Positions 1 through 64,000 of a stretch of 64,000 bases of DNA are shown here, in pieces. A model generated the notes under the pieces. It saw nothing but the letters and a program-made list of their open reading frames with translations, searched no databases and was not told the DNA's origin. The translations under genes were made by a program, and so were the position numbers. This DNA is from an uncultured delta proteobacterium (GTDB lineage: Bacteria; Desulfobacterota; Syntrophia; Syntrophales; UBA2185), in assembly GCA_963729715.1 (NCBI GenBank), contig CAVSPA010000006.1:1-64000 (forward strand), given 5' to 3'. Every line of letters starts with the position of its first letter. The stretch's first letter is position 1.

Positions 1-146
1 AGGTAGCCGTAAGCTGCACGTGATGGGAAAAAGCTGTAAAGGAGTAGCACATTTCATCTTGCTTTCAACGAGCTGCTCCGACAAAACGATCGGCGATTTT
101 TGTTTGAAGATCTTGCATGGCTGCAATTTAGTCAAGGTCAATTATG

Positions 147-372
147 CTTCGCTAATTGAACATGGAAGTCAATTCAAGCAGCATTTTTTGTGTGAGACTT
201 TGTGTGTGAAAATCTTTCCAAAATTAGCAAAAATCGGCAAATATCTGCTAAAGGCTGATAAGTAAAATATTAATATATTCATAAACATACAAACAAATGA
301 GGAAGTTAGGAAACTCGCGGGGTGCGATTCGTAATCAGTAGGTCGCCAGTTCGATTCTGGCCATCGGCTCCA
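147..372 (+). repeat. ~225-bp direct repeat, copy 1: integrative-element end plus tRNA-Thr 3' half (att junction)
   Basis: Near-identical to 2890-3113, e.g. TGTGTGAGACTTTGTGTG...AAGGCTGATAAGTAAAATATTAATATATTCATAAACA...GGAAACTCGCGGGGTGCGATTCGTAATCAGTAGGTC. Confidence 0.9.
326..372 (+). pseudogene. 3' half of tRNA-Thr(CGT) (att core)
   Basis: GATTCGTAATCAG anticodon loop, T-arm GCCAG-TTCGATT-CTGGC, acceptor 3' strand CATCGGCT-CCA; no D-arm or 5' acceptor strand upstream. Confidence 0.88.
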
Positions 373-409
373 GTCATATCGGGGAGTTAACCATTTGCGG
401 TTAACCCCC

Positions 410-564
410 TTTTGGGGTTTGTGACCAAATTGTAACCGGTTTCCTCAAAAATAGTCTCGTCCAGTCTGCAAACTGCCCTTTGATTATCTTGGTTCATGAG
501 GTGCGCGTAAATTTTAAGTCATAGTAGGATTCATGTGGCCTAATTGACTTGATATGTATTTCAT
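410..564 (-). pseudogene. Tyrosine integrase C-terminal remnant
   Basis: Reverse strand reads MKYISSQLGHMNPTMT, frameshift, then YAHLMNQDNQRAVCRLDETIF (LGH...YAH catalytic box); points toward the tRNA fragment. Confidence 0.75.
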
Positions 565-797
565 GCTTTTTGTTATAATATCTCTGTTTTTCTTTTCATC
601 CTGTCCACAACTCTGGGTTATATCTAGTCGTTAAGTCGGACCAATCTTCTTGTGTAGCACCGTTCTCTGACAAAGGCAGAAAAGTGTTACTCCACTATGC
701 TGAGGTCGTTGTGGAGGAGAACAGGACGAAACTATTAGCAAGAATTGAGGACTTGACCAGAAGGCGGAATAGATGATAATAGAAAAACTTAGGGGTA

Positions 798-1019
798 ATG
801 ACTATGCATAATGAATTCACCGCTATAGTCGAACGAGACGGGGCCTGGTTCATTGCATACTGCCCAGAAATTCCCGGTGCGAACGGACAAGGCAAATCAA
901 AGGATGAATGCCTGAAAAACCTGTCTGAAGCTATTAATTTGATCCTGGAGGATAGAAGGGAAGATGCATTGAGGGGCATTCCTGAAAATGCCACAAGAGA
1001 AATGGTCTCTGTGGGATGA
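798..1019 (+). CDS. hicB: HicB-family antitoxin (short, no DNA-binding domain)
   Basis: FTAIVERDGAWFIAYCPEIPGANGQGKSKDECLKNLSEAI; ATGA overlap with hicA. Confidence 0.9.
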   Translation: MTMHNEFTAIVERDGAWFIAYCPEIPGANGQGKSKDECLKNLSEAINLILEDRREDALRGIPENATREMVSVG

Positions 1020-1204
1020 AAAGGAATGAACTGCTGAAACACCTCCGGCGGTACGGCTGTTTTCTGAAACGCGAGGGTAGTGCACACTCCCTTTGGATCA
1101 ATCCAAATACCGGAAAGATAGAGGCTGTTCCCCGGCATACTGAGATATCGGATAGACTCGCGATCAAAATATGTCGCGCCTTATCAATTCCGGAGCCAAA
1201 ATAA
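1016..1204 (+). CDS. hicA: HicA-family mRNA interferase toxin
   Basis: 62 aa; REGSAHSLW...VPRHTEI...KICRAL HicA motifs. Confidence 0.9.
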   Translation: MKRNELLKHLRRYGCFLKREGSAHSLWINPNTGKIEAVPRHTEISDRLAIKICRALSIPEPK

Positions 1205-1307
1205 CAGCCTTACAAACCGTGACGTAAAATAACATCGATGATACAAATTATACTCACAGCGTGACAGGCGTGTGCGGACCCGTCGGGTACTATATCCTTT
1301 AGCCTGT

Positions 1308-1340
1308 AAGGAGGGTGGCGAAAGCTACCCTCCTTTTTTT
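1308..1340 (+). terminator. Intrinsic terminator downstream of hicBA
   Basis: AAGGAGGGTGGC-GAAA-GCTACCCTCCTT followed by a T run. Confidence 0.75.
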
Positions 1341-1589
1341 AGGTTCTCGGGAAACTGGTTGACAGCATGGAAGTTGATACACCTCCATTTTGCAAGTTTG
1401 TGAGGTCTTTGGGGCTTATGGAGGTTATAGAATTATAAAAGTTGAAGATATGAGAAATTATAATACTCAGCCACCATGGCTATGATCGGACGGCTGTAAA
1501 TCAGCTCAAATCTAAAAGATTTGAGCTCTTCGGACCATTACCGTTATTTGCTAACCATGATTCTATGAAAATGATTATCGCACACCATG

Positions 1590-2291
1590 CTATATATTTG
1601 CTATCTCTTCCAAGAGCTTTATAAACCGAGGCAACCGTGCTTGACTTGCGCTGTCGGGTAGCAAATGTCCTGGAATCGCATCAAGAAAATTTTCATCAGC
1701 CAAGAACATTCGAAACGTTGTGGTTAGAAAAGGTTTCAATTCGTCGGAGGAACTTTTGATTTCATCAACGATTTCGCGACGCCCATCCAGAACAGTTATA
1801 ATGTCTTCCATGTCGTGACTGGCCATATAATCTCCCTTGCCGCGCCCCTTAAAAGCTTCGATTTTAGTTGCAAGAAAATAAGGGGGAGCAACAAGTCTAA
1901 TCGTAAGTTCTGTTTCAAGCTCAACACAATTTGCACTCTCGATAGCAGGCAGATACCAACTGTTGGAGAATCCGAGAATATCCTCTTGAGTAGGCATGAT
2001 ATCAACTTTAATACCATTGACCAGCCAGCGACACGACGGTGCATCTTCACTCATATCATTTCTGAAACCCTTGCTTCGAAGATCTGCCTCGAGCCTGTAG
2101 TATTCCATCTTTGTAGCAATATCAATAATGACATCCACATCCTTTGTTACCCTGACTTCCGGCATCGCGGGGTCCGTAATAAATAATCCCGTGGTACAGC
2201 CACCTACGAAAACTACTTTCTCCCTGAGATTACCAAATCGTTTGGCTACAGCAGTGATCATTTGGATATTCACATCTCTGGCATTGATCAT
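1590..2291 (-). CDS. Predicted nucleotidyltransferase (AbiEii-like type IV toxin)
   Basis: VFVGG...RVTKDVDV NTase motif, FLATKIEAF, HDMEDI; translationally coupled to the upstream gene. Confidence 0.75.
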   Translation of the reverse strand: MINARDVNIQMITAVAKRFGNLREKVVFVGGCTTGLFITDPAMPEVRVTKDVDVIIDIATKMEYYRLEADLRSKGFRNDMSEDAPSCRWLVNGIKVDIMPTQEDILGFSNSWYLPAIESANCVELETELTIRLVAPPYFLATKIEAFKGRGKGDYMASHDMEDIITVLDGRREIVDEIKSSSDELKPFLTTTFRMFLADENFLDAIPGHLLPDSASQARLPRFIKLLEEIANI

Positions 2292-2800
2292 GGTGATTCC
2301 AAGCGTGCTTTGAGTTCTGTGATGGCGATTTTTCTTTCACGGGTTCTTCCGTCGCGTATTGCATCAACTAAGGCCAATAATTCATAAAGCTTTATATCTT
2401 TTAAAGCAGCCTTCGGAACAGACTTATAAAGGGGCGAAAATTCATATCCCCGGACAGTGCCTTCCGGATCAGGCCATACGGGAGGAGGTTCCGTCGGTTG
2501 AGAAATTACGTCTTTGAGAGGGGGAGCTGCATATGAGGTAGGAATGCCTCGGGTAAGGCTACCATGATCAGGTGGAAAAGCATATTTGATGCCGTGAATG
2601 ATAAATTCTTCAAAAGACTTTTTTAGCAGGAGCCCTCTCTGAGAGCCCATTAAATGCGCTGCAACTGCACGCCTCATACCTGCATGGACCTCGGACGTGC
2701 TCATGTACAAATCTTGGGCCAGGGATGCATAAGACCATGGGGTTTTCCCGAGTGAGACAAGTTTCAGGAGAATAAATATATCTTGGGGTTTAAGATTCAT
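2288..2800 (-). CDS. HTH protein, putative cognate antitoxin/autoregulator
   Basis: MNLKPQDI...WSYASLAQDLYMSTSEVHAG helix-turn-helix; start set at ATG 2800. Confidence 0.7.
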   Translation of the reverse strand: MNLKPQDIFILLKLVSLGKTPWSYASLAQDLYMSTSEVHAGMRRAVAAHLMGSQRGLLLKKSFEEFIIHGIKYAFPPDHGSLTRGIPTSYAAPPLKDVISQPTEPPPVWPDPEGTVRGYEFSPLYKSVPKAALKDIKLYELLALVDAIRDGRTRERKIAITELKARLESP

Positions 2801-2835
2801 GACGGCATTGTATTCGCGATTCGCGAATAGCGCAA
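2801..2835 (-). promoter_or_regulatory. Sigma70-type promoter (probably leaderless) with a palindromic operator in the spacer
   Basis: Minus strand TTGCGC-17 nt-TACAAT-6 nt-ATG; perfect palindrome TATTCGCGA-T-TCGCGAATA at 2811-2829. Confidence 0.7.
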
Positions 2836-2889
2836 GACATTTTTTCAATTTAATATTTCTTGAATTGTATAGACTTATGTTAGCCAGTA

Positions 2890-3113
2890 CTTCGCTAAAT
2901 TAACATGAAAGTCTATTAACGGCATTATTTGTGTGAGACTTTGTGTGAGAAAACCTTTCCAAAATTAGCAAAAATCGGCAAACATCTGCTAAAGGCTGAT
3001 AAGTAAAATATTAATATATTCATAAACATGCAAACAAATGAGGAAGTTAGGAAACTCGCGGGGTGCGATTCGTAATCAGTAGGTCCGCGGTTCGATTCCG
3101 CGCATCGGCTCCA
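2890..3113 (+). repeat. ~225-bp direct repeat, copy 2 (second att junction)
   Basis: Matches 147-372; differs in the tRNA T-stem. Confidence 0.9.
3067..3113 (+). pseudogene. 3' half of tRNA-Thr(CGT) (att core)
   Basis: GATTCGTAATCAGTAGGTC-CGCGG-TTCGATT-CCGCG-CATCGGCTCCA. Confidence 0.88.
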
Positions 3114-3114
3114 T

Positions 3115-3459
3115 TTATATCAAGGGGTTAGCCGACGACTGATGTCTTTCGAGGGGGTCTAAGGCGGGATTTGTGACAAAATGTGACACAACTTCTTTTT
3201 GGGGAGCGGTTAATCCATTCAAGAGATTGACCGCTTTCTTTTTATGCTCCTGACTCAGATGAGCATATCTAAGAGTCATTTGCATCGTCTTGTGTCCTAA
3301 CAATTCCTGAACATCTTTTATGCTTGCACCGTTCATCAATAAATGACTTGCAAACGTCAAGGCGCAGTCGACATCGTGGCCAAAATCGCTTAGTATGCGA
3401 TGGAACGTGTTACATACGTCCTCGTCATCATCTATAACCAAGATTCTTCCGATATTCAT
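3115..3459 (-). pseudogene. Chimeric remnant: receiver-domain N-terminus fused to integrase C-terminus
   Basis: MNIGRILVIDDDEDVC (receiver beta1 and acidic pocket) joined in frame to TFASHLLMNGASIKDVQELLGHKTMQMTLRYAHL. Confidence 0.8.
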
Positions 3460-3609
3460 CCCTTCTCCCGAAAATTAATTATCCCGACAGTGCCCGCAAG
3501 ATAGGGTGGTGCAGCTTTATTAATGTTCTTGAGGAACAGTTTCGCAGCTAAATGTTCCCAATTCCCTCGTAACACTTATAGAGAAGGCAAGTTGAATGCC
3601 CGATGCGGC

Positions 3610-3891
3610 TCACTTGAGATATTTTTTCAGGTCGCGATAGAAGTTTTCATGTGGTCCAAGGGAAACTAAGAATAACTCTTTTTCATCAAATTCATAAGCC
3701 AGAAGAAAGAGTTTCCTGCCAGCCTTGAATTTATGCACACTAATTCCCGCAAGGTCCCCTTTTTTGAGTTCTCCAGATTTGGGATCTCTCTGCAGGAATC
3801 GTGTCTCCTCATCGAGTTGTTCAATCTCCGGCTTATTGAGATTATTTTTTTGTCTGGCAAATAATGGAGATTGGGAAACCTGCTTGGTCAT
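3610..3891 (-). CDS. RelE/ParE-like toxin
   Basis: SPLFARQK...GELKKGDLAGISVHKF...LLAY...LGPHENFYRDLK. Confidence 0.85.
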   Translation of the reverse strand: MTKQVSQSPLFARQKNNLNKPEIEQLDEETRFLQRDPKSGELKKGDLAGISVHKFKAGRKLFLLAYEFDEKELFLVSLGPHENFYRDLKKYLK

Positions 3892-4115
3892 TTCCCTTCT
3901 CCAAATTTATAAGGTGTTTTTTGTCCGCTTCTCAGTTGAGCTCTTCCTATCAGGATGTCTTTGATGAATGACATGGGCAGGTCGGGATTCTCCTCGGCAA
4001 TTTTTCCAAGCTTAGCCCAATATTCTACCTGGCCAGCAAGAGATCTGTTTTCTATATCAGCAAAAACAGCAGCACTCGCGGCAAGCTCCTCTGATATTTT
4101 AACGGCCCTCGGCAT
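3888..4115 (-). CDS. ParD-like antitoxin
   Basis: AVKISEEL...NRSLAGQVEYWAKLGKIAEENPDLP; overlaps toxin start. Confidence 0.85.
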   Translation of the reverse strand: MPRAVKISEELAASAAVFADIENRSLAGQVEYWAKLGKIAEENPDLPMSFIKDILIGRAQLRSGQKTPYKFGEGK

Positions 4116-4568
4116 TGTTCATTACCTCCATCAGTCTATTTTTATAGAAATATTATATTCCCTAAAGAAATGTATTGCAACTAAAATTATACCCATTGCT
4201 TGATGAACATGTATCTCCCCATTTTAATAAGAATGCATAGTTGAAAGCGATAAGAAACAACAAAGACGGGATACTCAAATTCAAATACAGAGCACTAAGA
4301 GGGATAGACGCGATGAAGAAAAGCGGCAAAGTGAACACTAAGATGATCAACGATTTTTTCATAAGCAACATTCCTTTCGTATTTGTTTCATTTTCTGTAG
4401 TACACAAAAATACATTTGTCAATTGATTGATACACAAATCATTTGTATATAAATTAAAAATATGATAGGTACATTGGCCAAGACCCAAAGACAGGAGTGA
4501 AGATGACAAATAAATCCGCAATAGTCTCAAGGATTATTAGCAACATTCGTAGAGTTTTCAAGGCAGTT

Positions 4569-4606
4569 AGTAAAGAACCCCGTGCGGAAGCGCGGGGTTC
4601 TTTACT
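4569..4606. terminator. Hairpin at the 3' end of mscS, possibly a bidirectional terminator
   Basis: AGTAAAGAACCCCGTGC-GGAA-GCGCGGGGTTCTTTACT. Confidence 0.6.
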
Positions 4607-5660
4607 CAGCGGATGCCGTGAATTCTTTCCGGTCTTTAATGTAGAGAGTCCGGATTGGAAATGGAATTTCAATTCCCTCTTTGTTATAGCGCTCGTGCAA
4701 CCGCTTTATAAACTCGTGTACGAGAAGATGCTGACTCACATAATCACGAGCGCGCATAATGACCGTAAAATTGATGCTGGAGTCGCCAAAATTATTATAT
4801 CGAATAAAAGGTTCGAATTCCGGGATGCCGCCTTCAACCTGCTTCATGACGCTCCGTGCCACTTCTACTGTCACCTGTTCGACTTTCCTTAGATCGCAGT
4901 CATAACTCACACCCACCTGGAGCAGCACGGACATTTCGTTTACAGGCAGGGCAAAATTCGTCACAATCGCCGAGGACAATTTTGAATTCGGGACAATGAT
5001 CATGTTATCCGACAAACTCCTGACCACTGCGTATCTCCATGTTATATCTGTTACATAACCCTCTTCACCCGTATTGAGCTTGACATAATCGCCCGGCCTT
5101 ATCTGCTTTGAGGCGATTATATGTATTCCTGCAAGGAGGTTGGACAGAGTGTCCTTAAGCGCAAGGGCAACGGCAAGTCCGCCCACTCCCAATGCCGTCA
5201 ATAACGGAGTAACGTTGATTCCGAGAGATTCGAGGGTAACAAGAATGCCTAACACCAAAACCAGAAGAAAAGTTAGATTGGTAAAGATGGACGTCGATAC
5301 AAAAGCACCTCCGGCCTTTCGACTGTAAAGGCTTACAAACCCAACGGCAATTCTTCCCAAGGCCAGGGTTACGGATAAGATAACGCAGACCAGCAGCGTT
5401 TTGTGCGCCAGAACCAAACCCGATCTGTCGATTGGAAGGTTGCGGATGGCACCGTAAAGGCCAGCAAGCGTAAACCAGAATAATCCAATGCCGTGAAAAG
5501 CGTCGACCAGAATCTCATCATTTTCCCATTTTGTTCGGACGACAACTTTCCGTATATTTCTTAGGATGATCTTCTCGAAGAAGAGGCCGAGGATGATTCC
5601 GCCCGCAAGTATTGCCAGAGGCAGAGCCATTCTTTCAATGGTCAAATATTCGCGTAACAT
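4602..5660 (-). CDS. mscS: MscS-family mechanosensitive channel
   Basis: LGVGGLAVALALKDTLSNLLAG, IRPGDYV, IIVPNS, FGDSSINF, GIEIPFP. Confidence 0.92.
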   Translation of the reverse strand: MLREYLTIERMALPLAILAGGIILGLFFEKIILRNIRKVVVRTKWENDEILVDAFHGIGLFWFTLAGLYGAIRNLPIDRSGLVLAHKTLLVCVILSVTLALGRIAVGFVSLYSRKAGGAFVSTSIFTNLTFLLVLVLGILVTLESLGINVTPLLTALGVGGLAVALALKDTLSNLLAGIHIIASKQIRPGDYVKLNTGEEGYVTDITWRYAVVRSLSDNMIIVPNSKLSSAIVTNFALPVNEMSVLLQVGVSYDCDLRKVEQVTVEVARSVMKQVEGGIPEFEPFIRYNNFGDSSINFTVIMRARDYVSQHLLVHEFIKRLHERYNKEGIEIPFPIRTLYIKDRKEFTASAE

Positions 5661-5748
5661 ACATTCACCTCATCAAAATCTTCGCATTGGATGACATGGG
5701 CTCTTCCGATTACCGCGCAACATCTTTTCAGCAACTATATCGCCTGGC

Positions 5749-5812
5749 CGTCTAAACCGCACGGCATTGCCGATGACCGACACCGAGCTGAAACTCATGG
5801 CAGCAGACGCAT
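5749..5812 (-). pseudogene. C-terminal remnant of a heavy-metal P1B ATPase
   Basis: ASAAMSFSSVSVIGNAVRFR matches the CopA-type last helix. Confidence 0.6.
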
Positions 5813-5842
5813 CAGCACCGTCTCGAAACTCAGGTAACTGGG

Positions 5843-6961
5843 CTAAGCGCCAAGTTCCCGCACAGTGCGCAAATAGCCGACGACATCCTCCCGGCTGAGC
5901 ATGCCCTGAATTTGCCCATCTGCCATCACGGGAAGTTGGTTGACTCCATCGCGGTCCATCTCTTTCAAAGCTTCCCATAGTTCCGTACCGGGCCGCAACT
6001 GTTTCATCTGTTCGGCTGGTATCATGGCCTTGGCGGCTGTGATAGTCGGCCAATCGGAACGTGGAATCTCCTTGATGTGATGCAAAGTCAACAAGCCGAC
6101 AACTGTGTCGCCCCGTTTGACCACGAAACTCCGGCGACCGCTCGCCAGAATGTGATCGTCCACCAAGTGTTGCAAAGTGATGTCGGGAGGAATGGCTGCA
6201 TATTGCCGATTCATGGCTTGGGAGACCTCATGGCCGGCCAGCATATCTTGGAGCCCCAGTTGCTGAACCTGCCCCCTGGCGGCACTTTCCAGAAACCAGC
6301 CGATGAAGGCGATCCACATGCCGTTGAAGATGTTGCCGGTAAATATTTGCCACACGCCGAAGAAGATGAAGAGGTAGGCGACGAATCGCCCCACGTTGGC
6401 GGCGATGAGAGTGGCCCGGCGCATGTTGTGAGTGAAACCCCAGACAAATGCCCGAAAGACGCCGCCACCATCCAGGGGGAAACCAGGAATGAGGTTGAAC
6501 ACGCCCAGCGCGACGTTGATATAGACGAGATATTTGGACATGGCCAGTAGCGGGGCAATACTAGCTAAGAAAGGCTCCAGCAGACGGAAGAGAACTGCTA
6601 AAGCAAAACTGACAAATGGGCCAACAATGGCGATCCAGAATCCGGCCACGGCAGTGGGTGGTTCGGCGCCAATTAGAGATACGCCACCAAAAATAAAGAG
6701 TGTGATGCTTCGCACCTGGATTTTGTAGTGCATCGCCACCACTGAATGTCCCAACTCGTGTAACAGCACGCTAACGAAAAGCATGATGGCCGTTGCCGCG
6801 CCCACCACCCAATACAGCGCTACAGGCCAGTCATTGAATTCAGCCGGGTAGTAGCTAACGGCCATCGTCCAGGTGATCAGTCCGAAAATCAAAAACCAGG
6901 AATAGTCCAGCCCGATAGGGATACCCAGAATGCGCCCCAATGGGATCGTATGTCTGTTCAT
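5843..6961 (-). CDS. Site-2 protease (M50) with CBS domains
   Basis: HELGH, NLIPGFPLDGG, C-terminal CBS pair. Confidence 0.92.
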   Translation of the reverse strand: MNRHTIPLGRILGIPIGLDYSWFLIFGLITWTMAVSYYPAEFNDWPVALYWVVGAATAIMLFVSVLLHELGHSVVAMHYKIQVRSITLFIFGGVSLIGAEPPTAVAGFWIAIVGPFVSFALAVLFRLLEPFLASIAPLLAMSKYLVYINVALGVFNLIPGFPLDGGGVFRAFVWGFTHNMRRATLIAANVGRFVAYLFIFFGVWQIFTGNIFNGMWIAFIGWFLESAARGQVQQLGLQDMLAGHEVSQAMNRQYAAIPPDITLQHLVDDHILASGRRSFVVKRGDTVVGLLTLHHIKEIPRSDWPTITAAKAMIPAEQMKQLRPGTELWEALKEMDRDGVNQLPVMADGQIQGMLSREDVVGYLRTVRELGA

Positions 6962-7028
6962 TCTTTACCTCCTTGATCTGTTTGTATATCCTATGCAAGC
7001 CCTATCCCATGACCTCAGCAAACCCTCG

Positions 7029-7808
7029 TCATGCTCCTGAGGATATAAGCTCCGATATCACACCCCTTTCCGAGCTAAGGGAGGAGAGGACGATGCCGAT
7101 AAAGTCCTGAAGAAAGTGCATCACGATGGGAGCAACTAAGCTTTGTCGCTACATGTAGACAAAGGTAAAAACTAGCCCCATAAAACCGACGGTTACCACG
7201 CCAGCCGAACCCTCGTAGCCGTGTCCGAGAGAAAAGAGCGCCGCCGCAAGGGGATTCCCAGTGACAGTATTCAAGCGCAGAATGAGGTATCTATGAAAAA
7301 TGGTCTCCTCTGCCAGAGCGACAACCGCAACCAGGGCGATGGCCGGTAAGAATTGTACTGTGCCATTGGCGGCCATGAGTGAAGGCAATGGCGTAGACGG
7401 TACAGAAAGCCCGGCCACCCGTAACGCATTCTCAAAGAATCCGGTAGCAAAAAAGAAGGGAATGTAGAGCCCAATGCCGAGAGCGATCTCTTTCCAGACG
7501 TTTTCGAATTTCCAGCCAATCCGATTGACACGCTCGCCATTACGCCAGAGAAAGAAGAGGATCAGGCTGACCAGAGCAAGGTCGCGAAGAATAGTCGCAA
7601 ATGCCACCAGCACAAAGCTTAATGTTCCCTGCTTAACTGCAAAAAAAGAAAGGACCATTGACGGCACAATAAGAAAAAGGAAGATAGAAACCTCAACAAG
7701 CTGCTCTGTCGAACTCGATTGAGTACTGTTTCTACTGTCAGCCTTGCTTTTATTCAATACAGTGAACACCGATTGCCTCTTCTTACGGATGAAACTTGGA
7801 GATTCCAT
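7029..7808 (-). pseudogene. CPBP/Abi (CAAX protease) family gene with a premature stop
   Basis: EETIF and FSLGHGYEG motifs; in-frame TAG at 7149-7151 followed by RQSLVAPIVMHFLQD. Confidence 0.7.
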
Positions 7809-7894
7809 GAAAAAATGACGGTTTTATGGTTCCGGCCCTTCTTTCTTTATAAGAAGAAGTTGATATGTGCCTCTCTTGAATGTTTTGCTTTCCA

Positions 7895-8119
7895 CTATTT
7901 TTTGTCGTAGTTGATTCTTGTACGGTTCTTGAGGTCTTGCTTGGCAACATTATAAGCAATTCCCATATCCGCCACCTTCAATGGTTTAGAAGTCATCGTC
8001 CCCTGTTTTTCAACACTTTCCCGAAACCCACCCGCGGACAGGTTCACTTTTTTGATTCTGCCATTTTGGTTCACGATAATATCATCAGCCTCACGGCGCC
8101 ATAGTTCATTTCTTTGCAT
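7895..8119 (-). pseudogene. Probable PRC-barrel gene remnant
   Basis: DDIIVNQNGRIKKVNLSAGGF resembles the PRC-barrel core. Confidence 0.4.
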
Positions 8120-8156
8120 GAATTGCTTTTCTGCTAAATAATACTTTTAACGCAGA

Positions 8157-8606
8157 TCATCTCCTTACGACTAGGACAGGGATTTTCGTATCTTTGTGGA
8201 TTACGCCATAGGTAACGCTGCCGAGGAATGCGGCTGCTAAAGCACTCTTTCCATGAGAACCCATAACGATGAGAGTTCCCTTCGACCTCCCAGCCTCTTT
8301 TGCGATATCTTCAACGGGATGCCCTGTCGTTATGACAATTTTTGATCGGACACCTTTTTTGTCGCAGATTTCCTTTATCTCCATGGCATACCCCTCCGCA
8401 GCCTCTCTCAGATAATCCTCGATGGGTTCTATCGCACGCCGAGCGGTCTCCTCGGCAGGAACTGTCTGGGCTATAAGTGAGCGATTATCAATAACGCTCA
8501 GGGCAATTACCGAGACTTTTAGATGTTTTGCAAGATCAACCGCATACCTAGCTGCCTTTTGAGCTGCCTTTGACCCGTCTGTAGGCACAAGAATTTTTAA
8601 AATCAT
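8157..8606 (-). CDS. Universal stress protein
   Basis: KILVPTDGS...LIVMGSHGKS...LGSVT...PVLVVR. Confidence 0.93.
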   Translation of the reverse strand: MILKILVPTDGSKAAQKAARYAVDLAKHLKVSVIALSVIDNRSLIAQTVPAEETARRAIEPIEDYLREAAEGYAMEIKEICDKKGVRSKIVITTGHPVEDIAKEAGRSKGTLIVMGSHGKSALAAAFLGSVTYGVIHKDTKIPVLVVRR

Positions 8607-8616
8607 ACCTTCTCCT

Positions 8617-8805
8617 TTAATATTCTTCGCATTTAGTCTGAAAATAATTCAACTCATGATCGCATGTAGGACATTTTTCCGGCGGAGCCTCACCTTTATG
8701 GATATAGCCGCATTTCATACAGATCCGTTTTCCCCAGGGCGCCATTTTGGCCCAGAAGAGGAGGTGGAGAAAATGGCCGCCGATATTACATGATGCGGTT
8801 GCCAC
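8617..8805 (-). pseudogene. Rubredoxin-like (rubrerythrin C-terminal) domain remnant
   Basis: CMKCGYIHKGEAPPEKCPTCDH; upstream part unconvincing. Confidence 0.6.
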
Positions 8806-8843
8806 TCGTTACATTGGTGAATATACATCTTCAATGATTTTGG

Positions 8844-9284
8844 CTATAATTGAAGAAGCTCTCGATGTCGAAATCCTTGGGAATAGTCGATTAGGTAAAT
8901 CTCCCGAGGTGTCACTTTAACGACCACTGAGGATCCAGGTTTTAAACTGTTGAAAACCTTATCTCTGGCCACGACTGCTTTGGGTGCTTTAGCAATTTCA
9001 TCGTCAGACAGAATTTTTGCATTGCCGCTATATTGGATTCCCTTCATTTCCTGGTCAGTTTTAGGAAGGCGAGGCCTTTGCATAGTTATAGCCACTCGGG
9101 GATTAGATGAAAGATTCCGTATTTTCTTACTATCTCTATCGGTATTGAAATAAATATCCATTCCTGCATTGTTAAAAAAGACTGTTGATGCATTTGGTTG
9201 TCCATCTGCAGTGATGGTCGCTATAGTACAGAAACGGCACTTGTCTATGTATTCGGTTATGCGCTTCTTAAGATCATTTTCCAT
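8844..9284 (-). CDS. Pyridoxamine 5'-phosphate oxidase-like FMN-binding protein
   Basis: CTIATITADGQPNASTV...SKKIRNLSSNPRVAI. Confidence 0.85.
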   Translation of the reverse strand: MENDLKKRITEYIDKCRFCTIATITADGQPNASTVFFNNAGMDIYFNTDRDSKKIRNLSSNPRVAITMQRPRLPKTDQEMKGIQYSGNAKILSDDEIAKAPKAVVARDKVFNSLKPGSSVVVKVTPREIYLIDYSQGFRHRELLQL

Positions 9285-9709
9285 GCTACCCTCCCGTTTC
9301 GTTGTAAAAATTGATTATCCTCTTCTTCCTTGTTTATCACAGATGTCCTGCTTGACATGCAGCATTGATCATACCCGGGAATCGCTGTTTCAATCTCCCA
9401 CCACACTTTGTCCCTGCCATCATTAAGTTGACCCTCGTGATGCTTGATCCACATCACCCTGGCACAATCGCCAATTGCTGTGAGCTGCTCATCAAAGAAA
9501 CAAGAACCAAAGTGCAGACCGTCGTGGCTGTTTAGCGGAGCATAGCTTCACCAGATACTTGCGTGTTGTCAGGATATTGGCAAATCTGATTTCCAGTTGA
9601 TGCCAGGCAGGAAAACGAAGCCGGTTGACAGGCCTGCAAACGTCACTCCAATGGGCATGACATGCCTCTCAAGCAGAGAGATAATAAATGAAAAGCGAAA
9701 TGCCTCCGA

Positions 9710-9883
9710 TTAAGCACCGGTCCTCAGATATTCAGCCATATATTCCAAGGGTTTTTTTTCGAACTCCTCTTTACATTCCACGGAGCAGAAATAAACTTTT
9801 ATCCCGTCGTGTTCGCTGCTGTGCGCCACCTTTTCTTCCTCTAATTTGCGCTTACAGACAGGGTCAATACGATGTCGCGGCAT
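9710..9883 (-). CDS. YHS-domain protein
   Basis: IDPVC...YFCSVECKEEFEKKP; GGAGGTG RBS before ATG 9883. Confidence 0.8.
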   Translation of the reverse strand: MPRHRIDPVCKRKLEEEKVAHSSEHDGIKVYFCSVECKEEFEKKPLEYMAEYLRTGA

Positions 9884-10056
9884 CGATGTCACCTCCTTTA
9901 TTTTTAGGTTACACATGTATAGCGGATGAATATTAAAGTTTCCCTTACTCATACTTTCACGGTGAATATCAAACATCTTAGACGACAAAAACACAGAATC
10001 CCTGATGACCCCCGATTGCGAGAAAACAGAGATGCTACCGTGCTATGGAGTCTAGA

Positions 10057-10278
10057 TCATTTCGTCGTGCGAGATTCCTCGGGTATTCCCCACCATCTGT
10101 CCGCCTGGCTCTCTTTGACATCTTTTGGCGTGATATTCTTGTACCCCACCCAACTGAACCAGAGATGGTCCCCGTCTTCATATATGGTGCTATGTTGCCA
10201 AAAGCCCGATTCTTTGGCTGCGGCTCCGCATCCGAAAATAAATAGACTAACCATTGCTATCATCAGGATTTTCTTCAT
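10057..10278 (-). CDS. Small lipoprotein, paralog of 37929-38150
   Basis: Lipobox IFGC; FWxHxxxYxxxDH...GY.N.T..DVKE...WWGIP; GGAGG RBS. Confidence 0.8.
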   Translation of the reverse strand: MKKILMIAMVSLFIFGCGAAAKESGFWQHSTIYEDGDHLWFSWVGYKNITPKDVKESQADRWWGIPEESRTTK

Positions 10279-10972
10279 GTCTTCCTCCTACTGTAAATCT
10301 GGATTCTATTGATTGTTGTACAAAATTACCTTACCCGTTGATCCGCCGGGCTTTCCACGGCCTGGGTCAAGTCGGTACTCTTGCCACTACCGGCCGTGGT
10401 GATCCTGGATTTATCGATTCTGCTAAGCATTATTTCTATTAAGAATTACTAATATAATATTTTATTAATTATTTAAAAGAAGAACAATCGGGGAATGTCT
10501 TATTTTGCAGTGGTTAAATTCTTATTTTAACGCCGCACTTTTTCTTAAGATCAAAACGTGCCATTTATATTCCCACATGATGCCACCTATCTTTCACAGA
10601 CTCGAACACTGATAAACAAGAAAGGCATTCCGTGCGCGGACAATGACAGTTTAACTTCAACCATGTGCAGGCTTATCCAACCATGCACCTTAAACAAGCC
10701 CATTTTCTATCTTGACTTTGGGGAGAGGCTTTAATTTCTATCAATAAGAAAACATATGTTGCAAAGTATAAACCTTTCCGCTAAATTTATAACCTCTGAT
10801 ATATGAATTAGTAGATATTCATTCGAATCAAGACGATTGCTTATTTCTGAGGGCTATGCGGGCAGGTAAAACGATGATGATGCTGTGGAAAGCAACGGCC
10901 CACGAATCCCGGATAGCAATGAATATCCCGTTGGACCGTTGAACTAAATACTTCTCGGAAAGGAGATAGGCA

Positions 10973-11419
10973 ATGGAGGATATTAAACGCATACTTGTCG
11001 TTAGCAGGATAACGAAATACTGCCAAAAAGCTATTCATTATGGAATCTCTCTATCTAAAAAATATGGGGCGAAACTTTCCGTGCTTCATACGATTGATAC
11101 GTTCTGGCTAAGGGGATGGAATGTACCAATGATATCAGTTGAAGAAGAATATAAAAAAGGGCTGAAAAGAACAAAGGAAGAACTGGATAACATAATTACC
11201 ATGGAAAAAAAGAAGGGGATGGTGATTAAAGAGTTACTTAAGGAAGGTGATCCGACAGAAGAGATATTGAAGGTCATTAAGGAAGAAAACATTGACCTCG
11301 TTATTCTGCTTGCCCATGAGGAAAGTCGTTTTGAGCACTTTCTTTTCGGACGCAGCAACGAGGAGATTATCCGGAAGATACCATGCTCAATTCTGTTGGT
11401 CAAAAAAGAACAAGAATGA
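10973..11419 (+). CDS. Universal stress protein
   Basis: KRILVV...EGDPTEEI...IDLVIL...IIRKIPCSILLVK. Confidence 0.9.
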   Translation: MEDIKRILVVSRITKYCQKAIHYGISLSKKYGAKLSVLHTIDTFWLRGWNVPMISVEEEYKKGLKRTKEELDNIITMEKKKGMVIKELLKEGDPTEEILKVIKEENIDLVILLAHEESRFEHFLFGRSNEEIIRKIPCSILLVKKEQE

Positions 11420-11437
11420 TTATCACAGCAATTAGGC

Positions 11438-11530
11438 ATGATACATACTGCTCTGACACTTGAAAAGATCGTTCTGCCTTTAGCAATACTCGCGAGCGGA
11501 ATAATTTTGGGACTAATATTCGAAAGAAAT
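11438..11530 (+). pseudogene. 5' remnant of a second MscS-like gene
   Basis: LTLEKIVLPLAILASGIILGLIFE parallels LTIERMALPLAILAGGIILGLFFE of the mscS at 4602-5660. Confidence 0.6.
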
Positions 11531-11919
11531 CATTTTATGCACATCGCACGGGAACAGCCCCGCATTATGTAGATCGATGAAGACAAAGCATTGAAGTCAC
11601 TAGTGTTTTGTCCCAGAAATAAGTTTAATTAGTTATACGGCAATTGCCGAATGATATCTGCTGGCTACTATTACAATAAATACAAATTATAAGTGAGACG
11701 TCACACTAGCCAAGTTAATCACAACTCCGAGGGACCGTAAAACCGCCATGATGGTTGCCATAAAGATGGTTTAACATGGACACCCATGTCAAATCACCAG
11801 AAAGCGGTCCTATCCAAGATATACAAAGCCCTGCAAATTTAGTGAAGGGGTTCCATGAAAGCGGATAATATTGATGCAATCAATTATTTTCCAAGGGCAA
11901 TAATCGGAGGATAGTAGCT

Positions 11920-14385
11920 ATGCAAATGGCCACAAAGAAAGCTGGGGTAGAGGACGATCTTAAATCCCTACCCACGCCGGAACTGCAGGCAAAGTTGGGG
12001 GCATCGCCGGACGGCCTCAGTCAAGCCGAGGTGCAACGACGTCTATTACAATATGGGTTTAACGAGATTGAGGAGAAGAAAATAAATCCATTCCTGAAAT
12101 TCCTCAGTTATTTTTGGGGTCCGATTCCTTGGATGATTGAAGCGGCCGTGATTCTATCGGCGCTTGTCCGCCACTGGCCAGATTTTTTCATCATCCTTGT
12201 CCTTCTTTTTGCCAACGCCATAGTCGGGTTCTGGGAGGAGTACCAGGCGGGCAACGCCATTGATGCCCTTAAAGCCACACTCGCGATCCAAGCACGGGTT
12301 CGTCGTGATGGGAAGTGGACCACAGTGCCGGCGCGTGAACTGGTGCCAGGGGACGTCATCCGCGTGCGCCTCGGCGACATCGTGCCTGCAGACGCGCGCT
12401 TGTTTGAAGGAGACCCTGTGGAAGTCGATCAGTCCGCGTTGACGGGCGAATCATTGCCAGTCACCCGCAAAGGAAACGAGACTGTCTACTCGGGCTCGAT
12501 TATCCGCCAGGGAGAAATCGACGCACTGGTCTACGGCACGGGTCAGAACACATACTTCGGCAAGACCGCACAGCTGGTGCAGGAGGCGCACACCGTCAGC
12601 CACTTCCAGCGCGCCGTGCTGAAGATTGGTAATTACCTGATCGTAATAGCCGTGGTTCTGGTAGTATTGATTCTGGCGGTCGCGTTCTTCCGTGGTGACA
12701 GGATGACGACCACTCTGCAGTTCGCACTGGTGCTGACCGTGGCAGCGATCCCGGTCGCGATGCCCACAGTCCTGTCGGTTACGATGGCTGTGGGGGCGCG
12801 GCTCCTGGCGGCAAAACAGGCGATTGTCAGCCGCCTGGTAGCTATTGAGGAAATGGCGGGTATGGATGTGCTCTGCTCGGATAAGACAGGCACCTTGACG
12901 CAGAACAAGCTAACCCTGGGCACTCCGTTCAGTGTGGAGGGCATCAGCGCGGAGCAGGTGGTCTTGAGCGCAGCGCTGGCGTCGCGCGCCGAGAATCAGG
13001 ACACCATCGATCTGGCCGTACTGAGCGGTCTGAAGAACGATCTGGCCTTCAAGGGTCACACAGTCCTCCATTTTCAGCCGTTCGACCCGGTGCACAAGCG
13101 TACCGAAGCCACCGTCAAGAGCACGGACGGAAAGGAGTTCAAGGTGACCAAGGGCGCACCGCAGGTGATAATGGCGTTGGCAGCCAATGCAGCAGAGGTA
13201 AAGCCCGCAGTGGATAGAGCCGTCAACGCATTCGCTGCACGTGGCTTTCGCTCGCTGGGCGTGGCGCGGACAGACGCAAAGGGTCAGTGGCAGTTTCTGG
13301 GGATTCTGCCGCTTTTCGATCCACCTCGCGAGGATTCCAAGACAACCATCGCCACCGCGCGTCAGATGGGAGTGAACGTGAAGATGGTCACGGGCGACCA
13401 ACTCGCCATCGGCAGGGAAATCGCGGGTCAACTGGGGCTGGGCACTAACATTCTGGATGCCAGCGGCTTCGGTGACACGCGTGAGCACGGTTCGGCACAG
13501 TTGACTGAGTCCGTCGAGAAGGCCGACGGTTTCGCCCAGGTGTTCCCCGAACATAAGTTCCAGATCGTCGATATTCTTCAACATCACGGTCACATCGTCG
13601 GTATGACCGGCGACGGGGTAAACGACGCACCCGCGCTGAAGAAGGCCGACTGCGGCATCGCGGTATCGGGTGCAACAGACGCAGCCCGTGCGGCAGCGGA
13701 CGTGGTACTGATGAGCCCTGGCCTGTCAGTGATTATCGATGCGATCAAGGAGAGCCGCAAGGCCTTTCAACGGATGAACAGTTATGCGATATATCGCATT
13801 GCCGAAACCATCCGTGTTCTGCTCTTTATGACGCTGGCGATCCTGATCTTCAACTTCTATCCGGTGACGGCCGTGATGATAGTCCTTCTCGCGTTGCTCA
13901 ACGACGGCCCCATCCTCGCCATCGCTTACGACAACGTCCACTATGCGAACCAGCCTGAGGCCTGGAATATGCGTGTCGTCCTGGGGATAGCAACGGTGCT
14001 GGGGGTGGCCGGCGTGGTTGCCTCGTTCGTCTTGTTCTACCTCGGCGAGGGTGTATTCTATCTCAGCCGCGACCTCCTGCAAACGTTCATGTTCCTGAAG
14101 CTGGCTGTGGCCGGCCATTTGACCATCTTCGTGACACGAACACGCGGACCTTTCTGGTCCATCCGGCCCGCCCCGTTGTTGCTCTGGGCGGCGATCGGCA
14201 CGAAAGTGCTGGCCACGTTGGCAGCCGTTTACGGATGGTTTATGGTGCCCATCGGGTGGAAATGGGCGCTGGTTATCTGGGGCTACGCGCTGGCTTGGTT
14301 CCTGGTAAATGATCAGGTTAAACTGGTGGCCTACCGGATCTTTGACCGGCAACGGCCGCTGTTAGGGATGAAACTTGGAAGATAG
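11920..14385 (+). CDS. Plasma-membrane-type (P3A) proton-efflux P-type ATPase
   Basis: FWGPIPWMIE, DQSALTGES, IPVAMP, DKTGTLT, PFDPVHKRT, GDGVNDAP, LLNDG. Confidence 0.93.
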   Translation: MQMATKKAGVEDDLKSLPTPELQAKLGASPDGLSQAEVQRRLLQYGFNEIEEKKINPFLKFLSYFWGPIPWMIEAAVILSALVRHWPDFFIILVLLFANAIVGFWEEYQAGNAIDALKATLAIQARVRRDGKWTTVPARELVPGDVIRVRLGDIVPADARLFEGDPVEVDQSALTGESLPVTRKGNETVYSGSIIRQGEIDALVYGTGQNTYFGKTAQLVQEAHTVSHFQRAVLKIGNYLIVIAVVLVVLILAVAFFRGDRMTTTLQFALVLTVAAIPVAMPTVLSVTMAVGARLLAAKQAIVSRLVAIEEMAGMDVLCSDKTGTLTQNKLTLGTPFSVEGISAEQVVLSAALASRAENQDTIDLAVLSGLKNDLAFKGHTVLHFQPFDPVHKRTEATVKSTDGKEFKVTKGAPQVIMALAANAAEVKPAVDRAVNAFAARGFRSLGVARTDAKGQWQFLGILPLFDPPREDSKTTIATARQMGVNVKMVTGDQLAIGREIAGQLGLGTNILDASGFGDTREHGSAQLTESVEKADGFAQVFPEHKFQIVDILQHHGHIVGMTGDGVNDAPALKKADCGIAVSGATDAARAAADVVLMSPGLSVIIDAIKESRKAFQRMNSYAIYRIAETIRVLLFMTLAILIFNFYPVTAVMIVLLALLNDGPILAIAYDNVHYANQPEAWNMRVVLGIATVLGVAGVVASFVLFYLGEGVFYLSRDLLQTFMFLKLAVAGHLTIFVTRTRGPFWSIRPAPLLLWAAIGTKVLATLAAVYGWFMVPIGWKWALVIWGYALAWFLVNDQVKLVAYRIFDRQRPLLGMKLGR

Positions 14386-14588
14386 CGACACTCCGGTTTT
14401 TGCTTTCGGCCGAAACGGCCATAGTGGACGCTAGTTCAACGTGAACTTATGCGGTCCGATGTCAAAAAATTTTAGAACGGGACATAACAATTAAAAGTTA
14501 GTGGGGTAATAGAATAATGGGCAAGTATTTGTCAATTCCCACAAATACGAGATTTTCAATTTTTCGAAGAATTTATTTATCTGTCAAA

Positions 14589-14761
14589 ACCACTGACATT
14601 GTCAGTGGTGGGGTGTGGGGGCGGAGGCCCCACACCTTAAGTGAACCAACAATGTTGGTGAACAATATTTTAGAATAGCCGTTTCAATCCTTATCAGGCA
14701 AGGCGAAGGACATTGTCCGTATGCTTGCCGCATTTTCAAGGCCACCGACAAGGTCGGTGGT
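14589..14761. repeat. Cluster of four related palindromes plus a GC hairpin
   Basis: ACCACTGACA-T-TGTCAGTGGT, ACCAACA-A-TGTTGGT, GGACA-T-TGTCC, CCACCGACA-A-GGTCGGTGG; hairpin GGTGTGGGG-7-CCCCACACC. Confidence 0.7.
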
Positions 14762-14968
14762 AGTTTACTGGCGAAATTATCTATTCCAGAGCTTCCGAGC
14801 CACCCCGTTAAAACAGGATACAAATTTCTGAACTGAGAAGCGGCCTGAAGGAATTAATAACTCTGAGACATTTGGAATATAGCAATAATATTTTCGGTCA
14901 TTGTTGTGTTTTGGCAGTTGTTCATAAGATAAATTATGAGTTGGCGGGTTACTTCTTTCATGGGTACA

Positions 14969-15184
14969 ATGAAAAAGAATAACAACTGGATACCAAATAG
15001 GCAAAATTTAACACCCTGTGTATGCCCTAGGTGCACGGCAAAACATGAGAAGATGATCTTCTGGACCGGAAAAATTCCAGTAAGAAAATTTTGTCCGTCC
15101 TGCGAGCAGATTGCAGAACGCGATTACACTCTAGAGGCATATGCTATTGGTTATATAGACAAAGATAAATTATCATCATATTGA
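14969..15184 (+). CDS. Small putative zinc-ribbon protein
   Basis: CPRC...FWTG...CPSC. Confidence 0.5.
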   Translation: MKKNNNWIPNRQNLTPCVCPRCTAKHEKMIFWTGKIPVRKFCPSCEQIAERDYTLEAYAIGYIDKDKLSSY

Positions 15185-15417
15185 ATCATTCCGGCCGGAT
15201 CAATATCACTGGATCCTACACAGGCACCATAAAAAGAAACAGAGGGATGTCGTCCGCACTTTCAAACCGTAGTCCTCACTCTCCACATAAACCGTGCAGT
15301 CACACGTTGATGTCAGTAACCGACACATTTCATCTTTTCACGTATCGATTTTATGCAGTAGGGTTTAAAACATGCGAGGGCTAGACAGCTTATTTTTTGT
15401 TCGTATAAAATCTGGCT

Positions 15418-15531
15418 GACTGAAAGAGAGATTTCTCAAGTCTTCCGCAAGACGACACATTTCTGCAGAAATCAACAGATGTTATCAGTTTTTAAATTAG
15501 ATAATGTTTTCCGTCAGTTATATTCAATTCC
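15418..15531 (+). repeat. Diverged non-coding direct repeat, copy 1
   Basis: Aligns with 16690-16804. Confidence 0.65.
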
Positions 15532-15654
15532 TTGGGAAGTGTAATTAATTATGAAAAAGATAAAAGATCAAAACAACAAATATCTAACTTTCTATCCATT
15601 AAAAATCTATCATAAACAAGAGCGGCAAATTCTTATCAAGCTGGGAGTATAATT

Positions 15655-16452
15655 TCAAACGGCGCAGCTATTTCGGCCTATGCGCTGGACTGGATCCTGC
15701 TGGTAATATTCCCGGAGAACGCGATAAAGATCGGGGGAGTGGTCCATCATCAAGCGGGGCTGATCGAAAAACTGCTCGGTGGCAACGGCGAAGAATTCGG
15801 CTTCGCTTACCGCGCCGTAGGCATTGAGGAATGATTTCCTGCCGTGTTCGACATCATGTCGGAGGCGAAGATATTCACGAGAACATGTCTGCACCCAATC
15901 ACGGTATTCAGCCCGGTCCCGTAGCGGGGGAGTGCCATCCGCGGCGCCGTCGAGCATGTCGAGTTTGTGGGCAAATTCATGATAGATAACGTTGTGGCCT
16001 AACTCAGGATGGCGGCCGCCATGCAGAGCTGAATCCCAAACTATAATGAGCGGCCCTTGCTGGAAGGCTTGCCCGATAATGGGATGGGCAATTCCTACTG
16101 GCTCGATGACATTTTCAAAAAAGCCGGGTTTACGATGGGACGGGATTACAGTGGATGGATAGACGATGATTGACTCTACATTTTTATAGTATTCATGGGG
16201 GAGCCCGAGAAGAAGGAGGCACGCCTGAGCGGAGATAGTGACGCGGATCTCATCGGTAAGTTCCAACCCGCCGCAGCCTTCCCAATCTTTTTCGGCGATA
16301 AACACCTGGATCAGAGCGCGAAGATGAGCGCGTTCCGCATTTTCCAGCATGCAATAATGGGCAACGTTATTCTTTAGGATTTCTTCCCATGCGGGGGGGA
16401 ATGGAACTGCCACGAGCTTTTTCCGGCGGCGATTAGTGAGCCAATGAAACAT
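15655..16452 (-). CDS. mtfA: MtfA/peptidase M90 zinc metallopeptidase
   Basis: GHNVIYHEFAHKLDMLDG, YGAVSEAEFFAVATEQFF. Confidence 0.9.
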   Translation of the reverse strand: MFHWLTNRRRKKLVAVPFPPAWEEILKNNVAHYCMLENAERAHLRALIQVFIAEKDWEGCGGLELTDEIRVTISAQACLLLLGLPHEYYKNVESIIVYPSTVIPSHRKPGFFENVIEPVGIAHPIIGQAFQQGPLIIVWDSALHGGRHPELGHNVIYHEFAHKLDMLDGAADGTPPLRDRAEYRDWVQTCSREYLRLRHDVEHGRKSFLNAYGAVSEAEFFAVATEQFFDQPRLMMDHSPDLYRVLREYYQQDPVQRIGRNSCAV

Positions 16453-16689
16453 GGGAAATCCTTTTTTACCAAAGAGTAATATATCCTTAATTATGGGGAC
16501 GTTTGTGCTAACTCAATAATTCGGTAACTCTTTGAAGCTTATCAAAAAGTGTTTCACAATTCAATATTGCTGAAGGACAAAGTTATCTTAACAACGGTTT
16601 AGATATGGACTGCATGCTATTCTTCCTTGTAACAATAAAGCATCCAGCAATTTTGGGGACACACTTCGTTTCAAACGCTAATCCTTATT

Positions 16690-16804
16690 GACTGTGAGAA
16701 AGATTTCTCAAGGCTTCCGGTGTAAGCAACATTTCATCAGGCAATCAAGAGATGTCATCAATTTTCAAATCAGATAATTTTATTTTATAAGTTATACCGA
16801 TTCC
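16690..16804 (+). repeat. Diverged non-coding direct repeat, copy 2
   Basis: Shared blocks AGATTTCTCAAG.CTTCCG, ACATTTC, AATCAA.AGATGT.ATCA, AGATAAT. Confidence 0.65.
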
Positions 16805-16977
16805 ATATAAATCATGTCTATTTATGAATATACCGAATTGCTGAGTTGTTTTCCACGATTTTAGAGAATTCTTTAATTCATTCCGCTTGACATATATATT
16901 TGTTTGATTTTTCATGTATCAAGTACGAAAATAAAAGTTATGTGCTCAAGGCAATCTGCGTAAATAGAAATGACTTA

Positions 16978-18306
16978 ATGCATATGAATGGATCTGGAAA
17001 TGGAAACCTCGGATACTGGGAGGTAACAGCGATAGGGGTCGGCGGTATGGTTGGGGGCGGAATCTTTGCCGTTCTTGGCCTGTCAGTGGATTTGACGCGC
17101 GGAGGAGCTCCAGTAGCGTTCCTGATTGCGGGTATCGTTGCCCTCGTTACCTCCTATTCATACGCACGACTCTCTGTCACCTTTCCCAGTCAAGGAGGAA
17201 CAGTAGCGTTCTTGGATCGCGCGTTTGGACCAGGCCTGCTGACGGGGAGCGCGAACATTTTGCTCTGGATAAGCTACGTCATCATGCTGTCGCTGTATGC
17301 CTATGCTTTCGGAAGCTATGGAGCATCATTGTTTCCACCCTCCTCACAACTTCTTTGGAAACACATTCTGATCACTGGCAGTATTGTTGGCATTACTGGG
17401 CTTAACCTGTTGAGCGCTAAGCTGATCGGCGAAGCGGAAGACTGGATTGTGCTCATCAAGTTGGCGATTCTGGTCCTTTTCATCGCCGTTGGTATCTGGG
17501 GTATTGACAGGACCAGGCTGGTACCGTCGGCATGGTCACCTCCTCTGGATCTGATTGCAGGCGGGATGATCATTTTTGTGGCCTATGAGGGATTCGAGTT
17601 GATTGCCAACACAGCTCAGGATGTGCGGGACGCGCACAGGACATTGCCTCGCGCTTTTTATTCAAGCGTTGGGTTCGTGATAGTTCTTTATGTCCTTGTC
17701 GCCGTAGTTACAGTTGGGACTCTACCCATCGCCAAGATTGTCGATGCCAAAGACTACGCGCTGGCCGAAGCAGCCCGGCCATTCCTGGGTCAAACCGGAT
17801 TCATCTTGATTGCCATCGCCGCCATGCTTTCAACAGCTTCTGCCATCAATGCCACAGTTTACGGTGCGGCCAGGCTGAGTTATGTCATTGCAAAAGACGG
17901 GGAGCTTCCAAGCGAATTGGAACGAAAGGCCTGGGGAAGGCCAATAGAAGGGCTGTTGATTACGTCAGGAGTCACCCTCATCATCGCCAACCTTGCCGAC
18001 CTGTCCAGTATGTCGACGATGGGTAGTGTTGGCTTCCTGTTGATCTTTGCAGCCGTTAATGGTGCTAACGTGGTACTGGCAGACGAGACGCATAGCAGAA
18101 GTTGGCTTTCGCTAATCGGAGTTGGACTTTGCCTCAGTGCATTAGCAAGTCTTCTCTGGCAGACTGCAAAGAGTTCACCCGGTCAGATCGGGGTTCTGTT
18201 CGTCATGGTAGGAGCAGCCTTTTTTATCGAAATCACCTTCCGGTTGACTACTAGGCGAACAATAAATCTTTCAAAGGTCCAAAAGAAGAATGCATACAAA
18301 TCTTAA
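16978..18306 (+). CDS. APC-family amino acid permease
   Basis: GGMVGGGIF, AYEGFE, about 12 hydrophobic segments; start uncertain. Confidence 0.9.
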   Translation: MHMNGSGNGNLGYWEVTAIGVGGMVGGGIFAVLGLSVDLTRGGAPVAFLIAGIVALVTSYSYARLSVTFPSQGGTVAFLDRAFGPGLLTGSANILLWISYVIMLSLYAYAFGSYGASLFPPSSQLLWKHILITGSIVGITGLNLLSAKLIGEAEDWIVLIKLAILVLFIAVGIWGIDRTRLVPSAWSPPLDLIAGGMIIFVAYEGFELIANTAQDVRDAHRTLPRAFYSSVGFVIVLYVLVAVVTVGTLPIAKIVDAKDYALAEAARPFLGQTGFILIAIAAMLSTASAINATVYGAARLSYVIAKDGELPSELERKAWGRPIEGLLITSGVTLIIANLADLSSMSTMGSVGFLLIFAAVNGANVVLADETHSRSWLSLIGVGLCLSALASLLWQTAKSSPGQIGVLFVMVGAAFFIEITFRLTTRRTINLSKVQKKNAYKS

Positions 18307-18462
18307 GAACCGCCTGAGCTGAAAAGATCATTTCCTTTCTTAAGGTTTCATGCAACGTTGCGACTATAACCCATATACCTTGGCAAAACCACTATTAAAA
18401 AGTGGATTATCTTTTTTCAATCAATTAAAATAAATGATCCTGTCAGTAAGGAATTCATTTTC

Positions 18463-18551
18463 GTGAAGAAGTTCGAAACCGAGGTTCGGCTCAGCCGGGA
18501 AATGAGCCTGATGGACGCCACGATGATCGGTGCGGGAATTTTTGTCCTGAT
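18463..18551 (+). pseudogene. 5' remnant of another APC permease
   Basis: KKFETEVRLSREMSLMDATMIGAGIFVL. Confidence 0.55.
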
Positions 18552-18823
18552 AGGTTTCATTCTGTAACGTCTTTTTTTTTTGCTACCTCGTGTGAAATGT
18601 TTGTAAATTCGCTCTGGCCGCTCCTAAAATAGCTGCCCATTCTGTGCCCTTTATGCAACATCTCAAACAGAGATAATATTGGCGTCTCACCGCACGCCGT
18701 GGTCAGTTATTTCATTGATTTATCACAAATATTTCTATATAGTTCCCAGCCTTGAGAGTAACTTCTTGTACTATAATAATAACAATTTAGGGCACATTGC
18801 GGCAAATTGTCAGGAGGCAATCC

Positions 18824-20287
18824 ATGATAAGAAAATCCCTCTTGTTTCTCCTCATCGCCTTACCCATTACCGCCTGCACTTATAGTGGGAAGATTCTGCT
18901 GCCAGAGGATACATCGTCGGCTATGCTCCAAAAGGGTAAGTACGACCTCAAGGCGGCCATTGTCGTCACACCGCAGCAGGAGGGAGAGAAGGTGAGGCTG
19001 CAGGGCGGCTTTGAATTCAAGCCGTACCCGGAGATGTATCAATTAGCACAGCAAAAATTTAAGAAGCTGTTTTCGACTGTCGAAATCGTGAATACGGGTG
19101 AAATGGTCAAAGACAGGTATGATGTCCTGATAAACTCATCATCCGAATTCTCCCTTGGACATGACTACGAATTGCGCGACACGATGTTTGAGGTGAGTTT
19201 TTTTACGGAATGGATTGATCCAAAGAGCGGTAGCGCGATATTCAGGACATCAAACAAGCAGGAGAAAAGATTCAATAGGAACGAAGGGGAAGAAGCTACC
19301 TATGGACAGGCGGCGACTCTTTTGTTGACAGCTCCCGTGTCAATACCGATGTCTCTGTACAAAAATAACCAATACAGCGAAAAGACGGTGAGTGCTATGC
19401 TTGCAAAGGCAATGGATGAAATGATTGACGAGCTGCCTCGAAACAAGAAGTTCATCGCACTTACCGAAGGATACAAGCCTGGGAAACCAACGGGGATTGC
19501 TGCAGTCAAGATTATCAAATCCGACGTTGACGAGCTGCCGGCGTTTAAGGTTAAGCCGAGGAAGAACGCATACGCGGTCGTTATAGGGATTGAGAATTAT
19601 CGTCAGAAGCTGCCTACGGCGGATTTCGCGACGCATGACGCACAGACGATAACGGAGTACCTGGTGAAGGTGTTTGGCTATCCTGAAGAGAATGTTATTA
19701 CGCTTCTGAACGATAATGCCTCTAATGTTGATCTGGCGAAGTATTTTGAGAAGTGGCTGCCGAACAATGTGGAGCCCAAGGGGACGGTGTTTGTTTATTA
19801 TTCAGGCCATGGCGCGCCAAATCCCAAGACGGGCGATGCCTACATTGTGCCCTACGACGGCGATCCGTCATTCATCGACCAGACGGGATATTCATTGCAG
19901 CGTCTTTACAATGCCCTCGGCAGGCTTCCGGCGAAGGAGATAGTTGTGGTGCTTGATTCCTGCTTTTCCGGGGCGGGCGGAAGATCGGTGCTGGCGCAGG
20001 GGGCGCGGCCTCTGGTGATAAATCTGGAGAAGGTCTCCGTTCTGCCCAAGAACCTAGTTGTCATGTCAGCCGCTTCTGGCGATCAGATAAGCTCGACTTA
20101 CCGGGACAAGGGACACGGCCTTTTCACGTATTTCATGCTCAAAGGCATCAAGACCGAGGATGTGACACGTGCGGACGGCACAATCAGGATGGACGATCTC
20201 TTCGGCTATGTGAAGCCCCAGGTCGAGCGGATCGCGAGGAAGCAGTACAACAACGAACAATCACCGCAGTTGATAGGACAGAAATAG
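18824..20287 (+). CDS. Lipoprotein with C-terminal caspase-family (C14) domain, copy 1
   Basis: GGAGG RBS; lipobox ITAC; YAVVIGIENY, YYSGHG, LDSCFSG. Confidence 0.88.
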   Translation: MIRKSLLFLLIALPITACTYSGKILLPEDTSSAMLQKGKYDLKAAIVVTPQQEGEKVRLQGGFEFKPYPEMYQLAQQKFKKLFSTVEIVNTGEMVKDRYDVLINSSSEFSLGHDYELRDTMFEVSFFTEWIDPKSGSAIFRTSNKQEKRFNRNEGEEATYGQAATLLLTAPVSIPMSLYKNNQYSEKTVSAMLAKAMDEMIDELPRNKKFIALTEGYKPGKPTGIAAVKIIKSDVDELPAFKVKPRKNAYAVVIGIENYRQKLPTADFATHDAQTITEYLVKVFGYPEENVITLLNDNASNVDLAKYFEKWLPNNVEPKGTVFVYYSGHGAPNPKTGDAYIVPYDGDPSFIDQTGYSLQRLYNALGRLPAKEIVVVLDSCFSGAGGRSVLAQGARPLVINLEKVSVLPKNLVVMSAASGDQISSTYRDKGHGLFTYFMLKGIKTEDVTRADGTIRMDDLFGYVKPQVERIARKQYNNEQSPQLIGQK

Positions 20288-20292
20288 GAGGC
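19515..20292 (+). repeat. 778-bp near-perfect repeat encoding the caspase domain, stop codon and next RBS (copy 1)
   Basis: Matches 21145-21922 with two synonymous differences found by eye. Confidence 0.92.
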
Positions 20293-20297
20293 GGCTT

Positions 20298-21917
20298 ATG
20301 AATCGATGTATCGCAATTGCCCTCAAGGGATTCGTCATCTCCTTTTGTTTTGTATTTCTGCTTGCCCATCTCTCGGGCTGTGCTACCACACCCGTAGAGC
20401 CTTCACCCTTGATGATGGCAATAAAACAGAATGACAGCGCACGCATAAAGACCTTGTTCGAAAAGAGCACAGACATCAATGGGACCGATGGCAAAGGATG
20501 GACGGCGTTGACATGGGCTGCATACACGGGTCGGGCGGATATTGTCAAGCTGCTCCTCGACAAAGGCGTGGACGTTTATGGAAACGACCTGAATATTGCA
20601 GCACAGAGAGGCGACGTCAATATCGTCAAGCTCTTGCTCGCTAAAGTAAAATTCGGCAATGAAAGCCTGGTTACAGCAATGCGCTCCGCGGCGGTTGCGG
20701 GGCATGCCGATGCAGTTAAGCTGCTGATAGATAGCGGCGCTGATCCAAACATTCTTTACAGGGGCACTTCTCAGACCGCCCTCATGCTCGCCGCTCAGAA
20801 TGACCGCGCCGATGTCATCCAGGTGCTTCTTGACAATGGTGCAAATATAAATGCAAAAGAAGCCTCTGATTCATGGACGGCGTTAAGCTGGGCAGCCTAT
20901 AAGGAAAACCCTGATCTTGTCAGACTCTTCCTGAATAACGGCGCCGACGCCGAACTGGCGCTGGCAGCCCTGGAGGCCTACGCCGGCAAATGGGCGAACA
21001 GCAGCGCCGATAACGCCGCAAACGAAAGCACAAGAACCAAGCTCGGCATCAGGCTCATCGAAACGTTTGCAAGAAAGAAAGGCGTCGCGCAGTCAACGCC
21101 AACGGCCGCCGGCGTGAAGAGTGAGCTCAAGCTGGCTCCTGTCGTCAAATCCGACGTTGACGAGCTGCCGGCGTTTAAGGTTAAGCCGAGGAAGAACGCA
21201 TACGCGGTCGTTATAGGGATTGAGAATTATCGTCAGAAGCTGCCTACGGCGGATTTCGCGACGCATGACGCGCAGACGATAACGGAGTACCTGGTGAAGG
21301 TGTTTGGCTATCCTGAAGAGAATGTTATTACGCTTCTGAACGATAATGCCTCTAATGTTGATCTGGCGAAGTATTTTGAGAAGTGGCTGCCGAACAATGT
21401 GGAGCCCAAGGGGACGGTGTTTGTTTATTATTCAGGCCACGGCGCGCCAAATCCCAAGACGGGCGATGCCTACATTGTGCCCTACGACGGCGATCCGTCA
21501 TTCATCGACCAGACGGGATATTCATTGCAGCGTCTTTACAATGCCCTCGGCAGGCTTCCGGCGAAGGAGATAGTTGTGGTGCTTGATTCCTGCTTTTCCG
21601 GGGCGGGCGGAAGATCGGTGCTGGCGCAGGGGGCGCGGCCTCTGGTGATAAATCTGGAGAAGGTCTCCGTTCTGCCCAAGAACCTAGTTGTCATGTCAGC
21701 CGCTTCTGGCGATCAGATAAGCTCGACTTACCGGGACAAGGGACACGGCCTTTTCACGTATTTCATGCTCAAAGGCATCAAGACCGAGGATGTGACACGT
21801 GCGGACGGCACAATCAGGATGGACGATCTCTTCGGCTATGTGAAGCCCCAGGTCGAGCGGATCGCGAGGAAGCAGTACAACAACGAACAATCACCGCAGT
21901 TGATAGGACAGAAATAG
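20298..21917 (+). CDS. Lipoprotein with ankyrin repeats and caspase-family domain, copy 2
   Basis: Lipobox LSGC; GWTALTWAA and TALMLAA ankyrin repeats; C14 domain identical to copy 1. Confidence 0.9.
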   Translation: MNRCIAIALKGFVISFCFVFLLAHLSGCATTPVEPSPLMMAIKQNDSARIKTLFEKSTDINGTDGKGWTALTWAAYTGRADIVKLLLDKGVDVYGNDLNIAAQRGDVNIVKLLLAKVKFGNESLVTAMRSAAVAGHADAVKLLIDSGADPNILYRGTSQTALMLAAQNDRADVIQVLLDNGANINAKEASDSWTALSWAAYKENPDLVRLFLNNGADAELALAALEAYAGKWANSSADNAANESTRTKLGIRLIETFARKKGVAQSTPTAAGVKSELKLAPVVKSDVDELPAFKVKPRKNAYAVVIGIENYRQKLPTADFATHDAQTITEYLVKVFGYPEENVITLLNDNASNVDLAKYFEKWLPNNVEPKGTVFVYYSGHGAPNPKTGDAYIVPYDGDPSFIDQTGYSLQRLYNALGRLPAKEIVVVLDSCFSGAGGRSVLAQGARPLVINLEKVSVLPKNLVVMSAASGDQISSTYRDKGHGLFTYFMLKGIKTEDVTRADGTIRMDDLFGYVKPQVERIARKQYNNEQSPQLIGQK

Positions 21918-21922
21918 GAGGC
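21145..21922 (+). repeat. Caspase-domain repeat, copy 2
   Basis: Offset 1630 bp from copy 1. Confidence 0.92.
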
Positions 21923-21926
21923 CTGT

Positions 21927-23363
21927 ATGAAAAGGAACATGCTGCTTTTTCTCCTTATCTTATTGATGACAACATCCTGTTCATACAGTTATACCTCAAA
22001 GATCGCGCTTCGGGATGAGGGTTCTCCGGCTGCGCAGCAGAAGGCAAAATATGATCTGAAAGCGGCAATTGTCGTCACGCCTGAACAAATGGAGCAGGCC
22101 ATGACCTATAACTGCGCCCTGATAAGCATACACATAGGATTCAGACCGTATCCTGAAATGTATCAGCTTATGCAGAAAAAAATTAAGAATGTGTTTTCCA
22201 CCGTTGACATCGTACCAGCGAATAAACTTCTCAAAGAGAATTACGATGTCCTGCTGAACAGCAAATTCAGCGCAGAGAAGGGCTATGAGATGGTGATGAG
22301 TTTGGCCATGTACGGCATCAACGCAAAGAATGGAGACATGCTTTTTGGAATCACCAGCAATCAAAAAGGAGACCCGGAATTCAACAAGATTATCCCGCTT
22401 CCCGGAACAATACCTACCGTTATCGGCCCCAGTTGCGGTAAAGGTTATGACAAATTATTAACTGAGATGGTTTCCACGGCGCTGGACGAAGGTGTTGAAG
22501 CGATGACAAAGAACTGGAAGCTTGCATTGTATGCGAAGGGCGCAAGCTATGAGGTGGCAGAAAAAGGCCCTACCCCTGCGGTCGTCAAATCCGACGTTGA
22601 CGAGCTGCCGGCGTTTAAGGTTAAGCCGAGGAAGAACGCATACGCGGTCGTTATAGGGATTGAGAATTATCGTCAGAAGCTGCCTACGGCGGATTTCGCG
22701 ACGCATGACGCGCAGACGATAACGGAGTACCTGGTGAAGGTGTTTGGCTATCCTGAAGAGAATGTTATTACGCTTCTGAACGATAATGCCTCTAATGTTG
22801 ATCTGGCGAAGTATTTTGAGAAGTGGCTGCCGAACAATGTGGAGCCCAAGGGGACGGTGTTTGTTTATTATTCAGGCCACGGCGCGCCAAATCCCAAGAC
22901 GGGCGATGCCTACATTGTGCCCTACGACGGCGATCCGTCATTCATCGACCAGACGGGATATTCATTGCAGCGTCTTTACAATGCCCTCGGCAGGCTTCCG
23001 GCGAAGGAGATAGTTGTGGTGCTTGATTCCTGCTTTTCCGGGGCGGGCGGAAGATCGGTGCTGGCGCAGGGGGCGCGGCCTTTAGTCATGAACTTAAAAA
23101 GCGCAGAGCCTGCACGCCGCAATATGGTGATCCTGTCTGCCACCTCCGGCAGCCAGATCAGCTCTACATACAGAGAGAAAGGGCACGGGCTCTTCACTTA
23201 TTTTATGCTCAAGGGCATCAAGAATGAAGAGGTCGTAAGGCAGGATGGCTCCATTGCAATGAGTGATCTATTCGGTTACTTGAAACCTCAAGTGGAGCGT
23301 ATTGCAAGGAAGCAGTACAACAACGAGCAACTGCCGCAATTGATCGAGCCGAAGAAGAATTAG
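21927..23363 (+). CDS. Lipoprotein with caspase-family domain, copy 3
   Basis: Probable lipobox TTSC; N-domain homologous to copy 1 (KYDLKAAIVVTP, PYPEMYQL, FSTV, YDVL); His/Cys dyad. Confidence 0.88.
   Translation: MKRNMLLFLLILLMTTSCSYSYTSKIALRDEGSPAAQQKAKYDLKAAIVVTPEQMEQAMTYNCALISIHIGFRPYPEMYQLMQKKIKNVFSTVDIVPANKLLKENYDVLLNSKFSAEKGYEMVMSLAMYGINAKNGDMLFGITSNQKGDPEFNKIIPLPGTIPTVIGPSCGKGYDKLLTEMVSTALDEGVEAMTKNWKLALYAKGASYEVAEKGPTPAVVKSDVDELPAFKVKPRKNAYAVVIGIENYRQKLPTADFATHDAQTITEYLVKVFGYPEENVITLLNDNASNVDLAKYFEKWLPNNVEPKGTVFVYYSGHGAPNPKTGDAYIVPYDGDPSFIDQTGYSLQRLYNALGRLPAKEIVVVLDSCFSGAGGRSVLAQGARPLVMNLKSAEPARRNMVILSATSGSQISSTYREKGHGLFTYFMLKGIKNEEVVRQDGSIAMSDLFGYLKPQVERIARKQYNNEQLPQLIEPKKN
22581..23081 (+). 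repeat. Caspase-domain repeat, copy 3 (partial, ~500 bp)
   Basis: Appears identical to 21141-21641, then diverges after the GARP codons. Confidence 0.9.
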
Positions 23364-23832
23364 GAGGAGTGTGAAAAAATCATTGAGCTGGCACAATCGT
23401 CCCTTTTCCTCTTGAACGATGAGAACTAAGAACGAAATGTGAACGGTTCTAATGACGAGAATGGTCTTGCCATCATTTAGGGCTTGACATTGATTATTCC
23501 AGCATCTACCTAATACACCGTAATTATTACATAGACATAGACATAGACAATTGAACCATAACCCTTGAACCGTTCTGCGAGGGAAGTATGGAGCGATTAT
23601 CGAGACCCCGTATCTCAAAACAGAGAGCGGGGTTTTGTGTTTCCTAGGGAAAAAAAGAAAATACAAGATATTACCCTTGTCTCATTGATCGTATTCTGCC
23701 TCCCGCAAGTGCGCCAAGTCTCTTCCGCCAGGTTATGGCTCTGCACTCGAACTATGCCTTTTTCTTGCGCCGTAAACATGGTGTCCTCCTGCTTTCTGAA
23801 GATATTATCTGTAGAAGGAAGGCATCCTGTTC

Positions 23833-24783
23833 CTATGCTGTGGACGAGTCGCCTTCGAGAATCGGGCGAACGGTTGTGGCGTAGTATTGTCGCCCGAGTC
23901 GATTCAAGTATTCCCATGCCTTTGTTGCGCCTGACGGCAGTTCGCGGGTCCAGAAGCTATCGGGAATCGGCTCTAAGGCTCCGGCAACTTGACCGGGCGT
24001 GATGTCGGCAATGATCACGCCTTCGCCGTCTTCGTACGTCATGCGGGCAAGTACCTTGCCGTTACCGTCCGTGATTTGACTCTCGCCCAGGTATCGGGAA
24101 GCGTAGGGCATGGATTCGTTCCCCGGTGTCAACCCCGAGAAGTCACCGGCGTGGGACGCGTGTACGACGGGTACGCCAAGCATCCGCGCCAGGTGAGCGG
24201 GAGCCTGTCTTAGCAAGTCCATCAACCGCGCTTGCTCCCCAGCGTATTTGGGAAGCACGGGGAGGCGCAGATCCCACCAACATGAACCGCCCACTACAAG
24301 ACCCACTTTACCCAACAATCGATGCGCTGTCTGGGAACGAATTAATTCCCAGCACATGGCGACGCCGACAGGGCCGGCAGGAGTGGCGAGGACGCCGTCA
24401 TCCGAACCGCCGATGTAGTAGCTGTTCTCCCACATGGTGGGCAGATCCTTGTCGTGACGGAAGTACTGGCCGTCAGGAAAGATAAGCAGAAAGCTGTTGA
24501 AGCAGTCATGCCCTGACTTCGCGATGAACGACCCGCCTACGACAGCATCATGTTTGCGCGCAAGCCTACGCATGAGTTGCAAAGGAGGGCCTTCCAGCGG
24601 TTTCCACGCTGAGAGCATCGCCGGTGTGAACGCTACTGCAGATGGGAAGAACTCGGGAAGAATTACCCATTGCGCGCCACGCCGAAAGGCCTCGCAGACC
24701 AGCCCCTCGGCGGACGAGAGGTTTCGCGCAATTGCGCCTACCTGTGCCCGCATCTGCACCGCAGCAACCCGGATTGGAACCAT
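23833..24783 (-). CDS. Carbon-nitrogen hydrolase (nitrilase superfamily)
   Basis: VAAVQM, LPEFF, HDK, AMCWE (Glu-Lys-Cys triad). Confidence 0.9.
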   Translation of the reverse strand: MVPIRVAAVQMRAQVGAIARNLSSAEGLVCEAFRRGAQWVILPEFFPSAVAFTPAMLSAWKPLEGPPLQLMRRLARKHDAVVGGSFIAKSGHDCFNSFLLIFPDGQYFRHDKDLPTMWENSYYIGGSDDGVLATPAGPVGVAMCWELIRSQTAHRLLGKVGLVVGGSCWWDLRLPVLPKYAGEQARLMDLLRQAPAHLARMLGVPVVHASHAGDFSGLTPGNESMPYASRYLGESQITDGNGKVLARMTYEDGEGVIIADITPGQVAGALEPIPDSFWTRELPSGATKAWEYLNRLGRQYYATTVRPILEGDSSTA

Positions 24784-25157
24784 GCAACCCTCTCCTGTAC
24801 GTGAATCCTGTAAATGCTTAATACACTTACACAAGTATTAGCCAAAGGCAAGGGCGAAACCGCGTGGGGTGGGATGCCGCTCAATTATATTTCCCCTTGC
24901 CGGATATCATTTTCTGTACTAATGAATCGGTGTGTAAAAAAACTCAAAAGATTTGATACGCCGGTCGTACAACCTTTCCTGCTTTTCTATTCCTGATCCT
25001 CGAAGGCGTGAACAATTCTGCGATGCAGACACTGATATAAAGACGATGTATTTTTGAACATAGAAAATTTCTCCTGGCAGGATGATTTGCAGCCATCGAC
25101 TAAAAGATTTTCATGAGAGGTGTGATCATGTAGGGAAAATCAAGAATTGCAGTTCGA

Positions 25158-26501
25158 GTGTTAGTCATGTCAGCGCTTATTTGCCTGCTCTCGCTGTCAA
25201 CGGCTTACGCGGCCCCGGCCGCAGCCCAGAAGACCACGCAGCAGAGCACGCAGCAGGTGAAACCGGCTACAGGCACCGTATCTAATCTGTTGAACCCTAA
25301 TGCGCCGCCGCAGGGCACCATCACTATAACGCCCTCCAGCAAAAACAACGTCAACGCATCGACCTGCTTTACCGGCAGCTACCAGTACATAGAATGGACC
25401 TGCACCGGCACCCGCTCCAATCTGGTGGACATAACGCTTTGGAAGGATAACCAGAAAAAGATCACTATCGGCAACGGGGTGGCGGGCACACCGCTTATAC
25501 GGTCCCGTGGGACACTGCTCCGGGCCAGTACGAACTCCGAATTACCAGCGAGGACGATTCCCGTGTAGAAGCAAGGCAGCCTGTTAGTGTTATTCTCACA
25601 ACGGTAACCATCACAACGCCCAAGCCAAACGATACTTGGTACGCAGGCGGGACATACCAGATTGCGTGGGAGATCCAAGGGACGCAAACGAAAGTTGACG
25701 CATTTATCTTGTCGTCGGCCACAAACAATCTTACGAGCATCAGTACAGGGATAACAGCGGAAGCATTAATTTCACAGTCCCTCTGAGCTTTATCGGGACT
25801 ACCTACGATCTGGGCTACCTCGTGGGAGTCTACGCAACGGGTGCACAGGGGGGGGGTGGGCAGGAATGAAGCAAAAGGTGTATGTTTTGCCGCCCACTGT
25901 GACTATTACCTCGCCACTGGCCGGCGCTTCATGGACGACAGGAATTACGCATCTGATAACTTGGCAGTTTACAGGCAATCCCGGTCCACTGAAAATTGAA
26001 CTGTTTAACGCCTCCAACTCATTTATTATCGCCGATAACCTTCCGCCAGGCGCCTCCGGCTCCGGGAACTATCTCTGGAAAGTTATCGGTTTGACGAATG
26101 CACCCTACCAGGTGAGAATCACAAGCATGACCCTTGGTTCCATCACGACCTCCAGCCCGCCTGTAAATATCACGAACCCCCCGATCCCATACGTTAAGTG
26201 GTTGCGGCCGTACTGCGGGAACGTCGGTTGTTATGCGGTAATGGGAAAGCCTTTATACATTCAGTGGTCGTCCGCCGCTTGCGGAGACACAATTGATATT
26301 TCTATTACTGATAATACTCAGAATAGTGCTGCGGTAGGCACGCAGTATCTTTCTGTGAAGCAATTTCCCATAAGCGGTGGGCAATAAACGTGGGTGCCGC
26401 CAGTGCCTCCCGATTCATATACAGGGTCACGAGAATATCTTATCAACCTGACTACTTCGGGCGGTTGTCATGACTCCGGCTCTGTCTATGAGTATCAATA
26501 G
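25158..26501 (+). pseudogene. Frameshifted secreted Ser/Thr-rich protein with repeated Ig-like domains
   Basis: Signal peptide; VTITTPKPNDTWYAGGTYQIAW and VTITSPLAGASWTTGITHLITW modules split across frames; in-frame TAA at 26385. Confidence 0.65.
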
Positions 26502-26621
26502 ACGTGGGCGAACGGGCGGCCATATGGGTGAGGCTGCAAAATAGATAAAAGAGGAGATAGCAGGCGACATACTTAAGGGGAAGACAAAGTTGTCGAAGGC
26601 CTGAACAATCCGTTAAGCAGG

Positions 26622-27251
26622 CTAATCTATAGCGCCGCTCTTCTTCAGGAGAGCGGCAAGGGCTTCGGCTATGCGGCGATAACCCGCGGCATTGGGATGA
26701 ATATAATCCGACTTGAGTGAGCCATCGGCAAGCACCGCAGGCAATATCTTTTCTTCAAGGGGAACGGATAACTCTTTGGCAATCTCCCGGTACATTTGCG
26801 GCGGCTTAAGAGACAGGTTCGGGGCCGGCACACCAATGAGGACCACGGCCACCTTCTGTTCCTGTGCCAACCGAATCATGTTTCGCAGATTGTTCGCGGC
26901 CTGCTGTTGGTTCAATTTTCGGAGCATATCATTACCGCCATGGCAGATTATCATGAGAGCCGGTCTTTCCTTTTGCAGCACTTCCGGCAAGCGGGACAGG
27001 CCCTGAGCAGTCACCTCTCCCGGAATGCCTGCATTGACTACCTTTCGACCAATCAACTTCTCGAGGACCGCAGGGTAACTCTCTGACGGCTCCGCCCCGG
27101 TTCCGTAAGTCAGACTATCGCCAAAGGCCAGGATGGCAGCACTCCTGGCAAGGTGGGGAAGCTTTACGTCAGAAGAACAAGCCATCATGCTGCCGCTGAC
27201 TGCGATAGCCAGCAAAAGTAAAACCGGCACTATGTGTCTTCTCGATATCAT
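26622..27251 (-). CDS. GDSL/SGNH arylesterase (TesA-like), probable lipoprotein
   Basis: FGDSLT, NAGIPG, GGND, DYIHPN. Confidence 0.92.
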   Translation of the reverse strand: MISRRHIVPVLLLLAIAVSGSMMACSSDVKLPHLARSAAILAFGDSLTYGTGAEPSESYPAVLEKLIGRKVVNAGIPGEVTAQGLSRLPEVLQKERPALMIICHGGNDMLRKLNQQQAANNLRNMIRLAQEQKVAVVLIGVPAPNLSLKPPQMYREIAKELSVPLEEKILPAVLADGSLKSDYIHPNAAGYRRIAEALAALLKKSGAID

Positions 27252-27390
27252 AACATTGGCGCCGATAAATCTATTGCCGCGAGATGAACAACCACAGGTA
27301 AGGAGCGAGCCGCGGGATGGCTATTGATGGCCCACGGAATACTTTTTAGATATCGTTTAGAAATCCGGGGTGAGATGGAGGGATTTATGG

Positions 27391-27753
27391 TCAGCTGCAG
27401 ACCTCCGCGGACGCCGGTACACAGCCGCCGGTGCAGACGGCTCCGCCGTATGCATTGACAGTCGCCGACCCGTACATTTCAGCAGAACAGAATGCCTGCC
27501 CGAATGCGGTGATCAGGCATTTTCCCGGGCCGCATAGTATCTTGCCGTCGAAGGTCTTTACGATACCGCCAAATGGCGGTAAACAGGCGATCTCGCCGGT
27601 AATGGTTATCAGGCAAGTGCCCGCCGCCGGAGGACAAACCACTTTACCATGGGCGTTGGTCACACAGCGGCTCTGCTCGATAGACCAAGCCGGCACCGAT
27701 AACGCCAGCCAGAGCACCAGAGAAATAAAGATACTTGTTCTAAGCAATCCCAT
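27391..27753 (-). CDS. Small secreted cysteine-rich protein
   Basis: Signal peptide; 10 Cys in repeated C-x5-G-x3-C units. Confidence 0.7.
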   Translation of the reverse strand: MGLLRTSIFISLVLWLALSVPAWSIEQSRCVTNAHGKVVCPPAAGTCLITITGEIACLPPFGGIVKTFDGKILCGPGKCLITAFGQAFCSAEMYGSATVNAYGGAVCTGGCVPASAEVCS

Positions 27754-27971
27754 ATCTGCCTTAGTCCGCGAGTAAAGTTAAATGGTTCGGGGAACCAACC
27801 ACTTACACGTAGGATAAGGATAGGGGAAACGGCCTCGTAAGTCAATGTGGATTTGATGGTGGAGATCATAAATGCAAGATGCAAGATGTAAAATGCAAAA
27901 TCAAAGAGGAATCAGCTTACTCGCAGCAGGTTACGTTAGAATTCTGCTGCTAAATGTGGTAATGCGACAGT

Positions 27972-28607
27972 ACGCAAGTATTTCTCCTCGGATTAAGCAA
28001 TGGGGCAGTGTGCATCGCCTATTGTGCCCCTGTTCTCGTCCCGTATCTCTTTGGAGAGGGTAAGGCGGTGCTGCAGAATTTTTCCGTTGTTGCCCAGTTC
28101 CTCTCCGGAAGACTTTTGGGTTATCTCCTTTTCGGCGTGCTGGCATGGGCCGTCGGCCAGACGATATTGCTGGCATCATCATGGCGCGACATCATCATCG
28201 GCTCTGCCAACATGATCCTGGCGGTGTTCCTTGTGCTCTACGGTTTTTTCAGGATCGGCGCGATCTGCCCCGCCGAGGAGGTCAGCAAGCGGTTCACGAA
28301 GATCAACACATGGTGGCCATTCATGCTCCCCGCGACTATGGGACTTTTTACAGGACTAAATTTTTGCCCGCCGTTCCTCTTAGCTTTCACCAATGCCGCT
28401 GGTGAAACAACTCTTTTCCAAACCCTCGCGTTCTTCTTTCTGTTCTCCCTCGGGACATCGGTATTTTTTATCCCCATTCCGCTCATCGGCGGCTTGCGGC
28501 GCGTGACCGTGCTTGCCGTCGTCGGGAAACTGGCAGCCGGCGTCATGGGAATCTATTATTTTTACACTGGTCTCATGTTATTCATGAATGGTATGTACAA
28601 AACATGA
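27972..28607 (+). CDS. TauE/DsbD_2-like membrane protein (start codon apparently damaged)
   Basis: FLLGLSNGAVCIAYCAP, GRLLGY, GLFTGLNFCPP, FSLGTS; only an ACG where an ATG is expected. Confidence 0.65.
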   Translation, partial: TQVFLLGLSNGAVCIAYCAPVLVPYLFGEGKAVLQNFSVVAQFLSGRLLGYLLFGVLAWAVGQTILLASSWRDIIIGSANMILAVFLVLYGFFRIGAICPAEEVSKRFTKINTWWPFMLPATMGLFTGLNFCPPFLLAFTNAAGETTLFQTLAFFFLFSLGTSVFFIPIPLIGGLRRVTVLAVVGKLAAGVMGIYYFYTGLMLFMNGMYKT

Positions 28608-29601
28608 CTGAGACAGAAAAGGCAACAGCCCCTGCTCCCGAGCGCATGAGTTTGATGAAGACGATCCTCTTCGCCTTTCCGATGATGGTTCTCACCTTCA
28701 TGATTCTTACCGGAGGAAAAATCCCGGCAGATCCGAAAAAACTTTTTGCAGTGGCGGTTACGTTTCTGTTTTTCAATATCCTCTTCTTCCTGATGGTCCG
28801 CACGGAAAAAACAGACAATTACCGGGCTACCATATTTTGCATCTATGCCGTCTTCTTCAGCATCTCCTTCATTTCACACTACATTGAAGTGAGGGGAAGC
28901 ATGTCCATTGGGGATTCTGCGGATGGGCCTGCTTCTTCGGTGGGTGAGACGACGGCTTCTCGCGCATATTAAAAAAACCCATCATCAAGAACATCAACCC
29001 GAAGTGGCACTATCTCCCGTATGCGGTACTGCTTGCGGTTGTGCTTGCCTCCGCGATTTATCTCGCTCCCGTGTACTGCGAGTGGCTGTGCCCGTTTAAG
29101 ACGGTCTCGGAGTTCGCTGCAATTACTTCCACCAAGATCCTGATACAGACCATCATATTTGTTTCCCTCTTCATAGGCCTTGTCATCGTTCTGCCCATTC
29201 TCACGAGGCGAAGGATTCAATGCGGTCTCTTCTGTCCTTTCGGAGCATTCCAGTCGTTTGCGAACAAGATTAATCCCTTTGAAGTCAGGATTAACCATGA
29301 GGCATGCGTGAAGTGCAAGCGCTCCATGCAAGTGTGCCCGAGTTTTTCCGTTGATGAGGCGTCGATCGAAAAAGGGAAGACCCGCCTTACCTGCATCAAG
29401 TGCGGCAAATGTATCGACAACTGTCCGAAGAAGGCACTCTCCTTCCATGTAAAGGGCACGCCTCTCGGTGGGAATCTTCCAATACAGCGACTGCAGTTTC
29501 TTTATCCGGCTTTTCTTATGACAATGTCGGGCGGCAATATTCAGGACGTGATCGTCAGGGCCATCAGGCTCACTACAACAGGCAGCATTTTTCCCACGTG
29601 A
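28604..29601 (+). pseudogene. Disrupted membrane 4Fe-4S (YccM/NapH-like) protein
   Basis: WACFFGG*DDGFS internal TGA and frame break; YCEWLCPF, CGLFCPFG, CIKCGKCIDNCP. Confidence 0.75.
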
Positions 29602-29613
29602 AAAGGAAACGCC

Positions 29614-30070
29614 ATGGGTAGGCTAAAATCAATTCTCGGTTATACGGCTGCTGTTCTTGCCACATCCATCGTGCTTGCCACATTTCTGGGAAATAATTAT
29701 TTCAGCAATAAGTTTGCCTTGGCAACAGGGATAACGGTTTCTCCTCGGTACACTGGAGGGGAGATTGTGAAAGTCGTCGATCATGGTACGTACAGGACCA
29801 TCATTCACCGGCCCGTTTATGATGGCCTCCTGGGAGAGAGAAGAAGGGTTCATTCAAATCAAATGGGAGTCCATCGCCGGGTTGCCGCCGGTGATTTCCG
29901 AAACTGTGGATTACGACGGTGATGATAAAGCGGACTTCCTGATCACACTAAACACGGTAACGGGTGAGACAACCGTTCTTGGCTATAACCCCGCTGTTGT
30001 GTCCGTCAAGAAAACGTATAAGCTCGACACAGGTTGGGCTGTAAGAATTCTGCTCAGAAAAGTTTCCTGA
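29614..30070 (+). pseudogene. Hypothetical protein split by a frameshift
   Basis: Overlapping ORFs 29614-29922 and 29783-30070 join at the AG-rich tract near 29835. Confidence 0.6.
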
Positions 30071-30162
30071 TCCGGTTTCTTTATACCTATTCTGTCTGCG
30101 TCAAGGTTTTCCTGCCTCGTGGGAGAGGTCCTTGCTGCGGCAGTCTCCGCCGATTGGCATTA

Positions 30163-31755
30163 TCATTTCTTGCGGAGTAATTTGGGGACGGTGCCCGGCT
30201 CCGGACTGAAGGCCACGCCGTTTTCGAGGATCAAGGTATTCAGCTCCTTATCACTCAAGTATCGCCGCTGCAGAGGGCCGTCATTGGCATCCATCATCTC
30301 GTACCAAGTTTCACCGCCATGAAGAAAAGCCTTCGTGAGCACAACCTCATGTCCGACCAAGCTGCTGCCGGTATTATGAGCCACGTTCACTAAAACCGGC
30401 CTCCCCTCCTTGAGCATACTGGCGAAGCCGGAAGGGGGAACCACCTCGGCGCGACCAAAGGCTTCGGCCTCCATAATCACTTCACCGCCGATAAGGCCAC
30501 CCTTCTCGATGGCTTTCTGTGGATTTGCTCGATCTTCGGCGCTGCGCCATTCACCCTCGCGAATGATCTCTGCCGCGCGCGCTGCCACCACTCCGTAGGG
30601 CAGGCCCGCGGCATTGGCCAGGGCGAAGATGGTGCAGTCATTGTAACGGGTCTGCTTTCCTGCACCCGGCATGCGCGTGCCCTCGCCCCGAGATGCCTCC
30701 TGCGCAAGCTTCCTGTCCTGGGCGCGGGCAAAAATATTCTGCCAGGCCTCGTTGATCTGGGTTCCTGTCACAATGGAATCATCGGCAAGGTCCAACCCGT
30801 TCAATGCTTTATCGAGACGTTCAAGTTTCTTCGCGCTCCAACCGAGACGTTTGGCCTGGGCATAGATGCCGCTGATCACGGCATCCGCTTGCATGCGTGC
30901 CTGTGCGCCCTGCGTGTTTGTCCTGCCCTTCACCACATTGGGGTCAACTACATAGGGCGCCTTTTTGTCGCGAAGGTCAACTACCTTGGAGTCTGTTATT
31001 GGCGCCTGACGAGACGCCTCGTTTGGGTCGCCCATGATGAGGGCCAGGTTATCGCCCGGAGCGGCAGCAGTCGTTGCCGAATATCCCTGGCGTGGCCTTA
31101 AATCAACAACTCGGGAATCATTATTAACGCCGGCAGACGAACCACCCGCGCCGCCGCCCGTGCCGAAGAACGACGTCCCCTGCGGGCGAAGGCCGCTATC
31201 ACTATCTCCAAGCATAAGGGCAGGGCCGTCAGACTTTTGGCCATCGAACCCTTCGGAGAGTTGGATTTGCGTGGAAAGACGATCAAATGTTTCCTGCTTT
31301 TTGTGGGCTTCCTCTGCCGCTCGTATACGGGCTTCCACCTCTGCCATTTGGCGGGCTGCCTCTGCGGCTTGTGCCTGCTCCGCGGTCTGCATTTGCTGTT
31401 CCGCCCGCTTGCGCGCTTCTTCCTGGGGATCGCCGAATAGCGCCTTGCCGAGTGACTGCCCAAAGTTGTATCCGAGGTTATAAAAGGGTTGGGCAAGGCC
31501 AGCGGCGGCGCCGCCACTCGAAGATCCACCCCTTCCGCCCCAGTTCGGACCGGGCGTACACGAAGGATTACCGCCCGACATGCTGAACTTCCCGTTGCAG
31601 GCCTCACACCATGATTGATACTGCCTTGCCCAGGCGGGACCGTAAGAACCCGTGGGCGGGCTGCTGCAGTTCTGCGCCATCGCCGTGTGAGTCGTCACCA
31701 CCATCGTACAGATAACTATAAAGGCAACAGCCGGTATAGGGAATTGTTTCTTCAT
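30163..31755 (-). CDS. Exported protein with a C-terminal papain-like (C39-like) cysteine protease domain
   Basis: Signal peptide; QTRYNDCTIFALA, GHEVVL, MMDAN as putative Q/C/H/D residues. Confidence 0.65.
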   Translation of the reverse strand: MKKQFPIPAVAFIVICTMVVTTHTAMAQNCSSPPTGSYGPAWARQYQSWCEACNGKFSMSGGNPSCTPGPNWGGRGGSSSGGAAAGLAQPFYNLGYNFGQSLGKALFGDPQEEARKRAEQQMQTAEQAQAAEAARQMAEVEARIRAAEEAHKKQETFDRLSTQIQLSEGFDGQKSDGPALMLGDSDSGLRPQGTSFFGTGGGAGGSSAGVNNDSRVVDLRPRQGYSATTAAAPGDNLALIMGDPNEASRQAPITDSKVVDLRDKKAPYVVDPNVVKGRTNTQGAQARMQADAVISGIYAQAKRLGWSAKKLERLDKALNGLDLADDSIVTGTQINEAWQNIFARAQDRKLAQEASRGEGTRMPGAGKQTRYNDCTIFALANAAGLPYGVVAARAAEIIREGEWRSAEDRANPQKAIEKGGLIGGEVIMEAEAFGRAEVVPPSGFASMLKEGRPVLVNVAHNTGSSLVGHEVVLTKAFLHGGETWYEMMDANDGPLQRRYLSDKELNTLILENGVAFSPEPGTVPKLLRKK

Positions 31756-31780
31756 TTATCCGCTCCCTTCATCACGGTCT

Positions 31781-32740
31781 TCATTCTTTCGCCTTTCCCT
31801 CCCAGAGGTACATCTTCTCTCTTGCGGCTTTGGCGTTCTGGGCATCGGGGACGAGCTCGAGATAACATCTCATATGGAGTAAGGCCGCTCCGTAATCTTT
31901 GATCTCCCCGTAAAGCAAAGCAGCATTGAACTGCCCCTGTGGCCACAATGGTTCAATTGCCAACCCTTTTTCGTAGTAATCGATGGCCTTCTCGAAGTCC
32001 TTATTCATGAATGCGTCCTCGGCCATTACCCGGTATCGCTGCACATTCTCGGGCAGTGGGGGCTTCACCGTCAAGTCACGCCATGTCTTCGCGGCCGCAC
32101 TGAACGTAGCAAACTCTTCGTCCTGACGTGCGGCGTATAGAAGTCGATTGAACGCATCAGCAAACTTCTCCGCTGATGTCTTGTTTCCCCATACAAGTAC
32201 TGGGTAATTGGAAGGCCAGGGCTCAGGGGTGGCAACCCCGTAGAGTCTCTTCGGTATCTCCAGTTCATAAACACCATTCGAAAACGTTGGATCTAACGAG
32301 TAAGCCTGCATGTACTTTGTGGCTTCTTTGAAACTCACGGACATCTGTACATCATAGCGCTTGTCGGAATAGGCGGCAACCCTTTCAGTATATGATGAAG
32401 TGAAATGGAAGCCGGTGGGGCCGATACGGACGCCGGTCACCTTTTCAAACACTACCATCCCATCACACAGTTTATTTCCAATGAGTCCCTGGAATCCTTC
32501 AGCCAGACGGCAGGATTTAGCGGTCCCGACATATTTGTTGTTTATGGCCTCTTTCAGTTGAGCGCGAGCTTGACGAATTGAAAGAGCCATTGAGTCTCCC
32601 GGAGGGGGATCGCCTCGCCAAACCGAAGGAATGCCGCCTGCCGGAGTATTGCCTCCCTGAGTCTGTGCCATCAGGTTTGATGGAATCGCAGCCACGGTCA
32701 GCAGCACAACCAGCGCGCACAACATATTCCTGTTGCTCAT
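31781..32740 (-). CDS. Exported protein with C-terminal TPR domain (paralog 3)
   Basis: Signal peptide; AEDAF.NKDFEKAIDYYEKGLAIEPLWPQGQFNAALL...YLELVPDA. Confidence 0.85.
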   Translation of the reverse strand: MSNRNMLCALVVLLTVAAIPSNLMAQTQGGNTPAGGIPSVWRGDPPPGDSMALSIRQARAQLKEAINNKYVGTAKSCRLAEGFQGLIGNKLCDGMVVFEKVTGVRIGPTGFHFTSSYTERVAAYSDKRYDVQMSVSFKEATKYMQAYSLDPTFSNGVYELEIPKRLYGVATPEPWPSNYPVLVWGNKTSAEKFADAFNRLLYAARQDEEFATFSAAAKTWRDLTVKPPLPENVQRYRVMAEDAFMNKDFEKAIDYYEKGLAIEPLWPQGQFNAALLYGEIKDYGAALLHMRCYLELVPDAQNAKAAREKMYLWEGKAKE

Positions 32741-32872
32741 TTGATCATCCCTCCTGATTGTTGATGTCCCGATTTCGCCACGAATGATAGCAGTCTTGTC
32801 GTCTTGCGAGTTCATCAATAGAAAAAGTGTTCAAATGCTTCATCGAGTTTCCCCGCTCTTGGACCTTGTGAA

Positions 32873-33850
32873 CTATTGTGTACTCGCCTCTTTCGCCTTT
32901 CCCTCCCAGAGGTACATCTTCTCCCTTGCGGTTGTGGCGTTCTTGGCATTGGGGACGAGTTCCAGATAACGTTTCATATGCAGGGCAGCAGTTGCGTACC
33001 TATTCAACTCACCATCAAGCATAGCGGCGTTGAAGTGGCCTTGCGGCCATAGAGGTTCAATCGCCAACCCTTTTTCGTAGTACATTACCGCCTTCTCAAA
33101 ATCTTTATTCTTGAATGCGTCCTCGGCCATTATCCTGCACCGCTGCACATCCTCGGGCAGTGCGGGTTTCACCGTCAAGGCGCGCCATAACTTCGCCTTC
33201 TTTTGGAAATCGGCAAACGACAAGGCCTCATCTTCGGGTTTGTAGCCTTCGGTGTATCTCTTCAGCACATAAAAAGCTTTGGCTAAAGAGACGGCTTCAT
33301 CCCTCTTGAGTGAACTCCAAAAGGTATCTGTTGCGCTTGTATCCCCGCTGTTTCTGCTTCCCCCGTGCTGCACCTGCTTGATGCAACCGTGGTACCATGG
33401 GGCAGCCTCACACGGAAGTACATTGAATGTCCCATACACATGACTTTTCTCGACATGGGGATCCATTGATCTAAAACCTGACGTACAAGCCCAAAATAGT
33501 TTCGGATAGACTTGATCCCAGGTTATCTTGTCGGAGCTTATCGTGATGTTCTTCATCAAGGGGGTATTATAAGTGGAGGCATTCCAGCCGGGAGGAATCT
33601 GCTCCCGGCGGTTTTCCATAGACTCTATTATTTTACGCGCCTGGGAATATGACATCGTCAGGAGCACGTCGTCATTCGGCCTATACACTACTTCGTCTCT
33701 TTGCGCATCATTCGGATTGAAGGCTAAACTTGGCTGAAGACTGATAAGTAAGGTCATGAGGGATAATGTTAGGGACAGACATAAAATAGCGCACAAATCT
33801 AAGCGGCCCTGTCTCTTAAAAACCTTCCGGTATCCCATCTTCATTATCAT
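32873..33850 (-). CDS. Exported protein with C-terminal TPR domain (paralog 2)
   Basis: Hydrophobic N-terminal segment; same TPR block; start uncertain. Confidence 0.85.
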   Translation of the reverse strand: MIMKMGYRKVFKRQGRLDLCAILCLSLTLSLMTLLISLQPSLAFNPNDAQRDEVVYRPNDDVLLTMSYSQARKIIESMENRREQIPPGWNASTYNTPLMKNITISSDKITWDQVYPKLFWACTSGFRSMDPHVEKSHVYGTFNVLPCEAAPWYHGCIKQVQHGGSRNSGDTSATDTFWSSLKRDEAVSLAKAFYVLKRYTEGYKPEDEALSFADFQKKAKLWRALTVKPALPEDVQRCRIMAEDAFKNKDFEKAVMYYEKGLAIEPLWPQGHFNAAMLDGELNRYATAALHMKRYLELVPNAKNATTAREKMYLWEGKAKEASTQ

Positions 33851-33857
33851 GATCCTT

Positions 33858-34781
33858 TCATTCCCTCTCACCGGTAATCTTTTGCTGCTCCTCCTTAGCT
33901 TTTTCCTCCCAGATGTATATCTTCTCCCGCGCGGCTGTGGCGTTCTGGGCATTGGGGACGAGTTCGAGATAACGTTTCATATGAAAGACAGCCCAACTGT
34001 ACCATTGCGATTCACCTTCGAGCATGGCGGTATTGAACTGTCCCTGAGGCCACAGTGGTTCAATGGCCAGCCCTTTTCTGTACCATTCGAGGGCCTTCTG
34101 CAACTCTTTGTTCTTGAATGCGTCTTCTGCCAGTATCCGGCACTTCTGAACTGCTTCGGGCAGAGCGGGCTTAACCGCCATCTCGCGATACCTTTTGGCT
34201 TCGTTTGCAAATGCGGCCTCCGCAGCAGGATCACTCTCGGGCACGGGTACGTATCCTTCCGCGTAGCGTTTTAGAACATAGAAGGCATTGGCCAAAGAAA
34301 CCGCTTCGTACTTATTCGTATAGGTCCAAAAAGGTTCGCCGTAAAAAGGAGTTTCCTTCAGACCTCCCCCACGGCCCTGCGATTTAACGTTACCGAGAGT
34401 TACGGGAAATTCCCCATTGTCCCGACCCGTCACAGCAATCTTCATAGACTTCACATGTAACGTGCTGACATACCAGAGATCCATGCACTCTTTACGCCAA
34501 GTCACTTTGTCGAAGCTTATTACGATGTTCTTGATTATGAATGGACCGGCGAGCCCAGGAATCGGCGTGCTGCGGTTTTCCATGGACTCTATTATTTTAC
34601 GCGCCTGCGCATACGGCATCGTCTGTAACACCTCGTCAGTCGGCTGATAAACTACTTCGTCTGCCTGGGCCAGACCTGTCTGAAAGCCGATTAATATAGT
34701 AGCGGCGGATAATACCATGAACAGATACGCGATGGAGTGGAAATATAAGCGGCCGTGTTTCACGCAAAGCATCCTCTTCAT
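33858..34781 (-). CDS. Exported protein with C-terminal TPR domain (paralog 1)
   Basis: Signal ending AQA; same TPR block. Confidence 0.85.
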   Translation of the reverse strand: MKRMLCVKHGRLYFHSIAYLFMVLSAATILIGFQTGLAQADEVVYQPTDEVLQTMPYAQARKIIESMENRSTPIPGLAGPFIIKNIVISFDKVTWRKECMDLWYVSTLHVKSMKIAVTGRDNGEFPVTLGNVKSQGRGGGLKETPFYGEPFWTYTNKYEAVSLANAFYVLKRYAEGYVPVPESDPAAEAAFANEAKRYREMAVKPALPEAVQKCRILAEDAFKNKELQKALEWYRKGLAIEPLWPQGQFNTAMLEGESQWYSWAVFHMKRYLELVPNAQNATAAREKIYIWEEKAKEEQQKITGERE

Positions 34782-35136
34782 AAAAGATTCCTCGATAGTG
34801 GATTAGCATTATTTTTGTGCGGCTGATTTTAGGGAAAATTGCAGGTATGGTCAAGAGAAACCTCTGCAATCTTTTGAGATGTTAAGAAATGGGAAATTTA
34901 ATTATCAATTGATAATGTTCGTAACGGTGGGCATAAAACAATTGTTTCGATTTTTTCACAAGTTTTTGCCTAAGAATTGGAGTAAGGCCGGCGGAAAAAT
35001 CATTAAAACTTCAAATTTCCATCAAAATAGCCATCTTTTATCATTGACACTTCGTTTTCCACTCCTTACACTGTCAATAATAATTAGTGGAATATGCGGG
35101 AGATAAATTTTCAATTTCCCAGGAAGCGGTGTTGAA

Positions 35137-36279
35137 ATGGACATCCCTTTGTTTATTGCGGGACTGGTTTTGATCCTCGTCGTTTTGGGGGATGCCTTTG
35201 AAACGATGGTGCTCCCGCGCCGCGTGACACGCCGGCTCAGACTTGCCCGTCTCTTCTTCCGATATTCGTGGAAGTTCTGGCTGCTGATCGCCAGGTTGAT
35301 ACCTTCACGCAGAGGGAGGGAAACCTTTTTCGGTTTCTTCGGTCCTTTTACGATGCTCATGCTGATCATCCTCTGGGCAACCGGGCTGGTCTTCGGCTTT
35401 GCCATCATGCTCTGGGCATCCGGCTCGACACTCACAATGCATGCGGGAATTGTCAGTTTCGGAACATACCTCTATATGAGCGGCACGAGTCTCTTCACCC
35501 TCGGCCTAGGAGATGTCACGCCGACCACTCCTCTGGGGAGGGGATTAATTGCCGCTGAATCCGGGTTGGGTCTCGGCTTCCTTGCCCTCGTCATCAGTTA
35601 CCTGCCGCTCTTGAACCAGTCGTTCTCTCGTCGTGAGGTGACTATCTCACTCCTCGACTCTCGCGCGGGTTCACCTCCCACGGCGGCAGAGTTGATACGG
35701 CGCCATATCAATGACAAAGAGGTTGATGAACTTCGCCAGCATCTTCATGAATGGGAACGCTGGTCGGCGGAATTGCTTGAGAGTCACTTGTCCTATCCGG
35801 TGCTGGCTCAATTTCGTTCCCACCACGAGAACCAGTCGTGGCTCGGATCGCTCACGGCGATACTGGATACTTGCGCGTTTGCCTTGGCAGGTATCGAAGG
35901 CGTATGCAAGGATCAGGCGAAATTCACTTTTGCCATGACCCGACACGCGATTGTGGATATCGCGGGGGTCTTCAACTGTCCTCCCGTCCATCCGGAAAAG
36001 GATCGCCTTACCAAGGCCGACCTTAAATATCTTTGCTCGATATTGTCAGAGGCGGGTCTTAAGCTCGAAGAGGCTGAGGTCCTCGAAAAGGCGCTCAAGG
36101 AATTGCGCTTGATGTATGAACCGTATATCCACGCTCTTTCCATATACCTCCATATTACTATTCCGCCCTGGGTTTTGAGGACCAAGCGCCCGGACGACTG
36201 GCAGACGAGCCGCTGGGATACCGGCGCCGGCGTGGCGCGAAAGAAAATGTTGCAGGAGATTTGGGACGATCATTTTTGA
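35137..36279 (+). CDS. Potassium-channel family (Ion_trans_2) protein
   Basis: YLYMSGTSLFTLGLGDVTP pore loop between TM helices. Confidence 0.85.
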   Translation: MDIPLFIAGLVLILVVLGDAFETMVLPRRVTRRLRLARLFFRYSWKFWLLIARLIPSRRGRETFFGFFGPFTMLMLIILWATGLVFGFAIMLWASGSTLTMHAGIVSFGTYLYMSGTSLFTLGLGDVTPTTPLGRGLIAAESGLGLGFLALVISYLPLLNQSFSRREVTISLLDSRAGSPPTAAELIRRHINDKEVDELRQHLHEWERWSAELLESHLSYPVLAQFRSHHENQSWLGSLTAILDTCAFALAGIEGVCKDQAKFTFAMTRHAIVDIAGVFNCPPVHPEKDRLTKADLKYLCSILSEAGLKLEEAEVLEKALKELRLMYEPYIHALSIYLHITIPPWVLRTKRPDDWQTSRWDTGAGVARKKMLQEIWDDHF

Positions 36280-36334
36280 TTGAATAAGGCCGGTAAGAGG
36301 GGCAGAGGATAAAGACATAATCAGGAGAGGAAGA

Positions 36335-37111
36335 ATGAATTACAAACTTATTAAATTTGAAAAGACGAATGGTGTGGGGACCCTTACGTTAAATAATCCA
36401 GAAAGAAGAAATGCCCTTTCTCTTGAGATGTTGAAAGAGCTTCACTACATACTGGACGAGATCAAGGGAAAAAGCGATGTGAAGGTCGTTATTGTCAGGG
36501 GAGCAGGCAAGATCTTTTCGTCCGGCCACGACCTGACGGAGATGATAGGCCATGGGCTCAAGGACTACCAGGAGGTGTTTGATACGTGCAGTGCCTTCAT
36601 GCTGAAGATACAGGATATGCCGCAGCCCTTCATCGCTCAGGTGCACGGCATAGCAACTGCCGCCGGATGCCAGCTTGTGGCCGCGTGCGACCTTGCCGTT
36701 GCTGAGGAAGGAACCCTCTTCGGGACGCCCGGTGTCAGGCTCGGCATCTTCTGCACGACGCCGGCAATTCCTTTGGTTCGTGCAGTGGGAAGAAAACGGG
36801 CCCTCGAAATGCTCTTCACGGGTCGGATGATTTCCGCGAAAGAAGCAGAGCAGTTCGGACTTGTCAACAAGGTCGTGCCCATGGATCGGTTGGAAGAAGA
36901 AGCAAAAGCCATGGCGGAGAAGATCGCCGAGGCCAGTGCATTGACGCTCAAGATCGGCAAGGGTGCCTTTTATGCGCAGGTGAATTTGAGCGATGCGCAT
37001 GCGTACAATATCGGCAATGAAGTGATGATAGGGAACCTGTTTGCGGATGACGCCAAAGAGGGCATCCGCTCCTTTCTTGAAAAACGCAAACCCGTGTGGA
37101 CCGGGAAATGA
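36335..37111 (+). CDS. Enoyl-CoA hydratase/isomerase family
   Basis: LNNPERRNALS, FSSGHDL, ATAAGCQLVAACDL. Confidence 0.92.
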   Translation: MNYKLIKFEKTNGVGTLTLNNPERRNALSLEMLKELHYILDEIKGKSDVKVVIVRGAGKIFSSGHDLTEMIGHGLKDYQEVFDTCSAFMLKIQDMPQPFIAQVHGIATAAGCQLVAACDLAVAEEGTLFGTPGVRLGIFCTTPAIPLVRAVGRKRALEMLFTGRMISAKEAEQFGLVNKVVPMDRLEEEAKAMAEKIAEASALTLKIGKGAFYAQVNLSDAHAYNIGNEVMIGNLFADDAKEGIRSFLEKRKPVWTGK

Positions 37112-37127
37112 CAATTCTTGTTCTCTT

Positions 37128-37206
37128 GTCATTCCGAACGAATGTGATGAATCTCAAGATATTAATATTATTAATCATCAAGATTTCTCGTTTCACTCGA
37201 AATAAC
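37128..37206. repeat. REP-like palindromic intergenic element
   Basis: GTCATTCCGAAC...GAATCT...AGATTTCTC...TCGAAATAAC; same family as 41181-41303. Confidence 0.6.
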
Positions 37207-37382
37207 GAAATAAGAGAATAACGACGCAGCCCCTTCGAGGGAATAATAGTGATGAAAAAACCGGGAATTTTAGCCCCAGATTTGATATAGAAAGTGGCGG
37301 TTGCGAGGTTGAACCCGGTTATGTTTTTCTATTATGGGGTTCTTCAGAATATAGTCTATGAAATAATAAGGAGGGACGTTAA

Positions 37383-37784
37383 ATGGCCGAGGCAAAGAAA
37401 TTGAAGCAGCTTAGTTTTTCCCTGTCCAACAAGGTTGGACTATTGGCCCAAGTGGCTTCTGTCGTCTCCGATGCAAAGGTCAATATCGAGGCGATCTGCA
37501 CTTACGAGATGGGCGACAAGGGATATTTCATGGTGGTCACGGACAATAACGCCAAGGCAAAGAAGGTACTGGCCAAAATCGGGGCCAATGTTGAGGTGGA
37601 AGATGTGCTCGTAGTCAGTGTGCCGAATAAAGTCGGACAGTTGCAGAGCCTAGCAAAGAAAATTGCCGAAGCGGGAATTGACATCTACTATGCCTATGGG
37701 AGCCCCGGGGCGGTCAAGACGACGTGCCTCGTTTTTAAGACGGCCAATGACGACAAAGCGTTGAAAGCCATTAACGCAAAATAA
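37383..37784 (+). CDS. ACT-domain repeat protein
   Basis: NKVGLLAQVA...VNIEAI; NKVGQLQSLA...GIDIYYAY. Confidence 0.88.
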   Translation: MAEAKKLKQLSFSLSNKVGLLAQVASVVSDAKVNIEAICTYEMGDKGYFMVVTDNNAKAKKVLAKIGANVEVEDVLVVSVPNKVGQLQSLAKKIAEAGIDIYYAYGSPGAVKTTCLVFKTANDDKALKAINAK

Positions 37785-37928
37785 TTTTTTTGTCAGCCAG
37801 TCGCCGAAAAGCACCGGCCGTTTTTTACTTTGACGATAACCTGCAATAATGTCCGAGGGGGTGTGCATGGCGCATGCAGACTCCTCCTCGTCTTCTCTTT
37901 ATCGCATGATAAAGCCATGCGGCCGTAA

Positions 37929-38150
37929 TCAGCGCCTCTCGCTCTTGACCTCCACCGGTATTCCCCACCAGCCCTTCTGTTTGGTTTCCTTAACATCCAG
38001 AACGGTTGGATTCTGGTAGCCAAATATGGAAAATCCCATGTGATCCCACGACGCATACATCGATTTATGCTTCCAGAATTCAGATTGTTCCGCAAGATGG
38101 CAACATCCTGATACAATTAAGACGACGAGTAAGATGAATAATTTTTTCAT
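37929..38150 (-). CDS. Small lipoprotein, paralog of 10057-10278
   Basis: Lipobox VSGC; shared motif ending WWGIP. Confidence 0.8.
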   Translation of the reverse strand: MKKLFILLVVLIVSGCCHLAEQSEFWKHKSMYASWDHMGFSIFGYQNPTVLDVKETKQKGWWGIPVEVKSERR

Positions 38151-38453
38151 ATGATGCCTTCCTTTCTGTCAGAAGTGACTTCATTCTCAAAGACTCACTT
38201 ATTTCTATTACTACAAAGAAAGCTGTTTTGGTATCCAATTTATGGGATTATATTATTACATTCATTTCTTCGCACCGATAAACACCAGAGAGCCGGCCGA
38301 CCACTCAAGATCAGTAGCGGCGAACATTTCCACGAATAATTCCCCTTGACTTAATTCAGTTTGCCCATTTACTATCCTGCCTACGGCAGATATCGTCGAG
38401 GCTTTGAATATCGTGGGATTTCAATAATGACACGGCGCAGGGAGCAGAAAATC

Positions 38454-39182
38454 ATGAAAGAAGAGCAGGTCGCCCTCGTGACAGGCGGCAGTCGCGGCAT
38501 TGGCCGCGCCATCGCGGTTGAGCTTTCATCAGCAGGATATGAACTTATCATTACGTACAAATCCGACGATGCTTCAGCCGCAGAAACCCTCGACATTATC
38601 CGCTCGCAAGGCGGCACGGGAGAAAAGGTCCGGTTCGATGTGACGGATTCCAAGAAGACGGCGCAGCGGATGGATGAAATCCTTGCCCGGCGTAAGAATA
38701 TTCGCGTCCTCGTCAACAACGCCGGCATTACGGCTGACGGACTCTTCATGATGATGCGTGAGGGGGACTGGGACAGGGTGATTCAAACGACCCTTAAAGG
38801 CTTCTACAATGTGACCAAGCCGGTGATAAAAAGGATGGCAAGGAATCACCAGGGATCTGTTGTCTCTATCTCGTCTGTATCGGCTCTCGTGGGAAACAGG
38901 GGGCAGGCCAATTACGCGGCGGCTAAGGCAGGCTTGATTGCCGCCAGCCGCTCACTCGCATCTGAAGTGGCAAGGTTTGGCATCCGCGTGAACGTGGTTG
39001 CACCAGGGCTCATCGACACGGGAATGATCAAGGGAGCGCCGCTGCAAAGGATTAAGGACATCATTCCTATGGCAAGAATTGGAAAACCCGAAGAGGTCGC
39101 AAAAGTCGTCCGATTCCTGTGTTCAGACGATGCCTCTTACATCACAGGGCAAGTAATTTCCGTAAACGGCGGCATGTTGTAG
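38454..39182 (+). CDS. fabG: 3-oxoacyl-ACP reductase (SDR)
   Basis: TGGSRGIG, NNAGI, GQANYAAAK, NVVAPG. Confidence 0.85.
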   Translation: MKEEQVALVTGGSRGIGRAIAVELSSAGYELIITYKSDDASAAETLDIIRSQGGTGEKVRFDVTDSKKTAQRMDEILARRKNIRVLVNNAGITADGLFMMMREGDWDRVIQTTLKGFYNVTKPVIKRMARNHQGSVVSISSVSALVGNRGQANYAAAKAGLIAASRSLASEVARFGIRVNVVAPGLIDTGMIKGAPLQRIKDIIPMARIGKPEEVAKVVRFLCSDDASYITGQVISVNGGML

Positions 39183-39196
39183 CCGAGACAGTCTTT

Positions 39197-39510
39197 CTAA
39201 TACGAAACATATAATCCCACATTAACTCCATACTGGTGTGTCATACTTGCCTGTTCATAAAGAGCACCCACCGTTGTTCCGTAATATGTAAGGTCCACGG
39301 TGTCACTTTGACCAATTTCATCATACGCATACCATGGTTTGATAACAACGGATCAGAATTGAGAAACCTTATATTATGTAGGGATTTCAGCGTAATAGCC
39401 AGTTCTATTTCCTAATTTAACGTCAGGGGTGTTGTAACCTGGGTCGAAGTCAGAGAATTTGACTGCCATTTTGCCATAGAACATGAAGCGGGCGCCCACG
39501 TTCGGTTCCA
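39197..39510 (-). pseudogene. C-terminal remnant of an outer-membrane beta-barrel protein
   Basis: Reads ...GYYAEIPT*YKVSQF*SVVIKPWYAY...HQYGVNVGLYVSY* with alternating beta pattern and a terminal aromatic residue. Confidence 0.5.
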
Positions 39511-39544
39511 TGACCACCTTTTTTGAAACAGGTAAATAATTCCC

Positions 39545-40513
39545 ATGATACCCATCCGCGGCACCATTCCATCGAGGCATTATCCCGTTGTCAACATGCT
39601 TATCATTGTTGCAAACATTTTCTTTTTTATGGTGGAGATGTCTCAGGGTGATGCGCTTGACAGGTTTATATACATCTACGGGCTTGTTCCGGCGCGTTAT
39701 TCATTGTTTCAGCTCGCGGCTCATTTCACTTTCTCAGAGCAGATGTTTTCTTTCATCTCATTTATGTTTCTCCATGGCAGCTTCTGGCACCTCGCGGGTA
39801 ATATGTGGTTCCTTTACATTTTCGGGGACAATGTGGAAGACCGTCTCGGACATTTGAGATATCTTTTCTTTTATCTCCTTTGCGGGCTTGCGGCGGGCGT
39901 TGCCCACGTATTCTTCAATCTGGACTCCACAATGCCTACGATCGGGGCGAGCGGCGCCATAGCGGGAGTGATGGGCGCATACTTTATCCTCTACCCGAAG
40001 GCGCGTATTGTTACGCTCATTCCCATTATCTTCATTCCCTACTTTGTCGAGCTTCCCGCGACACTTTTCCTGGGCATATGGCTTTTTATTCAATTTATCA
40101 GCGCAGCGCTGACGAGCGTAAATGCCGGCGGTATCGCTTGGTGGGCGCATATAGGGGGCTTTATCTTCGGCGCTCTATTCTTGAAAATCTTCCTTCTGAT
40201 TCCCGGGCAGGGTGTGCCCCGCATATTAACGGATGCTACAGTGAGAAAAGGCACTCCCAGATTGCATATGGCGCGGCCTGTACTACAGTCGGCAGAGTCG
40301 GACCTTTTTGACGTCATATATATTACGCCGGAAGAGGCAGCACGGGGCGCCAGAAAGCTGATCAGCGTTTCCTTTGGTTATCAAAAAAAGACCGTAATTG
40401 TCGGCATTCCTCCGGGTATTAGAGACGGCACGAAGCTTCGTCTCGAGGGAATGGGCAAAAAGACAAACGGCGATCAAAGAGGCGACCTTTACCTCCAGGT
40501 GTCTATAAGGTAG
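39545..40513 (+). CDS. Rhomboid protease with a C-terminal DnaJ_C-like domain
   Basis: HLAGNMWFL, GASGAIAG, AWWAHIGG; IPPGIRDGTKLRLEGMG...GDLY. Confidence 0.9.
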   Translation: MIPIRGTIPSRHYPVVNMLIIVANIFFFMVEMSQGDALDRFIYIYGLVPARYSLFQLAAHFTFSEQMFSFISFMFLHGSFWHLAGNMWFLYIFGDNVEDRLGHLRYLFFYLLCGLAAGVAHVFFNLDSTMPTIGASGAIAGVMGAYFILYPKARIVTLIPIIFIPYFVELPATLFLGIWLFIQFISAALTSVNAGGIAWWAHIGGFIFGALFLKIFLLIPGQGVPRILTDATVRKGTPRLHMARPVLQSAESDLFDVIYITPEEAARGARKLISVSFGYQKKTVIVGIPPGIRDGTKLRLEGMGKKTNGDQRGDLYLQVSIR

Positions 40514-40647
40514 ATGGATACCCTGTCACATCTTCTGTGGTGGGAGCATTTACCTGCCACTATACTCCCGTTAAACCATCCTTGTACATTATCGATTGCC
40601 AATTTATAAATTAACCGTATCAACATATCAATCGGGAGGTAGGGAAA

Positions 40648-41169
40648 ATGAAGAAAATAATTTGGGCCGGAATCGTCGTCTTATTTATCACAAGTTATGC
40701 CTTTGCCGATCAAATCACAGTGCAGATGAACCTTGTGAACGAGCAGGGTACCGGAAAGAATATAGGCAGCGTTACTGCTATGGACAGCCGGTACGGTCTT
40801 ATCCTCATTCCTGAATTGAAAGGTCTCGCCCCTGGCATACACGGCTTCCATGTGCATCAGATGCCTGATTGCAACCATGCCATGAAAGACGGGAAACATG
40901 TCGCAGCGCTCGCAGCAGGAGGTCACTTTGACCCCTTGGGGGCCAACAAACATGAAGGGCCATACGGGGAGGGACATCTCGGAGATCTGCCGTTCTTGTA
41001 TGTCGGTGCAGACGGCAAGGCAGCATCGCCGGTGCTTGCGCCACGCCTGAAAGTTGCAGACCTGAAGGAAAGATCATTGATGATACACGCAGGCGGCGAC
41101 AATTATTCCGACTATCCTGAGGCCTTGGGCGGCGGCGGAGCCCGGGTTGCCTGCGGCGTGATAAAGTGA
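40648..41169 (+). CDS. sodC: Periplasmic Cu/Zn superoxide dismutase
   Basis: Signal peptide; HGFHVH, AGGHFDP, HLGDLP, MIHAGGDNY, GARVACG. Confidence 0.95.
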   Translation: MKKIIWAGIVVLFITSYAFADQITVQMNLVNEQGTGKNIGSVTAMDSRYGLILIPELKGLAPGIHGFHVHQMPDCNHAMKDGKHVAALAAGGHFDPLGANKHEGPYGEGHLGDLPFLYVGADGKAASPVLAPRLKVADLKERSLMIHAGGDNYSDYPEALGGGGARVACGVIK

Positions 41170-41180
41170 TATTTATTTTT

Positions 41181-41303
41181 GTCATTTCGAACCCTTCGGT
41201 TTGCTCAGGGTAAACTCCGTGAGAAATCCTTGTTCCGAGCGAAGAGAGGGATCTGGTTCAATGCAGGAAAGATTTCTCAGTCGCTGCGCTCCTTGGAAAT
41301 GAC
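41181..41303. repeat. REP-like palindromic intergenic element
   Basis: GTCATTTCGAAC...GAGAAATC...AGATTTCTC...GGAAATGAC. Confidence 0.65.
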
Positions 41304-41584
41304 ATGAGAGGCGTCTTCTTCGCAATTACATGACACTCCACAAATCCATTGCTCCTTAAACGCGAGGGGCAATGGCGACAGGGCGTAGTTTTCTCGTGAT
41401 ATTAATCGTCATTGCTATAAATAATCTCAAGTTGCTTTCTCAGATGCCTTTTGGTATTTTACCCGCGCAGTTGCCTGCATAGAGACGCAACTGCTTCGTC
41501 TCCTTGTTCGGCTTCCCGCCATCGGAGTGACAAACAATATTTTCGCACATCTCTTATCATGAAAGGACAAATGGTCACGCGTAA

Positions 41585-44563
41585 ATGGCAGACAGAATTG
41601 AAATAGGATTCAAGGAGGGGGTCAGAGATTCTCTCGGGGAAAAGATAAAGAAAAGAGTCATCGAAAATCTGCACATCAAAGTCGATTCCGTAAAGACCGT
41701 TGATGTCCATACTATTGATGGAACGCTAACCCGCAAGGAGCTGGAAATGGCTGCCGCCGGCCCTCTTTCCGATCCCATTATCCAGGATTTCGCCATCAAC
41801 AGCGGCTTGGCCGACAGGTTCGATTGGATGATCGAGGTGGGCTTCCGGCCCGGTGTCACCGATAATGTCGGAAAAACTGCGAGAGAAGCTATCGAGTTGC
41901 TTTTTGGAAAATTGCCGGAGCGGCTTTCCGGCGTTCATACATCAAGGCAATATGTAATTGAAGGAAGAATCGGCAGGGACGACGCGGAAACGATAGCATC
42001 GAGCCTCCTCGCCAATGATCTCATCGAGCGTTACGTAATTGTCGATGGAAAATCCTGGGACAGGCGGAAGGGGCTATCTCCTTATGTCCCCCGTGTGATC
42101 GGCGAAGACAGGGTGCATATAGAAGAAATCAATCTTGATATGAGCGACGAGTCGCTTATGAAGATCAGCAATGAGCGTCTCCTCGCACTGAATTTGGAGG
42201 AGATGAAGGCGCTCCGGAATTATCTGAAAGACAAGTCAATTCTAAAAGAGAGGAAGAAGGCAGGCCTGGGCGGCAACATGACAGATGCCGAACTTGAGTG
42301 CCTGGCGCAGACATGGTCCGAACACTGCAAACATAAAATCTTCAATGCCCGGATTGTCTATGAGGACGAACAGGGCGCGAGAGAGGATATCGATTCCCTT
42401 TTCGACAGCTGCATCAAGAGGGCGACAAAAGAAATTAGGGAACGGTTGGGGAAGGACGACTGGTGTCTCTCGGTATTTGTGGATAATGCCGGAATCATCA
42501 GGTTCAACGACGATTACAATTTAGTTTTCAAAGTGGAAACCCACAATTCTCCTTCCGCGCTCGATCCATACGGCGGAGCCCTCACGGGAATTGTAGGGGT
42601 TAACAGAGATCCCTTCGGCACGGGCAGGGGAGCCAAACTGATTTTCAATACCGACGTCTTCTGCTTTGCGCCGCCGACTTACGATAAACCGCTCCCGAAA
42701 CGGATTCTCCATCCGAGACGCATCTATGAAGGGGTTCGGGAGGGCGTTGAACACGGTGGGAACAAGAGCGGCATCCCGACGATTAACGGCTGTATCGTGT
42801 TCGATGAGCGATTCCTTGGAAAACCATTGGTCTACTGCGGAACAGGCGGGATCATGCCCGCGGTTATTGAGGGGAGGCCCACGCACACGAAAGAGATTCT
42901 GGCCGGAGATTTGATTGTCATGGCGGGAGGCAGGATAGGGAAAGACGGAATCCACGGGGCAACATTTTCTTCCGAGGAGCTCCATGAGGGTTCTCCGGTG
43001 ACGGCGGTGCAGATCGGCGATCCCATCACCCAGAAAAAAATGACCGATTTTCTGTTGCTGGCGAGAGACCGCGGCCTCTACCGGTGTATAACCGATAACG
43101 GTGCTGGCGGCCTTTCTTCCTCGGTGGGTGAGACTGCGCGCCTGTCCGGTGGCTGCGAAATCGATCTGAAAAAAGCGCCTTTAAAATATGCCGGTCTAAA
43201 TCCCTGGGAAATTCTTATCTCCGAATCACAGGAGAGAATGACGCTGGCCGTATCTCCCGATATGGTGCAGGAATTTTTGGAGCTTGCAGAGAAGATGGAT
43301 GTGGAAGCGACTGTTGTCGGCAGATACACGGATTCGGGTATGTTCCACGTCCTATACGGTGACACGCCCGTCGCCTATCTCGATATGGATTTTCTCCACA
43401 GCGGTGTTCCCCAGATGCAGTTGCACGCGAAATGGCAGCCACGCATTTATTCCGAGCCTGATTTTCCCGAGCCCGCCGATATGGGACAAGCCATAAAAGA
43501 TATTTTATCCAGACTTAATATCTGCAGTAAAGAGTCCGTCGTCAGGCAGTACGACCACGAGGTCCAGGGTGGAAGCGTCGTTAAGCCGCTCGTCGGGGTA
43601 TGTAATGACGGCCCGAGTGACGCCGCCGTCATAAGGCCCATCCTGACCTCTTTCGAAGGCGTGGTGGTGACAAACGGCATCTGCCCACGGTATGGCGATA
43701 TTGATACTTACCACATGGCCGCTTGCGCGATTGATGAGGCCATAAGGAATGCCATAGCCGTAGGCGGCAGCCTTGACTTCATGGCGGGGCTCGATAACTT
43801 CTGTTGGTGTGATCCTGTTCAGTCGGAAAAGACCCCCGACGGCGAGTATAAACTGGCGCAGCTTGTGCGGGCCAACAAGGCCGTGTACGATTATACGAGA
43901 GCCTTTGGTGTCCCGTGCATTTCCGGAAAAGACAGCATGAAAAATGACTATAGCATCGGGAATGTGAAAATTTCCATCCCGCCGACGCTTCTGTTTTCCA
44001 CAATGGGAAAAATCAGTGATGCGCGGAAAGCGGTCACCCTGGATGCGAAGCGGCCGGGAGATTTGGTTTATATAGTGGGTGAGACATATGATGAACTGGG
44101 CGGTTCAGAGTGGTATGCGATGCATGGCATGATCGGGAATCGGGTGCCCAAAGTCAACGCGGAAAGAGCAAAAGCATTGTACAACGCCTTAAGCAAAGCC
44201 ATTGGTGCGGGACTGGTCGCTTCCTGTCACGACTGCTCTGACGGAGGTGCAGGCGTCGCCATCGCTGAAACCGCTTTTGCCGGAGGACTGGGCATGCTGA
44301 TCAATCTGGCCTTGTTTCCCTCTTCCGGTATTCGCCGCAACGATACACTCCTCTTCTCAGAAACACAGAGCAGATTTGTTGTCACGATCTCTCCCGCGGC
44401 AAAAAAATCTTTTGAAGCGATGATGAAGGGAATCGCCATGAGCCAGGTGGGGGAAGTGCTTGCGGAAGGAGTGTTGAAGATAGACGGGCTTGACGGTAAG
44501 AGGATCATCTCGGAAGATATCGGCGGGTTGAAAGCGGCCTGGCAAAAGCCGTTGAATTTTTAG
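41585..44563 (+). CDS. purL: FGAM synthase subunit PurL with N-terminal PurS-like region
   Basis: QTWSEHCKHK, KVETHNSPS, DNGAGG, SESQERM, ISGKDS, HDCSDGG. Confidence 0.95.
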   Translation: MADRIEIGFKEGVRDSLGEKIKKRVIENLHIKVDSVKTVDVHTIDGTLTRKELEMAAAGPLSDPIIQDFAINSGLADRFDWMIEVGFRPGVTDNVGKTAREAIELLFGKLPERLSGVHTSRQYVIEGRIGRDDAETIASSLLANDLIERYVIVDGKSWDRRKGLSPYVPRVIGEDRVHIEEINLDMSDESLMKISNERLLALNLEEMKALRNYLKDKSILKERKKAGLGGNMTDAELECLAQTWSEHCKHKIFNARIVYEDEQGAREDIDSLFDSCIKRATKEIRERLGKDDWCLSVFVDNAGIIRFNDDYNLVFKVETHNSPSALDPYGGALTGIVGVNRDPFGTGRGAKLIFNTDVFCFAPPTYDKPLPKRILHPRRIYEGVREGVEHGGNKSGIPTINGCIVFDERFLGKPLVYCGTGGIMPAVIEGRPTHTKEILAGDLIVMAGGRIGKDGIHGATFSSEELHEGSPVTAVQIGDPITQKKMTDFLLLARDRGLYRCITDNGAGGLSSSVGETARLSGGCEIDLKKAPLKYAGLNPWEILISESQERMTLAVSPDMVQEFLELAEKMDVEATVVGRYTDSGMFHVLYGDTPVAYLDMDFLHSGVPQMQLHAKWQPRIYSEPDFPEPADMGQAIKDILSRLNICSKESVVRQYDHEVQGGSVVKPLVGVCNDGPSDAAVIRPILTSFEGVVVTNGICPRYGDIDTYHMAACAIDEAIRNAIAVGGSLDFMAGLDNFCWCDPVQSEKTPDGEYKLAQLVRANKAVYDYTRAFGVPCISGKDSMKNDYSIGNVKISIPPTLLFSTMGKISDARKAVTLDAKRPGDLVYIVGETYDELGGSEWYAMHGMIGNRVPKVNAERAKALYNALSKAIGAGLVASCHDCSDGGAGVAIAETAFAGGLGMLINLALFPSSGIRRNDTLLFSETQSRFVVTISPAAKKSFEAMMKGIAMSQVGEVLAEGVLKIDGLDGKRIISEDIGGLKAAWQKPLNF

Positions 44564-44633
44564 CGCCCGAAACATGCAAGCCCTCTTTTGCAAAAAATGG
44601 AAGAGTTAATTTTTTAGAGTGAAGGAATGTATC

Positions 44634-45461
44634 ATGCCGAAAGAGGTTAAGTCGATCGTCATTACCGGGAACGGGACCAACTGCGAAATGGAGATGGCCC
44701 ATGCCTGCAGGCTTGCAGGTTCCGATGTTGTGGATATTGTGCACATCAGTATGTTGCTTTACGGTGAAAAAAGCCTCGACGATTATCATTTCCTTAACCT
44801 GCCCGGGGGGTTTCTTGATGGCGACGATCTCGGCTCGGCGAAAGCGGGAGCCAACCGGATTCTGAATGCGAAAATCAAAGGGAAGAAAGAAAATCTCTTC
44901 GATCAGTTTGCCAGGTTCATAAGTAAGGGTAAACTTATCCTCGGCGTCTGCAACGGATTTCAGCTACTTGTGAAACTTGGGATGCTGCCGGGTTTTGACG
45001 GCGATTACCGGAATCAGACAACGACCCTCACCTTCAATGATTCGGGAAGATTCGAGGACCGGTGGGTAAATCTGAGAGTCAACTCTGATTCCCCCTGCAT
45101 TTTTACAAGAAAGGTGACCGGCATTTATCTTCCCGTAAGACACGGCGAGGGGAAGTTCGTCACGAAGGATAAGGATATCTTAGAAAGACTTCACAGAGAT
45201 CATCAAGTTGTCGTAGAATACAGCCATGAGGATTTTAAGGATGCCACGATGGAGTATCCGGCAAATCCGAACGGCGCCATTGACGGCATCGCCGGGATCT
45301 GCAATGAAACGGGACGGATATTCGGTCTCATGCCGCATCCGGAAGCCTATCTCCACCGCACCAACCACCCACGCTGGACGAGGGAAAAGTTGCCGGAAGA
45401 GGGGATGGGTCTGGCCATTTTCAAGAATGCCATAGACTTTATAAGGAAAGAGAATATTTGA
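44634..45461 (+). CDS. purQ: FGAM synthase glutaminase subunit
   Basis: GTNCE, PGGFLDGD, GVCNGFQ, MPHPE. Confidence 0.95.
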   Translation: MPKEVKSIVITGNGTNCEMEMAHACRLAGSDVVDIVHISMLLYGEKSLDDYHFLNLPGGFLDGDDLGSAKAGANRILNAKIKGKKENLFDQFARFISKGKLILGVCNGFQLLVKLGMLPGFDGDYRNQTTTLTFNDSGRFEDRWVNLRVNSDSPCIFTRKVTGIYLPVRHGEGKFVTKDKDILERLHRDHQVVVEYSHEDFKDATMEYPANPNGAIDGIAGICNETGRIFGLMPHPEAYLHRTNHPRWTREKLPEEGMGLAIFKNAIDFIRKENI

Positions 45462-45492
45462 AACTGCGGCAAATCCTTTTCTGTAGCTTTCA

Positions 45493-45831
45493 TCAGGGCG
45501 TGATAATCCGTGAGGCGGACTCGCGCTGCATCTCCTTGGCCCGCTCAATCATATTCTTTATTGTCAGCGCCATGACTTCAGGAAATTTCTTTATGGCCTC
45601 CGGCAGCGTCTTTGCAGGTATCTGACATTGAATCGGTATGGGGCCCTGGGGTGTGACCAGTTGCGACTGTCCAATGAACATGGATTCGCGCTTTTTATCT
45701 CTGTTGCCGTCGGGTGTCACGGGAGTGAGTCGGCGTATCCACCCGACCTTCAGATCGGTGAAGGTCTCCTCATGGTAGAGATTGTCCTCGTCTATCTTGA
45801 TTTCTGGTTCTTTGTCGTCCGTGCCGTTCAT
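45493..45831 (-). CDS. Hypothetical cytoplasmic protein
   Basis: 112-aa ORF with GGAG RBS; EETFTDLKVG.IRRLTPV...SRIITP. Confidence 0.75.
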   Translation of the reverse strand: MNGTDDKEPEIKIDEDNLYHEETFTDLKVGWIRRLTPVTPDGNRDKKRESMFIGQSQLVTPQGPIPIQCQIPAKTLPEAIKKFPEVMALTIKNMIERAKEMQRESASRIITP

Positions 45832-46038
45832 GGTTTTTCTCCTTCAGGAAGTATAGAGGCTTACGTATACTACAGTGGAAATGACGTCAAATCTTATTAT
45901 TTGGAATAACTCCCGTGCATTTCTTCATTACTGCTTTTTGGAAAAGTATGAAAACTTTTTTTGTTGACAAATCGGATGATATATCTTAAAAACACGACTA
46001 GTTGATTGTTCAAACGCAAAAGGACATTGTTATTCATT

Positions 46039-46101
46039 ATGCGAAGCACGTACACCATCAGGCCGATTGGTATTGAAGGCATAATTAGGCTCATTACATA
46101 G
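46039..46101 (+). CDS. Ile-rich leader peptide of the cimA attenuator
   Basis: MRSTYTIRPIGIEGIIRLIT* (6 Ile in 20 aa). Confidence 0.8.
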   Translation: MRSTYTIRPIGIEGIIRLIT

Positions 46102-46187
46102 GAAGCCTGGTAGTGGTGTAGTGTTTCGATAAAAGCAATAGAGCAGCAAGAATCCGTTATCAGGTTATCTGGTAGCGGTTTTTTTTT
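46061..46187 (+). promoter_or_regulatory. Transcription attenuator (1:2, 2:3 and 3:4 hairpins, U9 terminator)
   Basis: TACACCATCAGGC / GCCTGGTAGTGGTGTA / CCGTTATCAGG / CTGGTAGCGG-T9. Confidence 0.8.
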
Positions 46188-46203
46188 GGAAGAGGGGGGA
46201 GCT

Positions 46204-47811
46204 ATGGATTCGTCGGATGTTTTGATTTACGACACGACATTGAGAGACGGGACACAGGGCGAGCAGGTAAATTTCTCGGCAGAAGAAAAATTACGCATTG
46301 CCCAGCGTCTTGATGAGCTTGGTTTTCACTACATTGAAGGCGGGTGGCCGGGATCAAATCCGAAAGATATGCGTTTCTTTGAGATGGCCAAGGGCGTGTC
46401 ATTCAAGCACGCGCGCCTCACCGCATTCGGCAGCACGAGAAAGCCGCATATGAAAGCTGCGGCTTGTCCCAATATAATGGCTCTCTTAGAGGCGGAAACG
46501 CCGTCCGTAGCCATTTTCGGCAAGAGCTGGGACCTTCATCTCTCAGACATCCTCAATGTATCTCTCGATGAGAATTTAGAAATGATTCGTGATTCTATTG
46601 AATTCCTGAAATCAAAAGGGAAGGAAGTCATCTTCGATGCGGAGCATTTTTTCGACGGATACAAGAATAATCCCGCTTGTGCGCGCCAGGTGATAGAGGC
46701 TGCCCTTTCCGCCGGGGCCGATATGATCGTGCTGTGCGATACCAATGGGGGAACGATGTCCGGTGATCTGATTACGATCATCGATGAGATCGTCCCTTCT
46801 GTTCCTTACCGTATCCTCGGTATTCATGTACATAATGATTGCGGCCTCGCCGTGGCAAACTCGCTTGCGGCAGTCCATCGCGGTGTAAGAATGGTTCATG
46901 GAACGATCAACGGATACGGAGAAAGGTGCGGAAATGCCGACCTCATCTCCGTAATAGGGAATCTCCAGCTGAAAATGAATAAGAGATGTTTGCCCGAAGC
47001 ATCCATAAGGCAATTAACACACCTCTCTAATTACGTGAGTGACGTTGCGAACATTCCCCCCCTCAATTCCAGGCCGTTCGTCGGCCGCAGTGCATTTGCC
47101 CATAAGGGCGGTGTTCACGTTGATGCGGTATTGAAGAATCCGGCGGCATATGAACACATCAGACCGGAACTGGTAGGAAATCAGCAGCGAGTACTGGTTT
47201 CGGACCTCTCGGGTAAGAGCAATATTGCATACAAGGCAAGGGAGCTCGGCATCGACTTGGGTGAGGAAACATCCGTCAGCAAAAATATCGTTCAGCAGGT
47301 AAAGACCATGGAAGACCAAGGATATCACTTTGACACAGCCGATGGTTCCCTCTCCGTATTGATGAAGAAAATAAAAGGTGAATTCAGAGACCCGTTTATC
47401 CTGGAGAGCTTTCAGGTAATAAATGCAAAAACAGGAAATAATCCACCCGTATCACAGGCTACGATCAAGATAACGGTGGGCGGTGAGGAAGAATTAACCG
47501 CCGCGGAAGGCAATGGGCCGGTAAATGCCCTGGATAACGCCCTGAGAAAAGCATTGATAAAATTTTATCCAGAGGTCAGCGGGATGCATCTCGTAGATTT
47601 TAAAGTGAGGATTCTCGAGGGCTGCGAAGGAACGGCGGCCAAGGTGACGGTGTTTATAGATTCAACCGACGGCGCGGATATATGGAGCACCATGGGTGTA
47701 TCCACAAACATCATCGAAGCAAGCTGGCTCGCCCTCGTGGACAGTATCCAATATAAATTGAGCAAAGATGAAGAAAATAGAAATGGAATTGTTCTGAAAG
47801 AGATTCAATAA
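46204..47811 (+). CDS. cimA: Citramalate synthase (LeuA family)
   Basis: DTTLRDGTQ, IEGGWPGSNPKD, FGKSWDLH, DAEHFFDG, HNDCG, AFAHKGGVH. Confidence 0.92.
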   Translation: MDSSDVLIYDTTLRDGTQGEQVNFSAEEKLRIAQRLDELGFHYIEGGWPGSNPKDMRFFEMAKGVSFKHARLTAFGSTRKPHMKAAACPNIMALLEAETPSVAIFGKSWDLHLSDILNVSLDENLEMIRDSIEFLKSKGKEVIFDAEHFFDGYKNNPACARQVIEAALSAGADMIVLCDTNGGTMSGDLITIIDEIVPSVPYRILGIHVHNDCGLAVANSLAAVHRGVRMVHGTINGYGERCGNADLISVIGNLQLKMNKRCLPEASIRQLTHLSNYVSDVANIPPLNSRPFVGRSAFAHKGGVHVDAVLKNPAAYEHIRPELVGNQQRVLVSDLSGKSNIAYKARELGIDLGEETSVSKNIVQQVKTMEDQGYHFDTADGSLSVLMKKIKGEFRDPFILESFQVINAKTGNNPPVSQATIKITVGGEEELTAAEGNGPVNALDNALRKALIKFYPEVSGMHLVDFKVRILEGCEGTAAKVTVFIDSTDGADIWSTMGVSTNIIEASWLALVDSIQYKLSKDEENRNGIVLKEIQ

Positions 47812-47888
47812 GTTCATTGATATTAATGCCCATTTCTGGTAAGTAATCAAACCTATAGACAAGGGGAATTTAATAGAATCAGAATACA

Positions 47889-48509
47889 ATGAAATATATG
47901 TATTTATCCATTAACAGTCAAAATCCGCAGATGCGGTTGATCAAGAAGGCTGTTGATGTCCTGCAGGATGGGGGAGTCATAATCTATCCTACGGACACTG
48001 TCTATGGGTTGGGTTGCGCCCTTTCCAATAAGAGGGGCATCGATAGGATTTATGAGATAAAGAGGAGGAGCAGGAAACGACCGCTGAGTTTTGTTTGTGC
48101 AGACCTCAAGGATATCAGCCGTTACGCCCGCGTTTCGGATTTCGCCTATAAGACCATGAAGCGCCTCCTGCCGGGACCATATACATTTATCCTTGAGGCG
48201 TCGAGGCTGGTCCCGAAGACCATCCTGCCGAAGAGACTGGCCACAGGGATCAGGGTGCCGGATAATCAGATCTGCCTATCCTTAGTCAGGGAGCTGGGAC
48301 AGCCCATTATCAGTACGAGTGTGTCGACTGAAGACGGCGAGGTGCTGAGTAATCCGTTTGAGATCAAGGATAAATTCGGTCATACCGTAGACCTGATAAT
48401 AGATGGAGGCATTCTGGTTTCCGAACCGTCGAGCATTATCAGTCTTGTTGATGACACGATTGAGATAGTCAGGGAGGGGAAGGGGGATGTATCCACTCTC
48501 GTCCGATGA
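47889..48509 (+). CDS. Sua5/YciO/YrdC family protein
   Basis: IYPTDTVYGLGC, LLPGPYTFIL, GIRVPD, IISTS. Confidence 0.92.
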   Translation: MKYMYLSINSQNPQMRLIKKAVDVLQDGGVIIYPTDTVYGLGCALSNKRGIDRIYEIKRRSRKRPLSFVCADLKDISRYARVSDFAYKTMKRLLPGPYTFILEASRLVPKTILPKRLATGIRVPDNQICLSLVRELGQPIISTSVSTEDGEVLSNPFEIKDKFGHTVDLIIDGGILVSEPSSIISLVDDTIEIVREGKGDVSTLVR

Positions 48510-48605
48510 TTATCTCGTAAAAATATAAATAGCGGCCTGAAATTGGCGGCAGCGCAGCCTCTGCACATATTTTGCGAGGCTGAGATTTAAAGAACAAGGA
48601 TATTT

Positions 48606-50480
48606 ATGAAAAGAGTGATGTTAATTAATGCTGTTCATCCAGAACAGAAGCGGCTGGCCATTGTGGACGGCGGGAAACTCATCGAATACAACATCCAAAT
48701 GGCGGACAAGGAACCCATAACGGGCAATATTTACAAAGGCGCCGTGATGAAAGTAGAGCGCGGTCTCCAGGCGGCTTTCGTAAATTACGGGGGCAGGAGG
48801 GATGGATTTCTGCCGCTGCACGACGTTGGTCCCGAGTATTTCACAGAGCAGACGGGAAAAGAAGGCAGCCCGCAGAGTCAGAAACCTTTTCTCAAGGCGG
48901 GTCAGGAGGTATTGGTTCAGATAGTAAGGGAAGAAAGCGAACGCAAAGGAGCGCTTCTTACGACCTATATATCATTGCCCGGAAGATATTTGGTTCTCTT
49001 ACCCAATAAGGAAAGCAGCGGCATTTCCCGAAAGATAGAGGACGAGGAAGACCGCAAGCGGCTAAAAACATTAATGGAGCAAGTAAAAATTGATGAAGGC
49101 ATCGGTTTTATAATCCGTACGGCAGGCATGCACAGAACAAAGCAGGAGCTTGCCCGGGATTACCAAATGCTGTCGAGGCTGTGGAAGGAGATTCAGAAGA
49201 GGGCAAAGAGCGCCCCTGCGCAGTCACTCATCTATCAGGAAAGCAATTTTGGTGTATGCTCCCTCCGCGACTATTACACATCGGAAATAGAAGAGATCCT
49301 TGTAGACGATATGGAGACATACAGAAAAATGAGGGAATACTCCAAAGCCGTCGTGCCGAGGACTCTAAAACTCATCAAGCTCTATAAGGAAAAGACACCG
49401 CTGTTTGATAAGAATCGGCTTGAAGAACAGATTCGCGTTATCTACCAGGACAGGGTGGAGTTGAAATCAGGCGGTTATATAATAATAAATCCCACGGAAG
49501 CCATGATTACCATTGATGTTAACTCGGGGCGGGCATCAAACAAGAGGAACGTGGAAGAAACGGCCTACAGGACCAACATGGAAGCGGCAGAGGAGATTGC
49601 CAGGCAACTGCGCCTGCGAGACCTGGGCGGACTACTTGTAATCGATTTCATCGACATGCGTGACCGAAAACATGAAGCCGAAGTGGAGAAGACCTTCAAG
49701 AAGGCTCTCAATGTCGACAGGGCAAGGATACAGATGTCGCGCATATCCAAGTTCGGAATTCTTGAACTTTCCAGACAGAAGAAGCAGTCGACCATACAGG
49801 AAATAAGTTATAACGTCTGCCCTTACTGTAAGGGGCGCGGTGTCAGGCCGTCTCTCGAATACACGGCCCTCGGCGCCTTCAGGAAAATTGAATCGCAGGC
49901 GGTAAAGGGGGATTTCTCTGTTCTCAAAGTGAAGCTGCCTTACGAGATAGCCGATTATCTCCTGAACAGGAAGAGAAGCGAGATCAGTAAGCTTGAAAGC
50001 ACTTATAACGTGTCAATTCATATCTCCGGAAGCCCTGACACGCCGTGGGATGAATTAAAGATCGAAACCGTAACCAGGGAGGTAATTGAGGAAGTTTCTC
50101 AGGAGGAGGAAATCCGCCCTGTTGAGGTGTCTGATAAGCAGGAGAATGAGCGTGCCGAACCCGCTGTCGGCATATTAACACAGGCCGAAGCCAGTTTCCT
50201 TCCGCAGGAAAGCAGCGAAGGCGCGGAGGCAAGTCCTAAGCCTGCCAAGAAGAAGACAAGATGGAGATCAAGACACAAGAAAAAGAAGACGGAAGATAAA
50301 TCCGTTGAACCCGTATCTCGACCTCAGGCTGGCCGCAGCGATAATACGATGACCTACAGGAAGATAGAACAAGCCCAGGACAGCGTAGTCAATACTCCGG
50401 CGCCGTCCGGCGGAACAGGCGGAGAAGGACAAGACCTTTTAACAAGACTCCGCAAGGTGTTTGAACAGATGGAGGAGTAG
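48606..50480 (+). CDS. rne: Ribonuclease E/G family
   Basis: GNIYKG, AAFV, IDVNSG, LRDLGGLLVIDFIDM, CPYC.G.G. Confidence 0.92.
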   Translation: MKRVMLINAVHPEQKRLAIVDGGKLIEYNIQMADKEPITGNIYKGAVMKVERGLQAAFVNYGGRRDGFLPLHDVGPEYFTEQTGKEGSPQSQKPFLKAGQEVLVQIVREESERKGALLTTYISLPGRYLVLLPNKESSGISRKIEDEEDRKRLKTLMEQVKIDEGIGFIIRTAGMHRTKQELARDYQMLSRLWKEIQKRAKSAPAQSLIYQESNFGVCSLRDYYTSEIEEILVDDMETYRKMREYSKAVVPRTLKLIKLYKEKTPLFDKNRLEEQIRVIYQDRVELKSGGYIIINPTEAMITIDVNSGRASNKRNVEETAYRTNMEAAEEIARQLRLRDLGGLLVIDFIDMRDRKHEAEVEKTFKKALNVDRARIQMSRISKFGILELSRQKKQSTIQEISYNVCPYCKGRGVRPSLEYTALGAFRKIESQAVKGDFSVLKVKLPYEIADYLLNRKRSEISKLESTYNVSIHISGSPDTPWDELKIETVTREVIEEVSQEEEIRPVEVSDKQENERAEPAVGILTQAEASFLPQESSEGAEASPKPAKKKTRWRSRHKKKKTEDKSVEPVSRPQAGRSDNTMTYRKIEQAQDSVVNTPAPSGGTGGEGQDLLTRLRKVFEQMEE

Positions 50481-50482
50481 AA

Positions 50483-51301
50483 TTATTTTTTCCTGCCGAG
50501 TTCCTTAGCCCGAAGAGTGGCCGCCTGAACGGCTGCCATCATGGTAGCCCTCAGTTTCCCCTCTTCTATGGCCTGCAAGCCGGCTATGGTCGTCCCTCCG
50601 GGAGAGGTGACCATGTCCTTGAGCGCTGCGGGGTGTTTGTCTCCTATGAGGCAAAGTTTGGCCGCGCCGAGAAGGGTCTGTGCTGCAAGTTTCAGGGCGA
50701 TGTCCCTCGATAGCCCCATGTTGACGCCGGCATCGGCGAGTGCATCAATTATGACAAATGCGTATGCAGGTCCGCTCCCGCTCAAGCCGGTTACCGCATC
50801 CATGAGTTCTTCTTTAACCGCAACGGTAATCCCGACGGCATCAAAGATATGAAGGGTGAAAGCAAGATCTTCGTCAGTCGCAAGTGAGCCTCTCGCGATT
50901 GCCGCAGCCCCTTCACCGATCAACGCAGGGGTATTCGGCATGACCCTCATGACGCGGGCACCCTTCTTGAGGTATTCCTCGATAAATCCTGTAGAAATAC
51001 CCGCGGCGATGGTGATGATAAGCTTATTAGTATCAATGCTGCCTGATATCCCTTCCAGCACTTCCGCCATATTCTGTGGTTTTACAGCGAGGATGATGAT
51101 GTCTGCGTCTCTGACGGCTTTCTTATTGTCTTTGGTCGCAAGGACGCCGTATGTCTTTCTGAGCCCTTCGAGTTGCTCTTCTACCACATCAGCTACGGTG
51201 ACCTTGCCCGCAGCTATGAGATTGCGGGCCAGGATGCCCTTAATGAGGGCGCTGCCCATTTTGCCTCCCCCGATAAAGCTGATCTTTTTTCCTTTCAACA
51301 T
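50483..51301 (-). CDS. proC: Pyrroline-5-carboxylate reductase
   Basis: IGGGKMG, LAVKPQ, RVMPNTP, SGSGPAY, VTSPGGTT. Confidence 0.96.
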   Translation of the reverse strand: MLKGKKISFIGGGKMGSALIKGILARNLIAAGKVTVADVVEEQLEGLRKTYGVLATKDNKKAVRDADIIILAVKPQNMAEVLEGISGSIDTNKLIITIAAGISTGFIEEYLKKGARVMRVMPNTPALIGEGAAAIARGSLATDEDLAFTLHIFDAVGITVAVKEELMDAVTGLSGSGPAYAFVIIDALADAGVNMGLSRDIALKLAAQTLLGAAKLCLIGDKHPAALKDMVTSPGGTTIAGLQAIEEGKLRATMMAAVQAATLRAKELGRKK

Positions 51302-51564
51302 ATTTCTCCCCCCCCGTGTTTGCCCTCTTATGGGCCGTCAGTAATTTGAACCAGTTTACGAATTTTTACAATATTATCAATCTTTATTTGCACAAGATGC
51401 ATGATATATGATAGGCACTGAATACCTCCTATATGCAGGGGCGGAGTCGTAACATCACTTCAATTCTCTGTTGTTGATGCGGAAGACAGACAGAAAACCT
51501 GTTCCGGGATTTTCGTGGTAGGACCTCACACGCCGCTGTCTTTTGTCAGAAGGAAAAATGTACG

Positions 51565-52356
51565 ATGATAATATTTCATGAAATCGACGGTGCAAATATA
51601 GCCTGCTGGGTGAGCAGCAAGAACTTTTCTCAGGAGAAAAAGACGCTCTTCTTTATTCACGGATCTGGCGGGGACCACAGGATCTGGATAAAACAGTATA
51701 CGAGATTGAAGGATGAGTTTAATATTGCGGTAATTGACTTGCCCGGCCATGGACTGTCCGGGGGCCGGGGTGAACAGGATGTATCGCGGTATGTCGAAAG
51801 GGTGAGAGAATTCGTCGGTGTCATTGCTTTGGAGAAACCTGTCTTGATAGGCCACTCCCTCGGTGCGGCTATAAGCCTCGTATTTGCGATAAAATATGGA
51901 GACATGCTCTCCGCCATTGTTCCCGTGGGCGGAGGTGCCAGAATGCCTGTAAATGCTATGATTCTCGAAGGACTGAAAACGGACCCCGATTCTGTAATCG
52001 CTTTGGCCGCCAAGTTTTCTGTTACCAAGGAAAATAGAGAACGCCTGTCCCGAACCGTTATTGATGGCCTGTCACGCGCCAATCCTGATACACTGTGTGG
52101 CGATCTTCTTGCCTGTGACAGACTTGACGTTAGCCGTGAGATCGTAAGTATCGCAAAGCCAACGCTCGTTATGTGCGGTGGTGATGACAAGATGACACCT
52201 CCTGCGCTGTCGCAATTCCTGAGAGATAACATTCCCGGTGCGCAGTTGTCGCTTATTGAGAATGCCGGTCATATGGCGATGCTGGAAAATGCGGAGGCCT
52301 TCAACGAAGTCCTCAAAACATTTGTTCTATCCTTGCCTGATGTGGAGAGACAATAA
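51565..52356 (+). CDS. Alpha/beta hydrolase
   Basis: FIHGSGG, DLPGHG, GHSLG, AGHM. Confidence 0.92.
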   Translation: MIIFHEIDGANIACWVSSKNFSQEKKTLFFIHGSGGDHRIWIKQYTRLKDEFNIAVIDLPGHGLSGGRGEQDVSRYVERVREFVGVIALEKPVLIGHSLGAAISLVFAIKYGDMLSAIVPVGGGARMPVNAMILEGLKTDPDSVIALAAKFSVTKENRERLSRTVIDGLSRANPDTLCGDLLACDRLDVSREIVSIAKPTLVMCGGDDKMTPPALSQFLRDNIPGAQLSLIENAGHMAMLENAEAFNEVLKTFVLSLPDVERQ

Positions 52357-52392
52357 AGAAATTAAAGTATTTGATTATTAGAAGGAGTTCGT

Positions 52393-52692
52393 ATGTTTGT
52401 GCTGGGAAACTTTATCATCGCGGTGGCAAAAATTATCCACGTCATACTTAACATCTATATGTGGATTATCATTGCGAGGGCTATCATCTCATGGGTGAAT
52501 CCTGATCCGTACAATCAGATCGTGCAGTTCTTATATCGTGTGACAGAGCCGGTTCTGGCACAGGTTCGCAGATGGCTGCCTTTCGGACGCATGGCCATTG
52601 ACGTATCGCCGATAGTCGTTATTCTGGCGATTTATTTCTTAGATGAATTTCTCATCAAGAGCATGATTGAATTGGCGGTGAGCTTAAAGTAA
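52393..52692 (+). CDS. yggT: YggT family membrane protein
   Basis: ISWVNPDPYN...RVTEPVL...IDVSPI. Confidence 0.92.
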   Translation: MFVLGNFIIAVAKIIHVILNIYMWIIIARAIISWVNPDPYNQIVQFLYRVTEPVLAQVRRWLPFGRMAIDVSPIVVILAIYFLDEFLIKSMIELAVSLK

Positions 52693-52722
52693 TGATCCAT
52701 GCAAACATGTCTCTGGTCTGAA

Positions 52723-53007
52723 ATGGTAAACATCAAAGAAACGGAAGACGGCGTAATCCTACAGGTTCATGTCGTGCCGCGGTCTGCCAAAAGCGAGATT
52801 GCCGGCTTTCAGGGCGACGCGCTAAAGCTTCGAATAACGGCGCCGCCTGTGGAGGGGCAGGCGAATGCGGAATGCATCAGGTTTCTCTCTGATATCCTGG
52901 GGATCAAAAAAAAACAGGTAAGAATCTTGAGCGGCCATAAATCGAGGAAGAAGACCTTTGCAATAGAAGGGATCAGAAGAAAGAACATAGAGGTTCTGAT
53001 TCCGTGA
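52723..53007 (+). CDS. DUF167/YggU family protein
   Basis: VVPRSA...LKLRITAPPVEGQANAE...GHKSRKK. Confidence 0.9.
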   Translation: MVNIKETEDGVILQVHVVPRSAKSEIAGFQGDALKLRITAPPVEGQANAECIRFLSDILGIKKKQVRILSGHKSRKKTFAIEGIRRKNIEVLIP

Positions 53008-53109
53008 ACCGGCTCCCATTAGAAGGGCGTGCTCACGAATAGTTTTGTTTAATTCCCACAAGCCGCCGTATGTGACATTTACTTTCACTGCTTTTTGCCA
53101 ACTTACAGT

Positions 53110-54699
53110 ATGGAAGAGGGTCGAATAACAGGCACGGAAAATAGAAGAGTCGCCCGCGCAGCAGGGGTGGTCGGTCTGGCGACGATGCTTTCCCGCATAT
53201 CCGGCTTTCTCCGGGATATGGTTGTCGCCGCTTTTTTCGGCGCCGGTCTTACGACGGACGCCTTTTTCGTTGCCTTCCGGATTCCCAACATGCTGAGGCG
53301 CCTGCTCGGCGAAGGATCGCTGACTGTCTCCTTCGTACCCGTCTTTACGGAATACCTGAACAAAAAGACAAAGGCCGAGGCCTATGAATTGGCCAATGTC
53401 GCATTTACGGTGCTTTCGATTATCCTTGTCATTGTATCTATCGCAGGCATTATTTTTTCACCGCTTATCGTAACGATCATGGCGCCTGGATGGTATATCG
53501 ATCGTCCGGCCCACTATCAACTGACGGTTTTTCTCAATCGTCTGATGTTTCCCTACATCTTCTTCATCGCTCTCGTGGCGCTGTGCATGGGCATCCTCAA
53601 TTCCCTGCGCCACTTCGCCATACCCGCCCTTTCACCCGTTATCCTTAACATCTGTATGATCCTGGCGGTGCTGCTGCTCATGGACTTTTTCCCGGAGCCG
53701 ATTACGGCCCTTGCCGTGGGAGTCATGATAGGAGGCGTTTTGCAGCTCGCCATGCAGTGGCCTTTCCTTGTTAAATTCGGATTGAAGCTGAAGCCTGATT
53801 TTAACTTCAGGCATCCAGGCCTGAAAAAAATCGGGATCCTCATGCTTCCCGCAGTTTTCGGGGCGTCGATCTATCAGATCAATATTTTCATTGCCACCAT
53901 CTTGGCCTCGCTCCTTCCGTCCGGGAGCGTCTCCTATCTCTACTATGCGGACCGGGTCGTGGAGCTTCCCCTCGGCGTATTTGCTATTGCGGTAGGGACG
54001 GCGGTGCTCCCCAGCTTTTCGGAGCAGGTGGCAAAAGGCGACTTTCATGAATTGAAGGGAACAATTAATTTTTCCCTGAGACTAATACTCTTTGTCACTA
54101 TACCGGCAGCGGCCGCACTCATAGTACTCCGGGTGCCGATAATCTCGGTACTTTTTCAGAGAGGTGCGTTTGATATCCAGTCAACATTTCTGACGGCCCA
54201 AGCCCTCTTATGTTACGCCCTTGGCTTGTGGGCCTTTTCGGTAATCAGGGTTATTGTGTCGGCTTTTTATTCACTTCAGGATTCAAAAACTCCGATGAAA
54301 GCGGGAATTGTCGCATTCATCGTCAATGTTGTCTGTAGCATTATTCTCATGTATCCTCTAAAGCATAGCGGTCTCGCGTTGGCGACGTCTATCGCGACGG
54401 CTGTTAATGTCATCATGCTGACAATTGTTCTCAAGAGGCGGATCGGGGTTTTCCTGGATCAGGAGTTTTATAAGTCTGTTCTCAGAATATTGCTGTCGTC
54501 GTTTGCGATGTGCGGGGTTATCATCCTCATAGGAACTTTCCTGCCCTGGAGTGACGAGGGTGCGTTTAACGCAAGACTATTGCACCTCATGGTCTCTGTC
54601 TTTGCCGGGATGGCAGCATTCTTCAGCTTCGCCTGTTTGACTAAGTGCTCGGAAATGACGATGATTGTTGATGTTATCAAGAGAAGGATGGTGGGCTAA
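53110..54699 (+). CDS. murJ: Lipid II flippase
   Basis: SRISGFLRD, AFRIPNMLRRLLGEG, YYADRVVELP. Confidence 0.95.
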   Translation: MEEGRITGTENRRVARAAGVVGLATMLSRISGFLRDMVVAAFFGAGLTTDAFFVAFRIPNMLRRLLGEGSLTVSFVPVFTEYLNKKTKAEAYELANVAFTVLSIILVIVSIAGIIFSPLIVTIMAPGWYIDRPAHYQLTVFLNRLMFPYIFFIALVALCMGILNSLRHFAIPALSPVILNICMILAVLLLMDFFPEPITALAVGVMIGGVLQLAMQWPFLVKFGLKLKPDFNFRHPGLKKIGILMLPAVFGASIYQINIFIATILASLLPSGSVSYLYYADRVVELPLGVFAIAVGTAVLPSFSEQVAKGDFHELKGTINFSLRLILFVTIPAAAALIVLRVPIISVLFQRGAFDIQSTFLTAQALLCYALGLWAFSVIRVIVSAFYSLQDSKTPMKAGIVAFIVNVVCSIILMYPLKHSGLALATSIATAVNVIMLTIVLKRRIGVFLDQEFYKSVLRILLSSFAMCGVIILIGTFLPWSDEGAFNARLLHLMVSVFAGMAAFFSFACLTKCSEMTMIVDVIKRRMVG

Positions 54700-54818
54700 A
54701 TCCAAATAAAAACAGAAAGATGAAACTAATGGTGGGAGAAAAGGTATTGACTGCCGGGGCTTGAAGTGATAGGGGGAATTTCCTTTTGACGGGGTAATCT
54801 GGAAGGGAAGGTCAGAAT

Positions 54819-56099
54819 ATGCTGGATATAAAATTTCTGAGACAAAATATTGATTTCGTCAGAAAGAAAATGCTCGAGAGAGGTCAGGACATCAATCTCG
54901 AAGCCTTTGCCGCGCTGGATGAAGAAAGACGCAGAGTTCTTCAGGAAGTGGAAACCCTGCGGAACGAGCGGAACAAAGCCTCCAAGGAGATAGGCGAGAA
55001 AAAGAAAAAAAAAGAAGACGCTTCCCAGCTTATTGCCAAGATGAGCGATGTCTCCAATCGCATCAAAGAACTGGACGAGTCTCTGAAGAAGATCGAGGAA
55101 GACTTGGGCAGCATTCTGATGATCATTCCCAATGTACCTCATGAGTCCGTCGTGTACGGTACAGGCTCGGAGGATAATCCGGTAATCCGCGTCTGGGGAG
55201 AAAAGCCGCAGCTCGCGTTCACGCCGAAACCGCACTGGGAAATCGGTGAGGATCTGAACATCCTCGATTTTACAAGGGGTGCAAAGATTACGGGGGCGCG
55301 GTTTACCCTGTACAGGGCGTGGGGGGCTGTGCTGGAGCGGGCCATCATAAATTTTATGCTTGACCTGCATACGTCGGAGCACGGCTATACGGAGGTATTG
55401 ACGCCCTTCATGGTGAACAGCGAAAGCATGACGGGAACCGGACAGCTCCCGAAATTTGCTGAGGACCTTTTCAAGATCGAGAAATTTGACTATTACCTAA
55501 TTCCTACGGCCGAAGTGCCGGTAACTAACATCCACCGTGACGAGATTCTGGATGAGCGGGATCTTCCGACTTTGTATGTGGCGTATTCGCCATGTTTTCG
55601 CTCCGAGGCCGGTTCATACGGAAAAGATACGCGGGGACTCATCAGGCAGCACCAATTCAACAAAGTGGAAATGGTCAAGTTCACCACACCGGAAACATCC
55701 TACGATGAGCTGGAAAGGCTGACCCTCAATGCTGAAGAAGTTTTAAAAAGGCTCAACATCCATTTCCGAACGGTAAGCCTGTGTACAGCGGATTTGGGGT
55801 TTTCTTCCGCCAAGACCTATGACGTTGAAGTTTGGCTTCCGGGGCAGGATTCTTACCGGGAGATATCGTCCTGCAGCAACTTCGGGGATTTTCAGTCTCG
55901 CAGGGCGTCCATACGATTCAGGCGTGAAGACAGCGGCAAGGTAGAGTTTGTTCATACCCTTAATGGGTCCGGACTCGCCGTCGGAAGGACGGTAGTGGCC
56001 GTTCTGGAAAATTTTCAGCAGGCCAACGGAAGCGTAATTATTCCTGAGGTGCTCAGGCCTTACATGAAAGGAATTGACAGGATTCCCGCTCGGGTCTAA
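54819..56099 (+). CDS. serS: Seryl-tRNA synthetase
   Basis: [46 protein letters not shown]. Confidence 0.97.
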
Positions 56100-56132
56100 T
56101 ATAAATTTTGGTTCTGAAATCAGTGTCATCAC

Positions 56133-56218
56133 GGAGGGGTGGCCGAGTGGTCGATGGCGGCGGTCTTGAAAACCGTTAACCGAAAGGTTCACAGGTTCGA
56201 ATCCTGTTCCCTCCGCCA
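56133..56218 (+). tRNA. tRNA-Ser(TGA)
   Basis: Cloverleaf with GCGGT-CTTGAAA-ACCGT anticodon arm, long variable arm, GGTTCGAATCC, CCA end. Confidence 0.95.
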
Positions 56219-56297
56219 GAATAGAAATAAAATCCCTGCCCCCTATTCAGAAATATGGGTTCACGGGAGACCTAAGAGATAATAGATCGGCTCATAT

Positions 56298-56392
<95 letters not shown>

Positions 56393-56404
56393 TGACTTTG
56401 TGGA

Positions 56405-56481
56405 GCGCCCATAGCTCAGCTGGATAGAGCGTTGGACTACGAATCCAAAGGCCCCAGGTTCGACTCCTGGTGGGCGCGCCA
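56405..56481 (+). tRNA. tRNA-Arg(ACG)
   Basis: GCGCCCATAGCTCAGCTGGATAGAGC, TTGGA-CTACGAA-TCCAA, CCA end. Confidence 0.95.
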
Positions 56482-56553
56482 GTTTATGTGAGACCGTAGA
56501 TTTTTTCCGCAGCCCTTTGCAAATCTCTTTTTCGGGAGAATTAGCCAACGCGT

Positions 56554-56907
56554 ATGGTTGCCTCAAAATCTGAAGAGCACCGGCCATGGGGTTATTTCTG
56601 TGTGCTTACCGATGAGCCGGACCATAAAGTGAAACGCATCGTTGTGTTCCCGAAGCAGCGTCTGAGTCTCCAGAGACACCGTCACAGAATGGAACACTGG
56701 TATATAGTCCGGGGGACCGCCATCGTGACCATCGACAAGGAACAAATCCAACTGGAGCGCGGCCAGGCTGTGGATATTCCCCAGGGTGCATGGCATAGGA
56801 TCATGAACACAGGGGAGGAGAATGTTGTTGTCATTGAAGTTCAAGGCGGAGATTACTTCGGAGAGGACGACATCGAACGGGCAGAGGACGACTACGGCCG
56901 GGTTTGA
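56554..56907 (+). CDS. Cupin protein (type II mannose-6-phosphate isomerase C-terminal-like)
   Basis: RPWG, LSLQRHRHRMEHW, HRIMN, IEVQ.GDYFGEDDI.R. Confidence 0.9.
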   Translation: MVASKSEEHRPWGYFCVLTDEPDHKVKRIVVFPKQRLSLQRHRHRMEHWYIVRGTAIVTIDKEQIQLERGQAVDIPQGAWHRIMNTGEENVVVIEVQGGDYFGEDDIERAEDDYGRV

Positions 56908-57157
56908 CGGTTTCAGCATCAAATCCCGAGATTGGACCCATTGTCACAGAGAGGTATCACTATATGGCCAAAATCGTTGACTATATGAGAAGCAACCCGT
57001 CAAGCGCCCGCTCATTTGGCAAGAGATGCGTCATAATTTTTCAGAAATACTTGGCAGATTTATCTTGACAATGAAAAAAAAGGGAGTATGTTTCGTGCCT
57101 AAAGAAATGGGTTTAACACCCAGCGTCTGAAAAATTTTGAAAGGAGGTACTACGTTG

Positions 57158-57382
57158 ATGAAGAAGGTGTTTGCTTTCATGCTTTCGGTGCTGATGTTAA
57201 TAGCATTTACGGTTGTATTAGTCGGCTGTCCGTCCGCACCCGAAAAGAAACCAGCAGAGCCCGCGAAGAAAGAAGCAGCAGCAGCGCCGGCACCAGGGGC
57301 ACCAGCGCCAGCACCAGGGGCACCAGCACCAGGGGCACCAGCTCCTGCAGCGCCTGCTCCCGCAGCGCCTGCGCACAAGTAA
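57158..57382 (+). CDS. Small Pro/Ala-rich lipoprotein
   Basis: GGAGG RBS; lipobox LVGC; APAPG/APAPA repeats. Confidence 0.8.
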   Translation: MKKVFAFMLSVLMLIAFTVVLVGCPSAPEKKPAEPAKKEAAAAPAPGAPAPAPGAPAPGAPAPAAPAPAAPAHK

Positions 57383-57405
57383 TATCCCTATTACGATCTG
57401 ATAAG

Positions 57406-57449
57406 AAAAAAACAACCGAGCATCTCAATGATGCCCGGTTTGTTTTTTT
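57406..57449. terminator. Bidirectional intrinsic terminator
   Basis: A run, AACCGAGCATC-loop-GATGCCCGGTT stem, T run between convergent genes. Confidence 0.75.
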
Positions 57450-57459
57450 TGGGCGGGGA

Positions 57460-57918
57460 TCAATTTTTACAGGCTGCGCTTTGTATATTTTGCCAGAGAC
57501 TTCCGGGATAAATTATTTTCCATTCGTAATCTGCGGAGACGGCAGAGTGGATTATGGACCCTTCCGCATTGAAATGAACAATCTGCAGGAACCTGATCCT
57601 GTTTCCTCTGCACTCAATCTCATTTAGTATCTCAGTGTACATCAGTCCCTTTGCGGATTTCTTTAGCTTCTTTAGTTCTCCTTTCACTTCCTCGCGATAT
57701 TTACTCTTTTCAGACGGGGCAATCATTGACCATACCCGGGCAATATCGGGGGATGGATAGGAGACGCTTTTCTTCTCGATATAAAGTGCATCTCTGTACT
57801 TGGTAAAACCCACAAAGATCCATTGCTCTTTTCCTGCCTGTGCGCAAACGGAAGTTGCTCCCAGGAAAGATGCGCCGATAAAGAAAATAATGACATATGA
57901 TAGCGGAGTCAGTTTCAT
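57460..57918 (-). CDS. Exported protein, surface-adhesin E-like
   Basis: Signal peptide; W.FVG...YIEKKS...RVW...EIEC...I.PGS. Confidence 0.65.
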   Translation of the reverse strand: MKLTPLSYVIIFFIGASFLGATSVCAQAGKEQWIFVGFTKYRDALYIEKKSVSYPSPDIARVWSMIAPSEKSKYREEVKGELKKLKKSAKGLMYTEILNEIECRGNRIRFLQIVHFNAEGSIIHSAVSADYEWKIIYPGSLWQNIQSAACKN

Positions 57919-58022
57919 TGAGAGAATCTCTCTTTTATTTACTTGCCAGACTGTTTATAATACCTTATTTTCCGCGCATAATAAATAGTATATTTGCCTT
58001 GCACATCATGGGATGCAAAGAA

Positions 58023-58706
58023 ATGGAACTGAATTACGAAGTGGTGAGGAGTAAAAAAAGGAGGCGGACGATTTCATTGCAGGTCAGGGCAGACGGGACT
58101 GCAGTCGTCCATGCTCCATATCGAACACCGATTCCGGAAATAGACAAATTTGTTAGGGAGAAACAAAGCTGGTTAGGGAGAAAGGTCAGGGAGAACAGGG
58201 AAAGGCAAAAAGAAATCCAGGCTAAGAAGTATTTAAGAGGCGAAATATTTTTTTTCCTGGGGAAACCCTATCCGTTGAAGATCGAGGCCGCCGCCCTTGG
58301 ATTTGATAAACTGGCTTTCGTTTGCGGCCAATTTGTCCTTGCCGAAGATAATGCCTTTCAGGGAAGAGAGCTTTTCGTTGACTGGTATAGGAAAAGCGCG
58401 CAGAAACATATTGGGGAAAGAGTCGATCATTTCGGCCAGGCCCTCAAGCTCGTTCCCAAAGACGTCAGGATAAGCAACGCGCGCTGCCGGTGGGGTTCCT
58501 GTTCTCAGGACAATCATCTGCATTTCAGCTGGCGGCTCATAATGGCGCCATGTTCCGTCATTGATTACCTGGTCGTGCATGAATTAGCCCACATGCAAGA
58601 AAAGAATCATTCGGAGAGTTTCTGGAGTCTTGTAGGAAATACGATTACCGACTATAAGAAACAAAGAATCTGGTTAAAGGATAACGGGCATACATTGGAT
58701 ATTTAG
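58023..58706 (+). CDS. YgjP/DUF45 zinc metalloprotease family
   Basis: RRTISL, RWGSCS, IDYLVVHELAH...NHSESFW. Confidence 0.92.
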   Translation: MELNYEVVRSKKRRRTISLQVRADGTAVVHAPYRTPIPEIDKFVREKQSWLGRKVRENRERQKEIQAKKYLRGEIFFFLGKPYPLKIEAAALGFDKLAFVCGQFVLAEDNAFQGRELFVDWYRKSAQKHIGERVDHFGQALKLVPKDVRISNARCRWGSCSQDNHLHFSWRLIMAPCSVIDYLVVHELAHMQEKNHSESFWSLVGNTITDYKKQRIWLKDNGHTLDI

Positions 58707-58860
58707 AAATGATGGAGTACGTGAATCCAGAGAGCTTCTGCCGTGCGATTATCTTGTCTGTCATTTCACTGGAGCTCGGGCAGAAGCTTCTTTTTGTGTA
58801 TTTTCCGGCATAATTTTGGTATAAGCGGGCACGTTTAACTTTGGTTAGTGAAATAGGCAC

Positions 58861-61107
58861 ATGGGCACCGAATTGATACCAGTTACATCGATGAGCATAG
58901 GCGAAGAGGGAATCATTCAAGCCATCTCCGGAGGAGGCGCTCTCACAAGCAGACTCGCAGGCATGGGTATTGTGTCTAACGCCAAGCTCAAGGTCCTCCG
59001 CAAAAGCGGAGGATTGATTATTGTCCAGGTAGCGGATACGAGGGTGGCCTTGGGAAGTGGAGAGGCATCGAAGATACTGGTATTTAAGGTTGCGGCAGTG
59101 CGGGATGAAGGAGAGCAAAAGAGGGTCGAGAAGAAACTTCTGGTTGCACTTGCCGGGCAGCCCAATGTGGGGAAATCCACTGTATTCAATATCCTTACCG
59201 GTTTATCGCAGCATGTGGGCAACTGGCCGGGAAAAACGGTAGAGAAGAAAGAAGGCGCCCATTTTTCGGATGACGTGGAACTTCAGATTATAGACCTGCC
59301 GGGCACTTACAGCCTGACGGCCTTTTCCGAAGAGGAGAGGGTTGCACGGGATTTTATCATCAGTGCAAATCCCGATGTTATTGTCCACCTCGTGAATGCA
59401 TCTGCCCTCGAAAGAAGCCTCTATCTCTTGTCAGAGCTGCTGCTTTTGGGTCCGCCCATTGTTGTGGCCGTCAATATGATAGATGTTGCTGAAGCTCAGG
59501 GGATCCATGTTGATGTGAAGGCGCTGCAAGAATCTCTGGGGATACCCGTCGTGCCGATGGTTGCTACAAAAAACAGGGGAATCAAGGAGCTCGTATCCAC
59601 TGTCATCGCTGCGGCAACGGGGGAACTGGATTACAACCCGAGGATACCTGATGTTTCCCCGGACCACAGGGCGATTTTTGATAGTCTCATGGATCTCATC
59701 AAGGAATATGTCCCGCTTCCATTCACCGTCCGCTGGACTGCAACGAAACTCATGGAAGGCGACCCGGAAATATCGAAGTTGATGGAGGGACTCGTGCCCG
59801 CGGATGTGTGGAATAGGATACAGACGCTTCTCATCAAGCATGAAGACTCCCTCCACGCTGTGGTCGGCGGCAGGTATGACTGGATCGAAGAGGTTACCAG
59901 AGCCGCCGTTTCGAGATTCAAAATGGGAGAAGTCGTAATGACCGACAGAATCGATCACATTCTCACCCGTCCCATTCTCGGCATTCCCATACTCCTTGCG
60001 GTTTTTGCAGGCGTCTTCGTGGTGACATATAAAATAGGGTTCCCCTTGCAAAAGCAGGTTGAATGGATGGTCGCTGCACTTGCCCGGTGGGTGGATGCGG
60101 CAATCGTCTCTTTTCATCCATGGATCAGGGGAATTATAATCGACGGCGTTATCGGAGGTGTGGGGTCAGTCTTGACCTTGCTCCCCATATTGCTCATATT
60201 TTTTGCGGTCATGGCTTTCTTGGAAGATGTTGGATATATGGCGAGGGCGGCTTTTGTCATGGACAGATTCATGCACCTTGTGGGTCTTCACGGTAAGAGC
60301 TTTATTCCCATGTGTTTGGGTTTCGGGTGTAACGTGCCATCGGTTCTTGGCACTAGGATTGTGGAGTCCAGGAGGGAGCGGTTGCTTACAATATTTCTTA
60401 TTCCCTTCGTTCCCTGCACGGCGCGGCTTGCCGTTGTGACGTTTGTCTCTGCCGCTCTATTTGCGGACAAAGCAGCCTCTGTTTCCTGGGCATTACTGAC
60501 CATGAACATACTTGTATTGGGCGTCATAGGCATGTTCATAGATAGATTTATTTTGAAGGACGAGCCCATGCCTTTTATCATGGAATTGCCGCTCTATCAT
60601 AAACCCGATCCCAAAACTATCGGAATCGTTGTGTGGGCAAGGACCGTAGCATTTGTGAAGAGGGCGGGCACTGTTATACTGACAGTTTCTGTCGTCATAT
60701 GGGTTTTCTCCTATTTTCCAAGCGGCAATATGGAGGATAGCGTTCTCGCGTGGTTCGGCCGTCTCATTGAGCCGGTCGGGAAACCAATGGGTCTTGACTG
60801 GAAAATGCTGACAGCCCTGATTACGGGCTTTTTAGCGAAAGAGAATGTAATTGCTACCCTCGGAGTTCTTTACGGCGTAGGCGAGCATGGGTTGCTTGAG
60901 GTCTTGCCAAACGTCGTAAGCCACGCCTCGGCGTTGGCTTTCCTGGTTGTTCTCATGCTTTTTATTCCCTGCGTTGCCACTTTGACAGTGATGAAGAGGG
61001 AAATGGGAAGCGCGAAATGGTTTGCGTCCTCTCTGCTCTTGATGCTGATTGTCTCTTTTTCCGGAGGCATCATCGCCTACCACGTGGCTCTGTGGGCGGG
61101 ACTATAG
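58861..61107 (+). CDS. feoB: Ferrous iron transporter FeoB with fused N-terminal FeoA
   Basis: FeoA (RLAGMGI...RVALG); GQPNVGKS, GNWPGKTVE, DLPGTYSL, GFGCNVP, ELPLY. Confidence 0.95.
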   Translation: MGTELIPVTSMSIGEEGIIQAISGGGALTSRLAGMGIVSNAKLKVLRKSGGLIIVQVADTRVALGSGEASKILVFKVAAVRDEGEQKRVEKKLLVALAGQPNVGKSTVFNILTGLSQHVGNWPGKTVEKKEGAHFSDDVELQIIDLPGTYSLTAFSEEERVARDFIISANPDVIVHLVNASALERSLYLLSELLLLGPPIVVAVNMIDVAEAQGIHVDVKALQESLGIPVVPMVATKNRGIKELVSTVIAAATGELDYNPRIPDVSPDHRAIFDSLMDLIKEYVPLPFTVRWTATKLMEGDPEISKLMEGLVPADVWNRIQTLLIKHEDSLHAVVGGRYDWIEEVTRAAVSRFKMGEVVMTDRIDHILTRPILGIPILLAVFAGVFVVTYKIGFPLQKQVEWMVAALARWVDAAIVSFHPWIRGIIIDGVIGGVGSVLTLLPILLIFFAVMAFLEDVGYMARAAFVMDRFMHLVGLHGKSFIPMCLGFGCNVPSVLGTRIVESRRERLLTIFLIPFVPCTARLAVVTFVSAALFADKAASVSWALLTMNILVLGVIGMFIDRFILKDEPMPFIMELPLYHKPDPKTIGIVVWARTVAFVKRAGTVILTVSVVIWVFSYFPSGNMEDSVLAWFGRLIEPVGKPMGLDWKMLTALITGFLAKENVIATLGVLYGVGEHGLLEVLPNVVSHASALAFLVVLMLFIPCVATLTVMKREMGSAKWFASSLLLMLIVSFSGGIIAYHVALWAGL

Positions 61108-61215
61108 AGATTTGTGACATTCAATGAGCTGTCGTGGTTGCCTGTATGGACAAAAGGGTATTTACCTGCGATTAATTCCGTAATGGAATGACCCGCGCCA
61201 GTGTAATTAAGTAGG

Positions 61216-61977
61216 TTGACGGTAGTGAATTCAAATCCTCATCCGAGGCATTCGCCGCGCTCTGAATTTATCGCGGGCATCAGGGCTGAACTGCCAATCT
61301 TATTAGGCGTGGTTCCGTTCGGCATGATTTACGGGGTATTGGCCATTGGCGCCGGATTGACCGTGGGCGCGGCTATGGCGATGTCGTCCATCGTTTTCGC
61401 CGGCTCGGCACAGTTCGTGGGCGTGCAGCTCATCCACTCAGGTGCGCCGGGGATGGTCATCGTCTTTACGACGTTTATCGTGAACCTGCGGCATATACTC
61501 TATAGCGCCTCCATAGCGCCACACCTTGCACGGCTGAGCCACAGGTGGAAGTGGTTGCTGGCCTATCTGCTCACCGACGAAGCCTACGCCGTCACCATCA
61601 CCCGCTACAATCAAGAATCCGCATCACCCGTCAAGTGCGCCAACAGGCATTGGTATCTGCTGGGGGCGGGACTGGCAATGTGGACCACATGGCAGGTTAG
61701 CACAGCGGCGGGTATCTTCCTTGGCGCGCAGGTTCCATCAAGCTGGTCGCTCGATTTCACCATAGCCCTCACGTTCATCGCCCTCGTTGTGCCGGCGTTG
61801 CGCGATCGGCCAAGCGTGGCGGCGGCCCTGTCTGCCGGCGTCATCGCCGTCCTGGCTTTTGGCCTGCCCTACAAGCTGGGGTTGATAGTCGCGGCCATCA
61901 GCGGCATGGCAGTTGGCCTTTGGGTCGAAGAGAGACAGCTGTCAAATGGCCGTCACGAGCGGGGGGGCAGCCGATGA
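61216..61977 (+). CDS. azlC: AzlC family branched-chain amino acid exporter
   Basis: FAGSAQF, VNLRH, LLTDEAYA. Confidence 0.92.
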   Translation: MTVVNSNPHPRHSPRSEFIAGIRAELPILLGVVPFGMIYGVLAIGAGLTVGAAMAMSSIVFAGSAQFVGVQLIHSGAPGMVIVFTTFIVNLRHILYSASIAPHLARLSHRWKWLLAYLLTDEAYAVTITRYNQESASPVKCANRHWYLLGAGLAMWTTWQVSTAAGIFLGAQVPSSWSLDFTIALTFIALVVPALRDRPSVAAALSAGVIAVLAFGLPYKLGLIVAAISGMAVGLWVEERQLSNGRHERGGSR

Positions 61978-62294
61978 ATGTGTGGCTCCTTCTCATATGC
62001 ATGGGCTTAGTCACCTACGCAATTCGTCTATCACTGATCGTGCTGATCGGGCGCGTCAATCTGCCGCCGATTATTCAATGGGCATTGTGCCTTGTGCCTC
62101 CGGCAGTGCTGTCGGCGATTATCTTTCCGGAACTGCTGATGCCGGCAGGCACGCTCGATTTGTCCTTCGGAAATCTCCGGCTGCTGGCGGGAGCACTGGC
62201 CGCGGCTGTTGCTTGGCGCACCCGGAATGTTCTCTTGACGATCGGAGTCGGCATGGTGGCGCTGTGGGTCTTGCAGGCGGTGATTACCCACTGA
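61974..62294 (+). CDS. azlD: AzlD family protein
   Basis: TYAIRL, VPPAVLSAII; ATGA overlap with azlC. Confidence 0.88.
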   Translation: MNVWLLLICMGLVTYAIRLSLIVLIGRVNLPPIIQWALCLVPPAVLSAIIFPELLMPAGTLDLSFGNLRLLAGALAAAVAWRTRNVLLTIGVGMVALWVLQAVITH

Positions 62295-62619
62295 CGCAGG
62301 CAGCTTCGGTTCCGTGATTTTCCTCGTGGGATGGGATTGCTCTCGCAGACGGGAATGCACGCATTAAAGAGCCCTCAAAAATTCTTCCAGACGTGCTTTC
62401 TTTGGCCGAACGGCGCGCCCCGTTATGTGTTGAAGTCATATTTTCTTGACATACCGGAACTCCATCCCCTATAATTCTTACACGCAAAAGAAATCCTTTA
62501 ACTAAAGATAAGCAACAAATTGTTAAATCTATTGGGAGGCGTCGTACTCCTTCAAATAAAGAAACGGTGCCGGAGCAGATGCCGCATCTGCTAATTACGT
62601 TTGTTGACCAAGATCTGAT

Positions 62620-63012
62620 ATGAACGGAAAATCCATAATTTTTAGAACGCAGGAAGGGATATTTGACCTCAGCGCCTCAGTTGTAGAAGTGGGTCAGGAT
62701 TTTGTTGTTGTCATTTGGGGTGGGGAAAGACCCCACGTCGGTGCAGTAGCTTTAGCCCAGTCCCGGCCGAGTCTCAAGGACGCTGAGAAGAAAAGCGCCA
62801 CTGCTTCGGTCCTCAGTATCCTTGGACATAAGGAGGACGCTGTCGTCAAATCTATATCGGAACGACTGGCAGCCGTCGCCGATCGTCCCGTGGTGGTCAC
62901 TGCGGGGATGCACTGGGATAACCTGAAAGAATCAGACCTTAATCACATCCTTAAAAATGTGGAAATACTTACTCAGATGATCGAAGCGCATTTGCGAATC
63001 TCACGCTCCTGA
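62620..63012 (+). CDS. LpdD-like (prenylated FMN-associated) protein
   Basis: GGERPHVGAVA...GHKED...VTAGMHWD; immediately upstream of ubiX. Confidence 0.65.
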   Translation: MNGKSIIFRTQEGIFDLSASVVEVGQDFVVVIWGGERPHVGAVALAQSRPSLKDAEKKSATASVLSILGHKEDAVVKSISERLAAVADRPVVVTAGMHWDNLKESDLNHILKNVEILTQMIEAHLRISRS

Positions 63013-63031
63013 GAATGCGGAGATTGGAGGA

Positions 63032-63601
63032 ATGATACCCGTGTCAAAAAGAATGATTATTGCAATTACCGGGGCAAGCGGGGTGATTTACGGAATTCAT
63101 ATGCTGCGCGCCATGCAAGAAACTCCTTACGAAACACACCTGATCATTTCCGAGTCCGGTTGTCGCAATATCGAGATTGAGACCGGCATGAATCCTGACG
63201 AGATAAAACAGATGGCCGATTACACTTACAGCTACACCGACGTCGGGGCCGCTCTGGCCAGCGGGTCGTTTATCACGGAAGGCATGGTGGTGGTTCCGTG
63301 CACCATCAAAACCCTTTCTGGAATTGCAAATTGCTACACTGATAATCTGATTGTCCGCGCCGCGGATGTTACTCTCAAAGAAAAGAGGAAGTTATTGCTC
63401 GTTGTGAGAGAGACCCCGCTTCACATTGGGCATCTAAAGCTGATGACGATGGCTGCCGAAATGGGAGCGCATCTTTTGCCACCTATTCCCTCCTTCTATC
63501 ATCAACCCAAGACCATCGAGGATATCATCAGCCATACGATCGGGAAAATTTTTGACTATTTCCATATTGAACATAATCTGTTCAAACGGTGGGGCAGTTA
63601 G
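63032..63601 (+). CDS. ubiX: Flavin prenyltransferase
   Basis: AITGASG, ASGSF, RAADVTLKE, RETPL, PSFYH. Confidence 0.95.
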   Translation: MIPVSKRMIIAITGASGVIYGIHMLRAMQETPYETHLIISESGCRNIEIETGMNPDEIKQMADYTYSYTDVGAALASGSFITEGMVVVPCTIKTLSGIANCYTDNLIVRAADVTLKEKRKLLLVVRETPLHIGHLKLMTMAAEMGAHLLPPIPSFYHQPKTIEDIISHTIGKIFDYFHIEHNLFKRWGS

Positions 63602-63829
63602 TCTCGGTCAGGTGGCAGTGTTTCCGTTAGGTACCTGTCTTTGCCTCGAGGAAAGATATCGCAGATTCACCCGACGACTACCGCTATCCGTTACATTGAA
63701 AAAGTGGCTTTAAATCCACCGCCAAAGGTGGATTACTCACCATACTCGACAATTCTGCTTTTCGACAAATTTGTACAATGTCCCCCTCACAAACTCAAAA
63801 AAAGAGAGGGTGTTAGCAGGAAGACATAT

Positions 63830-63991
63830 ATTATTGACAATATTATCGATATTATTGATATTTAAATTAATTGAATAAAGTTCAGTAAGTTTTCCCTTGA
63901 CAAGCCTAAAAAGCGGTGATATGCAGGTGTCGAAATACATTATTGACAATATTATCGACATTATCACTGACAATTTTCCTGAATAAAGTTC
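63830..63991. promoter_or_regulatory. Duplicated putative operator/promoter block
   Basis: ATTATTGACAATATTATCGA at 63830 and 63939; TGAATAAAGTTC at 63872 and 63980. Confidence 0.6.
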
Positions 63992-64000
63992 CTTGCATCT

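Follow-up and report, generated by a model that had tools for sequence, protein, structure and literature searches.

Three closely spaced open reading frames lie on the forward strand of the window (the whole 64-kb stretch of DNA analysed), each encoding a lipobox Cys, a variable N-terminal domain (hereafter the front) and a C14 protease domain with an intact His/Cys dyad (Table 1). The original prediction of a three-gene array with ITAC, LSGC and TTSC lipoprotein signals, variable N-domains and intact dyads was confirmed by the open reading frames, the Pfam matches and the catalytic residues. The intergenic gaps are 10 nt (genes 1 and 2) and 9 nt (genes 2 and 3), with a GGAGG ribosome site inside each. 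Integron cassettes are unlikely, because genes only 9-10 nt apart leave no room for attC sites; across the window the only Rfam matches were three tRNAs. The promoter match upstream of gene 1 agrees with the consensus at 10 of 12 positions, the highest score among the region's 12 sites; shuffled sequence is expected to give 6.1 sites. The possible partner-gene relic that follows gene 3 bears a weak resemblance, seen by eye only, to junctions at C4:696214 and C5:425928 of the host genome, G000.

Table 1 Features of the three-gene array
Feature	Position	Strand	Description
sigma70-like promoter match	18752..18780	+	TTGAGA-17-AATAAT, 5' of gene 1; consensus match only
Gene 1	18824..20287	+	Predicted lipoprotein, 487 aa from ATG after AGGAGG; CsgG/PelC/PqiC-like N-domain (predicted) and C14 protease
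Gene 1 signal peptide	18824..18877	+	Ends at lipobox ITAC (C18); from sequence and family rule
Gene 1 N-domain	18878..19474	+	About residues 19-217; insert 153-183 low-confidence, moderately hydrophobic
Protease cassette copy 1	19515..20292	+	From KSDVDELP motif to stop codon and next ribosome site
Gene 1 cassette residues			D272, H329 (19808-19810), D378, C380 (19961-19963); loop R387, R395
Gene 2	20298..21917	+	Predicted lipoprotein (LSGC, C28), 539 aa; ankyrin repeats and C14 protease
Protease cassette copy 2	21145..21922	+	H381 at 21438-21440, C432 at 21591-21593
Gene 3	21927..23363	+	Predicted lipoprotein (TTSC, C18), 478 aa; gene 1-like N-domain and C14 protease
Gene 3 tract identical to gene 2	22581..23081	+	501 nt, equal to 21141-21641
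Gene 3 dyad			H318 at 22878-22880; C369 at 23031-23033
Possible relic of DUF4384 partner gene start	23364..23417	+	Ribosome site, GTG, Lys, Lys, stop after 14 codons

All three genes passed Pfam PF00656 (54-56 bits against a cut-off of 21.4, profile positions 3-223 of 233), with the dyads H329/C380 in gene 1, H381/C432 in gene 2 and H318/C369 in gene 3. The His, the Cys and both pocket Asp residues were invariant in the 120 family members examined, which come from at least six phyla. D272 of gene 1 aligns with the yeast metacaspase Asp, and the equivalents of D272 and D378 form the predicted specificity pocket, a role assigned to the acidic Asp pair in PMC6426788. The protease fold of the gene 1 model matched metacaspase 4 (Z 20.4), MALT1 (Z 18.9) and GSU0716 (Z 18.7), and the top ten Foldseek matches were MALT1, at an identity of only 17%. 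By fold, dyad and the two pocket Asp residues these are C14B bacterial metacaspase-like proteases, and cleavage after Arg or Lys is predicted. Self-cleavage is predicted at conserved basic residues in the loop following the catalytic Cys, where Arg or Lys stands at Cys+7 in 118/120 members and at Cys+15 in 120/120; this loop is a low-confidence region of the gene 1 model (residues 382-404). Autocleavage between front and cassette was discounted, as the Lys of the KSDVDELP motif is Lys or Arg in only 74 of 120 members. The array proteases exceeded no NCBIfam family cut-off, scoring 87-89 bits against the curated 140 for the EACC1-associated caspase (NF047832, caspase_w_EACC1), and PADLOC returned generic caspase and ankyrin models only.

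ITAC (C18), LSGC (C28) and TTSC (C18) each follow a basic and then hydrophobic N-terminus. The TTSC of gene 3 is non-canonical at -3, and its Cys is kept in seven of eight aligned sequences. By our own rule a lipobox was present in 89 of the 113 family members having an intact 5' end versus 16 of 408 other long ORFs of the same loci, a background that includes non-genes, and a signal-like N-terminus was found in 19 further members. Asp was absent from +2 in all 89 lipoboxes, and Lol sorting to the outer membrane is predicted. The array proteins are likewise predicted to be lipidated and to reside outside the cytoplasm. This envelope location, as first proposed, is supported by the lipobox statistics, by the envelope-lipoprotein fold of the N-domain given below and by the presence of Lgt, LspA, LolA and Omp85 genes in the host genome.

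The front of gene 2 consists of ankyrin repeats (PF12796, E 2.7e-36), whereas genes 1 and 3 carry diverged versions of a common domain (35% identical, E 7e-32), both as read earlier from the sequence. The gene 1/3 N-domains matched no Pfam family and, in the Atlas, fell only in unnamed clusters (at 0.90); local profile searches gave no sequence link to other fronts. Structure prediction, which had been proposed as a check, gave a gene 1 model of moderate quality (mean pLDDT 68.6, built from 8 sequences). The N-domain of this model matched the curli-complex chain 6LQH_A (Z 10.8, rmsd 3.7, 143 residues aligned), an HpaA homologue, XCC0632 and PelC (each Z 10.3) and PqiC (Z 9.4). The best fold matches aligned 120-165 residues at Z 9.3-10.8 and 5-13% identity, and four entries at Z 10.3-10.8 over model residues ~19-217 indicate an alpha/beta lipoprotein fold. 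The gene 1/3 front is thus predicted to be a CsgG/PelC/PqiC/LptE-type envelope lipoprotein fold. As in CsgG, PelC, PqiC, LptE and HpaA, it stands directly after the lipobox Cys, but here it is fused to a protease. This front is rare, with six matches among 1.84 billion representatives, one of which, a repetitive protein, was judged spurious. It is intact and 79% conserved in one independent relative; elsewhere it is joined to a more distantly related cassette subtype (P0008) and to a TPR tail of unrelated type (P0007). DNA of the array N-domains had no match in 10 other genomes of the genus. Note that the front folds are generic binding/scaffold or structural/adhesive lipoprotein folds, not known sensors.

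Cassette copies 1 and 2 differ at only 2 of 778 nt, both third codon positions. The gene 3 cassette is a mosaic with a sharp border, in which the tract given in Table 1 is identical to gene 2 and the remainder is ~72% identical. The longest identical runs within the array are 201-498 nt, compared with 107 nt across 48 other within-locus pairs, and despite their different fronts the three cassettes form one clade (SH-aLRT 100). Such near-identity is unusual for the family.

These data could reflect an assembly artefact, a collapse or over-polishing of repeats that would leave the genes real and the conversion signal spurious, given that comparable identity is absent from the 48 other pairs and that no contig spans the whole array. 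The read evidence consists of short contigs, usually at depth 2-7, in which strains may be mixed. Nevertheless, contigs from X1-X3 showed at least 99% agreement with the window and broke off at the borders of the repeat: one from X1 terminates at 21922, one from X3 runs only 30 nt into the repeat and one from X2 begins directly after the difference at 19642, at about twice the local depth. Sequencing runs X6 and X7 yielded distinct but mutually close paralogue contigs having the same cassette border (20011). In X6 the separate gene 1/2-type and gene 3-type contigs have at least five differences from the window in common and differ from one another at at least five sites. Among the strain differences from the window that were listed, 33 of 40 fall at third codon positions. 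These contigs, which come from other samples, favour ongoing gene conversion between cassettes over assembly collapse, and an artefact seems very improbable. An empty insertion site was also considered, since one X6 contig joins 18586 to 23576, but it is unconfirmed: one side is only 32 nt long and lies beside a multi-copy element. In six loci of the genus that carry the hydrolase gene lying downstream, the flanks gave no further match.

The wider family fits the original picture of a constant protease with exchangeable fronts, and its members are not singletons with a fixed N-domain. We distinguished 22 front classes (ankyrin, linker-only and 20 others, among them CsgG/PelC/LptE-like, DsbC-like thioredoxin, DUF2846, TPR-PDZ, S41-PDZ and CARDB), and in 21 of 25 loci with several copies more than one class is present. 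On the cassette tree (118 rows) there are 43 front-class changes, where the minimum possible is 21. Such heterogeneity, together with the 8/118 members that have a short linker and no front, the broken protease copies at several loci and the gene 1-type front found on a TPR tail, could be produced by a recombination-prone protease module that fuses to any upstream lipoprotein gene, the lipid anchor being all that matters and front diversity a neutral side effect. However, 60 of 118 members, spread over the whole tree, carry ankyrin fronts, several other classes recur on separate branches and the gene 1 front is conserved in its independent relative, all of which make a neutral module decidedly improbable.

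Distribution is patchy, with a close cassette in 12 of 41 related genomes; one genome has seven close copies, of which one cluster is flanked by IS110 and an integrase. The named flanking genes are mostly housekeeping. Of the 141 flanking ORFs, 13 (from 8 loci) are of toxin-antitoxin type, a count without a control and to be taken as a lead only. The flanking ORFs contained no recurrent effector gene, delivery domain or recurrent secretion gene, and genes for CRISPR, gasdermin or EACC1 are not recurrent neighbours of the family. Pfam, which may miss bacterial gasdermins, found none in 39 window ORFs or the 141 flanking ORFs, and a genome search gave no gasdermin match either in this genome or in the control genomes. 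Carriage by phages or plasmids was rejected: viral contigs hold only two cassette relatives, at 30-33% identity, and plasmids hold none above 39%.

The proposed survey of homologues for conserved neighbours found one, an exported DUF4384 protein, which is the sole recurrent neighbour of the family. Its gene lies directly 3' of the protease gene in 31/79 loci and anywhere in the locus in 37/83. It is absent from the other 46 of 83 loci, this array included, and present twice in genome G000, one copy lying at C4:696214-697038. The earlier statement that no substrate gene is evident in the window is supplemented by this conserved partner gene, which lies outside the window. A close partner was present in all 12 of the 41 related genomes that have a close cassette (in one, as two pieces), although these 12 are kin and hence not independent. 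In three stretches of 5.5-8.5 kb the partner occurs without an adjacent protease, which fits use in trans, and on C4 of G000 it sits inside an array.

Fusions of DUF4384 with cyanobacterial orthocaspases are known (PMC7475262), and in some orthologues of Csx30, the substrate of the caspase-like Csx29, it makes up the C-domain (bioRxiv 10.1101/2022.08.17.504292). The DUF4384 domain of the partner models as an Ig-like sandwich. Matches of the partner N-domain to Lpp20, Tip-alpha and BP26 (Z 7.0) were not trusted, and those to flagellar-motor lipoproteins (E 0.11-0.51) were below trusted level. A partner-specific insertion was rejected as a protease-binding element, as distant paralogues align across it. 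No protein joining a full-length partner to a protease turned up in 7996 longer candidates (weak evidence), and no partner was found in viral contigs or a phage collection; the Uroviricota label given by the Atlas to one partner-like cluster was unsupported.

We assign a probability of roughly 45% to the reading that the array encodes caspase-fold lipoproteins that cut after Arg or Lys, are triggered through their fronts and share an exported DUF4384 partner made elsewhere in the genome. The intact proteases would be lipid-anchored in the envelope and cleave after Arg or Lys. Binding or clustering of the front would switch the protease on. MALT1 and the initiator caspases are activated by proximity in this way. 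The partner, supplied in trans, may be a docking substrate or regulator for all copies. Homologous recombination would renew the front repertoire, as suggested by the position of each internal front between two homologous cassettes. The likeliest job, and the least supported step, would be conflict at the cell surface, in which the proteases recognise and cleave envelope proteins that are foreign or damaged. A more specific version is an envelope caspase signalling system in which lipid-anchored fronts recombine between constant cassettes, ligand clustering activates the protease outside the cytoplasm and every copy shares one soluble Lpp20-like/DUF4384 protein as substrate or adaptor, giving a periplasmic immunity of variable sensors and constant effector against predators, epibionts or incoming toxins; we consider this version unlikely.

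Front-triggered proteolysis has to be weighed against envelope maturation or quality control by constitutively active proteases like clostripain and gingipain, whose fronts would serve only for placement at envelope structures. In its favour, the fronts are domains of ordinary envelope types, cassette and partner show strong conservation between phyla, the named neighbours are mostly housekeeping, and secreted clan CD enzymes are described as processing surface proteins (PMC3482391, section 11). Such a role sits poorly with the patchy spread, the lack of matches to the array N-domain DNA in 10 other genomes of the genus, the seven copies in one genome with a cluster beside IS110 and an integrase, and the (uncontrolled) toxin-antitoxin-type flanking genes, and we find it rather doubtful.

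Offensive use is a further alternative, in which surface- or vesicle-borne proteases would attack neighbouring cells, the fronts picking the target and the DUF4384 partner acting as a self-protecting inhibitor. The presence of one constant partner in every close cassette-bearing genome examined is what immunity to a constant toxin domain would look like, the surface adhesin HpaA is among the fold matches, and C-terminal caspase domains have been proposed as toxins in secreted polymorphic toxins (PMC3482391, section 11). Polymorphic toxin systems are, like the array, exported multi-domain proteins with cassette recombination, and caspase-like domains occur in them. However, the polarity is reversed: the array has a constant C-terminal enzyme and the family 22 variable N-terminal classes. 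Moreover, all array copies are full genes with their own signals, no gene lies between the three ORFs, and instead of paired immunity genes a single constant partner is found. That partner is often unlinked and on C4 of G000 does not follow each gene, and neither a delivery domain nor a recurrent secretion gene accompanies the family. Offensive use therefore appears improbable.

The preferred reading, caspase-fold lipoproteins triggered through their fronts, sets the family apart from the characterised bacterial caspase-like defence proteases, which as far as is known act in the cytoplasm. The array resembles the Csx29-Csx30 (type III-E CRISPR), EACC1-associated and gasdermin-activating systems in having a caspase-fold effector with a dedicated, co-inherited partner. 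To our knowledge the proteases of those systems lack export signals, and unlike the array they have a known trigger and death effector. If the reading is true, the array would represent an envelope protease system not characterised before, whose binding domains can be exchanged. A predicted exported family with catalytic residues kept in 120/120 members and one conserved exported partner offers a defined two-component system for questions about envelope caspase-fold proteins. The locus catches recombination between cassettes and so shows how the repertoire may be renewed, and two unrelated kinds of front sitting on nearly the same protease amount to a domain swap made by nature, in which the effect of the front on activation, location and substrate can be tested.

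Exported bacterial caspase homologues and three-gene operons are already in print: a 2012 survey (PMC3501461) lists 46 bacterial homologues with a likely signal peptide and operons of up to three copies in a deltaproteobacterium. The literature searched contained no description of a lipoprotein-plus-partner system, and PMC10907252 (Doré et al.), in the part available, concerns other systems. Bacterial metacaspases and orthocaspases (MEROPS C14B, PF00656; Microcystis MaOC1 and Geobacter GSU0716, PDB 3BIJ) have in common with the array the caspase fold, dyad, pocket Asp pair and varied accessory domains. Set against the available portions of PMC3501461, PMC5756287 and PMC6426788, a predicted lipid anchor and a sharply bounded C-terminal cassette are found only in the array, as are, relative to the surveyed metacaspases in those portions, lipoprotein-type and ankyrin fronts, a separate conserved DUF4384 partner and inter-copy gene conversion. 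MALT1 is similar in the top Foldseek matches, the predicted Arg specificity and an associated Ig-like sandwich (here in the DUF4384 domain of the partner). The array proteases differ from MALT1 (caspase-Ig3) in having no Ig domain on the same chain by Pfam and the gene 1 model and in their predicted export, MALT1 being cytosolic; a relationship of DUF4384 to MALT1 Ig3 found no support in our analysis. The array proteases also depart from the strict orthocaspase definition of a p20 without a p10, as worded in the portion of PMC6426788 at hand, in that the Pfam match and the structural alignments reach the C-terminus.

The original prediction of three coupled genes was borne out in position: all three lie on the + strand, the intergenic gaps are only 10 and 9 nt and each contains a GGAGG ribosome site. 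Each C-terminal protease module (the cassette) matches PF00656 above cut-off with the expected His/Cys pair intact, and the ankyrin repeats ascribed to gene 2 were recovered. The N-terminal domains (fronts) of genes 1 and 3, thought to share a diverged domain, are 35% identical to one another and matched no Pfam family. Each gene has a lipobox (ITAC, LSGC and TTSC) as a putative lipoprotein signal, and the products are predicted to be lipid anchored. LspA, Lgt, Omp85 and LolA are all encoded in the host genome, and the host is therefore able to make outer-membrane lipoproteins.

Features of the window, the host genome (G000) and another genome (positions are in the window unless a contig or locus is named)
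Feature	Position	Strand	Description
Gene 1	18824-20287	+	ORF
Gene 2	20298-21917	+	ORF
Gene 3	21927-23363	+	ORF
Second caspase-lipoprotein array (L001)	G000 C4:693873-698570		Order ankyrin-protease, short linker-protease, partner, ankyrin-protease
ORF pair	1590-2848	-	Two overlapping ORFs (186 and 233 aa), no Pfam match; by eye resembling a type IV toxin-antitoxin pair of regulator and nucleotidyltransferase
Integrase fragment	3115-3459		Adjoins the ORF pair
Repeated intergenic element	16690-16920		Upstream of amino-acid permease; 5 further partial matches in G000, matches across genus too
Non-coding element	23560-23643		Approx. 85 nt with inverted repeat, no Rfam match; 13 further matches in G000, many in genus
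Exported-looking protein	25158-26387		Ig-like domains; apparently divided between two ORFs of 136 and 173 aa
TPR-tail array	30163-34781	-	Three ORFs, then a 530-aa ORF
Caspase-like/TPR-tail fusion	L125:354-2060 (G018 C39)		ORF with signal-like start

In a scan of species-representative genomes 184 matches were confirmed and 76 loci were kept (67-80% identity), the titles of which name Thermodesulfobacteriota, Nitrospirota, Nitrospinota, Elusimicrobiota, Myxococcota and Pseudomonadota. Of 152 hits across all loci, the family set retains 120, with a minimum of 43% identity and 200 aligned residues; duplicates (identical proteins and the second copy of the window) were dropped and some loci still derive from near-duplicate records. 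All 120 members retain the catalytic His and Cys and the two pocket Asp residues, and the loop after the catalytic Cys carries Arg or Lys at two sites (118/120 and 120/120). Arg/Lys cleavage specificity is predicted, as is self-cleavage at these conserved loop sites. Among the 113 members with an intact 5' end, 89 pass a lipobox rule of our own, which fires on 16 of 408 background ORFs, whereas 19 have a signal-like segment and five have neither. In E. coli, absence of Asp at +2 directs lipoproteins to the outer membrane. None of the 89 has Asp at this position, which by that rule points to the outer membrane as their probable destination.

Fronts have been swapped among cassettes. Ankyrin fronts (assigned by a motif rule) account for 60 of 118 members and linker-only fronts for eight, with 20 other classes including DUF2846, DsbC-like, TPR-PDZ, S41-PDZ and CARDB. 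A quick maximum-likelihood tree built from 118 cassettes has 43 changes of front class (minimum 21), a count that stands without a shuffled control on a tree with many open branches; the three window cassettes form one clade. The suggested survey of homologues gave at least two family members in 25 of 83 loci, 21 of the 25 with mixed front classes, together with a recurrent neighbour, the DUF4384 partner. Neutral shuffling of the protease module, as an explanation of this pattern, seems to us very unlikely. In eight loci (L075, L088, L091, L092, L097-L100) a stand-alone lipoprotein, conserved but without a Pfam family, is encoded upstream of the gene with front class N1.

The partner, which is exported, about 274 aa long and bears a DUF4384 domain, is the sole gene family recurring in more than eight loci. 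It is 57-92% identical across phyla. Of the 79 loci with enough flanking sequence to show it, 31 have the partner immediately after a protease gene, and 37 of 83 contain it at any position. Of 41 related genomes, which are kin and mostly fragmented assemblies, 12 carry a close cassette (identity of at least 50% over a minimum of 140 residues), and every one of these also encodes a close partner, in one case in two pieces; a further two contain the partner next to part of a cassette or where a contig ends, and the remaining 27 have no close partner. Three retrieved stretches contain the partner without an adjoining protease, and two of three stretches checked for it have a distant partner-like gene adjoining a distant C14 gene. 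The window array lacks the partner and the host genome has two copies elsewhere, one in the C4 array, which is flanked by IS110 transposase genes and an integrase, and the same partner on C5 following a DsbC-like thioredoxin-protease gene. Four further close cassette copies and three distant C14 genes are found in this genome. An FGE-sulfatase-type gene lies upstream of the C4 array.

The partner model (pLDDT 77.3) contains an Ig-like sandwich, with macroglobulin-domain matches (Z 8.7-8.8), and an N-domain with a weaker Lpp20-like match (Z 7.0). In the available text of PMC7475262, DUF4384 is fused to cyanobacterial orthocaspases, and in that of bioRxiv 10.1101/2022.08.17.504292 it is the C-domain of some Csx30 orthologues and frequently fused to proteases. 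The partner may be a common substrate or regulator that is supplied in trans and binds the protease. Attack on neighbouring cells, with the partner conferring immunity, would give it another role and is quite unlikely.

The gene 1-type front is rare: six hits were obtained among 1.84 billion representatives, of which one repetitive protein was judged spurious, two were short fragments and three were full length, namely P0006 (same cassette), P0008 (a more distant cassette subtype) and P0007 (TPR tail). In the AlphaFold2 model of gene 1 (mean pLDDT 68.6, built from eight sequences), obtained as had been proposed for the N-domain, the modeled front aligns with envelope lipoproteins: curli-complex chain 6LQH_A, which we take to be CsgG (Z 10.8, rmsd 3.7, 143 residues), an HpaA homologue, XCC0632 and PelC (Z 10.3), PqiC (9.4) and LptE-type proteins (about 8.3). 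Several lipoproteins of the CsgG/PelC/PqiC/LptE type form rings. Clustering via the front could activate the protease. The protease half aligns with metacaspase 4, MALT1 and GSU0716 (Z 18.7-20.4), and MALT1 accounts for all top ten Foldseek matches of the gene 1 model. That the proteases serve envelope maturation is a tentative alternative and somewhat unlikely.

Between the KSDVDELP motif and a point shortly after the stop codon, the DNA of the gene 1 and gene 2 cassettes has two mismatches in 778 nt; gene 3 is identical to gene 2 over a 501-nt tract, beyond which identity falls to about 72%. In 48 other within-locus pairs the top identity is 89% and the longest identical run 107 nt, versus 201-498 nt in the window array, and the cassettes of the C4 array reach only 72-73% DNA identity; the near-identity is exceptional for the family. 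Assembly collapse was checked against public contigs of other samples (runs X1-X3, X6 and X7), which are short, mostly of depth 2-7 and possible strain mixtures, none covering the whole array. X1-X3 contigs match the window at 99% or more, with pieces ending at repeat borders. Run X6 is more distant, and there 19855-20011 is covered by one contig of gene 1/2 type and one of gene 3 type; among the differences listed they have at least five versus the window in common and differ from each other at five or more sites. The X7 pattern is similar, and in both runs gene 3-type sequence diverges beyond 20011, as in the window. Third codon positions make up 33 of the 40 differences listed between the window and the other runs' contigs. 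Paralogues within one strain track each other, and the pattern is therefore that expected from gene conversion; an artefact is hardly credible. As X6 also contains the gene 1/gene 2 junction, the array predates the identity of its cassettes. Crossover in flanking cassettes would allow exchange of fronts. A search of 10 other genomes from the genus did not find the N-domain DNA of the array. The locus contributes this conversion evidence plus a fold for one previously unrecognised front.

We consider this a real system, a family of bacterial C14B proteases that is predicted to have moved to the envelope and that has exchangeable fronts, one conserved partner and a putative function. Conflict at the cell surface is the favoured job, at a probability of roughly 45%, because the family is patchily distributed and multicopy, with mobile elements at its flanks and genes of toxin-antitoxin type nearby (13 of 141 flanking ORFs, a count without control). 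Against it, there was no defence-family match above cut-off and no effector gene recurrent beside the protease loci, and the fronts are not known sensors. According to the available text of PMC3501461, 46 caspase homologues from bacteria follow a single N-terminal helix, which may be a signal peptide; the authors suggest that they act at the cell surface and list operons containing as many as three copies. In the available text of PMC3482391, secreted domains of caspase-like type are assigned processing or toxin roles. The parts covered of PMC5756287, PMC6426788 and PMC10907252 do not describe a lipoprotein-caspase-plus-partner system, nor was a description of lipoprotein caspases with a DUF4384 partner found in full-text literature comprising few subscription journals and no supplements; the supplements of PMC3501461 and PMC3482391 may list such architectures.

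The TPR-tail array of the window is similar in design to the caspase array, its ORFs beginning with a signal-like segment, differing in the middle and ending in a constant tail (about 105 aa, 65-75% identical), the same tail as in P0007. Next comes an ORF of 530 aa, also with a signal-like start, the C-terminal part of which has a Cys...His...Asp pattern (papain/C39-like by eye) and no Pfam or PDB match. On G021 C7, from another genome, a three-gene TPR-tail array precedes a protein with a common N-terminal half (62% over 211 aa) and a different C-terminus, and G006 C145 looks similar. Such a constant-N, variable-C gene resembles a polymorphic toxin. The L125 ORF joins a different caspase-like domain (AGHG and DACR motifs by eye) to a segment resembling the TPR tail at 41-44% identity, and this fusion links the two module types.
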